Source: Candidatus Eiseniibacteriota bacterium (GTDB lineage: Bacteria > Eisenbacteria > RBG-16-71-46 > CAIMUX01 > VGJL01). From it: a DNA stretch of 64,000 nt. The translations under genes and the position numbers were made by a program. The stretch spans positions 64,001 through 128,000 of the forward strand of contig JBHGAY010000006.1 of the NCBI GenBank assembly GCA_041946735.1. The letters are read 5' to 3'. Positions 1-64,000 of the stretch are shown here, piece by piece. Within the stretch, counting starts at the first letter, position 1; the number at the start of each line of letters is the position of its first letter. The notes under the pieces were generated by a model. It made no database searches. It worked only from the letters and a program-made list of their open reading frames with translations, and was not told where the DNA came from.

Positions 1-630
1 GTCGTGATCCCAGACGCCGTCGGAGTCGAAGTCCCACCGGACGATGATCTCTTCGGGCGGATCGATGTCGTCCTCTGTCGTCGACGCATCGAAGGTGAAG
101 AAGGTCTGCGTCGTCCCCGAGGCAGGAGTGATGACGATCTGCGGGCGAGGCGGCCGCAGATCGCCGCCCATGTTCAGAATGCGGACGGTGACCAGGTCCG
201 ATCGAGTCGTGTTGCCCGCGACGTCGAATGCCTTCGAGAAGAGCCTCACCTTCGTCCCGTTGGTCAGTAGCCGCGTGTACCAGCGGGCGAAGTAGACGGA
301 GGCGCCCTCGGTCGCGTGGAGCGTGTCGGGAAGAGCCTCGTCACCGTTGGGCTGGTCGAACGACCCGATCATCTCCGACTCACCGTCGTTCTCCGAGGTC
401 GACCAGATCTCGACTCGCGAGAGGTCGTTGTCGTCCTTCGCCTCGACGAAGATGTCGAGGGAGTCGGAGACGTCGAACAGTTCTCCTACTTCGGGAGCCG
501 GATAGAGGAACCGGGTCTCGGGAGCGGTTGCGTCATCCTTCGTCGAGACAGCGTCCTCGGAGCACGACGAGAGGACCGAGGCGCCGGCCAGAAGCAGGCA
601 ACCGAGCAGGAACCAATGGACGCGCCGCAT
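1..630 (-). CDS. Lipoprotein with Ig-like and PKD-like domains (3' part outside window)
   Basis: Hand-translated, absent from ORF track (no stop in window): MRRVHWFLLGCLLLAGASVLSSC (lipobox) ...AFDVAGN...FTFDASTTEDD...VRWDFDSDGVWD; GGAGG upstream. Confidence 0.8.
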   Translation of the reverse strand, partial: MRRVHWFLLGCLLLAGASVLSSCSEDAVSTKDDATAPETRFLYPAPEVGELFDVSDSLDIFVEAKDDNDLSRVEIWSTSENDGESEMIGSFDQPNGDEALPDTLHATEGASVYFARWYTRLLTNGTKVRLFSKAFDVAGNTTRSDLVTVRILNMGGDLRPPRPQIVITPASGTTQTFFTFDASTTEDDIDPPEEIIVRWDFDSDGVWDHD

Positions 631-714
631 ACCCACCCCTCCGTGGACCACCCCAACCCCCTGGCGGTGTCAGTAGAAACTCGTCCCGCGCGGGACTCGT
701 CACCGTTCGGGAGG

Positions 715-744
715 ACTATACCGGCGCCTCCACGGCTCCGTCAA
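715..744 (-). promoter_or_regulatory. Sigma70-like promoter for the lipoprotein gene
   Basis: Minus strand TTGACG (744-739), 18 nt, TATAGT (720-715). Confidence 0.5.
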
Positions 745-829
745 CGGACCCCATCGGGCGTTCCTCGATCCGCCGAAGTCCCCTCAGGGCGCCATGGACG
801 GCGGACGAGATGACCTCCGCGCTGGCCGC

Positions 830-927
830 TTTTCCACATTCCTTTCCACACGGTTGTGCGAAACCGGGCCAAGCGGCCGCGGAGCGCCGTGAGGCAGGGG
901 GAGACTCTGTGGACAAGCGGTGGACAA
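830..927. promoter_or_regulatory. DnaA-box cluster (5 box-like 9-mers)
   Basis: TTTTCCACA 830-838, CTTTCCACA 842-850, TGTGCGAAA 855-863, TGTGGACAA 908-916, GGTGGACAA 919-927 versus consensus TTATCCACA/TGTGGATAA. Confidence 0.65.
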
Positions 928-942
928 GGGTCGAAAGCCTCG

Positions 943-1413
943 TCAATTCGCCGACTTCGTTCCGGTGCGTCCGTAGATCTCTTCGTCCTCCGGCGTCGTG
1001 TAATCGCCCGGGGAACCCAGGCTCGAGCCCCGCGGCGTGTCGACCTCCTGCGAGGTTCCGGAAGCTTGCGCGGGCATCTGGCAGGCGCCCTGGAAAAACA
1101 CCCCCTCCTCGATCACAAGGGACTGCGTGATGAGATCGCCCTCCACGTAGGCTCCCTTGCGCAGCTCGATTCGGTGATGACCGGCGATTCTCCCGATGAC
1201 CTTGCCCATGACGAGGACCTCGGCTGCATCCACGTCGGCGTTCACGCTCCCGGTCGCGCCGACGATCACCTTCGCGCGCGCGACGAGCGACCCCTCCAGG
1301 CTTCCCTCGAGCCGCAGGTCGCCCTCCGCGTGAATGTCTCCCCGGATCGTCACCCCTTCCTGGATGAGCGACTGGGACCGCGAGATTGCCGGCTCAGACG
1401 TCTTTCCGAACAT
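943..1413 (-). CDS. Bactofilin (polymer-forming cytoskeletal protein)
   Basis: SLIQEGVTIRGDIHAEGDLRLEG...VEGDLITQSLVIEEGVFFQGACQM beta-helix pattern. Confidence 0.92.
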   Translation of the reverse strand: MFGKTSEPAISRSQSLIQEGVTIRGDIHAEGDLRLEGSLEGSLVARAKVIVGATGSVNADVDAAEVLVMGKVIGRIAGHHRIELRKGAYVEGDLITQSLVIEEGVFFQGACQMPAQASGTSQEVDTPRGSSLGSPGDYTTPEDEEIYGRTGTKSAN

Positions 1414-1497
1414 CGATTCCTCCCGATCCGTCGACGCTCCCTCCTGGCCTCGGAAGCTCTCGACGTTGAAGTCGAATGCCGTACCGGGGCAAATGTC

Positions 1498-2361
1498 CTA
1501 GTGGCGCTCCTCTTCCGGCGCGTAGCCGCGAAAGAACCGCCCTGGTCCGAACGGACGCCCCTCCTTCGCGATCTCGAAGTGGAGGTGGGGCGCGCTGCTC
1601 TGGCCGGTGCTACCAAGCCGGGCGATCGCCTGGCCCGCGCGCACCGAGTCGGATTCGGCGACAAGAAGCTGCTCGTTGTGTCCGTAGCGAGAGACCCACC
1701 CGTCATCGTGCCGCAGGATGACGAGATTGCCGAAGACCGCATCCCAGGAAGCGAACTCGACGATTCCATCCGCGGCCGCTCGCACCTCGGACCCCGGAGC
1801 GCCGGCGACGTCGACGCCGAGATGGCTCGAGGCGTCCGCGCCGGGGCGGAATCCGCGGCTGACGCGGCCGGCGAACGGTATGCAGCGGAACGGGGTTCCC
1901 GCGGCGCCCGGCGTCAAGTCCCCGCTCGACACATCGGCCGCGGCCGCGATCGCCTCCGCGCGAACATCCTGCCCGTCCAGCCCCACGGGGGTCTCTTCCT
2001 GGGAGTCCGTGAGCTCGAGCAGCTGCCGTCGCAGACGGTCGATCTTCGCCACCTCGTCCTCGATTGCGGCGAGCCGGTCCATCTGCGCGCGCAGCGTCAG
2101 ATTCTCCTTACGGACCTCTCGCAGCACGAGGGTGTCACGGATCAGCCTCCCGTAGAGAACGCCGCCGGCAACGACCAGCATAAAACCAGCGAGCAAGATC
2201 GTGGCGAGCAACCGTAGCGACCAGCTCGGAAGCTCGATCTGAAACGGACGCTCCGCTTTCGCGGAAGTGATCGTCAGCACGAGACTGTTCCGGTCCGCTT
2301 CCGCATGCTTGCGCAGCCATCCGGCCCCGCGCTCGATCAGCCCGGGCGCGCGCATCATCAA
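1498..2361 (-). CDS. M23 family metallopeptidase with TM helix and coiled coil
   Basis: HLGVD, YGH and HLHFE zinc motifs; N-terminal hydrophobic helix; ATGA overlap with parB stop. Confidence 0.92.
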   Translation of the reverse strand: MMMRAPGLIERGAGWLRKHAEADRNSLVLTITSAKAERPFQIELPSWSLRLLATILLAGFMLVVAGGVLYGRLIRDTLVLREVRKENLTLRAQMDRLAAIEDEVAKIDRLRRQLLELTDSQEETPVGLDGQDVRAEAIAAAADVSSGDLTPGAAGTPFRCIPFAGRVSRGFRPGADASSHLGVDVAGAPGSEVRAAADGIVEFASWDAVFGNLVILRHDDGWVSRYGHNEQLLVAESDSVRAGQAIARLGSTGQSSAPHLHFEIAKEGRPFGPGRFFRGYAPEEERH

Positions 2362-3278
2362 TGCACCTGAACTCCGAGCAGCTCGAGGATCCGCTCGAGC
2401 TCGGATTGGTCAGAGAAGAGGATCTCCAGACGTCCATGACCTTTCCGGCGCACCTGAAGCCGCACGCTCGTGCCCACGACGCGGCGGATCGCCTCCTCGA
2501 CCCTGCCGAGATGCGGATCGCGCGCTGTGGACTTCCGCGTCTTCGCCGACCCGGAGACGTCGGCCGTCGCATCGGTTTCTACAAGCTTCCGCTCGAGATC
2601 GCGTACCGACCACCGCTTGCGGAGCACACGCTCGGCCCACAGGCGCTGATCCGGCTCGCGCGCGAGGCCAAGCAGCGCGCGCGCGTGCCCGACGCTGAGC
2701 CTTCCCTCCCCGACATGCTCCTGCAGATCGGGCGGCAGCCGGAGGAGACGGATCAGGTTCGTGACCGTGGAACGCTCCTTGCCCACCTGCCGGGCAATCT
2801 CGTCGTGCGTGCGGCCGAACTCCTCTGCGAGCAACTGATAGGCGCGCGCTTCGTCGATCGGATTCAGATCCTCGCGCTGCAGATTCTCGACGAGCGCGAC
2901 TTCGAGGCTTTCCTTATCGGTTAGATCAACGATTACTATTGGAACTTCATTCAGCCCTGCCTCTTGGGCGGCTCGAAGCCTTCTCTCCCCCGCCACAAGC
3001 TCGAACCCCTCACCCGACCGGCGCACGAGCAGAGGCTCGAGCACGCCCCGCAGGCGGACGGAGGAGACCAGCTCCTCCATCTTGGCAGGGTCCACGCTCT
3101 TGCGCGGCTGCCAGGGATTCGGCCGGATCCTCTCGATGGCGACTCGCGTCTCTGCCGCCTGTCCTCCGGCTTCGTTCGTCGCGACGGCCCCGGCTCTCTG
3201 CATCGATCGGCCCGGCTCCGGGGATGCCTGACGGGGAATCAGTGCCTCGAGACCTCTACCGAGCGCCTTCCTGGTCAT
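2358..3278 (-). CDS. parB: ParB/Spo0J chromosome partitioning protein
   Basis: MTRKALGRGLEALI, NPWQPR, AGERRLRA, ENLQREDLNPIDEA, HTH. Confidence 0.97.
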   Translation of the reverse strand: MTRKALGRGLEALIPRQASPEPGRSMQRAGAVATNEAGGQAAETRVAIERIRPNPWQPRKSVDPAKMEELVSSVRLRGVLEPLLVRRSGEGFELVAGERRLRAAQEAGLNEVPIVIVDLTDKESLEVALVENLQREDLNPIDEARAYQLLAEEFGRTHDEIARQVGKERSTVTNLIRLLRLPPDLQEHVGEGRLSVGHARALLGLAREPDQRLWAERVLRKRWSVRDLERKLVETDATADVSGSAKTRKSTARDPHLGRVEEAIRRVVGTSVRLQVRRKGHGRLEILFSDQSELERILELLGVQVH

Positions 3279-4035
3279 TCTCCAAGATCTCCTTCGCCAG
3301 GCCGACGTAGCTGGCCGCGCCGACGCAGTGGGGGTCGTACAGGGTGATGGGGCTTCCGAAGCTCGGGGCTTCGCCAAGCCTTACGTTCCGCGGGATCATG
3401 GTGCGGTATACCTGATCGCCGAAGTAGTGGCGTGCTTCTTCCGCGACCTGGAGCGAGAGGTTCAATCTTCCGTCGTACATCGTGAGAAGGATCCCCTCGA
3501 TGCGAAGGGTCGGATTCAGCGACTCTCGAACCCGATCGAGGGTCTCCATCAAACGCCCGAGCCCCTCGAGCGCGTAGTACTCGCACTGAATCGGGACGAG
3601 CACGGACTCGACGGCCGTGAGGGCGTTCAGCGTCAGGAAGCCTAGTGATGGGGGGCAGTCGAGGAACACGTAGCGGTAGCGATCGCGCAACGGGGCGATC
3701 CTCTGGCGAAGGATGATCTCCCTGTCGGGAAGATCGACCAGTTCGATCTCGGCTCCCGCCAGACGCGCGTCGCCAGGCAAGAGGTCAAGTCCCTCGACGA
3801 CGGTGCTTCGTATCGCCTGCTCGGCGTCCCCGGAACCTATCAGGACCTCGTAGGTCGTCGTGTCCTGTGGTTCCACACGAACGCCAAGTCCTGAAGACGC
3901 ATTGCCTTGCGGGTCCAGATCGATCAGGAGGATCTTGCGATCCGAGGCCGCCAAGGCCGCGGACAGATTGACCGCCGTCGTCGTCTTGCCCACCCCACCC
4001 TTCTGATTGGCGACGGCGATCACTCGCCCCATCAT
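3256..4035 (-). CDS. parA: ParA/Soj ATPase
   Basis: ANQKGGVGKTTT, DLDPQGNAS, DCPPSLG, PRNVRLGEAPSFG. Confidence 0.97.
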   Translation of the reverse strand: MMGRVIAVANQKGGVGKTTTAVNLSAALAASDRKILLIDLDPQGNASSGLGVRVEPQDTTTYEVLIGSGDAEQAIRSTVVEGLDLLPGDARLAGAEIELVDLPDREIILRQRIAPLRDRYRYVFLDCPPSLGFLTLNALTAVESVLVPIQCEYYALEGLGRLMETLDRVRESLNPTLRIEGILLTMYDGRLNLSLQVAEEARHYFGDQVYRTMIPRNVRLGEAPSFGSPITLYDPHCVGAASYVGLAKEILENDQEGAR

Positions 4036-4216
4036 GCCTCCCCCTCGTGCCTGCCCATCGCGCCCTTCGTCCCTCACTCCTCGTCGACCATCCCAACGCA
4101 GGTCCTCGCCCGGCGGGGGACCATCAACCGAATTCGACGACGGCCAGCGCGCCCTCGTGAGGGTGTAACGCCGGGCTCGCGCGAAAGCTAACAACGGGGA
4201 CATGCACGGTCAACGA

Positions 4217-4232
4217 GGTTTCACGTGAAACA
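4217..4232. promoter_or_regulatory. parS: parS site 1
   Basis: GGTTTCACGTGAAACA, 15/16 match to TGTTTCACGTGAAACA, upstream of parA. Confidence 0.92.
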
Positions 4233-4298
4233 TGCGACCGCTCGCCGCGGAATTTCCACAGCGACGCCTGGAGCGATTCCATCTCACAAAGCGATCGA

Positions 4299-4314
4299 CG
4301 TTTCACGTGGAACA
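4299..4314. promoter_or_regulatory. parS: parS site 2
   Basis: CGTTTCACGTGGAACA. Confidence 0.9.
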
Positions 4315-4406
4315 TCGCGACGCGACTCGACCACGGTGGAGTCAGGCGCAGGCGCGAAGGCGTCTGCTTCGGCCAGCCTGGTCGGCCCCTGTGTTGAGCT
4401 TGCGAT

Positions 4407-5135
4407 CTAGACGAGCTTGCGAATCGTCAGGAGGTGACCGGGTGACCAGGGAATGCGGAGCACCTGCTCCAGCTGGAACTCGCCAGACTCGAGAAGGCGC
4501 GCCCCGCGAGCCTTTTCGACGTCCTCCATCCATCCCGGGCCTTTGAAGGTGATGACTTGTCCGCCCCGCTCGAGGAGCGGGCCGAATTCCCTCAACGTCG
4601 TCGGAAGGTCGGCGACGGCGCGCGCGAACAGGACCCGGAACTCTCCCACCATTTCCCCTCGCTGCAAGAGGGTCTCGACTCTGAGGGGTAGGATCGAGAT
4701 GCCATCGAGATCGAGGAGCCTGGCGATCCGCTCTAGAAAGATGCACCTTTTGCGCGCGCTTTCGATCAGAACGAGATCCCGGGCCGGCTCCCAGAGTTTC
4801 AGAACCATGCCGGGAAGGCCTGCTCCGGTCCCGACGTCGACCCACCGATGCTCCGCTCCTTCGTCTACGGCGAGAAGCGGTCCCAGCGAGGCGCCTATGT
4901 GCTTCACGACGACGTTGTCAACGTCCTGCCGCGAAAGCAGCCCGACATCTTTATTCCAACCAATGAGTTCCGTAGTAAATCGTAGCAAACGTTCTTTTAT
5001 CTCGCCCGTCATCTCGAGGCGAAACGGCCGCATCTGCATCTCCAGACGATCGAGCTGCCTGCGGAAGTTCTCGACGTCCCGGCCGGGCGTGTCCCCTACG
5101 CGGCCTCTCCGCCGTCTCCCCCGGTTTCTCCTCAT
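4407..5135 (-). CDS. rsmG: 16S rRNA m7G527 methyltransferase RsmG/GidB
   Basis: WVDVGTGAGLPG, IES..KR..FL, ARAVA, FKG; start uncertain. Confidence 0.93.
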   Translation of the reverse strand: MRRNRGRRRRGRVGDTPGRDVENFRRQLDRLEMQMRPFRLEMTGEIKERLLRFTTELIGWNKDVGLLSRQDVDNVVVKHIGASLGPLLAVDEGAEHRWVDVGTGAGLPGMVLKLWEPARDLVLIESARKRCIFLERIARLLDLDGISILPLRVETLLQRGEMVGEFRVLFARAVADLPTTLREFGPLLERGGQVITFKGPGWMEDVEKARGARLLESGEFQLEQVLRIPWSPGHLLTIRKLV

Positions 5136-5161
5136 GTGCCCAAATCCGGCCTCGAAGGGCG

Positions 5162-6922
5162 TCAGCGGCGCTTGCCGCGTCCCTGGCCCCGGCGCGGTTC
5201 CTCTTCGGCGCCGACGAGAGCGACGGCCGGTGCGCTCCGGTTCATCCAGATCTGCTGGAGGACCGTCATCAGGTTGTTCACGGTCCAGTAGAGGACGAGA
5301 CCCGAAGGGGTCGAATAGAAGAGAAAGGTGAAGAAGATCGGCATGATGTAGCCGAGGCTCGCCTGCCGCGGATCCGAAGGGGTGATCTTCTGCTGCCAGA
5401 CCATCGTCGCCGCCATGATCAGCGGCATCACGTTCACCGGGAACCCGGCAAGATGAGCGACGGTGTCGGGGGCCGCGAGATCGCGGATCCAGAGGACGAA
5501 CGGCTCCTTCCGCAACTGGATGGCGTTGGCGAGAACGTAATAGAGACCCGACAGCACGGGCAGCTGGATCAGCACCGGCAGACACCCTCCGAGAGGGTTG
5601 ATCTTGTTCTTCCGGTACAGCTCGAGCGTCTCCTCCTGCTTCCGCTTCGGATCGTTCTTGAACTTCTCGTTGATGCGGTCCAGCTCCGGCTTCAACATTT
5701 GCATCTGCTTCATCGAGTGCATGCTCTTCTTCGTGAGCGGATAGAAGAGGAAGCGGAGCAGCACGGAGAGGATCACGATCTCGAAGCCGTAGTTCGGCAC
5801 GATCTTGTTCAATCCCTCGAAGAACTTCATCAGGAGCTTCGAGAAGGGGCGTAGCACGCCGGGACCGAGATCCTGCACCCTCTCCAACCCGACGCCATAG
5901 CTATCCAGGATGCTGTAGTGGATCGGCCCCAGGTAGAGGCGATAGTCGCGTTCCGTGGGACCCTCGAGGGACAGCGGCTCGAGGAGCAGAGCGCTCGCGC
6001 TCCGCGCCTCGCCGTCGTAACCGGTCAGCACCCGTCGCTCCGAAGGGGAGTCGAGGATCAGCGCGCCCAGGAAATATCGGTTCCTCACGCCCAGCCACCG
6101 AAGCGTCCCCTCGTGGACTTCGTTCTTCTCCCCGCCGGTCCCGCGCGCGCACCCGAAGCCGCCCCCCGCGTGCGTGCGAATGTACTCCTTCCCGAAGAGA
6201 GCGACCGACGAGATGGCGGCCGCCTCGCTCCGAGTATCCTTCTCGAGTAGCGGCAGGCCATCCACCCACCCGATCTCCCAGTACGCCTCCTGCCCCTCCG
6301 GCACACCGCTGACCTTGACCGCGAGACCGCAATCGTATCGATCCCGGGGGACCGAGAACGTCTTCTCGATTCGCAGGCCCGACGCGTCCTCCGCGGTAAA
6401 GCGGATGACCTTCGCGCCGTTCTCGTCGCTCACGCTCGTTTGGAACAACGTCGAATCCGTCCGAACGACCCTCCCCCCAATGTGCAGGGCGAACCAGAGC
6501 GCGCCCAGGTCCCGCCCGTGCCGAACGAGGTCCGCCGGTTCCCCCTGCGGCCCCGTGTAGGAGTGAAGTCGCCAGCTGCGCAGCGATCCGCCCAGGGGGT
6601 CGAACTCGGCATCGACGTATGTGGTGGCGATCTGGACCGTCTCTGCCGTGCCGGCCGCGGGGGCCGAGACATTCCGAAGCACACCCGATGGGCTCGGGAC
6701 ACCTGGCGCGCCTTCCGCGCCCCTACGAAGAGCGGAAGCGCCGGCAAGACCCGAATCGGCACCGGCAGGAGGAGCAGGAGCAGGAGCGGCCGTCTCCGGC
6801 GCGACGGATGTGGTGTCGGCCGGCGTCGTCGGCGGCGGAGCGGTCTTCTTTCCGAACAGAAACGAGTTGAGGACGAGGACGAGAATCATCAGCCCGACAG
6901 CCAGCAGGAAACGGCGGTCCAT
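5162..6922 (-). CDS. yidC: Membrane protein insertase YidC
   Basis: N-terminal TM, periplasmic domain, NYGFEIV..., INPLGGCLP.LIQ.P, PSGLVLYWTVNN. Confidence 0.97.
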   Translation of the reverse strand: MDRRFLLAVGLMILVLVLNSFLFGKKTAPPPTTPADTTSVAPETAAPAPAPPAGADSGLAGASALRRGAEGAPGVPSPSGVLRNVSAPAAGTAETVQIATTYVDAEFDPLGGSLRSWRLHSYTGPQGEPADLVRHGRDLGALWFALHIGGRVVRTDSTLFQTSVSDENGAKVIRFTAEDASGLRIEKTFSVPRDRYDCGLAVKVSGVPEGQEAYWEIGWVDGLPLLEKDTRSEAAAISSVALFGKEYIRTHAGGGFGCARGTGGEKNEVHEGTLRWLGVRNRYFLGALILDSPSERRVLTGYDGEARSASALLLEPLSLEGPTERDYRLYLGPIHYSILDSYGVGLERVQDLGPGVLRPFSKLLMKFFEGLNKIVPNYGFEIVILSVLLRFLFYPLTKKSMHSMKQMQMLKPELDRINEKFKNDPKRKQEETLELYRKNKINPLGGCLPVLIQLPVLSGLYYVLANAIQLRKEPFVLWIRDLAAPDTVAHLAGFPVNVMPLIMAATMVWQQKITPSDPRQASLGYIMPIFFTFLFYSTPSGLVLYWTVNNLMTVLQQIWMNRSAPAVALVGAEEEPRRGQGRGKRR

Positions 6923-6934
6923 CGCGATCTCCGC

Positions 6935-7201
6935 CTACCGGTTGCGCAGACTCGACTCGACGAGGAGATCCCGTCGATTCGAGCGTCGTGCGGGTGGAAC
7001 CGGGTCGTAGCCGTGCGGCCCGAAAGGATGGCAACGCAGCAGCCGCCTCGCGGCCAGCATCGCTCCGCGCCATGGCCCATGGGTCAGAACCGCTTCCTCG
7101 GCAAAACGCGAGCAGCTCGGCTGGAAGCGGCAGCAGGCCGGCAGAAACGGAGCGACCGCGCTCCTGTAGAGGCGCAACAGCGCCAGGATCGATTTCGTCA
7201 A
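6935..7201 (-). CDS. yidD: Membrane protein insertion efficiency factor YidD
   Basis: [22 protein letters not shown]. Confidence 0.95.
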
Positions 7202-7755
7202 GAATCCCCCGCGGCGAAGTCCGTGGTTTGCTCGAGAAGGCCCGCCTGATCGTAGAGGTCCCGGAGATCTCCCGCCACTTCGATGGAAGAGGCCCCGGCG
7301 CAGGCAGGTCGCGCTATCAGGATGAGGTCGCAGGCGGCACGCCTGAGCTGGGGACGCCAGAAGCGGAAGGCTTCGCGAAGCAGCCGTTTGCAGCGGTTGC
7401 GCTTGACGGCGTTGCCCACCTTGCGGCTCGCGACCACCGCATACCGCAGCGGGGTCCCCGCGGAGCCCGCAGGTCGGTCCGTCGGTCGAGACGACACGAT
7501 GAGAACGAGCAGGCGGCCGTGAAAGGCCGCCCCCGCCTTGTACGCGTCGGTAAATGCCTGTCTGTGTCGAATTCGCCCCGGGTGAGTGCGGCGTGCGGGA
7601 TACGCGGGACTTACTGGACGGTGAGACGATGACGCCCCTTCGCCCGGCGGCGGCTCAACACCTTGCGACCGTTCGGAGTCCTCATCCGGATCCGGAAGCC
7701 GTGCGTCCGGCGTCTCCGTCGGTTGTGTGGCTGATACGTCCTCTTCACCAAGCAC
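7198..7755 (-). CDS. rnpA: Ribonuclease P protein component, N-terminally extended across rpmH
   Basis: [23 protein letters not shown] (RNR motif); only canonical start upstream of the core is GTG 7755. Confidence 0.9.
7611..7748 (-). CDS. rpmH: 50S ribosomal protein L34 (45 aa, not in ORF track)
   Basis: GTG start, [52 protein letters not shown]. Confidence 0.97.
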
Positions 7756-7807
7756 CTCCGGTCCTTTCCGGGGCCCATCCCCCGCCTGCGGGCAAGCGCA
7801 GACGATC

Positions 7808-7837
7808 AGGCTAAACCGGCCGCCGAAATGAAGTCAA
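7808..7837 (-). promoter_or_regulatory. Putative rpmH/rnpA promoter
   Basis: Minus strand TTGACT, 18 nt, TAGCCT. Confidence 0.45.
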
Positions 7838-7959
7838 GCCGGAACCTCGATTCTCTCCCGACGCAAGGCCTTACCCCAGGCCCCGGCAACCCCGGGCACG
7901 GCCCGGCTCGTGGGCTGCCTCCGAACGAGCTTCGTGACGATGCGTACATGGGAGCCAGC

Positions 7960-8340
7960 GTGCAAGTTACACACTCATGAAGAAACTGTGAAAAAACCAG
8001 ATTGCCCGTCGTCGAGACGCGATGCTAGAGTGCCGCTCCCAGGGCTCGGTGATGGGTTGTTGAAAAGTGTCGCGGGGGGCTGACGAATCAAAAGTTACCA
8101 CCGTTTGACCGTTCGTCGTGCTCTCGGTCCCTTGTTCATGAGGGATTGGAGAGCGCGGTAGGATTCCACACGGACGACGCTGAGAAGATCCTTGTGTAAA
8201 GCGCGTTAGCAATTCTACGAGCGCGTGGAATCCGATCGAGGCGAACCAGACGGGCGTCTGCGCGTCCGAACCCCGTTCCACATTCCCCCATCCTCCCCAC
8301 ACGGGACAAGCCTTGTGGATAACTATGTCGATAAGACGGT
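7960..8340. promoter_or_regulatory. oriC sub-region upstream of dnaA (DnaA boxes)
   Basis: Perfect TGTGGATAA 8314-8322, TGTCGATAA 8326-8334, degenerate boxes at 7987, 8162, 8193, 8224, 8274, 8293; locally AT-richer. Confidence 0.75.
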
Positions 8341-8368
8341 AGACAGTTCCTTCATCGTGGAGGTTCCT

Positions 8369-9847
8369 TTGTCAGGGGGCAGCGCGGTTCAGGATTTCGG
8401 ACAGAATTGGGAAGAAGTACTCGTCTCCCTCCGATCCAGCCTCGACAACGAACAACGCTTCGCGACCTGGTTTCGCCCTCTTATACTGAAGTCGCTCGAA
8501 GGGGAGCACCTGACGCTCGAGGTGCCCAATCCGTTCTTCATCGATTGGTTCGAGGAGCACAACCTTCCGATCCTCCAGCACGCTCTGCGGGAAGCCTGGG
8601 GCTGGGAGCCGAGAGTCTCCTTCGTCGTTCGCGAGAATTTCAAGGAGATCTTCCGACAGGAGGCGGAGAAGCAGCGGTGTTTCTCTCCGGTCTCGCAGCC
8701 GCAGCCGCAGCCTTCCCAGAAGGCTACGCTGGGCGAGGGGAATCTCAACCCGCGCTTCAGCTTCGAGAACTTCGTCGTCGGCCGGAGCAACGAGCTTGCC
8801 CACGCCGCATGCCAGGCGGTGGCCAAGGACCCGGGGCACGTCTACAACCCGCTTTTCGTCTACGGCGGCGCCGGTCTCGGGAAGACCCACCTGATGCACG
8901 CCATCGGCCTGGTCGTGCAGGCGGGCGATCACCGCAGGAAGGTCCAGTACGTTCCGGCAGAGACCTTCATGAACGACATGATCGAGGCGATCCGCGCAGG
9001 AACCACGCAGCAGTTCCGCGATCACTACAGGCGCCTCGACTGCCTGTTGATCGACGACATCCAGTTCCTCGCCGGACGCGGCAGAACCGAGGAGGAGTTC
9101 TTCCACACTTTCAACAGCCTCTACGACGCGAACAAGCAGGTGATCATCAGCTGCGACCGCCGGCCGAACGACCTGACGAGCCTTGAGGAGAGACTGACGT
9201 CGCGCTTTCAGTGCGGACTGGTCGCCGACATTCATCCGCCCGACCTCGAGACTCGCATGGCGATTCTCCGGCAAAAATCTTCCCGCGATGGGCTCGACAT
9301 TTCCGACCGGATCCTGTTCCTGCTGGCAGAAAACATTCGCGCGAACATCCGTGAGTTGGAGGGAGCGCTCATTCGCCTTTCCGCACTCTCGTCCTTGACG
9401 TCGAGTCCGGTGACCGAGGAATTGGCGCGAGACGCTCTCCGCGACTACCTGAAAGGAATCGGCTCCGGCCCGCCGGACATCGGCGCTATTCAGAGAATTG
9501 TGGCGAAATACTTTGAGGTGACCGTCGAATCGATGCGAGGCAAGCGCCGGACGAGCCAGGTGGCGCTCGCCCGGCAGACAGCGATGTATCTCGCGAAGCA
9601 GCGCACCGGCATGACCCTGGTCGAGATCGGCAAGCGGTTCGGCAACCGGGATCACAGCACGGTGATCTACGCCCTCACCCGGGTCGGCGACGAGATGAGC
9701 AAGAGCCAGGAGTTCCGCGACAAGATCGCGCGGATCGAAGAGGAACTGAATGGCCCTCTCTCTTCGTTGTCGGCCGGGAGAGCTCCCGCTACGGCTTCGT
9801 CGGCGTCGACCTTGTCGAGTTCTTCCGAAAAGTCGGGGGAAGCTTGA
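8369..9847 (+). CDS. dnaA: Chromosomal replication initiator DnaA
   Basis: YNPLFVYGGAGLGKTHL, LLIDDIQF, RELEGAL, RDHSTVIYA; TTG start chosen from GGAGG at 8359-8363. Confidence 0.98.
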   Translation: MSGGSAVQDFGQNWEEVLVSLRSSLDNEQRFATWFRPLILKSLEGEHLTLEVPNPFFIDWFEEHNLPILQHALREAWGWEPRVSFVVRENFKEIFRQEAEKQRCFSPVSQPQPQPSQKATLGEGNLNPRFSFENFVVGRSNELAHAACQAVAKDPGHVYNPLFVYGGAGLGKTHLMHAIGLVVQAGDHRRKVQYVPAETFMNDMIEAIRAGTTQQFRDHYRRLDCLLIDDIQFLAGRGRTEEEFFHTFNSLYDANKQVIISCDRRPNDLTSLEERLTSRFQCGLVADIHPPDLETRMAILRQKSSRDGLDISDRILFLLAENIRANIRELEGALIRLSALSSLTSSPVTEELARDALRDYLKGIGSGPPDIGAIQRIVAKYFEVTVESMRGKRRTSQVALARQTAMYLAKQRTGMTLVEIGKRFGNRDHSTVIYALTRVGDEMSKSQEFRDKIARIEEELNGPLSSLSAGRAPATASSASTLSSSSEKSGEA

Positions 9848-9859
9848 ACGACCGCTCCG

Positions 9860-10060
9860 GTCCTTTCCCCGCTTTCCACGTAGAGAACGCGGGGAGGAGC
9901 CGCGCGCGTGGAAGGAACGCCGGTTCTCCCCAAAGATCCCGGCGTTCTTTCGACGCCCCCTGCCGTCGCGCAAACGACGATTGGTCCTTGCGATCGATTC
10001 ATGAACGCGCTGTTGCTCACGGTCCTCACATCCCTACGGCTACTACGATCTCGATCCAAA
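9860..10060. promoter_or_regulatory. oriC sub-region between dnaA and dnaN with probable DnaA-trio unwinding site
   Basis: Box-like CTTTCCACG 9872, CGTGGAAGG 9907; TTGCTCACG-GTCCTCACA-TCC-CTACGGCTACTACGA at 10013-10048. Confidence 0.6.
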
Positions 10061-10385
10061 CATCGAAGAAGAGAAGAAGCGGAGTCCCGAAAGGAGGGCT
10101 AGCCCATCGGCCACGGCGGGAAGCACCCGGGAGACGGCACAGCGATCCCGGGGAAACCAAGGTGTCTGGGAGGCGGCCTTGCCTTTGCTAACCGTTGCAC
10201 TTAGGATAGATTCTCTACCGCAGGTTGCGACGCGCGCGTTCTACCGGACGACCCCGGAACCGGGCGTCTTCCGGGGGCCGCTGCATGGGTTTCTCCGGCC
10301 GGAGCATCCAGGTCTGGGCGTGGATCGCTCCGGCAAATCGAGTCCCAGGACGGTGCACCCACGCTGATGTGCGGAGGGGGGTGAA

Positions 10386-11545
10386 ATGGACTTCTCGGTC
10401 GTTCAGAGTGAGCTGCTGCGAACCCTGCAACTCGTCGTCTCCGTGGTTCCGGCGAAAAGCGTGCTGCAGAACGTGCACTCCTCCGTCCTCGTACGGTCCA
10501 CGGAGGACGGGCGGGTCCGGCTCGAAGGAACCGATGCGGATCAGTACATGACGGCGGAGCTTCGAGCGACGGTCGAGGCGCCGGGGACCGTGGCCGTCCA
10601 AGGGCGCCGCTTTCTCGAAATCGTGAAGGAGCTGCCGCCCGGCACCGTCCGGCTCCGCCTGAAGGGCTCGTCGCTCGAGGTCTCCTCCGGACAAGGGAAG
10701 TTCCGGCTCGTGACCCGTAGCGCCGAGGACTTCCCTGCGTTCCCCGAGGTGGAGGACTCTAATTCCGTGGAGGTCCCCGCTCGGGAGGTGGAGCGGCTTG
10801 CGCGCAGTACGGCCTATGCCGTCTCCACAGACGATTCCCGTACCGAGCTGAGCGGCGTCCTCGTCGAGGTCGTTGGGCAGGAAATCCGGTTCGTCGGAAC
10901 CGACGGCCATCGCCTTTCGCGTGCGATGTATCCGGTCGCCTCGTCGAAGGACTGGAAGTTCCTCGTTCCGCCTCGGACCCTCAACACGCTTCAGAGGTTG
11001 ATATCGGAGGGCGAATCGAACGTCCGCATCTCCGCGGACGCCACCCACGTTCGAATCGAAGTCGGCGCCAACCAGCTCTCCGCCCGCTTGCTTCGCGGCG
11101 AATACCCGAACTACGAGCGCGTGATCCCGACCGGCAACGACAAGATCGCCGTCGTCAAGACCGAGACGCTCTTGGCCGCGGTTCGAAGGGTGGGGATCTT
11201 CAGCGACAGCTTCACGCGTCGCGTGACCCTGTCCCTCGAGCCCGGCAGTCTCCGGGTCAGTGTCCAGACGCAGGACGTCGGCGAGGCGGAGGAACTCCTC
11301 GAAGCTCGCTACGACGGAGAGCCGATGCGGATCAGCTACAACGCCGGCTACTTGACCGAGATGCTGCGCACGATCGAGAGCGAGGAGCTCCAGATGGCTT
11401 TCAAGGGCCCGATGCAAGCGGGCCTGTTCCGGCCGGAAGGAGAGGGCTCCGCGAGCCTGCTCTGCCTCGTCATGCCGCTGCGCCTGCCCGACGAGGAACC
11501 GCTCGCCGCTCCCCAGCCGGAGCGCGAAGGCAGCCGGGCGGCGTC

Positions 11546-11549
<4 letters not shown>
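10386..11549 (+). CDS. dnaN: DNA polymerase III beta clamp
   Basis: GTDGHRL, GEYPNYERVIP, LCLVMPLR. Confidence 0.97.
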
Positions 11550-13815
<2,266 letters not shown>

Positions 13816-13875
13816 CCGGTAGCCGGGCGTTAGGGGTGCCGCGGCCGATCCGCGGCGGGAAGAACCAGCAGAGGT

Positions 13876-16590
13876 ATGGAAGAGAAGCGCGAGAAGCTCG
13901 TCCCGGTCTCGATCGAGGACGAGATGCGGTCATCGTACATCGACTATTCCATGAGCGTCATCGTGTCGCGGGCCCTTCCGGACGCGCGCGACGGCCTGAA
14001 GCCGGTGCACCGGCGCATCCTGGTCGCGATGAACGACCTTTCGCTCTATCACGACCGCCCGTATCGCAAGAGCGCGAAGATCACGGGCGACGTCACCGGC
14101 AACTATCATCCGCACGGCACCATCGCGGTGTACGACACGATGGTGCGACTCGTGCAGAACTTCTCCCTCCGGTACCCACTGGTCGACGGCCAAGGGAACT
14201 TCGGATCGATCGACGGCGACGCGGCGGCGGCGGAGCGCTACACCGAGGCCCGCTTGTCCCGGATCGCCGAGGAGATGCTTCGCGATCTCGAGAAGCAGAC
14301 GGTCGACTTCCGTCCCAACTACGACGAGACCCGGCAGGAGCCGATCGTGCTCCCGTCGGCCTTCCCGAACCTGATCGTCAACGGGACGAGCGGGATCGCC
14401 GTCGGAATGGCGACCAACATCCCGCCGCACAACCTTCGTGAGACGGTCGACGCTCTGATTCACCTGATCGACGATCCGGACTGCGGCATCGAGGATCTCT
14501 GCCGCTTCATCCAAGGGCCCGACTTCCCGACGGGCGGGATCATCTACGGCCGGCAGGGGATCGTAGACACCTACACGCAGGGCCACGGCCTGATCATCGT
14601 GAGGGCGAGGGCGACGATCGAGTCGCTACGCGGCGGCAAGGAAGCGATCGTCGTCACCGAGGTCCCGTACATGGTGAACAAGGCGGCGCTCGTCGAGCGG
14701 ATCGCCGCGCTGGTGAAGGAAGGCTCGATCGCCGGGATCTCCGACATCCGGGACGAGTCGGACAGGGAGGGACTGCGGGTCGTCATCGAGCTGAAGCGGG
14801 ACGGCCAGCCGCGCGTGGTCCTCAACCAGCTCTACAAGCACACGCAGATGCAGTGCACGTTCGGCGCAAACATGCTCGCCCTGGTCGGCAACCGGCCGCG
14901 CGTGCTCAATCTGAAGGAGCTGCTGCAGGTCTTCGTCGACCACCGAGTCGACGTCGTGGAGAAGCGGACCCGTTTCGATCTCGCGCAGGCGGAGAAACGG
15001 GCGCACATCCTCGAGGGTCTGCGGATCGCGCTGGATCATCTCGACGAGATCATCACGCTGATCCGGGGATCGGCTGATGTGGACGCTGCGCGCAAGGGCC
15101 TGCAGGATGGCTTCGGCCTTTCGGAGGAGCAGGCGAACGCGATCCTCGAGATGCGTCTGCAGCGGCTGACCGGTCTCGAGCGCAAGAAGATCGACGACGA
15201 GTACTTCGAGACGATCGAGAAGATCCGCCGCTTCAAGGAAATCCTCGCCGACCGCCGGCTCGTTCTCGGGCTCATCAAAGACGAGCTCGCCGAGATGCGC
15301 GAGTCGTTCGGCGACGCCCGGCGCACGGAGATCGCCGCCGGCGAGGAGCTGTCCGCGTTCGAGGTCGAGGATCTGATCCCGGACGAGGACATGGTGATCA
15401 CGATCAGCCACTCCGGTTACATCAAGCGCGTCCCGATGGTGAGCTACCGTGCGCAGCATCGAGGAGGCAAGGGACTGACGGGAGCGTCGGTCAAGGACAA
15501 CGACTTCGTGGAGCACCTCTTCGTCGCTTCCACGCACAGCTACATCCTCCTCTTCACGAATCGGGGGAGGTGTCACTGGCTGAAGGTCCACGAGATTCCC
15601 CAGGCGAATCGAACGGCGAGGGGCCGCTCGATCCTGAACCTCGTGAACATCGGCCAGGAGGAGAGGATCACCGCCTACGTGCCGGTGCGCGGCTTCGTCG
15701 AAGGAGCCTATCTGCTCCTGGCGACGAGGCTCGGCCGCATCAAGAAGACGCCGCTCCGCGCCTACTCGAACCCGCGGCGCGCCGGGATCCAGGGAATCCT
15801 GCTTTCGGAAGGGGACACCCTGATCGCCGCCGAGCTGACCGACGGCGAGCGGGAGATCATCCTGGCGACGAAGCGCGGCAAGGCGATCCGCTTCCAGGAG
15901 TCGCGGGTCCGGTCGATGGGGCGAGTCTCGAGCGGCGTACGCGGGATCCGTCGCCGGGGCGCCGAGGACGAGGTCGTCGGCATGGTCGTCGTCCGCGATC
16001 CTTCGATGACCCTCCTCACCGTGACCGAGAACGGTTACGGAAAGCGGAGCCGCATCGAGGACTACCGGGTGACCGATCGGGGAGGCCAGGGCGTCCTGAA
16101 CGTCCGGATCTCCAAGCGAAACGGACAAGTGGTGGCGATCAAGGCGGTCCGCGACAGCGACGAGCTGATGGTGATCAGCCAGGGCGGGCAGGTGATCCGC
16201 CTCCGCCTCGCGCAGGTGTCGGTCCTCGGGCGCGCCACGCAGGGGGTCCGGCTGATCGACCTCGATCCGAGCGATCGGGTGATGGACGTCGCGACGATCG
16301 CCACGGAGGACGAGGAGGAGGGAGCCACTCCGCCGGCCGCAAGAGGACCGAATGGAGGCTCGACGCCGCCGGCGGACGCGGGCGGGTCGCGTCCCGGGAC
16401 GGAGATGGGGACGGATGCGGATGCCTCGGCCGACGCCGACGCGGACGCCGACGCGGACGTGGATGCTGACGCCGACTTGGAGGCCGATGACGAGGCGGAT
16501 GCGGACGGCGATGCCGACGCCGATACCGAGGACTCCCCCGCGGCGAGCGAGGCCGACGCGGACGATGGGGGCGACGCCGAGCCGGCCTAG
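13876..16590 (+). CDS. gyrA: DNA gyrase subunit A with long acidic tail
   Basis: DGLKPVHRR, YHPHG, AAAERYTE (catalytic Tyr), GyrA-box QHRGGKG, Asp/Ala-repeat tail. Confidence 0.98.
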   Translation: MEEKREKLVPVSIEDEMRSSYIDYSMSVIVSRALPDARDGLKPVHRRILVAMNDLSLYHDRPYRKSAKITGDVTGNYHPHGTIAVYDTMVRLVQNFSLRYPLVDGQGNFGSIDGDAAAAERYTEARLSRIAEEMLRDLEKQTVDFRPNYDETRQEPIVLPSAFPNLIVNGTSGIAVGMATNIPPHNLRETVDALIHLIDDPDCGIEDLCRFIQGPDFPTGGIIYGRQGIVDTYTQGHGLIIVRARATIESLRGGKEAIVVTEVPYMVNKAALVERIAALVKEGSIAGISDIRDESDREGLRVVIELKRDGQPRVVLNQLYKHTQMQCTFGANMLALVGNRPRVLNLKELLQVFVDHRVDVVEKRTRFDLAQAEKRAHILEGLRIALDHLDEIITLIRGSADVDAARKGLQDGFGLSEEQANAILEMRLQRLTGLERKKIDDEYFETIEKIRRFKEILADRRLVLGLIKDELAEMRESFGDARRTEIAAGEELSAFEVEDLIPDEDMVITISHSGYIKRVPMVSYRAQHRGGKGLTGASVKDNDFVEHLFVASTHSYILLFTNRGRCHWLKVHEIPQANRTARGRSILNLVNIGQEERITAYVPVRGFVEGAYLLLATRLGRIKKTPLRAYSNPRRAGIQGILLSEGDTLIAAELTDGEREIILATKRGKAIRFQESRVRSMGRVSSGVRGIRRRGAEDEVVGMVVVRDPSMTLLTVTENGYGKRSRIEDYRVTDRGGQGVLNVRISKRNGQVVAIKAVRDSDELMVISQGGQVIRLRLAQVSVLGRATQGVRLIDLDPSDRVMDVATIATEDEEEGATPPAARGPNGGSTPPADAGGSRPGTEMGTDADASADADADADADVDADADLEADDEADADGDADADTEDSPAASEADADDGGDAEPA

Positions 16591-16657
16591 GGCCGCTCGA
16601 GCGACCAGGATCGTGAACGTGCGGGCATTCTCACGAGCGCGAGGAAGGGGAGCCAGA

Positions 16658-17305
16658 ATGCAGGATGCGGGTCCTGCCGGGACGAAGATCAGCGAGTACA
16701 CCGTCCGGCGCCTGAGCGTCTACTACCGGATTCTCGAGGACGTCGAGAGGAGCGGGACCGAGGTCGTCTCCTCCGCGGCCCTCGCCGATCTCGCCGGGAC
16801 GAATCCGGCCCAGATCCGGAAAGATCTGTCGTACTTCGGCAACTTCGGCAAGCGTGGCCGCGGCTATCGTGTCACCGCCTTGAAGGACGAGATCAAGTCG
16901 ATCCTCGGTCTACACCGCTCGTGGAAGGTGGTGCTCGCCGGGGCGGGGAATCTCGGGCATGCGCTCTGCAGCTACAAGGACTTCGGAAGGCACGGCTTCC
17001 AGATCGTCGCCGTGTTCGACATCGATCCGGAGAAGATCGGACAAAGCTGGGACGGCATCCCGATACACCACATCGACGACTGCAAAGAGGTGATCGCGGG
17101 GACCGGCGCCGAGCTGGCGATCGTCGCCACTCCCGGATTGGCCGCCCAGTCCGCCTTCGACAGCCTCCGCGCCGCCGGAATCCGCGGCTTCCTGAACTTC
17201 GCCCCTCGCAAGGTCGAGGCGGATCCAGCCACGCAGCTGCGCTACGTCGACATCACGATCGAGCTCGAAGGGCTCACCTACGCCCTCCACTCCGCTCGCG
17301 AGTGA
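16658..17305 (+). CDS. rex: Redox-sensing transcriptional repressor Rex
   Basis: TVRRLSVYYR, QIRKDLSYFG.FGKRGRGY, GAGNLG, LNFAP. Confidence 0.95.
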   Translation: MQDAGPAGTKISEYTVRRLSVYYRILEDVERSGTEVVSSAALADLAGTNPAQIRKDLSYFGNFGKRGRGYRVTALKDEIKSILGLHRSWKVVLAGAGNLGHALCSYKDFGRHGFQIVAVFDIDPEKIGQSWDGIPIHHIDDCKEVIAGTGAELAIVATPGLAAQSAFDSLRAAGIRGFLNFAPRKVEADPATQLRYVDITIELEGLTYALHSARE

Positions 17306-17328
17306 TCGAATCCCGGATCGGAGGACGG

Positions 17329-20300
17329 ATGTTCCAACCGGTGGACCCCAAGCAGGACTTCATTGCGCTCGAGCACAGGATCCTCGACTTCTGGCGGGAG
17401 CGGCGGATCTTCGAGAAGCGGATGGAGAAGAACGCCGGGAAGAAGCCCTGGTCGTTCCTGGACGGTCCCATCACCGCGAACAACCCGATGGGGGTGCATC
17501 ACGCCTGGGGGCGCACCTACAAGGACGTCTTCCAGCGGTACATGGCGATGCGCGGCTTCGACCAGCGCTATCAGAACGGATTCGATTGCCAGGGCCTCTG
17601 GCTCGAGGTCGAGACGGAGAAGGACCTCGGGTTCAATTCGAAGAGGGACATCGAGGCGTACGGTCTCGACAATTTCTCGCGCCAGTGCCGGGCCCGCGTG
17701 GACCGGTTCAGCGACGTCCAGGCCCAGCAGTCGATCCGCCTCGGCCAATGGATGCGGTGGGACGACTCGTACTACACGATGTCGGACACGAACATCGAGT
17801 ACATCTGGCACTTCCTGAAGATCTGCCGCGAGAAGGGATGGCTGTACGAAGGGCACCGCGCGATGCCGTGGTGCACCCGGTGCGGGACGAGCCTCTCGCA
17901 GCACGAGCTGGCCGAAGGGTACGAGGAGGTGAGCGACACCTCCGTCTACCTCCGCTTCCCGCTCCTCGACCGTCCGGACGCCTCGCTCCTCGTCTGGACC
18001 ACGACGCCCTGGACGCTGACCTCCAACGTGGCCGCCGCCGTCAATCCGGACCTCGAGTACGTCGACGTTCTGCTGGACGGCCACCACTACTACCTCAGCC
18101 GTGGCGCGATGAAGAGCGCCTTGAAGGGCAAGGGGGAGGTGGCCGGCACGCTCCGTGGCTCCGAGATGCTCGGCTGGCGCTACAAGGGACCGTTCGACGA
18201 GCTGCCGGTCGCCGAGGGGCTCGAGCACCGCGTGATCCCGTGGGACGAGGTCGGCGAGGAGGAGGGGACCGGCATCGTCCATATCGCGCCGGGATGCGGC
18301 GCGGAGGACAACGAGCTCGGCAAGCTCCACGGACTCCGGGTGATCGCTCCGCTCGACGGCAACGGCATCTACATCGGCGGTTTCGGCTGGCTGACCGGGA
18401 TGGACGTCCATGACGTCGAGAAGCCGATCCTGCAGAACCTGAAGGAGAAGGGGGTCTTCTTCCGGCAGGAGGCGTACCGGCACCGCTATCCGCACTGCTG
18501 GCGCTGCAAGGAGAAGCTCGTCTTCCGGGTCGAGGACGAATGGTTCATCGCCTGCGATGAGATCCGCCCGTTGATGAAGGCCCAGAGCGAGACGGTTCGC
18601 TACGTTCCCGAGTCGGTCGGCAAGCGCGTGCTCGACTGGTACAACAACATGGGGGACTGGTGCATCTCCCGCAAGCGGTACTGGGGGCTCCCGCTGCCGT
18701 TCTACTGGTGTCCGGATCGACACCTGACCTTGATCGGCAGCCGGAGCGAGCTGCGGGAGCGCGCGATCGATCCGTCGGTGGTCGACCGCCTTCCGGAGCT
18801 GCACCGTCCCTGGATCGACGAGGTGAAGATCCGCTGCGCGGAGTGCGGGCAAACGGCGGAGCGGGTCCCGGACGTCGGCGACTGCTGGCTCGACGCGGGA
18901 ATCGTCCCCTTCTCGACCCTCCGTTATCTCGAGGATCGCGGCTACTGGGAGAAGTGGTTCCCCGCCGAGCTGGTCTGCGAGATGCGCGAGCAGATCCGGC
19001 TCTGGTTCTACTCGATGATGTTCCTGTCGGTGACCCTGACCGGCCGCACACCGTACAAGGCGGTCTTCGCCTACGAGAAGGTCTACGACGAGCAGGGCAA
19101 GCCGATGCACAAGAGCCACGGCAACGCGATCTGGTTCGACGAGGCGGTCGAGAAGATGGGCGCGGACGTCATGCGCTGGCTCTACTGCGCCTACAACCCC
19201 TCGTTCAACCTCCGCTTCGGCTATCACGTCGCGGACGAGGTGCGGCGCAAGCTCCTCGTTCTGTGGAACGTCTACGGCTTCTTCGTCACCTACGCCTCGC
19301 TCGACCGGTTCGATCCCGCCACGGCACGGATCGAGGAGACGCTGGGGCAGAGCCGCAACCCGCTCGACCGGTGGATCCTGTCCGCCTTGCACGGGCAGAT
19401 CGCCGACTTCCACGCCCGGATGGACGCCTACGACGTCGACGGAGCGGTGCGAGGGGCGGAGGAGTTCATCGACGCGCTCTCGACCTGGTACGTCCGGCGC
19501 AGCCGCCGCCGCTTCTGGAGGAGCGGGGACGACGAGGACAAGCTCTTCGCCTACCGCACGCTACACCACGTGCTGACGACGCTCGCCCGGCAGCTCGCCC
19601 CGGTGATCCCCTTCCTGACCGAGGAGATCTGGGGCAACCTGATGGGCCCGAAGATGAAGGCGAACGGGAGCGAAGGGCTCGAGTCGGTGCACCTGACCGA
19701 CTTTCCCGAGGCGCGCGCCGACCTGATCGACGAGGCGCTCAACCGGCGGATGGAGGCGCTCCTCGAGGCGGTGCGCCTCGGCCGGGCGGCCCGCGAGAAG
19801 GTGCAGATCAAGATTCGCCAGCCGCTGTCCCGGATGTGGCTCGTCGCGCTCTCGGGCCAGCTCCCCGCCTTCGGCGAGGACCTGATGCGGGAGATGGCGG
19901 AGGAGCTGAACGTCAAGGAGGTCCGGACGGACCGCCACGCCTCCGAGGTCGGGGAAGCGACCATCAAGCTGAACTTCCCCGTGCTCGGCAAGCGGCTCGG
20001 CGGGTCGATGAAGGCGGTGCAGAACGACGTGCGCGACGGACGGTGGGAGCTGGCGCCGGACGGAAGGCTTCTCGTCGGAGAGCACCCCCTCGAGCCGGAG
20101 GAATTCGAGCTGGCCTACCAGCCGCGCGCGGGACTCGCGCTGGCGACCGACGGCCGTATGCTGGTCGCGATCGACACCGAGCTGACCGAGGACCTGCTCA
20201 TGGAAGGCTACGCGCGAGAGCTGATCCGCGCCGTCCAGGATCTCCGCAAGCGGGCCGGCTACCAGGTCGAGGACCGGATCGAGCTCCGATGGGAGGCGGT

Positions 20301-20457
20301 CGATCCGGCCGTGACCCGGACGATGGAGAAGTTCACTTCGGGAATTGCCGGGGAGACGCTCGCGGCCGCCGTCCACGAAGGGCATGGGCTCGTCGACATG
20401 GAAGCGACCGTCGAGCTGGGGCCGGATCTCAGTTGCTGGATCGGCGTCCGAAGATAG
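17329..20457 (+). CDS. ileS: Isoleucyl-tRNA synthetase, type 2
   Basis: DGPITAN, WTTTPWTL and GTGIVH editing motifs, DWCISRKRYWG, WYVRRSRRRFW, type-2 C-terminus. Confidence 0.95.
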   Translation: MFQPVDPKQDFIALEHRILDFWRERRIFEKRMEKNAGKKPWSFLDGPITANNPMGVHHAWGRTYKDVFQRYMAMRGFDQRYQNGFDCQGLWLEVETEKDLGFNSKRDIEAYGLDNFSRQCRARVDRFSDVQAQQSIRLGQWMRWDDSYYTMSDTNIEYIWHFLKICREKGWLYEGHRAMPWCTRCGTSLSQHELAEGYEEVSDTSVYLRFPLLDRPDASLLVWTTTPWTLTSNVAAAVNPDLEYVDVLLDGHHYYLSRGAMKSALKGKGEVAGTLRGSEMLGWRYKGPFDELPVAEGLEHRVIPWDEVGEEEGTGIVHIAPGCGAEDNELGKLHGLRVIAPLDGNGIYIGGFGWLTGMDVHDVEKPILQNLKEKGVFFRQEAYRHRYPHCWRCKEKLVFRVEDEWFIACDEIRPLMKAQSETVRYVPESVGKRVLDWYNNMGDWCISRKRYWGLPLPFYWCPDRHLTLIGSRSELRERAIDPSVVDRLPELHRPWIDEVKIRCAECGQTAERVPDVGDCWLDAGIVPFSTLRYLEDRGYWEKWFPAELVCEMREQIRLWFYSMMFLSVTLTGRTPYKAVFAYEKVYDEQGKPMHKSHGNAIWFDEAVEKMGADVMRWLYCAYNPSFNLRFGYHVADEVRRKLLVLWNVYGFFVTYASLDRFDPATARIEETLGQSRNPLDRWILSALHGQIADFHARMDAYDVDGAVRGAEEFIDALSTWYVRRSRRRFWRSGDDEDKLFAYRTLHHVLTTLARQLAPVIPFLTEEIWGNLMGPKMKANGSEGLESVHLTDFPEARADLIDEALNRRMEALLEAVRLGRAAREKVQIKIRQPLSRMWLVALSGQLPAFGEDLMREMAEELNVKEVRTDRHASEVGEATIKLNFPVLGKRLGGSMKAVQNDVRDGRWELAPDGRLLVGEHPLEPEEFELAYQPRAGLALATDGRMLVAIDTELTEDLLMEGYARELIRAVQDLRKRAGYQVEDRIELRWEAVDPAVTRTMEKFTSGIAGETLAAAVHEGHGLVDMEATVELGPDLSCWIGVRR

Positions 20458-21278
20458 GCGCAAAGGGTCCGGCGCGGGCCGCGCTCCTTCTTCTCCTCCT
20501 TCCCCTCCTATTCCTTGTGATCGACGGGACGGTGGGACGGGCGGCCGGCGCGGAGCCGCGCTGGCCGGACCCGGTCGGACACGCGAACGACTTCGCGCAG
20601 GTCCTCTCGCGGGCGGAGCGCGACTCGCTCGACGCGAGCCTGGACGCCTTCGCCCGCCGGACCGGCATCGACCTCGTCCTCGTCACGCTCCCCTCGCTCG
20701 ACGGCGGCGACGTGACGGACGTGGGCAATCGCATCTACGAGCAGTGGGGGGTCGGACGGAGAGGGGAAGACCGAGGGGTGCTCCTCGTCGACGCGATCGA
20801 GGAGCGCCAGCTTCGGATCGAGGTCGGCTACGGCCTCGAGTCGGTCCTCACCGACGGCGAGGCGGGCGAGGTCCTCGATCGAGTGACCCGGCCGCTTCTC
20901 CGTGAAGGGCGCCGGGCGGATGCGTACCGGGCGACGTTCGCGCGCATCGCCTCCATCGTGACGGGCGACTCGGTCTCCCTGCCGAACGCCGTCGTTCCCG
21001 GTGCAGGCTCCGGACGCCGGAACCAAGGGCCGACCGCTTTCCTCTTTCCGCTCTTCATCCTCATCGTGATCCTCGTCTCCATCTTCGGCGGAGGGCGAGG
21101 CAGGGGAGGGCGCGGCCGCCGCGGCCGGTTCGGATCCGGCCCTTGGATCTTCCCAGGTGGGTTCGGAGGCTTCGGAGGGTTCGGCGGATTCGGCGGGGGA
21201 TCGGGTGGCGGAGGTGGGGGATTCGGCGGCTTTGGTGGTGGATCGAGCGGCGGCGGGGGAGCGTCCCGCGGATACTAG
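20433..21278 (+). CDS. TPM-domain membrane protein with Gly-rich tail
   Basis: NDFAQVLS, RIEVGYGLE, GGFGG repeats ending GGGGASRGY; start uncertain (TTG 20433). Confidence 0.88.
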   Translation: MLDRRPKIGAKGPARAALLLLLLPLLFLVIDGTVGRAAGAEPRWPDPVGHANDFAQVLSRAERDSLDASLDAFARRTGIDLVLVTLPSLDGGDVTDVGNRIYEQWGVGRRGEDRGVLLVDAIEERQLRIEVGYGLESVLTDGEAGEVLDRVTRPLLREGRRADAYRATFARIASIVTGDSVSLPNAVVPGAGSGRRNQGPTAFLFPLFILIVILVSIFGGGRGRGGRGRRGRFGSGPWIFPGGFGGFGGFGGFGGGSGGGGGGFGGFGGGSSGGGGASRGY

Positions 21279-21367
21279 CCCAAAGATCCGGCCGCGCGGC
21301 CGGGCATCCCCCTGGAGAACCGGGGGGACGGCTCGGCCGAGCGGACCGGCACGATGAGGGGAGACCG

Positions 21368-22084
21368 ATGGCCAAGGACCTTGGAGTGATCGTCGGACGT
21401 CTCCGGGAGGAGATCGAGAAGACCGAGGAGATCCGAGCGGCCGTGCTCTACGGGAGCGCGGTCGGAGGCGAGTACCTCCCGGGAAGAAGCGACCTGAACG
21501 TCCTCTTGATCGCCAATGAGATCACCACTCCGCTCCTCGACGACTTGCAGAAGGAGATGAAGTCGTGGCGGAAGATGGGGATCACGGCGCCACTTCTCGT
21601 CGATCGCCCGTTCCTCGTCTCCTCGACCGACTCCTATCCGCTCGAGATCCTCGGGATGCTGGCCGGCTATCAGGTGCTGAAAGGGGTCGATCCCTTCGAC
21701 GGTCTCATGCCCCGCAAGGAACACGTGCGGCTTCAGGCGGAGCGCGAGATCAAGGGAAAGGCGCTGCTTCTTCGAAGGGCCTATCTCGAAAGCCAGGGGA
21801 ATCACGGACGGCTCCTCGCCTACCTCGTGCAGGTCGTCCCCGCCTTCGAGGCGATCCTTCGAGGGATGCTCTTCCTGCGAGACGCGGACTGGAGAAAGAG
21901 CGGCCCCGCGCTCCACGAAGCCTGCCGGGACCTGGTCGCGATGGATCCCGACCTTCCGCGCGAGCTGCGCGAGGCGCGCCTCGGGCGCGAGCGCCCGGAT
22001 CGTCACGCCACGATTCGCCTGTACGGGAGAACATTCGAGGTCCTACGCTGGCTCGATCGGGAAACCGAGCGAGCCGCCGAATGA
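21368..22084 (+). CDS. Nucleotidyltransferase-fold protein
   Basis: VLYGSAVGGEYLPGRSDLNVL pol-beta-like motif; helical C-terminal domain. Confidence 0.75.
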   Translation: MAKDLGVIVGRLREEIEKTEEIRAAVLYGSAVGGEYLPGRSDLNVLLIANEITTPLLDDLQKEMKSWRKMGITAPLLVDRPFLVSSTDSYPLEILGMLAGYQVLKGVDPFDGLMPRKEHVRLQAEREIKGKALLLRRAYLESQGNHGRLLAYLVQVVPAFEAILRGMLFLRDADWRKSGPALHEACRDLVAMDPDLPRELREARLGRERPDRHATIRLYGRTFEVLRWLDRETERAAE

Positions 22085-22102
22085 AGGAGAAGGGGAGGAT
22101 CG

Positions 22103-22696
22103 ATGAAGCGCGGAACCATCACCCTCTTGGTCGTCCTCGGGATCGTCGCCATCGTCGTTCTCGGCATCGTTGGCTTCGTCCAGCGGACATACAACGGGCT
22201 GGTGCAGAGTGACGAGCAGGTGAAGGCATCGTGGGCGCAGGTGCAGACAGTCCTGCAACGGAGGGCGGACCTGATCCCGAACCTCGTCGAAACGGTCCGC
22301 GGCTACCAGATCCACGAGCAGGAAGTGCTGATCCGTGTGACGGAGGCGCGCGCCCGCGTGGCCGGAGCGGGGACGATCCCCGAGCAGATCCAGGCGAACC
22401 AGGAGCTCGGCTCCGCGCTGAGCCGGCTTCTCGTCGTGGTCGAGAACTACCCGAACCTGAAAGCGAACGAGAACTTCATCCGGCTGCAGGACGAGCTTGC
22501 CGGGACGGAGAACCGGATCGCGGTCGAGCGGAGGCGCTACAACGAGGACGTGCGCGACTACAACGTGAAGGTCCGCCGCTTTCCGGCGAACCTGGTCGCC
22601 TCGTCCTTCGGCTTCGAGAGGGCCACGCCGTTCGAGGCCGCTCCCGGCGCAGAGACCGCTCCAAAGGTGGATTTCGGCACCAAGTCCGGCCAGTAG
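22103..22696 (+). CDS. lemA: LemA family protein
   Basis: YNGLV, LQRRADLIPNLVETV, ENYPNLKA, GTENRIAVERRRYNE. Confidence 0.95.
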   Translation: MKRGTITLLVVLGIVAIVVLGIVGFVQRTYNGLVQSDEQVKASWAQVQTVLQRRADLIPNLVETVRGYQIHEQEVLIRVTEARARVAGAGTIPEQIQANQELGSALSRLLVVVENYPNLKANENFIRLQDELAGTENRIAVERRRYNEDVRDYNVKVRRFPANLVASSFGFERATPFEAAPGAETAPKVDFGTKSGQ

Positions 22697-22766
22697 GTTT
22701 GCTTGGGTGGCGCGTCCGATCGGGTGGCGCGGCGATCCCGGGGCGGGCAGCGGCTCGATCGGCGGC

Positions 22767-23201
22767 TCAAGCCGCCTGGAGAACCAGGAACAGCTGCCAG
22801 CCGACGACGCCGAGGAACAGCAGGTAGAGCGCCACGAGCCCATGTCGCGCGTAGGGGAACTTCGTGTGGAGCCCGAGGAAGACGAGCCCCAACGCGGAGA
22901 TGGCCAGCTTCACCCCGACGAACAGACCGTCGCTCCTCTTCAGCAACCAGTCCATGACCGGGTTGAGCTCCGTGCCTCCCCGCTGGACGTGCGAGAGGGT
23001 CATGGCGCAGTCCAGGATCTGGAAGAAGAAGATCGAGGCGAGGAGCAGGAGAAGCATCCGGTCCGGGCGGTCCACATAGCAGGCGGACGGGTCGGACGCC
23101 CGGCGTGGGCCGCGGCGCCGGCCTCCCCACAGGAGGTAACGGCTGACCACGGGGGTGGGACGGCGGCGGCGGTCGGATGTTTTGCGGCGTTGCGGTGTCA
23201 T
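22767..23201 (-). CDS. DUF5658-like membrane protein
   Basis: Arg-rich N-terminus, LD..MT, GGTELNPVM, three hydrophobic segments. Confidence 0.7.
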   Translation of the reverse strand: MTPQRRKTSDRRRRPTPVVSRYLLWGGRRRGPRRASDPSACYVDRPDRMLLLLLASIFFFQILDCAMTLSHVQRGGTELNPVMDWLLKRSDGLFVGVKLAISALGLVFLGLHTKFPYARHGLVALYLLFLGVVGWQLFLVLQAA

Positions 23202-23248
23202 ATGTCGACGCCAATTGTAACCAACGCGACCGACGAGTGACAAGCTTC

Positions 23249-24040
23249 ATGGACACATTTCCCTTCCTCGACGTCGAAGTGGACCGTTTCGGCTACGACG
23301 GGACGGAGGTTTTGCGTGACGTGCGCCTCCGATTCGACCGGCCGGGTCTTGCCGCGCTGCTTGGGCCGAACGGATCGGGGAAATCGACCCTCCTTCGGAT
23401 CGCCGCCGGTCTGGCGCGCGAACCCGGATGCCGGGTCAGGATCCACGGGAAGGACCTGACGAGAATGGGCGCGAGAGAGGCGGCGGCGCTCGTCGCGTGG
23501 GTTCCCCAGCGCGCGGAGGCGGTGTTCGCCATGTCGGTCCGCGAGATGGTCCGAGTCGGGCGCTTCCGCGCGCACGGCGTCGGTCCGGCGCGAGGAGCGG
23601 CAGGGGAGGAGGAGCGAATCGAAGCGGCGCTCGAATCGGTCGGGATGCTCGATCTCGCCCATCGCGACGTGGACACGCTGAGCGGCGGGGAGTGGCAACG
23701 GGCGCTGATCGCGCGCGCCGTCGCGCAGGACACGCCGGTGATGCTCTTGGACGAGCCGGTCGCGAGCCTCGACTTGCGCTACCAGGACGAGATCTACCAG
23801 CTCCTGCGCGCGCTCGCCTCCCAGGGGCGGGCGATCCTCGTCGCCGACCACCACATCGACCTGGCCGCCTGCTACTGCGACCGGCTGTTGCTCCTTCGCG
23901 AAGGACGGATCGACGCGGATGGCCCGCCTTCGGTGCTGCAGGAGGAGACGATCGCGCGAGTCTTCGGAATCCGGACGGCGGTCTTTCCCGATCCGGTGAC
24001 CGGAACGCCACGCGTCAGCCGCCCGCGGGGGCGGACGTGA
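23249..24040 (+). CDS. ABC ATPase, cobalamin/iron-chelate (BtuD/FecE-like)
   Basis: GPNGSGKST, LSGGEWQR, LLDEP. Confidence 0.9.
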   Translation: MDTFPFLDVEVDRFGYDGTEVLRDVRLRFDRPGLAALLGPNGSGKSTLLRIAAGLAREPGCRVRIHGKDLTRMGAREAAALVAWVPQRAEAVFAMSVREMVRVGRFRAHGVGPARGAAGEEERIEAALESVGMLDLAHRDVDTLSGGEWQRALIARAVAQDTPVMLLDEPVASLDLRYQDEIYQLLRALASQGRAILVADHHIDLAACYCDRLLLLREGRIDADGPPSVLQEETIARVFGIRTAVFPDPVTGTPRVSRPRGRT

Positions 24041-25038
24041 GGTCGCGCTTCCTCCCGGCTGCGCCGGCCGCCGCTCGGCCGCTCGCGTTCACGCTCGCGC
24101 TCGCGTTCGCACTCGCGCTCGGGATTGCATGGGCGAGCGAGCCCGTTCTCGCACAAGCTCCGGCCGCTGCCCCGTCCTCCGACAGCGGCCGGGAGGCGAT
24201 CGACGCCTTTGGGCAGCGCTTCTCGATCGGGGAGCCCCCGACCCGAATCGTCTCCCTCTCGCCCAGCCTGACCGAGGCGCTCTTCGCGATCGGCGTGCCC
24301 GCCCAGCGGATCGTGGGAGTCACCCGCTTCTGCGACTTCCCGGAGGAGGCTCGCTCGATCGAGAAGGTCGGGGGAATCGTCGATCCTTCGATCGAGACGA
24401 TCCTCTCCCTCCATCCCGACCTCGTCCTCGTCACGCGCGGCAATCCGATGCCGGTGATCGACCGCTTGCGAGCGGCGGGCCTGCCCGTCTTCGCCATCGA
24501 CGCCGAAGGGGGACTCGACCAGGTGCTGCAGTCGATGCGGACGTTGATCCGCGTGGCCCAGCCGTCCGACCCCCAGGCGGCGGGGGAGGCGGTGGAAAGG
24601 CTGGCGGGGGAGGCGGAGAGGCTACGTGCCCGGTCGGCTCGTTACGCGACGTCCGACCGTCCCACCGTCTATTACTACGATCCGGTCTCCCCCGAATGGA
24701 CTTCGGGGCCGGGGACGCACGTCAGCGAGGCGATCGCTCTGGCGGGCGGGCGCAACCTCGCCGACGATGCGGACACCGCCTGGCCGCGCTACAGCCTGGA
24801 GCGAATCGTCGCCCATCCGCCGGACCGCCTGCTGATCGCAGCTCCTCCGGCCGATCCGGACGGCGAGGAGGCGTTGCGGCGGCTGCGGCAGGCGCCCGGG
24901 TGGCGGGAGATCCCCGCGGTGCGCGACGGCAACGTCTGTGTCGTGCCGGCCGATTGGCTCATGCGGCCGGGCCCTCGGGTGGTGCGAGCGGTCCAGGCGC
25001 TCGCCGAGTGCCTCCATCCGGACGACGAGAGCGAATGA
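24037..25038 (+). CDS. Helical-backbone substrate-binding protein (BtuF-like)
   Basis: Signal peptide, RIVSLSPSLTEALFAIG, GVTRFCDFP, RPGPRV. Confidence 0.88.
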   Translation: MRSRFLPAAPAAARPLAFTLALAFALALGIAWASEPVLAQAPAAAPSSDSGREAIDAFGQRFSIGEPPTRIVSLSPSLTEALFAIGVPAQRIVGVTRFCDFPEEARSIEKVGGIVDPSIETILSLHPDLVLVTRGNPMPVIDRLRAAGLPVFAIDAEGGLDQVLQSMRTLIRVAQPSDPQAAGEAVERLAGEAERLRARSARYATSDRPTVYYYDPVSPEWTSGPGTHVSEAIALAGGRNLADDADTAWPRYSLERIVAHPPDRLLIAAPPADPDGEEALRRLRQAPGWREIPAVRDGNVCVVPADWLMRPGPRVVRAVQALAECLHPDDESE

Positions 25039-25066
25039 CGGCGGGAGCGCGGGGCGAGGCCGGGCG

Positions 25067-26158
25067 ATGAGAAGGACGGTCGGGCTTCTGCTGCTCGCCC
25101 TCGCCGGCGCCTTCCTCGCCTCTCTCCTCTTCGGACCGGCGAACGTTCCACCGTCCCGCATCCTCGCCGGCCTTCTCGATCCGGGCCGTCCCGAGTCGGA
25201 AACCGCGCGCATCCTCGTCCGCGACCTGCGCCTTCCGAGGGCGATCGCCGCAGTGTTGAGCGGCGCGGCGCTCGCGATCAGCGGAGCCTTGCTTCAGTCC
25301 TACTTCGCGAACCCCATGGCGGGGCCCTACGTGACCGGAGTCTCGAGCGGCGCGGGGCTCGCAGTCGCCGTGGTCGCCGTCGTCGCCGGCTCCGGCGGAC
25401 CACCGTCCTGGGCGACGCCGGCCGCCGCGCTCGCGGGCGCGCTCCTCCTCGTCTCGCTCGTCGCCTTCGCCGCGTCGCGCAGCCGGTCGAGCCGCACGGA
25501 GACGCTCCTGCTGATCGGCCTGGCCGTCGCCTCGATCGGCTCCGCGCTGATGTCGATCCTCCTGCTCCATCTTCCGCGGGGCCCGGAGGGGGTGCTCTTC
25601 TGGTTGATGGGGAGCCTCGCGAGCAGCACCGGCGCGGGGAACGCGCTCCTCGCCATCGCCCTGGGCGTCGGCCTGCTCGCCGGCCTCTGGCACGCGCGCG
25701 CTCTCGATGCGATCCTCTGGGGCGACGAGACGGCGAGGAGCGTCGGCGTCGAGGTCCGGCGCACCCGCGCCCTCGCGCTGATCGCCGCCACGATCCTCGC
25801 CGCCGCGTCTGTCGCGACGTGCGGCGTGATCGGCTTCCTCGGGCTGATGGCGCCGCACATCGCCCGCGGCCTGGTCGGACCGGGGCACGGCCGCTTGCTC
25901 CCCGCGTCCGCGCTCGTTGGAGCCGTCACGTTGCTCCTCGCCGATCTGGGCGCCCGCCTGCTGCTCGCGCCGGCGGAGCTTCCGGTCGGCGCGATCACGT
26001 CGGCGGTCGGCGCGCCGTTTCTGATCTGGATCTCCCTACGAAGGAGGGGAAGTTGGGACTCTTCGGCTGGAACGCGGAGAAGAAGCTCGCCAAAGCGAAC
26101 GAGCACCTCGAGCGAGGCTCCTACTACGAAGCGCGCCTCGGCTTCGAGGAGATCCTGA
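25067..26158 (+). CDS. FecCD/BtuC family permease
   Basis: LRLPRA, NPMAGPYVTGVSSGA, GVIGFLGLMAPH, ELPVG. Confidence 0.92.
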   Translation: MRRTVGLLLLALAGAFLASLLFGPANVPPSRILAGLLDPGRPESETARILVRDLRLPRAIAAVLSGAALAISGALLQSYFANPMAGPYVTGVSSGAGLAVAVVAVVAGSGGPPSWATPAAALAGALLLVSLVAFAASRSRSSRTETLLLIGLAVASIGSALMSILLLHLPRGPEGVLFWLMGSLASSTGAGNALLAIALGVGLLAGLWHARALDAILWGDETARSVGVEVRRTRALALIAATILAAASVATCGVIGFLGLMAPHIARGLVGPGHGRLLPASALVGAVTLLLADLGARLLLAPAELPVGAITSAVGAPFLIWISLRRRGSWDSSAGTRRRSSPKRTSTSSEAPTTKRASASRRS

Positions 26159-27459
26159 CGCGCGACGGCGTTGCCGAGTCGCTCCGGTCGATCGCCAGGG
26201 AGGGATGGAAGAAGGCGCGGGCGGCCATGCGCGACGAGATGCTCGTGGAGGTGCGCCGGCTTCTTTCCGCCGGGGACTACGAAGCCGCCGAGGAAGGCTG
26301 CGCGACGGCGCTCGAGCTGGCCGGCGAGGACCTGGACGCGACCGACGCGCGCGCGTTGCAGGCGCAGGTCAAGGCCGCGGCGCGCGCCGCGAAGAGCGGA
26401 GGCGCTCTCGCGTTCGAGGCGGCCCGGCCGGCGCCCGCGGGAGACTCGCGAGCGGAGCGCAGCGCCAGGACCGGCGGCGCCGGCCGCGGGAGCGCGACCG
26501 CCGGCGCGGCGGAGGACGCGTCCGCAGACTCGACCGAACGTGCGCCGGAAGACGCCGCCGGGGAGGACGCCGCGGGCGAAAGCGCGACCGATGGCGAGCC
26601 CCCGTACGACGGCGAGGCTCTCGAGGGAACGCCGGAGGAGGTGTTCGAGGCGCTCCTGCAGGCGCTGCCCGAGGAGCAGGCGGAGGCGTACCGCGGGTTC
26701 GGCCCTGCCTTCCTGCGCGGCTACCTCCTCGTGCAGGAAGGACGCGGCGAAGAGGCGATCGCGGCGTATGGCGAGGCGCCCGGCGAGACGCGCGCACATC
26801 CGCTCTTCCGGCTCGAGACGGCTCAGGCGCTTCTGATCGCCGGCCGCGACGAGGAAGCGCTGAGCGAGATCGAAGGGCTCGAGTTCCCCAAGGCGATCGA
26901 CCGGCAGCGGGGAATCCTCTTGATGGGGCTCTACGACCGGGTCGGAAGGCGCGAGGAGGCGGAGGTCGAAGCGCGCAAGATCTGGGAGGAGATGTCGAAG
27001 GACCAGGTCGGATCGATCCTCTATTGCGAGATCCTCCTCGAGCACGAGAAGTACACTGAGGCGCTCGAAGTGATCGACCCGCACGTCGACGAGAACCGGG
27101 TGCAGCCCGACGTGGACGTCCTCGCGGCGCGCGCCCACGGCGGCCTCGGCGAGATCGACGAAGCGCGGGGCCTCCTCGAGAGGATCGTCGAGTCGTACTT
27201 CCAGGGGCCGGTTCCCGGAGCGCGCCGGCAGGCGTTCCCCATCGCCGCGGCTCGCGAGCTGCTTCTGCTCTACATCGCGGTCGGGGAGGATCCGAAGCGC
27301 GTGCGCGCGATCGCCCAGCACCTCGCCCGCGAAGATCCGGGATCGGCCGCCACGTACCGGGAGAGGGTCGAGGAGTACGAGCAGCAGCAGCACGAACGGC
27401 ACGAGCGCGAGCGCGCGGAGCCGGAGGAGGAGCGCGGCCAGGAGCAGGAGCGGGGATAG
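26053..27459 (+). CDS. TPR-like helical repeat protein
   Basis: TTG start after GGAGG; repeated amphipathic helices, low-complexity linker. Confidence 0.7.
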   Translation: MGLFGWNAEKKLAKANEHLERGSYYEARLGFEEILTRDGVAESLRSIAREGWKKARAAMRDEMLVEVRRLLSAGDYEAAEEGCATALELAGEDLDATDARALQAQVKAAARAAKSGGALAFEAARPAPAGDSRAERSARTGGAGRGSATAGAAEDASADSTERAPEDAAGEDAAGESATDGEPPYDGEALEGTPEEVFEALLQALPEEQAEAYRGFGPAFLRGYLLVQEGRGEEAIAAYGEAPGETRAHPLFRLETAQALLIAGRDEEALSEIEGLEFPKAIDRQRGILLMGLYDRVGRREEAEVEARKIWEEMSKDQVGSILYCEILLEHEKYTEALEVIDPHVDENRVQPDVDVLAARAHGGLGEIDEARGLLERIVESYFQGPVPGARRQAFPIAAARELLLLYIAVGEDPKRVRAIAQHLAREDPGSAATYRERVEEYEQQQHERHERERAEPEEERGQEQERG

Positions 27460-27510
27460 AGGGCGAGGGCGCCGGGCGGCGGCTTGCCGCCCGGCGATCC
27501 CGAGAACCGC

Positions 27511-29271
27511 TCAGCGATCCCGATAGGAGTTCGGGTCGATCGCCCAGGCGCCTTCGCCCATTCGAGGGGCGAAGGCGTTTCGCACGAGCGAGACGAAGGC
27601 CGCCGCGAAGCCGCCGCTCCGCAGCGTCTCGAAGAATCCCTCCGGCCGCGGATAGTGCAGGAACTTCACCTCCTGCTCCGCAGGAATGCCGGCTCGCTGC
27701 TTCGCGAGCGTGACCGCGTCGTCGAACGTCCCCACGCGGTCGATGAGATGGCGCTCCAGAGCCTGCTCGCCCGTCCACACCCTCCCTCGACCCACGCTGT
27801 CGACGTCCGCGGGGGAGAGGCCGCGCTCGCGGGCGACGTCCTCGACCCATTCCCAGTAGTCGGCGAAGTGCCGCTGCGTGAACGATTCCCACTGCTCCGG
27901 CGTGTAGTCGAAGTAGTCGGAGTCGAAGAGCGCGTTCGGCCCCCGCGTCACGAAGTCCTTCGTGATGCCGAGCTTCTCGTAGAGACCCCGCAGATTCATC
28001 TTTCCGGAGATCGACCCGATCGAGCCGACGACGCTCAAGCGGTTCGCGACCAAGGTGCTGCACGGGTAGGAGATCATGTACGCGCCCGAAGCCGCGACGT
28101 CCGACATCGAGACGACGACCGGCTTCACGCGCTGCGCCCGATCCGCGACATGCCCGATCTTCCACGAAGTGCTGCTCTCCCCGCCCCCGCTGTCGACCCG
28201 GAAGACGATCGCTTTCACGTCGTCGTTCTCGACCGCCTGGCGGAACGCCTGCTCCATGGTGCCCGACCCCATCGTCATCCCGAAGGGGACGACGTAGCCG
28301 CTCTTCTCCCCGCCGATCAGCCCTTGGGCGTGCACCACGGCGATCGTCTTCTTGCCGTCGATCCCCGCGTCTCTGCGCGAGACCTTCGCGTACTCCTCGC
28401 CGCGGATCATGCGGGGACGGGCCGGCCACCCGTCCTTCCCCCGCTTCTCCTTCGCCATCCGGACGCCGTGGAGCTTCGCGATCGACGACTCGACCTGATC
28501 CCAGTAGACGAGGCGGTCGACGAGCCCCGATTCGAGCGCCTCGCGCGGGGTGAGCACCCCTTGCGAGAAGATCCGCGTCTCGAGCGTGCCGGGATCGAGT
28601 CGTCGCGCCCCCTCGACCGCGTCGAGGAAGTTGCGATAGAAGGCGTCGATCATCCAATCGGCGTTCGCCCTCGACTCGGGCGACATCGTCGTGCGCGTGA
28701 GCATCTCGGCCGCCGACTTGTACTTTCCGATGCGATCGATGTCCGGCTTGACCCCGATCTTTTCCAGCGTGCCGGCCAGGAACGGCCGCTCGGAGGCGAA
28801 CCCGTGGAGCGACACGTATCCGTTGCGCATCAGCAGGATGCTGTCGCAGGCGCACGCGAGGTAGAGGTCATGGCTCCCGAGGCTCTCGAGGTAGGCCCAG
28901 ACCGGCTTCCTCGCCTCCCGTAGCTGGCGGATCCGCTCCCGGATCTCGTCCATCTTCGCCCAGCCGATCCCCGGCGCGCCGATGCGCAGGACGACGGCGC
29001 GGATCCTCTCGTCGTGCCGCGCCTTCTCCAGGTTCTCGAGGAGGGCGGTGTGCGAGGGCGCCTGCCCGCCGGGAAATGGGAAGGTCGAAGGAGGCTGGTA
29101 CTCGGGAATCGGCCCGTCGATCTCCTGCACGAGGACGGAGCCTGCCTTCAGCTGAGGGACGTCGCTCTTCGCTTTGACCGCGACCAGGAAGGCGAGGAAG
29201 GCGACGACCAGGCCGAAGAGCAACGCGTCGGCGACGAGCACGGCGAGGATCGTTCGAAGGAACGCTTTCAT
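27511..29271 (-). CDS. sppA: Signal peptide peptidase SppA (long form)
   Basis: GKYKSA, RVDSGGG, DVAASGAY, GSIG, GRVWTGEQA. Confidence 0.93.
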   Translation of the reverse strand: MKAFLRTILAVLVADALLFGLVVAFLAFLVAVKAKSDVPQLKAGSVLVQEIDGPIPEYQPPSTFPFPGGQAPSHTALLENLEKARHDERIRAVVLRIGAPGIGWAKMDEIRERIRQLREARKPVWAYLESLGSHDLYLACACDSILLMRNGYVSLHGFASERPFLAGTLEKIGVKPDIDRIGKYKSAAEMLTRTTMSPESRANADWMIDAFYRNFLDAVEGARRLDPGTLETRIFSQGVLTPREALESGLVDRLVYWDQVESSIAKLHGVRMAKEKRGKDGWPARPRMIRGEEYAKVSRRDAGIDGKKTIAVVHAQGLIGGEKSGYVVPFGMTMGSGTMEQAFRQAVENDDVKAIVFRVDSGGGESSTSWKIGHVADRAQRVKPVVVSMSDVAASGAYMISYPCSTLVANRLSVVGSIGSISGKMNLRGLYEKLGITKDFVTRGPNALFDSDYFDYTPEQWESFTQRHFADYWEWVEDVARERGLSPADVDSVGRGRVWTGEQALERHLIDRVGTFDDAVTLAKQRAGIPAEQEVKFLHYPRPEGFFETLRSGGFAAAFVSLVRNAFAPRMGEGAWAIDPNSYRDR

Positions 29272-29306
29272 GCGGGACCTCCAGGACCCGCGCCGTCCGC
29301 GCAGGA

Positions 29307-30167
29307 TCAGCCTGCGGCGTTCGGGCGGATGCGCGGAACGATAGCACCGGCCTGGCTCGCGGTCCTTCCCGGTCGTCCCGGCCCTCGCTTGCAGATCCAG
29401 AGGGTTCGGGGGGCTTCGACCTCGGCGCGAGGGTACGGATCGATCCGGCGGACCCGGAGGACGATCCACCCGGACTCGCGAAGCGCGCGCTCGACGAGCG
29501 GCCGGCGCCAGTTCCGCTCCCGGATCGCGATCTCGCGGAGAGTCCAGCCGAAGGAGCGGCGGGCGCGGAAGATCCGGAACCTCAACGTCCCGTAACCGCC
29601 GTCTTTCGTGGCGGATGCCAGGGCTTCGACGTGCAGGCCGGGGGCGTCGACCGCCCAGCTTCCCTCGAACAGCCGGGCGAACGACGTCTCCTCGTTCAGG
29701 TCGAACAGGAACAGCCCGCGCGGGAGCACCGAGCGCGCGACCGAGCGGAAGCACCGTTCGAGGTCGCGAGTCCGGGTGAGGTGGTTGACCCCGTCGAACA
29801 CGCAGACGGCGGCGCCCACCGGCTCCGGAAGGCGGGTCGCCTGCAGGCTCGCGAGACGCAGGCGGGCGGGCGCCCCCTCCGCTCGCAGGTTCCGGCGGGC
29901 GGCCGACAGCATCCCGCTCGAGAGATCGGTGCCGTAGAGCCGCCAGCCGGGATGCCGCGCGGCCCACAGGCGAAGGAACCCTCCCGTGCCGCATGCCAGG
30001 TCGGCGATCGAGGAGTGCGGCGCGCCCCGCCGCTCGATCTCCCGCTCGTAGAAGGGGAAGATCGCCTCCGCGAACGGCCGCGGATAGCCGCTCTGCCACG
30101 CGTCATAGACCCTCGCGAAGGTGTCGTAGGCGGCGGCCGGCCCGGCCGGCGTCCGGGTTCGGGGCAT
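29307..30167 (-). CDS. Class I SAM-dependent methyltransferase
   Basis: DLACGTG, GTDLSSGML, FDGVNHL, GLFLFD. Confidence 0.88.
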   Translation of the reverse strand: MPRTRTPAGPAAAYDTFARVYDAWQSGYPRPFAEAIFPFYEREIERRGAPHSSIADLACGTGGFLRLWAARHPGWRLYGTDLSSGMLSAARRNLRAEGAPARLRLASLQATRLPEPVGAAVCVFDGVNHLTRTRDLERCFRSVARSVLPRGLFLFDLNEETSFARLFEGSWAVDAPGLHVEALASATKDGGYGTLRFRIFRARRSFGWTLREIAIRERNWRRPLVERALRESGWIVLRVRRIDPYPRAEVEAPRTLWICKRGPGRPGRTASQAGAIVPRIRPNAAG

Positions 30168-30239
30168 CGGGACCTCCCAGCAGAAGCCGCAGGATAGGTG
30201 CCGCTCCCGAGCAGGCGCAAGCGAAGCGATCCGCAGCGC

Positions 30240-30272
30240 TCTTCACCAAATCTTCGCGATCCCTTCAAACCG
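30240..30272 (+). promoter_or_regulatory. PHO-box-like triple direct repeat
   Basis: CTTCA 30241, CTTCG 30252, CTTCA 30263: exact 11-bp spacing upstream of pstS. Confidence 0.65.
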
Positions 30273-30380
30273 GCCGAGCGGAGCGGTGCGAAGGTGCGCG
30301 CATCGAGCAAGGAACGACAGACAAGGATCGGGCTGGACAAGCGAGCGCCGGCCGCCGGCGCGCACAGAGAGGAGAAGCCG

Positions 30381-31409
30381 ATGAAGCGACAGGATGGTGA
30401 AAGGAGTACGCCGCGCTGCGGCACCCGCGCCGGCGCCGCCGCGCTCGGGATCGCCGCGGCGATCCTCGCGGCGCTCGCGCTCGCCGCCACGGGCGCCGGA
30501 GCCCAGACGGCGATGCAGGTGCCGGCCGGCATCCCGCCCTACCAGCCGGCCTCCGGAATCTCGGGGAGCCTGAGCTCGATCGGCTCCGACACGATGAACA
30601 ATCTCATGACCTACTGGCAGGAGTCGTTCCGCAAGCACTACCCGAACGTCACGATCCAGGTCGAAGGGAAGGGATCGTCCACCGCTCCGCCGGCGCTGAT
30701 CGCCGGCACCGCCCAGCTCGCCCCCATGTCGCGCGAGATGAAGGCGACGGAGATCGACGCGTTCGAGAAGAAGTTCGGCTACAAGCCTTCCTTCATCCGC
30801 ACCTCGCTCGACGCGCTCGCCGTCTACGTCCACAAGGACAACCCGATTGCCGGGCTCACCCTGCCGCAGCTCGATGCGATCTTCTCCAAGACGCGGAGGG
30901 GTGCATTCTCCGAAGACCTCACGAGCTGGTCGCAGCTCGGCCTCCCCGCCGACTGGGCGCGACCGATCAGCCTCTACGGCCGCAATTCCGCCTCGGGGAC
31001 CTACGGCTACTTCAAGGAGCACGCGCTGTTCAAGGGGGACTACAAGGACACGGTGAAGGAGCAGCCCGGATCGGCCTCCGTCGTGCAGGGGATCGAGAAC
31101 GACCGCTTCGCGATCGGCTACAGCGGCATCGGGTACAGGACGGCCGGCGTCCGCGCCGTTCCGCTCGCCGGGAAGCCCGGCGATCCGTTCGTGCCCGCCG
31201 ACATGGAGCACGTGATCGACGGCTCCTACCCCCTCGGCCGCTACCTGTACATTTACTACAACCAGGCCCCGAACAAGCCGCTCGACCCGCTCGTCCGCGA
31301 GTTCCTCCGCTTCGTGCTGAGCCGTGAAGGGCAGGAGGTCGTGATCAAGGACGGCTACCTGCCACTCCCGGAGAAGGTCGTCCAGCAGGAGAGCCTGAAG
31401 CTGCAATGA
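30381..31409 (+). CDS. pstS: Phosphate-binding protein
   Basis: Signal peptide, GSDT, GKGSSTA, GRNSASGT, YPLGRYLY. Confidence 0.95.
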   Translation: MKRQDGERSTPRCGTRAGAAALGIAAAILAALALAATGAGAQTAMQVPAGIPPYQPASGISGSLSSIGSDTMNNLMTYWQESFRKHYPNVTIQVEGKGSSTAPPALIAGTAQLAPMSREMKATEIDAFEKKFGYKPSFIRTSLDALAVYVHKDNPIAGLTLPQLDAIFSKTRRGAFSEDLTSWSQLGLPADWARPISLYGRNSASGTYGYFKEHALFKGDYKDTVKEQPGSASVVQGIENDRFAIGYSGIGYRTAGVRAVPLAGKPGDPFVPADMEHVIDGSYPLGRYLYIYYNQAPNKPLDPLVREFLRFVLSREGQEVVIKDGYLPLPEKVVQQESLKLQ

Positions 31410-33649
31410 GCCGCCGCCGCACCGCTCCTCGCGTGCTGCTGCTCGATCGCGTCGCGAACTTCGGCATCACGGCGGGAGGGATCTCGACCATCGTCGCGGT
31501 GGCCGGGATCGTGATCTTCATCCTGGCCGAGGCGCTTCCGCTGTTCCGCCCCGCGAAGGCGTGGAAGGTCGTGGAGGTCACGCTTCCCGCGTCGCGGCCG
31601 GGGGCGTCCCTGCTCGCGCTCGGCGTCGACGAGCACCGGGAGAGCGCCTATGCGATCGAGTCGGGATCCGGGGCCGGACCCTCCGCCGTCTTCTTCGACC
31701 CGGTGACCGGCGCCATGCAGACGACGGCGTCCTTCGACAGCCTGGCCGGCGCCGAGCTCACCGCCGCCGCGCGCTCGACGCGGGGCGATGCGCTGGCCAT
31801 CGGGACCTCCGACGGGCGCGCGCTCGCCGCCGCCGTCCGCTACGACGTGGCGTTCGACGCGGAGGGGCGCCGCTCCGTGACTCCGTCCCTCGAGTCGGAC
31901 CCGCCCGTGCGGATCTCCCCGGGCGGCTCCCCGATCGTTCTCGTCGCTCGCGCGCGGATCGAGGACGGCTCCGCCCTCGCGGCGGCCGACAGCGAAGGCC
32001 GCCTCGGCCTCGCGATCGCCACGGTCCGCACGAACCTCCTCGGCGAGGAGACCCGGCGCGACACGCTCCTCGATCTCACTCCCCGCCTTCCTTCCCCCGC
32101 GACCGCTCTCGCCTTCGATTCGGAAGGCCGCCGCCTCTTCGCGGGGATGCAGGACGGCGGCGTCAAGCTCTGGAGGATCGAGGACGGCGCCGCCCGCGAC
32201 GAGGCCGTCTTCCAGGCGATCGAGCGGCGTGGCACGCCGGTGACCTGCCTCTCGCTCGCCCTCGGCGACAACACGTTGCTCGCCGGCGGCGCGGACGGCA
32301 GCCTCCAGGGATGGTTCGAGACTCTCGACCCGGCCGAAGGGGGAGGAGGCCGCGCCTTCCAGCGGGCGCACGTCTTCGCGCCGCATCCCGCGCCGGTCGT
32401 CGCGATCGAGCCTTCGCGCCGCGACCGGTCCTTCCTGACCGCCGATGCCGCCGGACATCTGCGTCTCCACTTCGCCACCACGGAGCGGGTCCTCCTCGAG
32501 CGCGATCTGCCGGTGGCGGCGCGAGCCCTCGCCTTCGCTCCGAAGGGGGACGGCTTCCTCGCCGCGCTCGATCGGACGCGGGCCGTCCACTTCGGACTGG
32601 ACAACCGGCATCCCGAGATCTCCTGGAAGGCGCTCTTCGGCAAGGTCTGGTACGAGGGGTACGACGGTCCGGCCTACGCGTGGCAGTCGAGCGGGGGGAC
32701 CGACGACTTCGAGGGAAAGTTCAGCTTGATCCCGCTGATCTTCGGGACGGTGAAAGGGACGGTCTATGCCCTGCTCTTCGCCGTTCCGATCGCGCTGCTC
32801 GGGGCGATCTACGCGAGCCAGTTCCTGCACCATCGCATCCGCAACGTGCTGAAGCCGGCGATCGAGATCATGGCGGCGGTGCCGTCGGTCGTCCTCGGCC
32901 TGATCGCCGGGCTCTTCCTGGCGCCTCGCCTCGAGGCGGCGCTGCCCGCGACGATCCTCACGATCGCGATCCTGCCGTTGCTCTTCCTCGGCTCGGCGGT
33001 CGCCTGGAAGGCGCTCCCCGCCCGATGGACCGGTCGCTTCCCGACCGGCACGGAGATCCTCTTCCTGATCCCGATCGCCCTGGCCGGCGCAGCCGTCGGC
33101 GGCGCGCTCGGACCGGTCCTCGAGCGGCTCCTCTTCGGCGGGGACTTCCATGCCTGGCTGAGCGGCACGGCCGGCGTTCGCTATGACCAGCGCAACTCGA
33201 TCGTCGTCGGCTTCGCGATGGGCTTCGCCGTCATCCCGATCCTGTTCACCATCTGCGAGGACTCCCTCTCCGCCGTGCCGCAGCACCTCGTCAGCGGCTC
33301 GATCGCCTGCGGCGCGAGCCGCTGGCAGACGGCGCTGTGGATCGTCCTCCCGGCGGCCGGCTCGGGAATCTTCTCGGCGATCATGGTCGGCTTCGGCCGC
33401 GCGGTCGGCGAGACGATGATCGTGCTCATGGCCACGGGGAACACGCCGATCCTCGACTGGTCGATCTGGAACGGGATGCGGACCCTCTCGGCGAACATCG
33501 CCGTGGAGATCCCCGAGGCGCCCTACCACGGGACGCTCTATCGCGTCCTGTTCCTGTCCGGGCTGTTGCTCTTCGCGATCACCTTCCTCGTCAACGGCGC
33601 GGCCGAGGCGATCCGCCTGCGGCTGCGCCGGAAGTTCGGAAACCTCTAA
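31406..33649 (+). CDS. pstC: Phosphate ABC permease PstC with WD40-like domain
   Basis: [32 protein letters not shown]; large propeller-like insert. Confidence 0.92.
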
Positions 33650-33681
33650 GCTCCCGCGGACGGGAGAGGAGCGGACGGCGC

Positions 33682-35366
33682 ATGGCGGCGAATCGATCGA
33701 TCGCCCCGATCGAGAGGGTGCGCGAGAAGCGCGAGGAGTCGGTCTGGACGCAGCTCGTCCGGCGCGGCGACCCGTTCGTGTGGCTCACGGGCGGCGCGCT
33801 CGCGATCGCCGCCGTGATGATCCTCGCCATCCTCCTCCTGATCGTCGCGCAAGGGATCGGCGCCATGTGGCCAAAGGATCTCGTTGCCATCGAGACGAAG
33901 GACGGATCGGCGTTCCTCGGCCCGATCGAGCGCTGGGAGACGATCCCCGAGGGGAGCGAGGGAGCCGGCGGCCGCCGGTTCCTCATGCGGATCGGCAATC
34001 GGGATCTCTACGGTTCCGATTTCCGATGGTTCGACGCCTCGGAAATCGTCGCGCAGTCGAAGCCCTCGGGCGCCCTCGTCATCGAGCGGCGCGAGTGGGG
34101 CCCCTTCCACGGGACGCTCGAGCGGGTGCGGCTGGGGGATGGCCGCGAGCTGGAGGGTCGCGCTGCCTGGCAAGCGTTTCGGGAGGCGATCGGCGAAGGG
34201 AAGCGCCGGTTCGCGGAGATCTCCCGCGTGGAGAGGGAGGAGGTCGGCCGCGCGAGCGACGCGATCGAGCGCGCGCGCCTCGAGATCAGGAAGATCGAGC
34301 TGGCCGGCAAGGCGGGCACCCGCGAAGGCTCGGCGCGCATCGCACGCGCCCGCGCGCGCGTCGCCGCGGAGGAAGGCGCCATCGAGCGGCTCCGCGGGCG
34401 ACTCGCCGAGCTGCGCGCCTCCGACGAGGGACGCGCCGCGATCGTCCTCTCCGCCCGCGGGGAGCGGGAGGAGATCCCGTTCTCCCGGATCGTCCGCGCC
34501 TGGGCCCCGAACGACACCGGCGCGCTCGGCAAGATCGCGATCCACGCCTCGCGCCTCTGGGAGTTCGTTTCGGCGGAGCCGCGCGAGTCGAACACCGAAG
34601 GCGGCATCTTCCCGGCGATCTTCGGAACAGTGTGGATGACCCTTCTCATGACGATCGCGGTGGTCCCGCTCGGGGTCCTCGCCGCTCTGTACCTGCGGGA
34701 GTATGCGCGGCAAGGCGCGATCGTCAGCATGGTGCGCGTCGCGGTGAACAATCTCGCGGGGGTGCCGAGCATCGTCTTCGGCCTCTTCGGTCTCGGCTTC
34801 TTCGCCTACGGCCTCGGCGGGACGATCGACCGCGCCTTCTTCTCCGAGCGGCTGCCGAACCCGACGTTCGGAGGGGGAGGAGTGCTCTGGGCCTCCCTCA
34901 CGCTCGCGCTCTTGACCGTCCCGGTGGTGATCGTCGCGACGGAGGAGGCGCTGGCCGCGGTGCCGCGGGGGATCCGCGACGGTTCGATCGCATGCGGGGC
35001 GTCGAAGTTCCAGACGATCACGCGGATTGTCCTGCCGGCGGCGGCGCCCGGGATCCTGACCGGAGCGATCCTTGCGATGGCGCGGGGAGCGGGAGAAGTC
35101 GCCCCGCTCATGATCACCGGCGTCGTCAAGCTCGCGCCGAAGCTGCCGGTCGACGGAGACTTCCCGTTCGTCCATCTCGAACGGAAGTTCATGCATCTCG
35201 GCTTTCACATTTACGACGTCGGGTTCCAGTCTCCGAACGTGGAGGCGGCGAAACCGATGGTCTACATGACCACGTTGCTCCTGATCATGATCGTCGTCCT
35301 CTTGAACCTGGCGGCGATCGTGGTCCGCAACCGGTTGAGGGACAAGTACAGGACGGGGGCGTTCGG

Positions 35367-35370
<4 letters not shown>
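33682..35370 (+). CDS. pstA: Phosphate ABC permease PstA with coiled-coil insert
   Basis: [38 protein letters not shown]. Confidence 0.93.
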
Positions 35371-36191
<821 letters not shown>

Positions 36192-36252
36192 TCCATTGCG
36201 CATCCACCGCGCTCTCCCTCGAGGGGAGGGCGGATCGAGGGCTCGTGCAAAG

Positions 36253-36915
36253 ATGAAGCGGTACTACGATTCGAGGTTCGAGGAGCTGCGGGATCTCCTG
36301 CTCCGCATGTCCTACCTGTCGGTCGAGAACTTCTTGCGGGCGCTGCAGGGGCTGTTCGGCCGCGACACGGAGCTGTGCGAGCAGGTGGTCCGCGAGGACT
36401 CGGAGATCGACCAGCTCGAGCTCAGGATCGACAAGCTCTGCCAGGAGCTGCTCCTGACGCTCCAGCCGGTCGCGAAGGACCTCCGCTTCGTCACGATGTC
36501 GATGCGGATCAACACGAACCTCGAGCGGGTGGGGGACCAGGCGGTCTATATCGCCCGCGTCGGATGCGATCTCGCGAAGCTCCCTCCCATGCCGAACCTC
36601 TTCGGCCTCCCCGATCTCGGCCTGCGGGCGAAGACGGCGGTCCTCCAGTCGATCGAGGCGTACATCCAGGAGGACGTCGAGCTGGCGCGGCGGATCCGCG
36701 CGGGCGACGCGGGGATCAACCGCACGCACCGCGAGATGATCCAGAAGCTGCTCGTCCACATGATGGAGAACCCGTCGCAGGTGGCGCAGGCGATCGAGCT
36801 CGTCTTCCTGGCGCAGTCACTCGAGCGCGTGGCCGATTACGGCAAGAACATCGCGGACGAGGTGATCTATCTGGTGGAAGCGGTCGACCCCCGCCACCAG
36901 AAGGAGGCGGGTTAG
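36253..36915 (+). CDS. phoU: Phosphate signalling protein PhoU
   Basis: QPVAKDLR, LERVGD, LERVADYGKNIA. Confidence 0.95.
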   Translation: MKRYYDSRFEELRDLLLRMSYLSVENFLRALQGLFGRDTELCEQVVREDSEIDQLELRIDKLCQELLLTLQPVAKDLRFVTMSMRINTNLERVGDQAVYIARVGCDLAKLPPMPNLFGLPDLGLRAKTAVLQSIEAYIQEDVELARRIRAGDAGINRTHREMIQKLLVHMMENPSQVAQAIELVFLAQSLERVADYGKNIADEVIYLVEAVDPRHQKEAG

Positions 36916-36935
36916 CGGCGCGCCCGGCGGCCGGA

Positions 36936-36998
36936 TCAGCCCCAGACGAGAAGGAAGAGCGCGATCATCAAAGCGAATCCGATCACGAGCCTGCGCAT
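36936..36998 (-). CDS. Possible 20-aa membrane peptide
   Basis: MRRLVIGFALMIALFLLVWG, G-rich upstream. Confidence 0.4.
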   Translation of the reverse strand: MRRLVIGFALMIALFLLVWG

Positions 36999-37173
36999 TC
37001 CCAACAACCCCCTGCCCCCCTTCGGCCCCCGCCCCGCCACGATCCATCCGATTCTCGGTCGGTGAGAAGCGCGGAGGCCCCGCGCATTGTGCCGGGAGCG
37101 GACCGTCCCGCGAAAGAAGAATCTCTCCTCCCGCGCTGCCGCGAGCGGGCCCGCGCGTGCTACCTTCGGCCGC

Positions 37174-38028
37174 GTGACGATCCGCATCTGCTCCCTGGCG
37201 AGCGGCAGCTCCGGCAACGCGACCCTGATCGCGAGCGAGACGACGGCGGTCCTGGTCGACTGCGGCCTCGCGGCGCGGCAGGTCGAAGCCCGCCTGGCCT
37301 CGCTCGGCGTCGATCCGTGCCGGCTCGACGGAATCCTCGTCACGCACGCGCACGCGGACCACTACCGCTCGGCCGGCACCATGCACCGGCGTTACCGGAT
37401 CCCGGTCCACGTCGACCCATCGACCGCCTGGGCGCTCGCCCTGCGGCCGGACCGGACCTCCTGGAGTCGCATCTCCGAGCCCCAGCCGATCCCCGATCGG
37501 ATCGGCGACCTGGAGATCCGCGCCCTCGACACCCGCCACGGGGACCCCCGGCACGACGGCAGGACGGTCGCCTACCGGATCGAGCACGCGGGATGGGCCG
37601 TCGCGGTCGTCACCGACCTGGGCCGCTTCGACGACCGGCTGATTGCCGCCCTCCGGGGAGTCGACGCGATCGTCCTCGAGGCGAACTACGACGAGGCGAT
37701 CGTGGGGCGCAAGCTTTCCGATCCCCGTTTCGCGCGCGACTGGCCCTACCTCCGGTGGGTGCAGAGCGACCGCGGCCACCTGTCGAACCGCCAATGCGCG
37801 GAGGCGCTGGCGGAGATCGTGCGGGACGAGCGGGCCCACGTCCTCCTCGGGCACGTGAGCGAGAACCATTTCGATCCGCGACGCGACAACAACGATCACC
37901 GGATCGCCTTCGATGCGGTCGCCCGCGAGCTTGCGCGCCGCCGGCTTCCGCTTCCCATCCTCCATCGGACCTATCGCGTGGGACGGGTGCCGGCGGGCTG
38001 TGGCGCGCCGATCGAGATCGGCGCCTGA
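37174..38028 (+). CDS. MBL-fold hydrolase (YycJ/PhnP-like)
   Basis: LASGSSGN, VDCG, THAHADH, TDLG, LEANYD, GHLSN. Confidence 0.9.
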   Translation: MTIRICSLASGSSGNATLIASETTAVLVDCGLAARQVEARLASLGVDPCRLDGILVTHAHADHYRSAGTMHRRYRIPVHVDPSTAWALALRPDRTSWSRISEPQPIPDRIGDLEIRALDTRHGDPRHDGRTVAYRIEHAGWAVAVVTDLGRFDDRLIAALRGVDAIVLEANYDEAIVGRKLSDPRFARDWPYLRWVQSDRGHLSNRQCAEALAEIVRDERAHVLLGHVSENHFDPRRDNNDHRIAFDAVARELARRRLPLPILHRTYRVGRVPAGCGAPIEIGA

Positions 38029-38030
38029 AC

Positions 38031-38630
38031 GTCCCGCCGGCTCGAGGCCGGCGCGCGATCCCTGGGCGGCGGCGGCCTGCCTGTCGAAGGGGAGTCGGCT
38101 GATCCGGGCGGCGGGCGCTGCGTCGGTCGAAGAGGGGCGGGCGATATCCGGGACCCGCTCTGCGGTCCGTCGAAGAGTCGCGGGTGAATCCCGGAGGTCG
38201 GTCTTGCGCGCGTCAAAGAGCTGCGGGTAGCCCCGGGAGCGGGACTTCGACGTACGGAAGCCCGACCTCCCGTCTTCGACTGCGGGTGTTCGACATGCTG
38301 GAGAGCCGCGCCGAGACTCCGGGTGTCATCGTCCCGCCGGTCGAACGCGAGCCGCCGATCCCTGGGGGCGACTCTTCGACGTGCGGAAAGCGCGCGGCCA
38401 GGGTGTGGGAACCGGTCTTTCGCGCGCGAAACGCGCTTGCCAGGGCCGGGAGGCCGCTCTTTCGACCGTCGAAGAGCGAGGGGCGAACCCTGGGAGTGGC
38501 TCTCTCGCGCGCGTGAGAGCGACCGGGGCGGATCGCCTGCGCGTCTTCGACGCGTCGAAGAGCGAGTCGGAGAGATCGGGAGCGGGAGTTCGACGTCCGG
38601 AGGAGCGGTTGCGCGGGTGGGGGGGCGGGG
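38031..38630. repeat. Degenerate tandem array, 14 units of 43 bp with palindromic core CTCTTCGACGCGTCGAAGAG
   Basis: Right half-site anchors at 38040, 38083, 38126, 38169, 38212, 38254, 38297, 38340, 38383, 38426, 38468, 38511, 38554, 38597. Confidence 0.8.
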
Positions 38631-38646
38631 GCGCGGCGCGCCTGCG

Positions 38647-38675
38647 TTGACCCGGCGGGGTTCACCGGGCATTCT
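38647..38675 (+). promoter_or_regulatory. Sigma70-like promoter right after the array
   Basis: TTGACC, 17 nt, CATTCT. Confidence 0.5.
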
Positions 38676-38699
38676 CAGTCCGTCTGAAGGAGGACTTCG

Positions 38700-38768
38700 A
38701 TGCCGCAGGGACCGCAGGAGGGCATGTCGCAAGCCGGGCGCGGCGTTCCGGTCGAGGCGCTCGCATGA
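38700..38768 (+). CDS. Possible 22-aa leader ORF
   Basis: AAGGAGG SD, MPQGPQEGMSQAGRGVPVEALA, ATGA overlap with next gene. Confidence 0.4.
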   Translation: MPQGPQEGMSQAGRGVPVEALA

Positions 38769-39415
38769 GCGAGAAGCCGGCGTACGACATCGCGAAAGCG
38801 CTCGCGTACCTGGATCCTTTGCAGCTCGGGCCTCCGGAGCTCGCGATCGAGAGGATCGACGACCCGGCCGTGCGCGTGCAGCCCGACGTGGGACGGACCG
38901 CGGCGGCGCTGCTCGACCTGCTCGTGCGCCTCCAGCGTCCCGAACGGATCCTCGAGATCGGCACCTGCCTGGGGTACGCCGCCTGCGCGCTCGGTCGCGC
39001 GGCCCGGGATCACGGCGGCCGCGTGCTCACCTACGAGATCGATCCCGCGCTGGCCGCCGCGGCGCAGCGCAACGTCGCGTCGGCGGGACTCGCCGGCGTG
39101 GTCGAGATCCGCAACGAGGACGCGCGCGCGGCGATCGAGCGCCTCGATCCCGCCGCCCCCTTCGGCCTGATCCTCCAGGACGGCGGCAAGGACGATTACC
39201 TCCCGATGCTCGAGCCCCTCCTCGCGCTGCTCCCTCCCGGCGGCCTGCTCGTCTCCGACGACGTCCTCTTCCCCGTGATGGACCTGCCGGAGCGGGCGCG
39301 GCCCTGGGCGCGGGCGATCGACGCCTACAACGTCCGTCTTCGCGATCTGCCCGGACTGCGCACCGTCTGGCTCCCGATCGGCGACGGCATCGCGATCAGC
39401 TACAAGGAGCGCTGA
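38765..39415 (+). CDS. O-methyltransferase (Methyltransf_3/TrmR-like)
   Basis: RILEIGTCLGYA, DGGKDDY, GGLLVSDDVLF, PIGDGI. Confidence 0.88.
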   Translation: MSEKPAYDIAKALAYLDPLQLGPPELAIERIDDPAVRVQPDVGRTAAALLDLLVRLQRPERILEIGTCLGYAACALGRAARDHGGRVLTYEIDPALAAAAQRNVASAGLAGVVEIRNEDARAAIERLDPAAPFGLILQDGGKDDYLPMLEPLLALLPPGGLLVSDDVLFPVMDLPERARPWARAIDAYNVRLRDLPGLRTVWLPIGDGIAISYKER

Positions 39416-39579
39416 GCCAGCCCGATCGACGTCCGCCCCTCCTCCGTTCGCTCTCCGCTTCGCCGCGTGCGCATTCCGGCCCGCCCTTCGTTCCCCTTCG
39501 TTGGAGGAATCGGGAAGCGGGCCGCTCAGAACCGGCGGCCGAGACGCAGCCGCGGACACGCGACGAAGGAGGACGACCG

Positions 39580-42500
39580 ATGAAGAACGCGAAGCGGACG
39601 AACGAAACGACGGGAGCCGCGCAGCGCGCGAAGCCGGCCGGGCGGTGGCACGCCGCCCGCGCGCTTCTTCCGCCTCTTCTCCTCGCGCTGGTGGCGGGCC
39701 TTCTCGCCGCGCCCGCGGGCGCGACCGCTCCCGATCCGGCGCCCGACTGGAGCGCGAGCGGAGAAATCACGCACGCGTGGTTCGGGAGCGCGGTCTCGAC
39801 GACCGGCGACGTCAACGGGGACGGACTCAGCGATCTGATCGTCGGAGCGGGGAACTACGGTTCCCAGCGGGGGCGGATCCGGATCTACTACGGCGCGGCC
39901 GCAGGCATGGACTCGCTCGCCGACTGGACGCGCAACGGCGCCCAGGGGAATCAAGGGCTCGGCGTCTCGGTCTCGACGGCCGGGGACGTCAACGGGGACG
40001 GCTATGACGACTTCCTCGCTGGATCCCCGTACTTCACCGGAACGAACGCAGAGGAAGGAAAGCTGCACCTCTACTTCGGCTCGCCGGGCGGGCCGGTCGA
40101 AGCGGCGGAGTACACGCAAGGCCAGCTCTACGCTCACCTGGGAATGTCGGTCGCGGGCGGGGGCGACTTCGACGGGGACGGCTACGACGACTTCGCCGTC
40201 GGGGCCCCGCTGCTCGAGAACAGCCAGCTCGACGAAGGCGGCGTGCTCGTCTTCTACGGCCGTGCGAACCAGGCTCCAGCGACCTACGAGCAGTGGCTGC
40301 AACCGAACATCGCGTCCGCTTCCTTCGGGGCATCCGTGTCGGTGGCCGGCGACGTGAACGGAGACGGCTACGACGACCTGATCGTCGGCGCCCCGAAGTA
40401 CGCCGGCGCGGGAACGGAACGCGGGGCGGCGTTCGTCTATCTCGGAGGCCCCAACGGGCTCGGGCCGAATCCGCTTTGGACGAAGGTCGCGGCGCAGGAC
40501 GGGAGCCACCTCGGCGCCTCCGTCGCGGGAGCGGGCGACGTCAACGGCGACGGCTATGCCGATGTCCTGGTCGGCGGGCCGGACGCGGGCAATCTCCAGC
40601 AGGGACAGGCATGGCTCTATCGGGGCGGCGCGGCCGGACCCGAGGTGGATCCCTTCTGGATTGGGACGGTGAGCCAGGCGTCCGCGCACTTCGGCGCCGC
40701 GGTGGCGACGGCCGGCGACTTCGACGGGGACGGCTACGCGGACGTCGTCGTCGGCGCGCCGGGCTACAACGGCGCGGGCGGAGCGGACGAAGGGCTCGCC
40801 CGGCTCTATCGCGGCTCGATCGGCGGGCTCGTCCTCGTACGCGAGCACACCTGCGGGCAGCCGGTCGCCGGCTTCGGCGTGGCGGTCGCGACCGGGGGCG
40901 ACGTGGACGGCGACGGCTTCAGCGACCTGTTGATCGGCGCGGGGCGCTGGGACGGATCGCAGCAGGACGAGGGGCGCGTCTTCCTCTATCGCGGCCACGC
41001 GCGCACGCTCGCCGGCAATCCCGAATGGTCGTGGAACGGACAGCCGGCTTCGTATGTCTACGACCGCCAGCCCCCTTCGTCCTGCTCGGGAGACTGGAAC
41101 GGCGACGGGCGGAGCGACATCGCGATCGGCGATCCGCACGCTCCCGAGCAGGTCGGCCGCGTCGACGTCTTCTACGGCAGCAGCGCCGGACCGTCCGGCG
41201 CGCCGGGCTGGAGCTTCGTCGGCGACTCCTACCACGTCCATCTCGGCCGCAGCGTCGCGGCCGGCGACCTGGACGGCGACGGCTACGACGAGCTGCTCGT
41301 CTCCGCCCCCGGCTCGCTCTACGAGAACGCGGGGCCGGGCCGCGTCTTCGTCTTTCGCGGAGGTCCGAGCGGACTGTCCGGCTCGCCGGACCTGGTCCTC
41401 GAAGGAGAGCAGGACGGCTCGCTCTTCGGGCACGGCCTCGCCTGGGCGGGGGACGTCGACGGCGACGGCTACGGAGACGTAGTCGTCGGGGCCCCGCGGC
41501 ACGGATCGGTCGACGCGCCGAGCGGCCGGCTGCTCCTCTACCGCGGGGACCCGGATGCGCTGCTCCATCCTGCTCCGCTGGTCGCCGACGGAGCGCCCGG
41601 CGAAAGGCTGGGCCACACGATCTCGGCCCCGTGCGACTTCGACGGCGACGGCTATGGCGACTGGGCGGTCGGCTCGCCGGATGCGCGCGACTTTGGCAAC
41701 CGCGCCGGGAACGTGCACGTCTACTTCGGCGGTGAGAGTCCCAACCTGGTTCCGGATGTCGTCCTGCGCGGCGGCACCAATCCGACGGCGTTCGGATGGT
41801 CCGTCCTCGCGTGCGATCTGACCGGCGACGGGCGCTCGGACCTGCTGATCGGCGAGCCGTACTACGACGACGGATCGAACCAGAATCGCGGCCAGGTCAT
41901 CCTCTATCTGGGGACGGCCACCGGCCTCTCGCTGTTCCCTCTCTGGGGACGGGTCGGCGAGATCGACAACGGCAACCTCGGCTACGCGCTGGCGAGCGCC
42001 GGGGACGTCAACGGAGACGGGAGGGAGGATCTGCTCATCGGCGAGCCCGGTTACGGCAGCGATCCGTCGCAGGAGCAGGAGGGACGGATCCACCTCTTCG
42101 TCGCTCCGCTGACGCTGCAGGGCGGGCCGGCATGGACGAAGGAGGGCGGCAAGGCGGACGCGCGCCTCGGCTCGGTGGTCGCGCGCGCCGGCGACGTGAC
42201 GGGCGACGGGTTCGCGGACTTCCTGGGCGGCGGCCGGATGTCCGGACCGGGCGACGACGCATCGTTCTTCGTGCAGTTCGGCGGCGGACGGCGCGGCGTC
42301 GAGCGCCCGCTCGCGCAGAAGCGCGGCGACGGAAGCGGGATCCGGCTTCTCGGCGGCACGCGGGACGACGCCTTCCGCATCCTCTGGACGGGTCGAAGCG
42401 CGGCGGGTCGCGACCGGATCCGTCTCGAGCGGGAGATCGCGTCGTCGGGGCAGCCGTTCTCCGGGGGCGGGGAGATCGTCGCCGGTCCGCTCGAGGACAC

Positions 42501-43011
42501 CGGCGCGCCGGTGCAGGGCTACGGCAGCCGCATCGTCTACGACGAGACGATCGCGGGGCAGCCGGCCGGCGGGCTTCATTGGCGGGTGCGCGTGCGGAGC
42601 CGCTCCCCCTTCTTCCCCGGTTCGCCCTGGTTCACGCTGGCCGGCAACGCGGCCGCCGAGGACGACATCCGCGTGACATTGCCTGCGGGGGCCGGCCTCG
42701 ACGGCGCGAGCGGGAACGAGCGGCTCCCGGGCGCGCTGCGGATCGCGGGCGCGAACCCGTTCCGCGATGCCGCGAGCATCGCCTACACCCTCTCCACTCC
42801 CGCGCGGGTCGACCTCGCGGTCTTCGATGCAGGAGGAAGGAAGGTGGCGCAGCTCGTGGACGGGGAGCGGCCGGCCGGCCGGCACCTCGTCGACTGGGCT
42901 GCGGGCGATGGCAGCGGCGGGCGGACGGTCCCCTCCGGGATCTACTTCGTCCGGCTCTCGGTCGGGTCCTCGGAGCCGCCGGAAGTCCTGCGAATCACGC
43001 GCGCTCGCTGA
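39580..43011 (+). CDS. Secreted FG-GAP (integrin-alpha propeller) repeat protein with C-terminal FlgD-Ig-like domain
   Basis: Signal peptide, about 13 GD(V/F)(N/D)GDGY.D..VGAP repeats, NPF...VFDAGGRKV...SGIYFVRL tail. Confidence 0.9.
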   Translation: MKNAKRTNETTGAAQRAKPAGRWHAARALLPPLLLALVAGLLAAPAGATAPDPAPDWSASGEITHAWFGSAVSTTGDVNGDGLSDLIVGAGNYGSQRGRIRIYYGAAAGMDSLADWTRNGAQGNQGLGVSVSTAGDVNGDGYDDFLAGSPYFTGTNAEEGKLHLYFGSPGGPVEAAEYTQGQLYAHLGMSVAGGGDFDGDGYDDFAVGAPLLENSQLDEGGVLVFYGRANQAPATYEQWLQPNIASASFGASVSVAGDVNGDGYDDLIVGAPKYAGAGTERGAAFVYLGGPNGLGPNPLWTKVAAQDGSHLGASVAGAGDVNGDGYADVLVGGPDAGNLQQGQAWLYRGGAAGPEVDPFWIGTVSQASAHFGAAVATAGDFDGDGYADVVVGAPGYNGAGGADEGLARLYRGSIGGLVLVREHTCGQPVAGFGVAVATGGDVDGDGFSDLLIGAGRWDGSQQDEGRVFLYRGHARTLAGNPEWSWNGQPASYVYDRQPPSSCSGDWNGDGRSDIAIGDPHAPEQVGRVDVFYGSSAGPSGAPGWSFVGDSYHVHLGRSVAAGDLDGDGYDELLVSAPGSLYENAGPGRVFVFRGGPSGLSGSPDLVLEGEQDGSLFGHGLAWAGDVDGDGYGDVVVGAPRHGSVDAPSGRLLLYRGDPDALLHPAPLVADGAPGERLGHTISAPCDFDGDGYGDWAVGSPDARDFGNRAGNVHVYFGGESPNLVPDVVLRGGTNPTAFGWSVLACDLTGDGRSDLLIGEPYYDDGSNQNRGQVILYLGTATGLSLFPLWGRVGEIDNGNLGYALASAGDVNGDGREDLLIGEPGYGSDPSQEQEGRIHLFVAPLTLQGGPAWTKEGGKADARLGSVVARAGDVTGDGFADFLGGGRMSGPGDDASFFVQFGGGRRGVERPLAQKRGDGSGIRLLGGTRDDAFRILWTGRSAAGRDRIRLEREIASSGQPFSGGGEIVAGPLEDTGAPVQGYGSRIVYDETIAGQPAGGLHWRVRVRSRSPFFPGSPWFTLAGNAAAEDDIRVTLPAGAGLDGASGNERLPGALRIAGANPFRDAASIAYTLSTPARVDLAVFDAGGRKVAQLVDGERPAGRHLVDWAAGDGSGGRTVPSGIYFVRLSVGSSEPPEVLRITRAR

Positions 43012-43363
43012 CGCGGCGGAGGGGCGTTGACTCAGCCGATCTCTACCCAGCGCGCTCCCGTTGCTTCACGCAAAGTGCTACCCGGCCGGGCAGGCTGGGG
43101 GGCAAGCATGAGGGAGCGGATCGACATGGGCAACGCGCAGGGAAGTGATCCGAGTTCTGGAGCAGCGATACCGATATGCGAACCGGCCGGAGAAGAGCCG
43201 GATCCTGACGACGAGGAATTCGACCGCAATGATTCCTCGAACGCGGTTCATGAGAAACGCGCGCCACCTTGCGGACGGCGGCCGCAAGCGGCGAGCGATC
43301 GGGACCGTAAGAGGAAGATAGAAACGGAGAGTCTTCCGCAGAAGGCGGACGCTTCGAAACCCC

Positions 43364-44095
43364 TCACTGCCGGTACGGCAGCTCGTGCTCCCAGCACCGA
43401 TGCAAGTCGGCTGCGTCTCGAATGTCGCGCACGAGCCTGCCCCGCTCGAGAACCAGAAACCGGGAGCAGGTCTGGGAGGCGAAGTCGAGATCGTGGGTGG
43501 CCACGAGCATCGCTGCTGGCAGATCGCGCAACAATCGCGCGAGGCGTCGCCGGCCGGGTGGATCCAGCCCGGCAGAGGGCTCATCAAGAAGCAAGACCGC
43601 GGGATCAGTGACCATAGCGCCCGCAAGTGCCACGCGCTGCTTCTGGCCGTGGGAAAGATGGTGAACAGCGGATTCCGCCAGCTCGCTGATCCCGAGGGAC
43701 TCGAGGATCCGCATTGCGCGCTCCGATGCCTCGCGCGACGGCAGCCCGCGACGCACCAGCCCGAACGCCACGTCCTCGATCACCTTGGGAAAGAGCAGCT
43801 GATTCTCCGGCACATTGAAGAGAAAGCCGACTCGATTGCGGATCTCGGGCGCCGACCGCCTGGAGAGCGGAGTCCCGGTGACGAGGATCCTGCCTTCGTG
43901 CGGGACCAGTCCGACCACCGCCATGAGCGCCGTCGTCTTGCCCGATCCGTTGAGTCCGATCAACCCTACTCGTTCGCCGACCGCGACCGAGAAGGAAACG
44001 CCGGCCAACACCGACGGCGCCGCCGGCTCATATCGGACAGTGACTTCGCGGAACTCGAGGCCCGGCTCGGTTCGGCCCTGAGACGGATCGGTCAC
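43364..44095 (-). CDS. ECF transporter ATPase (CbiO/NikO-like)
   Basis: GLNGSGKTT, DVAFG, LSHGQKQR, LLDEPSAGLDP. Confidence 0.9.
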   Translation of the reverse strand: MTDPSQGRTEPGLEFREVTVRYEPAAPSVLAGVSFSVAVGERVGLIGLNGSGKTTALMAVVGLVPHEGRILVTGTPLSRRSAPEIRNRVGFLFNVPENQLLFPKVIEDVAFGLVRRGLPSREASERAMRILESLGISELAESAVHHLSHGQKQRVALAGAMVTDPAVLLLDEPSAGLDPPGRRRLARLLRDLPAAMLVATHDLDFASQTCSRFLVLERGRLVRDIRDAADLHRCWEHELPYRQ

Positions 44096-44853
44096 TGCCG
44101 TATTTCCCAGCGCAGCGCTACGGCCCCTGCGAGCAGTCCGGACGCGAGTAGAAGAACAGCCACATCGCGGGCCTGCAGCCGACGTCCATGAAAGCAAGGG
44201 ATCGTGTCCTGCCCGTATCCTCGGATCTCCATCGCGGAGGCGACCTCCTCCGCCCGGACCACGACCCGAGGGATCCAGACCTGGGGAAGCGAAACGAGAA
44301 TTCGCCACGCCGTCCTGCCGGAACCCGACGCCCCGCGGACCGCCATCGCAGACGCCACCTGTCGCGTCTCGTCCAGCAGCGTGCCGGCCTGATGGATGAT
44401 CTGCAGCAGAATCGCGGAGACGTGGCGAGGAATCGGAAGTTGCACCAGTCCCTCGCGGAGATCGCTTGCAGTCAGGGACGTGACGACACCCAGCATCACG
44501 AGCATGCCGCTCAACCCCCGCACGAACATGCTCCATGGGACCGCGACAGAACGCCCCCAACTCCACGCCGCACCGGCCGGCGCATTCCGGATCAGAGGCG
44601 TCAGAATGAACGCCGGCAGCAAGAAGGAAAGCCCCAGAAGCACCACTCTTCCGATGGTTCCGAGCGGCGGACTGCAGAGAAGGAGCCAGGCCGCGGTCCC
44701 TCCCGCGACGCAGGCAAGGCCCGCCAGGCCCGTCACAGGCGCGGCCATGCAAACGGCGAAGAGCATCAGCCCGGCCAGAACGCGGGTCTGCGGCGTGAGC
44801 CGGGTGGCCGGTCCGCGCGCGCATCCCCAGAGGCCGTGCCACGAGGTGCGCAC
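44092..44853 (-). CDS. ECF transporter T component (CbiQ/NikQ-like)
   Basis: Several TM segments, two X-R-G coupling motifs (AVRG, EIRG). Confidence 0.85.
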   Translation of the reverse strand: MRTSWHGLWGCARGPATRLTPQTRVLAGLMLFAVCMAAPVTGLAGLACVAGGTAAWLLLCSPPLGTIGRVVLLGLSFLLPAFILTPLIRNAPAGAAWSWGRSVAVPWSMFVRGLSGMLVMLGVVTSLTASDLREGLVQLPIPRHVSAILLQIIHQAGTLLDETRQVASAMAVRGASGSGRTAWRILVSLPQVWIPRVVVRAEEVASAMEIRGYGQDTIPCFHGRRLQARDVAVLLLASGLLAGAVALRWEIRQ

Positions 44854-44859
44854 CGCGAC

Positions 44860-45471
44860 CTACCCGACCGGCTTGGCAGCCGAGAGAATGTAGCTGTCCG
44901 GCGTTTCAACTGCGGTTGTCACCTCGAATCCTTGCGCCGTGAAAAGGTCCGCGAGATCCTGCACCGGCGGTAAGTGATCCCGGCAGATGGCCTCACCTGC
45001 GTCCGCGTGCACCTGGTTCACGCGCTCACGCGAAATCAGGTGCCACACGTGAACCCGCCCGCCCGGTCGCAGGACGCGGCGGAGTTCGCGAGCGACATCC
45101 TTCGGATCCTCGAAGTGCGGCCAGACCGAGTAGCAGATCGCACGGTCGCACGAGCCGTCACCGAGAGGGAGGTGCTCCGCTTCGGCCAGATGCCACCGAA
45201 CACGAGCGTCGGAGACTTTCCCGCGCGCCGTTTCGATCATGCGCGGCGAGATGTCGACGGCCTCGACTCGCCCGTCGGCCGACAGATGATTGAGCAATGC
45301 CGTAGTAAGGTTGCCGGTCCCGCACCCGATATCGAGCACGGTTTCCCCGGTGCCGACGCCGAAAGCACGCAGCCCGTCGTCGAACTTTCGCGCCAGGGAT
45401 TTCAGGCATTCCCATCCGTCCCATTGCTCGGCAATACCGTCGAAGAACGCGACCTTGGAATGGTTACTCAT
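44860..45471 (-). CDS. Class I SAM-dependent methyltransferase
   Basis: FFDGIAEQWD, VLDIGCGTG, WPHF, LRPGG. Confidence 0.88.
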   Translation of the reverse strand: MSNHSKVAFFDGIAEQWDGWECLKSLARKFDDGLRAFGVGTGETVLDIGCGTGNLTTALLNHLSADGRVEAVDISPRMIETARGKVSDARVRWHLAEAEHLPLGDGSCDRAICYSVWPHFEDPKDVARELRRVLRPGGRVHVWHLISRERVNQVHADAGEAICRDHLPPVQDLADLFTAQGFEVTTAVETPDSYILSAAKPVG

Positions 45472-46009
45472 AGAGGGTTGTCTCCGATCCCGAGGCGAGT
45501 CGGACAGACCTTCGGCAAACGGTGACCAAAGGCGGGACGACCATGATCATGAGCACGATGCCGGGCCATCCGCTGAGGAGCGAGAGGCCTGCCATGAATC
45601 CCGCGGGGAGATGAATGACCAGTGAGAATGCGTAGACGAGTCCGACGTAGAGGAAGCGCCCGAAAAGCAGGACCGGAACCAGGATCAGCCAGGCGTTCGC
45701 CCGCAGCCAATGGCGGGCGGCGATGGCGATCAACCCCGCCATCAGTGCCAGCTCGATGGCCATGAAGACCGCGACCGGCGGATAGAACGGCGGCATACCC
45801 ATCAGGGCGCCCGAAAGAAGCGGGGTCAGGAGAGCGGTGACCGCCGCGGGCCACGGACGGACAAAGAAAGGAAGCGTCACCAGGGGCAGGTACATCGGCA
45901 TGAAGACGTGCCCCAGATGAACCAGGTGAAAGATCGTGGGCAAGAGCAACGCGATTGCTCCGAACATCCCGCAATAGGCCAGTTCCCTTGCAGACAGCCG
46001 CGTCCCCAT
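45464..46009 (-). CDS. ECF transporter S component
   Basis: About six TM segments, FHLVHLGHVFMPMYLP, GMPP, MAIEL, GR. Confidence 0.8.
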   Translation of the reverse strand: MGTRLSARELAYCGMFGAIALLLPTIFHLVHLGHVFMPMYLPLVTLPFFVRPWPAAVTALLTPLLSGALMGMPPFYPPVAVFMAIELALMAGLIAIAARHWLRANAWLILVPVLLFGRFLYVGLVYAFSLVIHLPAGFMAGLSLLSGWPGIVLMIMVVPPLVTVCRRSVRLASGSETTLYE

Positions 46010-46030
46010 CGGATCCCGGTCCTTCCGTGA

Positions 46031-48085
46031 CTAGAAGTCGGCCTTGAGCCCGCTCATCCATACCTGCCGGGGCATCGGGTATCCTGGCCGGTACTCGTAT
46101 CGTTCGCCGGTGATGTTCTCACAGGCGAGGAACAGCTCGGCTTGCGATGCGTTGATCGGCAGGCGATAGCCGAGGCGTCCATTGAGCACGAAGTGTCGTT
46201 TCACCCGAGCCGTGGGGGACTCGTAGTCGGCCGGCGCGGCGAACCGGGGATTGAGGATGAACTGCGCGTCGCACCAGGCGGCATCGAGGCTCAGCCCGAG
46301 TGCGCGGGTCAGCCTTGAGTTGAACCCTGCAGTGACGGCCCAGTCCGGCGCGTTCGGCAGGTCCTTCGGGGTCGGATGCATGAGCGTCACTCCAGCGAAG
46401 AGCGTGGAGGAACCGGCCTCGGTGGAAAGGCTCGTCTCCACGCCACGGTTGATGTATCGCCCGTCGTTATCGAAGCGCGGAGGCTGAAAGGGAGGCGGAG
46501 GCGGAATCACAGGCGGAACCCAGTGGAGCGCCGAGCGCACCTCGTCGTAGAACGCGTTCACCTCCAAATCGCACTTCGCATACGGACGGAACCTCAAGCC
46601 CACCTCGTTGTGGTCGAGAAGCTCCGGGCTCAGGCTCTTCCACTCGTCGGGGCGGCCCCAGCTGTCGTACATCGCCGCGACGTAGACGCCCGGCAGGTTG
46701 AAGGCGCGGCTGTGCTGGATGTTCAGGCGGGTACGTCCCCGTTCGGCGGTTACACCTCCCTGCCACCCCCAATCCGAGCCGAAGAAGCGGCTGTCGTTGT
46801 AGCGTGCGCCGATCGACGGTGTCAGATGCCAACCGCCCACGGGATCACTAGCAAGAGGAAACGTCCGGGCCAGGGCCAGATAGGGCGCTCGATTGCGGAA
46901 TTGGTGCGCCGACTCGGGTTGGTCGCCTGTCGCGAGCTTGTTCCGGGTCTTGCCTCCGTAGAAGTCCTGGTCGTATCCCAGAGTCAATGCAACTGCCGCG
47001 GGCAGCGGCACCGATTCCTGGAGGTGCAAGCCGTAGTTCTGGTAATCGGTCATCGTGGTGAAACTCTGTGCGGGCGCTCCGCCGCCCGGCGAGTCCCACT
47101 GGAGCCAATCCAAGTGTCCGTCCTCGAGGTAGACCTTGACCGTGCCCGTGGCGGGCCCGATCCGATGCGCCATCGTGGCCAGATACAGCTCGGTGTCAGT
47201 CCGGAAGGTAGGAACGCGAAATGCAGGGTCTGCGAGTGGCCACGGATCCTTGGTCGAGCCGGGATCCTCGTCCTTTCCGTCCGTGTGCTCGACTTGGAAG
47301 TTCCAGTCCCAGCCCTGCGCGATCTGGTAGCCCGCTCGGCCATAGAGTGATTCGGTTCTGCCGGCAGCGAGGTCGCGCTGGCCATCGCTGCGGTTTCGGC
47401 CTGCGCTCAGGTAGTAGTCGAAACGGCCGGTTTGGCCACCGTGGCGGATGACCCCGGACGACGTGTTATATCGCCCGAAAGCGCCCTCGACCGAGGTTTC
47501 GTACCCCGGCGCCGTTCGGCGGAGTGGCACCAGGTTGACGGTGCCGAAGGCCATGTTGCCTTGCAGCACCGGCTGCGCGCTCTTGCGAACCTCGATGCCG
47601 CCAGACGATTCCAGGGAGAGTGCGTCCATGATCGGATGGGTCCATACGCCCACGAATCGAGGGATGCCATCGAAGAGGGTGCTGACTTCGGCGCCGGGGC
47701 GGCCGGAGCCGAGCCCCCGAATGTAGACCGCCCCTCCATCCCCACCGCCGTATCCGCCGACGAGGTCGTAGCGCGAGATCGCCACGCCCGGAAGCCTGCG
47801 CAGCGCGGAAGGGAGATCCAGCGCGTTCATGTCGCTGATCTGCCTGGGGCCCATGATCGTCACCAGGCCGCCCAGTCGATCCAGGCGCGTGTCCTCCAGG
47901 ATCGGCCGGTCTGCCGTGACCACGATCTCGGGGAGAACGATGGCCTTCTTCGGGTCCGGCCCCTTCTCCTTCGATGTTGCCGTCGAGACCGAGCCAGCGG
48001 TCGCAGGCGCTGTGACCAAGAGCATTCCAGGCAGCAAGAGCCCCAGGCCCGCGAGCGCCCTCCTCAACCGGTGAGCCAATGTCAT
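46031..48085 (-). CDS. TonB-dependent receptor
   Basis: Signal peptide, EIVVTA TonB box, plug LRRLPGV..IRG, ENITG..Y, C-terminal Phe. Confidence 0.92.
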   Translation of the reverse strand: MTLAHRLRRALAGLGLLLPGMLLVTAPATAGSVSTATSKEKGPDPKKAIVLPEIVVTADRPILEDTRLDRLGGLVTIMGPRQISDMNALDLPSALRRLPGVAISRYDLVGGYGGGDGGAVYIRGLGSGRPGAEVSTLFDGIPRFVGVWTHPIMDALSLESSGGIEVRKSAQPVLQGNMAFGTVNLVPLRRTAPGYETSVEGAFGRYNTSSGVIRHGGQTGRFDYYLSAGRNRSDGQRDLAAGRTESLYGRAGYQIAQGWDWNFQVEHTDGKDEDPGSTKDPWPLADPAFRVPTFRTDTELYLATMAHRIGPATGTVKVYLEDGHLDWLQWDSPGGGAPAQSFTTMTDYQNYGLHLQESVPLPAAVALTLGYDQDFYGGKTRNKLATGDQPESAHQFRNRAPYLALARTFPLASDPVGGWHLTPSIGARYNDSRFFGSDWGWQGGVTAERGRTRLNIQHSRAFNLPGVYVAAMYDSWGRPDEWKSLSPELLDHNEVGLRFRPYAKCDLEVNAFYDEVRSALHWVPPVIPPPPPFQPPRFDNDGRYINRGVETSLSTEAGSSTLFAGVTLMHPTPKDLPNAPDWAVTAGFNSRLTRALGLSLDAAWCDAQFILNPRFAAPADYESPTARVKRHFVLNGRLGYRLPINASQAELFLACENITGERYEYRPGYPMPRQVWMSGLKADF

Positions 48086-48159
48086 GCACCGCCCCTCCCT
48101 TCCCCTCCGAGTCCACTCACGAGGGCCTGCACCGCTCCGCGCGGCGAGTGCAGTCTTCT

Positions 48160-48573
48160 CTAGGTCAGTCCCTTGCCGGTCGTTGCCGGACTGAGGTTGC
48201 CACTCTTCACGCCCTTGAGCGTCGTCAGGCGGTCAGCCAGGTCCCTGACTTTCGAGGCCTTTCCCTTGACGATGACGATCTCCAGGCAGTTGTGATGATC
48301 CATGTGAACGTGCGTCGTGCTGACGATCGAAGCCTGGCAGTCATGCTGGATCTGGGTGATGCGGTTGAGGAGATTCGGCTGGTGGTGATCGTAGACCATG
48401 GTGATCACCCCCATGACGTCTGCCTTGCCACCTTGCCACTCGTCCGCGACCAGCGCGCGACGGATCAGGTCACGCACACCCTCCGACCGGTTCTCATAAC
48501 CGTGGACCTCTAGGAACCGGTCGAACCGATCCAACAGACCCGCGTCCAGAGTTGCCGAGAATCGCTCCACCAT
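48160..48573 (-). CDS. nikR: Nickel-responsive regulator NikR
   Basis: RHH N-terminus (RFSATLD, NRSEGVRDLIR), QH and HVHMDHHNCLE nickel ligands. Confidence 0.95.
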   Translation of the reverse strand: MVERFSATLDAGLLDRFDRFLEVHGYENRSEGVRDLIRRALVADEWQGGKADVMGVITMVYDHHQPNLLNRITQIQHDCQASIVSTTHVHMDHHNCLEIVIVKGKASKVRDLADRLTTLKGVKSGNLSPATTGKGLT

Positions 48574-48574
48574 G

Positions 48575-48625
48575 GTAATACGAATCCTCCACCAGTAATA
48601 CTACCGATGCTGATGCGGCTGTCAA
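48575..48625 (-). promoter_or_regulatory. NikR operator and nikR promoter
   Basis: GTAATAC-N13-GTAATAC (48575-48601) spanning the SD; TTGACA (48625-48620), 16 nt, TAGTAT. Confidence 0.7.
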
Positions 48626-48628
48626 GAC

Positions 48629-49685
48629 TGTCCCTCCCGAAAACCCCATCTGCGCCTCCGATTCCGATCCGCGTCGTGATCTCGCTTCGTCCGCGGTCGA
48701 CTCTATTCCCGGAAACGCGCTGTGAAGCGGGTCAATCTGTCGACGAAGGGGCCAGGCGGCAGTCTGGGCTTCGCCCGTTCGTGACCAACCTGGACAGCCT
48801 GCGGGAGCGGGGGCGAGCCGTGAGCCTCAGGCGGCGACGCGTTCGTAGCGATGATGGAGTGCTCCGACCTCGGAGATCTCCACGATACGGCCCACTCCCG
48901 GCCCCCGGACCTCCCGATGCTCGGGAGAGTCCATCTCCAGCGCCTGATGCGTCCGCCAACGATGGTCGTAGCCGAAGTACTCGGTCAGGATCCGTTTGAG
49001 GTGCCGCTCGTTCACAACGATGCAGTGGTCGAGGCGCTCGCGTCGAATCGACCCGATCAGCCTCTCGACGAAGGGGTTCTGCGAGGGTCTTCGCGCAGCG
49101 ATCAGTATCTCCTCGAATCCCAACCCGCGCACCCGCTTCCGGAACGTCTCGCGTAGATCTTGTCGCGATCGCCGAGTAGGAACCTGGGCGGGTCCTGCCA
49201 GGGAAACGCTTCGACGAGCTGTTGCGCCGCCCATCGGGCAGTCGGGTTCGACGTCACGTTGAAGTGGAGCACTCGGCGTCGATTGTGGGCGAGCACGAGA
49301 AAGACGAAGAGTATCTGGTTACGGACGGTCGGGACGACGAAGAAGTCGGCCGCGATGATCTCTCGCACGTGGTTCTTGAGAAACGCGCGCCACGTTGCGG
49401 ACGGCGGCCGCCTCCTCCGGATCCTGTAGCGCTCGACCGTCGACTTCGCGACCTCGATCCCGACCATCCGCAGCTCACCAACGATTCGAGCCGACCCGCA
49501 CATTGGGTTCGCAGCGGACATCTTGCGGATCAGATCTCGCACCTCTCGCGGAACCGCCGGTCGCCCGGAACGCCCCGACCGACACAGCTTGCGCCAGTGA
49601 TCCCGGAACTTTCGTCGACGCCAGGCGAGGACCGTTTCCGGCTGAACGAAGAGAAGGGCGTCGCGCCACGCAGGCCAGAGGCTGG
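48629..49685 (-). mobile_element. Truncated, frameshifted rve-type (DDE integrase core) insertion element
   Basis: PETVLAW, ADFFVV, DRDKIY then frameshift near 49150 to NPFVERLIGSIRRE..DH; stop 48827; candidate terminus TGTCCCTCCCGAAAACCCC at 48629. Confidence 0.85.
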
Positions 49686-50084
49686 TACTGCTATGAGGCT
49701 GCTTCTGTCCAGTGCTGTGACAGCTACGGCAACAGTGGCGGCGATGGCCTCTGCGGCATCGACCTCGGCGGGAACTTCTCGGCCGACCCGCTCTTCTGCG
49801 ATGCGCCGAACGGCGACTACACGCTCGACTGGGCCTCGCCCTGCCTCCCCGGCAACCACCCGGATGGTGTCGACTGCGGCCTGATCGGGGCACTGGACGC
49901 CGCGTGCGGCACACCGCCGGTGACCGGCGCCTGCTGCCTCGCTGACAACTCCTGCATCGTCATCGAGGCCGAGAACTGCCCGGGCACCTACATGGGGGAC
50001 GGCACGACGTGCACACCCGAGATCTGCGTGCCGACAGCCGTGGACAGGACGACGTGGGGCCGGATCCGCGGAGCGTATCGATGA
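49686..50084 (+). pseudogene. C-terminal remnant of a secreted Cys-rich/beta-helix-type protein
   Basis: GNFSADPLFC..DYTL..SPC, GACC repeat, ends PTAVDRTTWGRIRGAYR; no N-terminus, abuts the transposase. Confidence 0.75.
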
Positions 50085-50265
50085 TGTTCGAGGGGAAAGG
50101 CTATTGACCTGGGCGAGACTGGCGCTGACAGCTGGACCGGGAGGTCGGGGAGCGGGGCCGCGGGTGGACGGCGAGCGCCCCGAGGAGGTGGGAGCGGGAG
50201 CGGCAGCGGGAGCGGCAGCGGCGCAGGCGTCGTGAGCGTGAGCAGCGCGGAAGGACCGGCGGCGC

Positions 50266-53200
50266 TCACCCCCCGGTAGCGCCGCCTGCGCTGCCTTCCG
50301 CGAGGCGGAGGGCTTCCTCGAGCGGCATCGCCCGTCCGGCCGCCCAGAGAGAGACGAAGCGATCGGCGCCGAGAGCGTCGCGCAGCTCGCGGACCCGGTC
50401 GTCCCAGATCGCGCGCTCCCCTTCGCCGATCGGCAATCCCATCGCCTCGTGCTGAGCCTCCGCGGCGCCGAGGAGACGCGCCGCCCGGGCGTGCTCTCCG
50501 GAGCGGTGGTCGACGGCGCCCAGCGTCGTCAGGACGGCGAGGAGCGTGACCTGCTCCGCCGCTTCTCGCGCGAGGTGCAGCGCTTCCACCGCATGCAGGC
50601 GCGCTTCGTCCACCGCGCCGCCCGCGAGGGCGATCTCGGCCAGCGCCGAGAGCGAGGCGGCGAGCTGGCGCCTCTGTCCCGTTCGGCGAAGGACGGCCAC
50701 ACCTTCCTGCGCGAGACGCCGCGCGCGCGAAGCCTCTCCGAGCTGCAGGAGGCTGTAGCTCAGATTGCGACTCGTGACCGCCTGGTTCGCGTCGTCTCCG
50801 ATCTCCCGCAGGATCGCGATCGCCCGCTCGTAGTGCGGGACCGCCTCCGTGTGATTGCCGAACCTCGCCTCCAGCACTCCGAGGTTGCAGGCGAGGGTCG
50901 CCATCGCGTGGAGCTGCCCGGCCGCCTCGTGCAGGGCGAACGACTCGGTGAGGAGGGCTCGCGAACCTTCCACGTCCCCTCGAAGATCGGCGAGGTAGCC
51001 GAGCAGGTTCAGCGCCTGCGCGATCGAGTCGCCCTCGCCGGTCGGGCGCAGCAGCGCCAGCGCTTCGCCGCCCAACTTCCACGCGCCGTCCAGGTCCCCG
51101 GTCGGCCAGAGGAGAGAGGAGGCTCCGACCATCGCGCGTCCGCGCAGCTCGGGCGGCGAGCCGGCGGCGGAGGCGAGCATCTCGGAGAAGTGGCGGTGCC
51201 CTTCGCGGAACGACTCGCTGCGAAACCAATAGCGGCGGAGCGAAAGGCAGAGCCGGATGCCGGCTTCGAGACGCGGCGCCTGGCCGGAGCCGCCTCCGGC
51301 TCGCGAAGCCCAGGCGATCGCGGCGCGGAAGTCGTCGGTCTCCGCTTCGATCGCGGCCATCGCTTGCGGCTCGACCGGACCGACCATGCGGGCGTCCGCC
51401 TCGCGGGCGAATCGCAGGAACCAGGCGAGGTGGCGATCGCGGCCGCGCGCCTCCTCGCCCGCTTCGCGAAGGCGGTCGAGAGCGAAGGCGCGCACCATCT
51501 CCGGCATTCGATAGCGAGGCGGGGAAGCCTCGGAGTCGAACTGCGCGATCGAGCGGCGCACGAGACTCTCGAGAAGGCCGAGAACCGGCTCGCCGCCAAT
51601 GGTCCCGCCTTCGCTGCTCTTCTCTTCCTCGCCGGCGCCGCCTTCGTCGGCGCAAACCGCGCGCGCGGCGTCGAGCGTCCAGCCTCCCGCGAAGACGGCG
51701 GAGCGGGCGAGGCAGAGCTGCTCGGGCGGCGAGAGCAGCCGGTAGCTCCAGTCGATCGAGGCGAGCAGCGTCTGCTGCCGCGGCAGGACGGCGGCGTCGC
51801 GCACGGAGAGCAGCCGGAAGCTTTCGTCCAGGTGGTCGGCGATCTGCTCGGGGGTGAGCGCGCTCGTGCGGGCGGCGGCGAGCTCGATCGCGAGCGGGAT
51901 CCCGTCGAGCCGGCGGACGATCCGCGCGATCGCCGGAGCGATCTCCGGCGTGACGGCGAAGCCGGGCCGCTGGCGGCACGTCCGGTCGACGAAGAGGCGC
52001 ACCGCTTCCGCATCGAGGATCTCGAGCCCCTCGCGCTCTCCCGACCGCGCGGGCGGAAGCGGCGGAACCGAGAGGGATCGCACGCGCATCGTCCTCTCGC
52101 CGGGATGTCCGAGCGGCTCGCGGCTCGTGGCGAGGATGCGCAGGCGTGTTTCCGTCCCGGCAGGGAGGAGGCCCGCGAGCAGCTCACGCACGCCGCCGAG
52201 CACGTGCTCGCAGTTGTCGAGCACGAGCAGCAGGGTCTTGCCGCGCGCGAACTCGAGCACCTGCTGGAGCGCGTCGCGCTGCTTCGATTCCGGAGCGCCG
52301 ACGGCGGAGGCCGCCGTTTCGGCGACGAGATACGGGTCCTGCAACGGGGCGAGATCGACCCACCACACGCCGTCCGGGAGCCAGCCGGCCGCCTCCTCGG
52401 CGGCGCGATGCGCGAGCCGCGTCTTGCCGCAGCCGGCCGAGCCGGTCAACGTCACGAGCCCCGGCTCGAGCAGCAGGCGGCGCATCTCCAGGATCTCCTC
52501 GCGACGTCCGATCAGGCGCGTCGGGAACGAGGGAAGATTGCCCGGCGCGTTCGCCGCAGGCCGGCCGGCGCCGTCGCTCTCGGTGGCCGGCGCCCCGCGC
52601 TCGTCGTCCGCCACGCCCCCCGCGTCCCCGGCGGCGACGCGGAAGTGCGCGGCCAGCTCGCGCGCCGAGCGCGGGCGATCGGCGGGATCGCGTGCAAGGC
52701 AGCGATCGATCGCGCGCGCGAGAGACGGCGGGAGGTCCGGGCGAAGCTCCCGCACCGGCAGGATCTCGCCGCGTCGGTGCTTGTCGATCAGCTCCGCCCA
52801 GCTCGACGCGGCGACCGGATGCCGCCCGGTCGCGAGCCGGTAATGGAGGCAGCCGAGCGCGTAGAGGTCGCTCGCGTGCGAGGCCGGTGCGGTCCCTTGG
52901 AGCAGCTCGGGGGCCATGACGATCGGGGTTCCTTGCGGACTGCCGTCCGGGAAGACGCGCTCGCGGCCGGTCGCCGTTCCGGCCCCGAAGTCCATGAGGA
53001 TCGTGCGGCCGTCGGGATCGCGCATCGCGTTCGACGTCTTGACGTCGCCGTGGATCAGCCCGGCGTCGTGCACGGCGGCGAGGGCGGCGCAGAGATCGAT
53101 GCCGATGCGGGCGACCTCCGCGGCGGGCAGCGGGCCTTCGCGCGCCAGGCGCTCCTCGAGCGTCTCGCCGCGGATGAAGTCGGTCCACATGCCGGCGCGA

Positions 53201-53730
53201 CGGTCGTGCACCTCGACCCCGTGCACGGTCAGGACGTTCGGATGGCGCACGCGGGCGAGCCGTCTCGCCTCCTCGAGGTGCTCCTCGAACGCCGCCTCTT
53301 CCGCTTCGCCCGCGAAGCGTCGCAGCTTCAGAGCCACCTCCCGGTGGAGGACCGTGTCGAAGGCGCGGAAGACCTCGCCGAAGCTGCCGGACCCGAGGCG
53401 CGAGAGGACGCGAAGCGGTCCCCAGTCGAACGGAAGGCCTGCCGCCGCGGAGCCTGCCTGCGCGGGCTGCGGTCCGTCCGGCGGCGGGACCGCCTCCGCG
53501 GGCGGGATCTCGAGCGGCTGCGCGCAGGCATCGGCGACCGAACGGATCAGGCGCATCCATTGGAGCCGGCCGGCGAGGCGCGGCTCCTGCGCGGCGAGGG
53601 CATCCCAGTCCGGCTCGCGACCGTCGGCGAGACTGCGGGCGGCGGCGAGGAGGATCGGATCCGGCGAGCGACTCTCGTGCCCCGCCGCCCCCTTTCGCTT
53701 TCCCTCTCGCTTACGCGGGCCGGTAGGCAT
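50266..53730 (-). CDS. Ser/Thr kinase - STAND ATPase - TPR protein
   Basis: LGSGSFGEV, HGDVKTSN, DFG, APE; GSAGCGKTRL, LDNCEH, LDGIPLAIELAA; TPRs. Confidence 0.92.
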   Translation of the reverse strand: MPTGPRKREGKRKGAAGHESRSPDPILLAAARSLADGREPDWDALAAQEPRLAGRLQWMRLIRSVADACAQPLEIPPAEAVPPPDGPQPAQAGSAAAGLPFDWGPLRVLSRLGSGSFGEVFRAFDTVLHREVALKLRRFAGEAEEAAFEEHLEEARRLARVRHPNVLTVHGVEVHDRRAGMWTDFIRGETLEERLAREGPLPAAEVARIGIDLCAALAAVHDAGLIHGDVKTSNAMRDPDGRTILMDFGAGTATGRERVFPDGSPQGTPIVMAPELLQGTAPASHASDLYALGCLHYRLATGRHPVAASSWAELIDKHRRGEILPVRELRPDLPPSLARAIDRCLARDPADRPRSARELAAHFRVAAGDAGGVADDERGAPATESDGAGRPAANAPGNLPSFPTRLIGRREEILEMRRLLLEPGLVTLTGSAGCGKTRLAHRAAEEAAGWLPDGVWWVDLAPLQDPYLVAETAASAVGAPESKQRDALQQVLEFARGKTLLLVLDNCEHVLGGVRELLAGLLPAGTETRLRILATSREPLGHPGERTMRVRSLSVPPLPPARSGEREGLEILDAEAVRLFVDRTCRQRPGFAVTPEIAPAIARIVRRLDGIPLAIELAAARTSALTPEQIADHLDESFRLLSVRDAAVLPRQQTLLASIDWSYRLLSPPEQLCLARSAVFAGGWTLDAARAVCADEGGAGEEEKSSEGGTIGGEPVLGLLESLVRRSIAQFDSEASPPRYRMPEMVRAFALDRLREAGEEARGRDRHLAWFLRFAREADARMVGPVEPQAMAAIEAETDDFRAAIAWASRAGGGSGQAPRLEAGIRLCLSLRRYWFRSESFREGHRHFSEMLASAAGSPPELRGRAMVGASSLLWPTGDLDGAWKLGGEALALLRPTGEGDSIAQALNLLGYLADLRGDVEGSRALLTESFALHEAAGQLHAMATLACNLGVLEARFGNHTEAVPHYERAIAILREIGDDANQAVTSRNLSYSLLQLGEASRARRLAQEGVAVLRRTGQRRQLAASLSALAEIALAGGAVDEARLHAVEALHLAREAAEQVTLLAVLTTLGAVDHRSGEHARAARLLGAAEAQHEAMGLPIGEGERAIWDDRVRELRDALGADRFVSLWAAGRAMPLEEALRLAEGSAGGATGG

Positions 53731-54334
53731 GCATCGCTTCGGTGAGGCGGACGATGGCGCGCGCGATCTGCATCCGGACGGCGTTCGCCGACGAGCGCCC
53801 GAGGGCTTGCGCGATCTCGGGATGGCTGAAGCCGAACTCGATCCGGAGGATCACCGCCTGCCGCTGCTCGTCGCTCAAGCTCGCGAGCGCGCGGTCGTAC
53901 GCCTCGAGGGCGCCGTGGCCGATCGTCCGCTCCAGCACCTGCTCGCGCGAGGCCGGCAGGTCGGTGTCGAGCGAATCGATCGGATGGCGCTGCGCGCGCC
54001 GGATCTCGTCGCGGATCACGTTGATCAGGATCTGATGCAGGTAGGACAGAAAGGCTCCTTCGCGACCCGCCTCGAACTCGCCGACCCGGTTCAGCGCGCG
54101 CAGCAGCGCGGTCTGCACCACGTCGTCGGTGTCCATCAGTCCCCGGGAATGAGCGGGGAGCCGCCCGTGTGCCCAGCGGCGCAGCCCCGGCAGGAAGCGC
54201 GCGATCAGACGGTTGCGCGCCTCGTCGTCGCCCGAGCGGATGCGGTCGAGGAGCACGCGCGTCGTCTCGAGGTCGGTCCTCGAATTGTTGGATGCGGGCC
54301 GGGCGCCCTCCGCGGGCCGGCGGGGTGGATGCAC
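53711..54334 (-). CDS. ECF sigma factor
   Basis: Region 2 DTDDVVQ..F.SYL, region 4 LSDEQRQAVILR..IAQ; GTG start after GGAGG. Confidence 0.9.
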   Translation of the reverse strand: MHPPRRPAEGARPASNNSRTDLETTRVLLDRIRSGDDEARNRLIARFLPGLRRWAHGRLPAHSRGLMDTDDVVQTALLRALNRVGEFEAGREGAFLSYLHQILINVIRDEIRRAQRHPIDSLDTDLPASREQVLERTIGHGALEAYDRALASLSDEQRQAVILRIEFGFSHPEIAQALGRSSANAVRMQIARAIVRLTEAMHAYRPA

Positions 54335-54552
54335 GCTGTCCGTCCTCCGAGTCTTGCGGGTACGGGATCCCCGGGATGGGGGGATCGGGCGGCAAGAGGA
54401 TCGGGGGACTATAGCATGCTCCGCGGCCGGCCGAGCTTGATTGGAGCGCGGGCGACGTGTAATGTCCTCTGCCGGTGGCCGATCAGGCGGTCGAACGATC
54501 GGCCCCTTCTCTTCGACTGGCCGTCCGGGGTTGGAGAGCCAGGGAGATTCCG

Positions 54553-56553
54553 ATGGCGACCGCCCGCGGAATGTTCGCTCTTCCGGCGCCACGCGCGCGT
54601 TCCCGCTCGTCCATCCCGGTCCGCGCTTTCGTTGCGTCGCTCGCCCTCTTCGCACTGTCCTGCGGTGACGATGCTGAGAAGCCGACGCCCCCCGATACGA
54701 CTCCTCCCGCTTCGGTGCAGAACCTGGCCGCGGTCTACGCGCCAGGCCGCGTGACTCTCGGCTGGACGGCGCCTGGCGACGACGGCGGGGAAGGAAGAGC
54801 GAGCCTCTACGACCTGCGCTTCGCCGGCGCGCCGCCGACCGAATCCTCGTGGGACTCGGCGACGGTGGTTCCTTCCTGCCCGGAGCCGCAGGAGGCGGGC
54901 GGCGTGGAGCATGTCGATCTTCCGGCGCTCCCGGAAGGAACGTGGCACTTCGCGCTGCGAACCGCGGACGAGGTGCCGAACTGGTCGGGGCTGTCCAACG
55001 TGGTTGTCGTGACCGTGCTGCCCCCGCCCGATCTGCTGCCCCCGGACGCCGTGAGGAACCTGATCGTCTCGTCGACGACCGACCACAGCGCGACACTTTC
55101 CTGGACCGCCTCGGGAGACGACGAGACATTCGGGACGGCGTCGGCGTACGACATCCGCTACGCGACCGCCGAGATCACGGCGGAAACCTGGGAGACGGCG
55201 ACCCCGGTCGCGCAGCCACCCGTTCCGCAGCCGGCCGGGGCCACGGAGAGCTTCACGATCGACGGCCTCGAGACGGGCGCGACGTACCACTTCGCCTTGA
55301 AGGTCGCCGACGAGCGGCCGAACTGGTCCGCGCTCTCCAACAGCGCCAGCGCCCCGATCGCCGACGTCGCGCCGCCTGCGACCGTCCGGGATCTCGCGGC
55401 GGAGCTGGGCGGACAGGGAAGCGTGACGCTGCGCTGGACTGTGCCTGGAGACGATGGACAAGCCGGGCGCGCGTCCTCGTATGATCTCCGCTACTCGACG
55501 GTCGTCATCTACGAGGAAGTCCTCGACTGGAGCTGGGAGCGCGCGACGCCGGTACCCGATACCCCGGCGCCGGGGGAACCGGGGAGCGCCGAGACGTTCA
55601 CGGTGACCGGCCTGCAGCCGGGAACGCTCTACTACTTCGCCCTGCGCGCGTTCGACGAGTCGGGCAACGGCTCGGGCCTTTCGAACGTCATCACGGGGAA
55701 CGCCTTCCCCTGGTCCCTGCATCAGCTCACGAGCAGAATCGAGTCGACCTGGCTGTACGAGCCCCAGTGGTCCCCCGACGGACAGGAGATCGCCTTTGCG
55801 CAAGGAGGGACGGGGAGTGTCGAGATCTACCGGATCTCCGCATCCGGCGGCGCTCCGGTGCAGCTCACGAGCCATCCCGGCTTCCGCAGCGGCGATCCCA
55901 CCTGGTCTCCGGACGGCTCGCGCATCGCCTTCTTCTGTTCCCCGACCGAGTATCCGGAAGGGAAGAGCGGCGATCTCAGGATCATGGACGCGGCGGATGG
56001 CGGAAACGAGAGGACCGTGATCCACGCGGACGAGGGGCTTTGGGGGTGCGCCTGGTCCCCCGACGGCGAGCGGATCGCGTACGTCGTCGGTCCCCGCTTT
56101 CTCACCATCCTGACCCCGACCCTGATTTGCGCGATTTCGCCGGAGGGAGGAGCGCCCGACACGCTGTTTCGAGGCGACTACTTGAACATTCATCCCGCGT
56201 GGTCTCCCGATGGACGTCGGATGGCGCTCGTTTCCGGCCGGGACGAATGGGCCAAGCTCTGGAACGTTCCCGCCGGAGGGGGGATCTGGGTCTACCTGGA
56301 CGGAGAGATGCGCGTGCAATGCGGGCGGCCGACGTGGTCGAGCGATGGATCGCGCATCGCCTATGATCGGCGCCACAACGACAACCTGGACATCTGGCTG
56401 ACGCGTGCGGACGGAGCGAGCGCCGTTCCCCTCATTGAAGGCCCGGCCCGCGACCTGGACGCGTCCTGGTCGCCCGACGGGAGCCGGATCGCGTTCGTGT
56501 CGGACAGGACGGGGCAGGCGGAGATCTGGATCCTCGATCTGGATCTGCGGTGA
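54553..56553 (+). CDS. Lipoprotein with three FN3 repeats and TolB-like PD40 propeller
   Basis: LSC lipobox, 3x WT.(P/S)GDD..G.AS.YD.R, repeated WSPDG. Confidence 0.88.
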   Translation: MATARGMFALPAPRARSRSSIPVRAFVASLALFALSCGDDAEKPTPPDTTPPASVQNLAAVYAPGRVTLGWTAPGDDGGEGRASLYDLRFAGAPPTESSWDSATVVPSCPEPQEAGGVEHVDLPALPEGTWHFALRTADEVPNWSGLSNVVVVTVLPPPDLLPPDAVRNLIVSSTTDHSATLSWTASGDDETFGTASAYDIRYATAEITAETWETATPVAQPPVPQPAGATESFTIDGLETGATYHFALKVADERPNWSALSNSASAPIADVAPPATVRDLAAELGGQGSVTLRWTVPGDDGQAGRASSYDLRYSTVVIYEEVLDWSWERATPVPDTPAPGEPGSAETFTVTGLQPGTLYYFALRAFDESGNGSGLSNVITGNAFPWSLHQLTSRIESTWLYEPQWSPDGQEIAFAQGGTGSVEIYRISASGGAPVQLTSHPGFRSGDPTWSPDGSRIAFFCSPTEYPEGKSGDLRIMDAADGGNERTVIHADEGLWGCAWSPDGERIAYVVGPRFLTILTPTLICAISPEGGAPDTLFRGDYLNIHPAWSPDGRRMALVSGRDEWAKLWNVPAGGGIWVYLDGEMRVQCGRPTWSSDGSRIAYDRRHNDNLDIWLTRADGASAVPLIEGPARDLDASWSPDGSRIAFVSDRTGQAEIWILDLDLR

Positions 56554-56632
56554 CCGGGGCGCGACGAAGCGGATCCGGGCGGCGCCGTCTCGACTGCTGA
56601 CCGGCGACGAAACGGGTCCCTGCTCCGCCGTC

Positions 56633-56815
56633 TCAACTGCTGACCGGCGGCTCCTTCGACCGGGTCTTCGTGATCCCGGCGACGATCCCTATGCCGGCGA
56701 GCACCAGGGCGATCACGACCATCCATTTGTCCGAGACGTGGAGCAGGCTCGCGGCGTAGAGCACTCCTGCGATGAGGATGGCGAACCCTATCCAATAGAC
56801 GAGCGTGTTCGTCAT
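56633..56815 (-). CDS. Small two-TM membrane protein
   Basis: 60 aa, two hydrophobic helices, GAAGGAG upstream. Confidence 0.7.
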   Translation of the reverse strand: MTNTLVYWIGFAILIAGVLYAASLLHVSDKWMVVIALVLAGIGIVAGITKTRSKEPPVSS

Positions 56816-56990
56816 CGGCGTTCTCTCCTTCCCCCCTCGCCTCGAGACAGCCCGATCCTGCCGGGCCTTTCCCTCAGGCTACCCCGGCGGGCGCTTGACG
56901 GAGAGGAAGGAGTGCTGCGAAGAAGCGCGAACGGTCGCTCGATGCGGGGACGGGCCGTCCGCACGCACGCACGGCGGACGGGCGGGGCGA

Positions 56991-58004
56991 TCAGGATCCG
57001 AGGCGGCGCAGGACGGCCTGCGTGAACTCCCGCGTGCCGGCGCGCCCGCCGATATCGGCGGTGATCTCCTCGGGACGTCCGTCCTGCAGCACGGCGTTGT
57101 ACGCCGCCTTGATGCGGTCGGCGACGTCGCGCTGGCCGATGTGGTTCAGCATCATCACGGCGGTCATGATCAGGGCGAGCGGGTTGGCCTTGCCCTTCCC
57201 CGCGATGTCCGGCGCGCTGCCGTGCACCGCCTCGAAGATCGCGCAGTCGTCCCCGATGTTCGCTCCCGGCACGACGCCGAGGCCGCCGACCAAGCCCGCG
57301 CACAGGTCGCTCACGACGTCGCCGTAGAGATTCTCGAGGAGCAGAATGTCGAAGCGGGTCGGATCGCGCACGAGCTGCATGCAGCCGTTGTCGATGATGA
57401 TCTCCTCGTACTCGATCCCGTCTCCCTCGATCTCGTGGATGCGGCGGGCGCTGTCGATGAAGAGTCCATCGGACATCTTCATGATGTTCGCCTTGTGGAA
57501 GACGGTCACCTTGCGCCGCCCGCGCTCGCGCGCGTAGCGGAACGCGAAGCGGGCGATCCGCTCGCAGGCGTCGCGCGAGGCGATCTTCAGGCTTTCGACG
57601 ACCCCCGGGACCACCTCGTGCTCGATTCCCGAGTAGAGCCCTTCGGTGTTCTCGCGGATGACGACGATCTCGACGTTCTCGTAGCGAGTGCGCACGCCGG
57701 CGAGCGAGCGGATCGGACGCACCGCCGCGTAGAGGTGGAAGCGTTTCCGGAGCTGGACGTTCACGCTCGCGAAGCCCCGCCCGACCGGAGTCGTCACCGG
57801 ACCCTTGAGCGCGAGCCGGATCTTCTCGATCGCGTCCAGGGTCTGCTTCGGCAGCACCTCGCCGTACTTCTCGGCCGCGGCCGCTCCCGCTTCCAGCCGG
57901 ATCCAGTCGATCTCGGCGCCGGCCGCGCCCAGCACCTCGAGCGTCGCCTCGGTCACCTCCGGCCCGATCCCGTCTCCGGGGAGCAGGCAGACCGTCCTGC
58001 GCAT
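56991..58004 (-). CDS. Isocitrate/isopropylmalate dehydrogenase family (NAD-IDH-like)
   Basis: PGDGIGPEV, SVNVQLRK, RENTEG, HKANIMK, NLYGD..SD, EAVHGSAPDIAG. Confidence 0.92.
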   Translation of the reverse strand: MRRTVCLLPGDGIGPEVTEATLEVLGAAGAEIDWIRLEAGAAAAEKYGEVLPKQTLDAIEKIRLALKGPVTTPVGRGFASVNVQLRKRFHLYAAVRPIRSLAGVRTRYENVEIVVIRENTEGLYSGIEHEVVPGVVESLKIASRDACERIARFAFRYARERGRRKVTVFHKANIMKMSDGLFIDSARRIHEIEGDGIEYEEIIIDNGCMQLVRDPTRFDILLLENLYGDVVSDLCAGLVGGLGVVPGANIGDDCAIFEAVHGSAPDIAGKGKANPLALIMTAVMMLNHIGQRDVADRIKAAYNAVLQDGRPEEITADIGGRAGTREFTQAVLRRLGS

Positions 58005-58394
58005 GGCGTTCCTCCTCGCACGTGGCCGAGCCGCTGCGGCCACGGCCGATCTTCCGTTCGCGCCGATCGGCGACCGGGGGACGGCTGCCTGGCGCGCTCG
58101 CGCGCGGCCTCGTGCCTGCGTGCCCGCGCGAATGGCAGAGTGTAGCAGCCGGCCGCCCGGACCCGGCCCCGAACTTCCCGAGCGCGGGTAGACGCCGGCG
58201 CCTCGTGTGAGGCCGCACGCTCTCTTCAACGTTCTCTCCTCCGGCGCCGTCTGGTTGACTACGAGTCTCGCGACAGGCGGCGAGACCGGCGGAGCCTTGC
58301 GAGGGAGGCCCGCGAGGGGCCGGGGGCTCCCTTTCCCATGAGGACGACAGGCGCCCGGGCGGCAGCCGGGGCGAAAAGCCAGGAAGGAAGAACC

Positions 58395-61300
58395 ATGAAG
58401 AGGCATCGGACCCCCAGCGCAGCGCCGGCGGGCGCTCCCCACATCGCGGCCGCGTCGCGCATTGCGACCGCGCTCTGCATCGCCGCCGCCCTTTGCGTCG
58501 CGGTGGCTGCTTCCGCGGCGGCCCGCCCCGGATACCTGCGGTACCCCGACATCCGGGGAGAGACGGTCGTCTTCACGGCCGAGGGCGACCTCTGGATCGC
58601 TCCGGTCGCTGGCGGGGAGGCGCGGCGCCTCACCTCGCACCCTGGCAACGAAGTCCTTGCGAAGTTCTCGCCGGACGGGAAGTGGATCGCCTTCGCGGGC
58701 GACTACGACGGCAACCGGGATCTGTTCGTCGTGCCGGCGACGGGCGGCGAGCCGGTGCGTCTCACCTGGCACCCGGCGGCCGACGAGCCGATGGGATGGA
58801 GCGCCGACGGCACGCAGATCTACTTCCGCAGCTATCGCCAGCAACCGAACCTCGGTTGGTTCGCCTATGCGATCCCGGCGAAGGGCGGGGATCCCGTCCC
58901 GCTCGACATCGGATGGATGGTGAACCTCGCGGTCGATCCCGCCACCGGCGCCTACGCCTTCACGCGCAACGGCGGCGGCGGCACCTGGAAGCGCTATCGC
59001 GGCGGCACGGCCGACGACATCTGGGTCGGCGATCCCTCCCGCGCCGACTTCCGGGCGGTCACGAGCTTCCCCGGAATGGACGCCTTCCCGATGTGGTCCG
59101 GCGGCAGGATCTACTTCCTCTCGGATCAAGGCGGGACGGCGAACGTCTGGTCGATGAACCCCGACGGCAGCGGCCGGAAGCAGTGGACCGACCTCCGCGA
59201 CTGGGATGCGCGCTGGCCTTCGATCGATCCCGGCAGCGGCCGGATCGTCTTCGTGGTCGCGGGCGACCTGCACCTTCTCGATCCGGCCAAAGGGACGGAG
59301 AGCGCGATCGCGATCGACCTTCCCAGCGAGAGGAGCCTGACGCGCACGCGCTACCCCGAAGCGGAGCGCTACATCACCGGCTTCGCGCTCGCGCCCGACG
59401 GAGAGCGTGTCGCGATCCAGACTCGCGGCGAGATCTTCTCGGTCCCGGCCGAGGACGGCGTGACGCTGCCGATCACGCGGGGGAGCGGCGCGCGCGAGGA
59501 CCGCGTGAACTTCGATCCGAAGGGGGAGCGGGTCGCCTACGTGACCGACCAGAAGGGCGAGCAGCAGATCGTGACCGCGGACGCCTGGGGGCGCGGATCC
59601 GTCCGCGAGGTGACGAAGCCGGGCTCGAGCGCCTGGCACTTCGCGCCGATCTGGTCCCCGGACGGGAAGTGGCTCGCCTACGCCGACCAGACGCACACGC
59701 TCTTCGTCGTCGACGCGAACGGCGGAGATCCGCGCAAGGTCGACCATGCCGAGCAGGGGGAGATCTACGACTACTCCTGGAGCCCGGACGGCCGCTGGCT
59801 CGCGTACTCGAAGCCCAACGATCTCCAGTACCGCTCGATCTTCGTCTACGACACCCGCGACGGCGGGACCCATCGCATCACCGGCTGGACGACGAGCGAC
59901 TCGAGTCCCGCCTGGGATCCCGAAGGGCGCTACCTCTATTTCCTCGGCGACCGGACGATCAATCCTGTCGTCGATTGGGGAGTGTGGGACTTCGAGACGA
60001 TCCTGACCGCCTCGACGCGCCCCTACGCGGTCCTGCTCCGCGCCGACGTGGACAATCCAGTGGCGGAGACCGAGGGGATGCCGCCGGACGAGTCGAAGAA
60101 GGAGGAAGCGTCGTCGTCGAAGGGTGGCGAGAAGGCCAAGGGCGGCGAGAAGGCCAAGGATGGCGCGAAGTCGAAGAAGAGCGACGACGAGGGGGCGATC
60201 GAGCCGATCGCGATCGACTTCGCCGGGATCGAGGATCGATTCGTCGAGCTGCCGGTCGAAGCGGGCCGCTACGTGGCCTTGACGGCGACCGGCGAGAAGC
60301 TCTTCTTCCTCTCCCTGCCGCTCCGCGGATTGCTCGACGAGGGCCAGGATCAGGAGGAAGGCGGCGTCGCCGGCGACCTGCTCGCCTACGACCTCGAGAA
60401 GAAGGAAGCGAAGCCGTTCGTGAAGGGGGTGCGCAGCTATGACCTCCAGCCGAAGAGCGGCAAGATGGCCGTCCTGAAGGGACGGAGCGAGCTTTTCGTC
60501 CTCGACGCGAACTCGCCTCCCGGCGACGACCTCTCCGAGAACCAGGTTGCCCTCGGCGGGATGGTGGTGGAGCTCGATCCCCTCGAGGAATGGCGCCAGA
60601 TCTACTACGAGGGATGGCGCTACATGCGCGACTTCTACTGGGACGCGGGGATGCACGGCGTCGACTGGGAGGCGGTGCGCGACCACTACGCGACGCTCCT
60701 GCCCCGGCTGGCCACGCGCGACGACCTGGGCGATCTGCTGGCGGAGATGATCGGCGAGCTGTCGACGTCCCACACCTACATCTGGGGCGGCGATCGGGGT
60801 GTCACCTCTCCGCAATGGCCGGCGGGACTGCTCGGCGCCGATCTCGTGCGCGAGGGATCCGCCTTCCGCGTCGAACGAATCTATCGCGGAGACCCGGCGG
60901 ACCGCGTTCGCTCGCCACTCTCCGAGCCCGAGGCGAACGTGAAGGAAGGGGAGTACGTCCTCGCCGTGAACCACCAGCCGTTCCGCGAAGGGGTGCCGTT
61001 CGAGGCGACGATGCAGAACCTCGCCGGAAAGCCGGTCGTCCTCACGGTCAACACGAAGCCGGCGATGGAGGGCGCGCGCGACGTCGTCGTGAAGCCGGCC
61101 GCCTTCGGCCCCGAGGCGGAGCTGCGCTACAAGGACTGGGTGCGGCGCAACCGCGAGTATGTCGCGGAGAAGACCGGGGGCAGAATCGGCTACGTGCACA
61201 TTCCCGACATGGGCGGGCGCGGGCTGAAGGAGTTCGACACCTGGTTCTATCCGCAGCTCGACAAGGAAGGGATGGTGATCGACAACCGCTGGAACGGCGG

Positions 61301-62009
61301 CGGGTTCGTCTCCCAGCTGATCGTCTCGCGCCTGTCACGTCACCTCGTCTCGTTCGATCGCTCGCGCTGGGGCGGCGTGTCGACCTATCCGTGGCGCGTG
61401 CTGAACGGGCCGTTCGTCGTGCTGACGAACCAGTTCGCCGGCTCCGACGGCGACATCTTCCCGGCGGCCGTGCAGATCCAGAAGCTCGCGCCGGTGATCG
61501 GCATGCGCTCGTGGGGCGGCGTGATCGGGATTCGGGGCGGGCGGGCGTTCGTCGATCAGGGGATGCTGACGCAGCCGGAGTTCGCGTGGTTCGATCCGCA
61601 GAAGGGATGGTCGATCGAGAACCATGGCGTCGATCCGGACATCGTGGTGGAGAATCTGCCGCAGGAGCTCGCGCGCGGCGTCGACGCGCAGCTCGACCGC
61701 GGCATCGCGGAGGTGCTGCGGCTTCGCGACGAGCGGCCGCCGATCCGGCCGCAGTTCGGGCCCGCTCCGGATCAGAGCCGGACCGCCTACCGGCACGAGC
61801 TGAACGAGCAGGCGCCGGTGCAGAGGTCGGAGGCGGTCGGAGGGGGAAGCGGCGATGCTCCTGCGTCGGGCGATGCTCGCCCGGCAGGCGGCGTGGAGGG
61901 AGGGAGCGATGGATCGCAAGGAGATGAATCGCAAGGAGAGCATCCGGCAGTACAAGGAAACGGCCCGGCCAGCGGGAATCTTCCGAATTCGCAACACGGC
62001 AAGCGGTAG
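58395..62009 (+). CDS. Tricorn protease homologue (S41)
   Basis: Signal peptide, propeller repeats, SHTY His, PDZ, GYVHIPDM, AGSDGD Ser, ENHGVDPDI. Confidence 0.95.
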   Translation: MKRHRTPSAAPAGAPHIAAASRIATALCIAAALCVAVAASAAARPGYLRYPDIRGETVVFTAEGDLWIAPVAGGEARRLTSHPGNEVLAKFSPDGKWIAFAGDYDGNRDLFVVPATGGEPVRLTWHPAADEPMGWSADGTQIYFRSYRQQPNLGWFAYAIPAKGGDPVPLDIGWMVNLAVDPATGAYAFTRNGGGGTWKRYRGGTADDIWVGDPSRADFRAVTSFPGMDAFPMWSGGRIYFLSDQGGTANVWSMNPDGSGRKQWTDLRDWDARWPSIDPGSGRIVFVVAGDLHLLDPAKGTESAIAIDLPSERSLTRTRYPEAERYITGFALAPDGERVAIQTRGEIFSVPAEDGVTLPITRGSGAREDRVNFDPKGERVAYVTDQKGEQQIVTADAWGRGSVREVTKPGSSAWHFAPIWSPDGKWLAYADQTHTLFVVDANGGDPRKVDHAEQGEIYDYSWSPDGRWLAYSKPNDLQYRSIFVYDTRDGGTHRITGWTTSDSSPAWDPEGRYLYFLGDRTINPVVDWGVWDFETILTASTRPYAVLLRADVDNPVAETEGMPPDESKKEEASSSKGGEKAKGGEKAKDGAKSKKSDDEGAIEPIAIDFAGIEDRFVELPVEAGRYVALTATGEKLFFLSLPLRGLLDEGQDQEEGGVAGDLLAYDLEKKEAKPFVKGVRSYDLQPKSGKMAVLKGRSELFVLDANSPPGDDLSENQVALGGMVVELDPLEEWRQIYYEGWRYMRDFYWDAGMHGVDWEAVRDHYATLLPRLATRDDLGDLLAEMIGELSTSHTYIWGGDRGVTSPQWPAGLLGADLVREGSAFRVERIYRGDPADRVRSPLSEPEANVKEGEYVLAVNHQPFREGVPFEATMQNLAGKPVVLTVNTKPAMEGARDVVVKPAAFGPEAELRYKDWVRRNREYVAEKTGGRIGYVHIPDMGGRGLKEFDTWFYPQLDKEGMVIDNRWNGGGFVSQLIVSRLSRHLVSFDRSRWGGVSTYPWRVLNGPFVVLTNQFAGSDGDIFPAAVQIQKLAPVIGMRSWGGVIGIRGGRAFVDQGMLTQPEFAWFDPQKGWSIENHGVDPDIVVENLPQELARGVDAQLDRGIAEVLRLRDERPPIRPQFGPAPDQSRTAYRHELNEQAPVQRSEAVGGGSGDAPASGDARPAGGVEGGSDGSQGDESQGEHPAVQGNGPASGNLPNSQHGKR

Positions 62010-62286
62010 ATCGCTGGTCGGATCGAGCCCGAACCTGCCGGCGATCCTGAATCGCCAGCGCTTCCAGCTCGAGAACGGCTCGCATCCCGACAAGGAGCTT
62101 CAGGCGGACTATTCGGCGCTCGGCGCCGGCTCCTTCGAGTTCGAGGAGCTGGACCGGCTCGCGGTTCCCGAGGACCAGCCGGATTACGATCCGACGGAGG
62201 ACCTGCGAGTCCTGAAGGATCTGTGGCTCGAGCGATTGACGGACGCCGGGGTCGATCTCTATCCGCAGTCGCGGTGGCGCGCATAG
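61909..62286 (+). CDS. GIY-YIG family protein
   Basis: GIFRIRN..GRSLVGSS, NRQRFQL..GSH...LQAD, FEFEELD. Confidence 0.8.
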   Translation: MDRKEMNRKESIRQYKETARPAGIFRIRNTASGRSLVGSSPNLPAILNRQRFQLENGSHPDKELQADYSALGAGSFEFEELDRLAVPEDQPDYDPTEDLRVLKDLWLERLTDAGVDLYPQSRWRA

Positions 62287-62329
62287 AGACCGGCGCGAGG
62301 CGAGGCGAGGCGAGGAAGGACGGCGATCC

Positions 62330-63328
62330 TCAGTCCATCGCGCCGGCGAGCCAGCGCAGCTCGTTCAGGGCGAACTGCTGGTTGTCGATGCCGGCCTGGT
62401 TCATCCCGAATTTGAAGGGCTCTCTCCCCGGGGCGAGGATCACCTGTGCGGACAACATCGCCGCCTCCCCCTGGATGACCACGCGGCCCTTGCCGGCGCG
62501 TAGCGCGACCGCCATCGAGCGGCCCCTCGCCGGCTGGGCCATCGCCATCATCGCCTTGGGGTCCTCGCGCGCCTGCAACGCGGCTAGCGGCAGGTCGAAC
62601 GCGTCGTTGGAGAGGAGCAGGAACGGAGTGGATCCGGCGGGACCGAGAAGCGACTGCCCGGTGAAGGCGATGACGCGGCCGACCCGCTCCTTCTCGTTCC
62701 GTCCCTCGAGGATCGGGTGGTCGCCGAGCGAGCCGCGCTCCCGAGTGAACGCGATGTTCGTGACGCTGCCCTCGGCCTGCAGGCTGTCGCCCGTGTAGCC
62801 CTTGCTCATCTGCACGCCGAAGCGCTCGCCGAGCGCGGCGGCCGCCGAGCCGAACGGCGCGTGGTCGGCGATCAGCAGGAGCGCCCCCCCGTCCTTCACC
62901 CACCGGTAGACGGCCTCGATCTCGTCCGGCTGGAATGCGGGGAGGGCGGCGGCGGAATCGCCGCCGGAATCCCAATCTCCGCCCAAGGCGTTCGCGATCA
63001 CGAGGACGTCGCTCCCTTTCAGCGTCTCGGCGCGGAACGGCTCCCGGTTGGGCGCCACTTCGAATCCGTCCGCCCGCATGAGCTCCCCGAACGCGGCGTA
63101 GCGGCCGTCGAGGGTGTGGAAGTTGTGATGAGCTTCGTCGAAGAGGATCTTCGGGTGGCGGGTCGTGAAGGCGGGATCGCCGACGACCGGGTGGAACGTC
63201 GAGTCGGCCCTCTGCTTGACCTGCGCGGCTGCGGGCGGCGCGGCGAGCACGGCGCCGGCGAGCGCGAGCCACGGAAGCACGACGAGGATGCTGCGGCAGC
63301 GGCGGGATCGAGCGACTCGAGCGATCAT
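62330..63328 (-). CDS. Secreted DUF4350/GATase-like protein
   Basis: Signal peptide, FDEAHHNFHT, GGALLLIADH, GRVV, NQQFALN..WL. Confidence 0.75.
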   Translation of the reverse strand: MIARVARSRRCRSILVVLPWLALAGAVLAAPPAAAQVKQRADSTFHPVVGDPAFTTRHPKILFDEAHHNFHTLDGRYAAFGELMRADGFEVAPNREPFRAETLKGSDVLVIANALGGDWDSGGDSAAALPAFQPDEIEAVYRWVKDGGALLLIADHAPFGSAAAALGERFGVQMSKGYTGDSLQAEGSVTNIAFTRERGSLGDHPILEGRNEKERVGRVIAFTGQSLLGPAGSTPFLLLSNDAFDLPLAALQAREDPKAMMAMAQPARGRSMAVALRAGKGRVVIQGEAAMLSAQVILAPGREPFKFGMNQAGIDNQQFALNELRWLAGAMD

Positions 63329-63405
63329 TTCACACCCCCTCTTCCGGACTCCGGCCCTCGGACTCGGGCTCTCCGACTCCGACTTTGCGCCTCCGGGTCC
63401 GGCGG

Positions 63406-63999
63406 TCAGAAGCTGAACGAGAAGCCGGCCTGGATCGCGTCGTACGTGAGCGGCGGCGCCGTGTCGAACGGCCAGTTCATGTCGGACTTCCGCAGCTCGT
63501 AGAGGCCGTAGCCGATCGCGTTCTTCAGGAAGAAGCCGACGATAGGCGCCGCGCCCGGGCTTCCGTTCGCGACCGCGTCGACGAACTCGTCGACGCCGGC
63601 TTGCGCGGCCCGCTCGATCCCGGCCGACCCGAGCCACTTCCAGAACAGGTGCCGCGGGAAGACGATCGACCGCTGATAGGAGACTTCGATCGCGACCTTG
63701 TCGCTGGGGAACGCGGTCACGCCTCCCTCCCAGGACGAGCCGAAGCGATAGGAGCCGTCGAAGGCGCGCAGGCGCACATCGTCCTCTCGAGGAGGGTCGA
63801 GCTCGAAGCGGGTCCATCCGATCCCGGTGCCCGAGTAGGGGACGAGCGCGGAACGTCCCGTGCCCAGGGTGTAGGCGAGCGCGACGCGATCGACGAAGCC
63901 GAACCGCCACATCTTCGACTCGGCCTCGCCGGACTCGGGAGATTCCAGCGCGGCATCGGAGGAGCCGAGGCCGACCCGGACGCCGTCGAAGTTCCACCG
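63406..63999 (-). CDS. Probable outer-membrane beta-barrel protein (5' part outside window)
   Basis: Frame open to the window edge; alternating aromatic strands; ends AGFSFSF. Confidence 0.6.
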   Translation of the reverse strand, partial: RWNFDGVRVGLGSSDAALESPESGEAESKMWRFGFVDRVALAYTLGTGRSALVPYSGTGIGWTRFELDPPREDDVRLRAFDGSYRFGSSWEGGVTAFPSDKVAIEVSYQRSIVFPRHLFWKWLGSAGIERAAQAGVDEFVDAVANGSPGAAPIVGFFLKNAIGYGLYELRKSDMNWPFDTAPPLTYDAIQAGFSFSF

Positions 64000-64000
64000 G

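Follow-up and report, generated by a model that had tools for sequence, protein, structure and literature searches.

A decayed 43-bp tandem array is one of many 42–43-bp non-coding arrays in an Eisenbacteria genome

The genome of this Candidatus Eiseniibacteriota bacterium contains at least 20 non-coding tandem arrays with a unit of 42 or 43 bp, about 10 kb of DNA in total. An array within the window (the whole 64,000-nucleotide stretch that we analysed, positions 64001–128000 of contig C56) had been described in an initial annotation as a cryptic array; we found it to be no one-off but one decayed member of a genome-wide population. Its period has been held far better than its sequence, as that annotation had already noted. 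On balance we favour the view that the arrays form a minisatellite family specific to this lineage, in which the geometry of the DNA fixes the unit length, probably for protein docking.

A degenerate array in 43-bp register

We detected the period by autocorrelation of positions 38031–38630, in which identity at lag 43 was 0.499 compared with 0.306 in 500 dinucleotide-preserving shuffles of the same segment (z = 10.55). Multiples of 43 also gave peaks, at lag 86 (z = 6.8) and lag 129 (z = 5.2), and the maximum that the shuffles reached over all lags was z = 4.84. When aligned with MAFFT, 13 units fell into three groups, shifted by one base from one group to the next, so exactly two steps are of 42 bp and the remainder of 43 bp. 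This bears out the two 42-bp intervals counted in the initial annotation. In an unpenalised test, every one of the 12 windows along the array had its best local lag at 43, and the drift added up to −2 to −3. A 43-bp peak had been predicted for both autocorrelation and Tandem Repeats Finder, and only the first delivered it: over 37000–39500, Tandem Repeats Finder returned four rows, with periods of 8, 15, 8 and 11 and none of 43 bp, because the units are too diverged (neighbours are about half identical). Mean column identity across the aligned units was 61%. The reported resemblance between units 1 and 8 is present, with 73% agreement over 37 nt between 38030–38066 and 38330–38366. Codon-position GC signal is absent from the array (the spread between frames is merely 0.02–0.03), in agreement with its designation as non-coding.

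The array is not an assembly artefact, because parts of it are carried by independent samples. Contigs of a second sample (X2) match 38045–38239 with 1 difference and 38499–38817 with 0 differences, and a contig of a third (X4) matches 38573–38723. The sequencing run that spans the whole stretch is probably the source of the assembly and was not counted as independent.

Table 1 Positions in the window of the array, its palindromes and the flanking genes
Feature	Position	Strand	Evidence or reference
Upstream gene, metallo-beta-lactamase (MBL)-fold hydrolase	37087..38028	+	PF12706 3.7e-22, PF00753 1.2e-16
GC-rich hairpin (stem 9 bp, loop 2 nt) overlapping the 3′ end of the hydrolase gene, outside the repeat register	38005..38024	.	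genome 102005-102024
Degenerate tandem array, 13-14 head-to-tail units of 43 bp, two 42-bp steps	38016..38617	.	period, register, independent contigs, no coding signal
Variant core palindrome, 7-bp arms, no loop	38418..38431	.	palindrome scan
Variant core palindrome, one mismatch, unit 12	38500..38519	.	MAFFT row u12
P1, the best preserved of the core palindromes (arms of 9 bp, no loop)	38544..38561	.	genome 102544-102561
Downstream gene, O-methyltransferase	38765..39415	+	PF01596 5.4e-21

The array begins at the stop codon of the hydrolase gene, and matches to PF12706, PF00753 and PF01596 (Table 1) confirmed the identities first given to the two flanking genes. The TTGACC/CATTCT promoter that had been placed after the array does not satisfy sigma-70 criteria, by which we found 0 promoter-like sites in 37700–38900; a scan around the array found no terminator-like site. 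Just upstream of the O-methyltransferase gene, a strong ribosome-binding site of the AAGGAGG type precedes an open frame of 22 codons (38700–38768). The stop of this frame and the O-methyltransferase start overlap (ATGA, 38765–38768), and the frame looks like a translationally coupled leader peptide.

The initial annotation had placed the array about 30 kb from the origin region, which is a fair estimate given dnaA at 8744–9226. The origin-proximal set in the window also includes a ParB gene (2877–3146) and two near matches to the canonical parS consensus (1–2 mismatches of 16) at 4217–4232 and 4299–4314, 82 bp apart. The ParB gene, the parS-like sites and dnaA lie 29–35 kb from the array, the ParB gene at 35 kb, and the arrays are therefore not parS. 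A weaker second ParB_N-domain frame (521 aa) occurs at C28:15832–16035, away from the origin region and from the arrays.

Palindromic cores and decay of the window array

The quoted palindromes, P1 and the variant with 7-bp arms, are present where the initial annotation had placed them (Table 1), and the window array has a further palindrome at 38461–38473. The P1 dyad is centred on alignment columns 23/24, where 65.7% of cells pair compared with 38.5–44.6% when the partners are slid by 1–3 columns. The second block of the unit is a short palindrome about 18 bp from P1.

Some units had been said to change in sequence while keeping their symmetry. In a strict 43-bp register, pairing was higher within units than between them (by 1.26 pairs per unit, p = 0.002), but this apparent covariation stemmed from the two 1-bp slips and was lost once MAFFT had corrected them. 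Gap-corrected pairing in the MAFFT alignment was 65.7% compared with 64.4 ± 2.6% when the 3′ letters were exchanged at random among units, and 174 of 500 such shuffles reached the observed value. Double changes within the palindrome numbered 13, with 12.2 expected in the same alignment. Covariation within units is thus no better than chance, and the palindrome is a property of the consensus rather than of compensatory change.

The window array decays evenly across its columns (heterogeneity z = 0.81, p = 0.20), with a mean match to the consensus of 0.64 compared with 0.47 for random columns. It has lost about one third of its consensus letters yet has slipped by two bases over 13 steps. Indel-to-substitution ratios are typically 0.03–0.1, a general figure that does not come from this lineage; taken at that value, slips in the window array would be about ten times too few. 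The array looks like an old copy and carries no sign of current sequence-level selection, with nothing beyond phase preserved.

Phase is also kept elsewhere. Across 11 arrays the local best lag was exactly 43 in 71 of 78 windows, the others giving 42 (four windows), 44 (two) and 40 (one). Column variance was high in the sister arrays on contigs C6 (z = 5.8), C46 (z = 5.6) and C48 (z = 4.2), all with p ≤ 0.001, and the best-kept columns of C6 are dyad half-sites. Exactly half a period (21.5 bp) separates the two best dyad axes in each of the sister arrays C6, C19 and C48, and so all dyads would face one side of the helix. An IUPAC pattern for such paired cores had 6 matches in the genome, only 3 of which were known arrays. 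GATC is phased inside some arrays; overall it occurs at 0.58 times the genome rate and is thus not enriched.

A genome-wide population of 42–43-bp arrays

The scan for further arrays that the initial annotation had proposed was productive, and yielded the at least 20 loci reported above from an assembly of 4.89 Mb in 72 contigs (68% G+C, 94.78% complete). In a census of periods 30–70, with non-coding status assigned by a codon-position GC filter, we counted 50 non-coding-like loci, 22 of them at 42–44 bp (12 at 42 bp, 9 at 43 and 1 at 44) and together covering 10,105 bp. Two more degenerate arrays, C22 and C37, lie below the census threshold. Among lags not divisible by 3, lag 43 had 27 windows with more than 0.45 identity and lag 86 had 13, compared with 0–5 at other lags; the exception was lags 73 and 74 (3 and 9 windows), which correspond to a CRISPR array on contig C17. 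We rejected 43 bp as a unique period, since our first scans had skipped multiples of 3 and their inclusion gave as many non-coding arrays of 42 bp. The CRISPR array (L102, C17:76800–78700) has a 73–74-bp period and a repeat of about 36 nt, and the genome therefore has a CRISPR system outside the window.

Sister arrays vary in their state of preservation. Some are 85–90% homogeneous and break the assembly, and contigs end in near-homogeneous arrays in several cases (C19, C32, one end of C7, C43, C4 and C14), so their assembled lengths may not be the true ones. This homogeneity suggests recent in-register amplification. In C46, which Tandem Repeats Finder reported as 43 bp × 4.3 copies with 91% matches, the central units are most alike and the edge units most diverged.

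The arrays occupy convergent (C6, C19/C32), tandem (C56, C22, C29) and divergent (C37, C46) gene contexts, and the genes adjoining different arrays are mutually unrelated. Genes with the FlgD_ig (type-IX-style) end domain flank four of the arrays with annotated neighbours, and the 3′ ends of large secreted-protein genes of this kind come within a few hundred bases of five arrays (C6:46880, C22:59537, C43:870, C55:9945 and C5:115132); this proximity may be chance because the genome has at least 150 such domains. Separately, C7:18180–18720 and C16:14965–15500 share a flank of about 258 bp at 82% identity in opposite orientation, so at least this pair of 42/43-bp arrays is part of a larger repeated element.

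One unit length, several sequence families

We compared array profiles over all rotations and on both strands. The window array on C56 groups with C22, C37, C6, C43 and C55 (z 5–19), and C46 forms a second group with C48 (z 12–15). C19/C32, C29 and C31 were unrelated to the remaining arrays, and the 42-bp arrays add further families. At least five families without detectable mutual similarity thus share the 42–43-bp unit. A search for a motif shared genome-wide found that the most widespread 6-mer occurs in just 5 of 20 arrays.

Absence from sampled relatives

The arrays are lineage-specific, in that none was found in the relatives sampled, all of which lie outside the genus. The closest GTDB matches to the hydrolase, 55% identical, were in Candidatus Eisenbacteria assemblies. 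A scan of lags not divisible by 3 around nine orthologues of the hydrolase gene in other genera showed 0 arrays near lag 43, and 80 loci (295,086 bp) around metagenome orthologues of the hydrolase (best 56–57% identity) held none at non-multiple-of-3 lags near 43. We also sampled parts of two genomes of the same family, G004 (798,475 bp) and G005 (748,952 bp), and found no non-coding window at lag 42, 43, 84 or 86; one borderline window appeared at lag 126. At the density of the present genome (21 loci in 4.89 Mb), about 3.3 arrays would be expected in each sample and 0 were seen, so arrays are absent from G004 and G005 or much rarer there.

BLAST searches extended this result. Against 200 other genomes of the phylum, one of two homogeneous array families gave nothing and the other gave matches of at most 75 nt; of nine loci fetched for the latter, none was periodic at 42 or 43. 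Array DNA searched against 35 genomes of the order gave matches of at most 44 nt (E ≥ 2.7e-4), and 0 of 11 fetched loci were periodic at 42 or 43.

Explanations for a constant unit length

Selection on geometry, at about four helical turns, had been proposed in the initial annotation. The sharing of a 42–43-bp unit by at least 20 arrays that are unrelated in sequence makes a constraint on geometry the most economical explanation. Units would be gained and lost through slippage or unequal exchange, and a DNA-level constraint would keep their length at four turns of the helix. Such a length constraint is the best-supported part of our interpretation, and protein docking is its most likely, putative cause. 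As the source of the constraint, we would tentatively put first the docking of a dimeric DNA-binding or nucleoid-associated protein on dyad cores that lie on one face of the DNA. That the arrays have no function and their length is merely inherited is conceivable although unlikely, a ruler-like bias in the generation of repeats is rather improbable, and we give little credence to an RNA role. The spread of arrays over convergent, tandem and divergent contexts, and the finding of none in sampled relatives, argue against a conserved function.

Some of the same observations would fit a neutral or selfish minisatellite, in which one ancestral 42–43-bp unit was spread by illegitimate recombination and is now decaying, with rare indels preserving the period. 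We regard this as a possible but doubtful explanation. A single ancestor of all families would need no ruler; the window array decays evenly by column and lacks covariation; the arrays are lineage-specific, none having been found in sampled relatives; any intergenic context is occupied; and amplification appears to be continuing, to judge from the homogeneous arrays at contig ends. However, at least five families without detectable similarity have the same unit length, C6, C46 and C48 show strong position-specific conservation, and the phase has survived heavy substitution in 71 of 78 windows. Nor is a vehicle of spread visible, the flanks being unique.

A broader form of the docking idea is speculative, and we consider it improbable as a whole. 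Non-coding, chromatin-like arrays might exist in several phyla, with a unit of two, four or five turns (20–21, 42–43 or 52 bp) as their sole conserved property, and lineage-specific proteins might polymerise along one face of the DNA; the Eisenbacteria arrays would then be the four-turn form and their dyad cores the docking sites.

It is very unlikely that the array acts as transcribed hairpins, whether as a 3′ UTR stabiliser, as an RNA sponge or as a precursor of RNAs of about 43 nt. The array does lie between two same-strand genes with no terminator-like site found, its units contain GC-rich palindromes, and a study of bacterial repeats describes 52-nt repeats of Bacillus coagulans as transcribed (PMC8161180). 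However, its fold is no better than that of shuffles (z = −1.34 on the plus strand and −1.81 on the minus strand), there is no compensatory change, and G–T mismatches over all arrays number 80 compared with 60 for A–C and 271 of neither type. Sister arrays also sit in convergent and divergent contexts, and no Rfam family matched at its gathering score: permissive thresholds gave 3 matches, all far under the gathering scores and none inside the array core. The option of a processed structured-RNA array, raised in the initial annotation, thus finds no support in the fold, the mismatch counts or Rfam.

A REP/BIME-type element moved by a RAYT transposase, or a minisatellite inside a MITE, would be consistent with palindromic cores of 14–20 bp in intergenic DNA at many loci, but we consider it next to untenable, as the Y1 transposase PF01797 has 0 matches in this 94.78%-complete genome (6 of 14 control genomes were positive), the flanks of the window array match nothing else in the genome, and the units are arranged head to tail, not in alternating orientation; the REP-like option put forward earlier falls on the absent RAYT gene and this unit arrangement.

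We therefore retain a geometric constraint on unit length as the preferred reading for the population of arrays. The window array alone is an old, decaying copy, and any role it has is putative.

Comparison with known systems

Several known types of repeat can be set aside. The window array is not a CRISPR array: the entire 43-bp unit is weakly conserved and there is no spacer block. In type III toxin–antitoxin systems of the ToxI type, a short repeat array lies directly 5′ of an endoribonuclease toxin gene; here the gene downstream of the array encodes an O-methyltransferase, not a toxin. A ParB/SopB-type centromere was rejected because partition genes are not adjacent and there are many loci rather than one per replicon. 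REP/BIME elements, for which roles in mRNA stability and nucleoid-protein binding have been proposed, resemble the present arrays in being intergenic palindromic units that are sometimes clustered. They differ in that our arrays are accompanied by no RAYT gene, have head-to-tail units and a strict period, and show no noted excess of solo copies.

The BrickBuilt and MITE464/PgRS repeats of Porphyromonas gingivalis are likewise non-coding minisatellites found at many loci of an FCB-group bacterium, with units of 23 or 41 nt (PMC4596501). Those arrays reportedly ride inside a MITE with conserved ends, whereas the flanks of the window array are unique. Only C7 and C16 share flanks, and a MITE-borne minisatellite was rejected for the window array.

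Our literature search on 43-bp repeats found only plasmid centromeres of the sopC type and unrelated eukaryotic or other loci. In sopC of plasmid F, a 43-bp unit is directly repeated 12 times, and SopB binds the 16-bp inverted repeat that each unit contains (PMC3177203). The likeness lies in the 43-bp unit, its direct tandem repetition and the presence of one inverted repeat in each unit, and sopC is the clearest case of such an array serving as a phased docking platform for a dimeric protein. Unlike sopC, the window array adjoins a hydrolase and a methyltransferase gene without adjacent partition genes, and the genome has at least 20 loci of differing sequence rather than one centromere.

The closest match is to the bacterial tandem repeats described by Subirana and Messeguer (PMC8161180), a class in which size is constant and sequence variable. 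Their paper states that only sizes of 20–21 and 52 nt were found, the former equal to two helical turns. The authors leave the function of the repeats unknown and propose roles for a nucleoid protein or one that polymerises along DNA, or for small RNAs. Like the members of that class as the authors present it, our arrays are non-coding, comprise about 4–14 units, occur as several families per genome with a common unit length and differing sequence, wobble in length by one base and carry a motif and its reverse within one unit. They also appear species-specific and poorly conserved, a likeness judged here on genomes from outside the genus. The differences are that the unit is 42–43 bp rather than 20–21 or 52 nt, that the host belongs to Eisenbacteria rather than to Firmicutes and the other groups listed by the authors, and that no short motif is common to all arrays here (best 5 of 20). 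Since the authors state that only 20–21 and 52 nt were found, 42–43 bp is a new size. We conclude that the arrays are of the constant-size, variable-sequence class, for which neither this unit size, equal to four helical turns, nor this phylum had been reported.

Repeats of this class are published yet unexplained, with two sizes on record so far. A third size, of four helical turns and from an uncultured phylum, strengthens the case that geometry and not sequence is kept, as do the two dyads per unit, half a period apart, in three sister arrays. Together, the third size and the paired dyads give any search for a length-measuring protein or mechanism in these arrays something concrete to work on.
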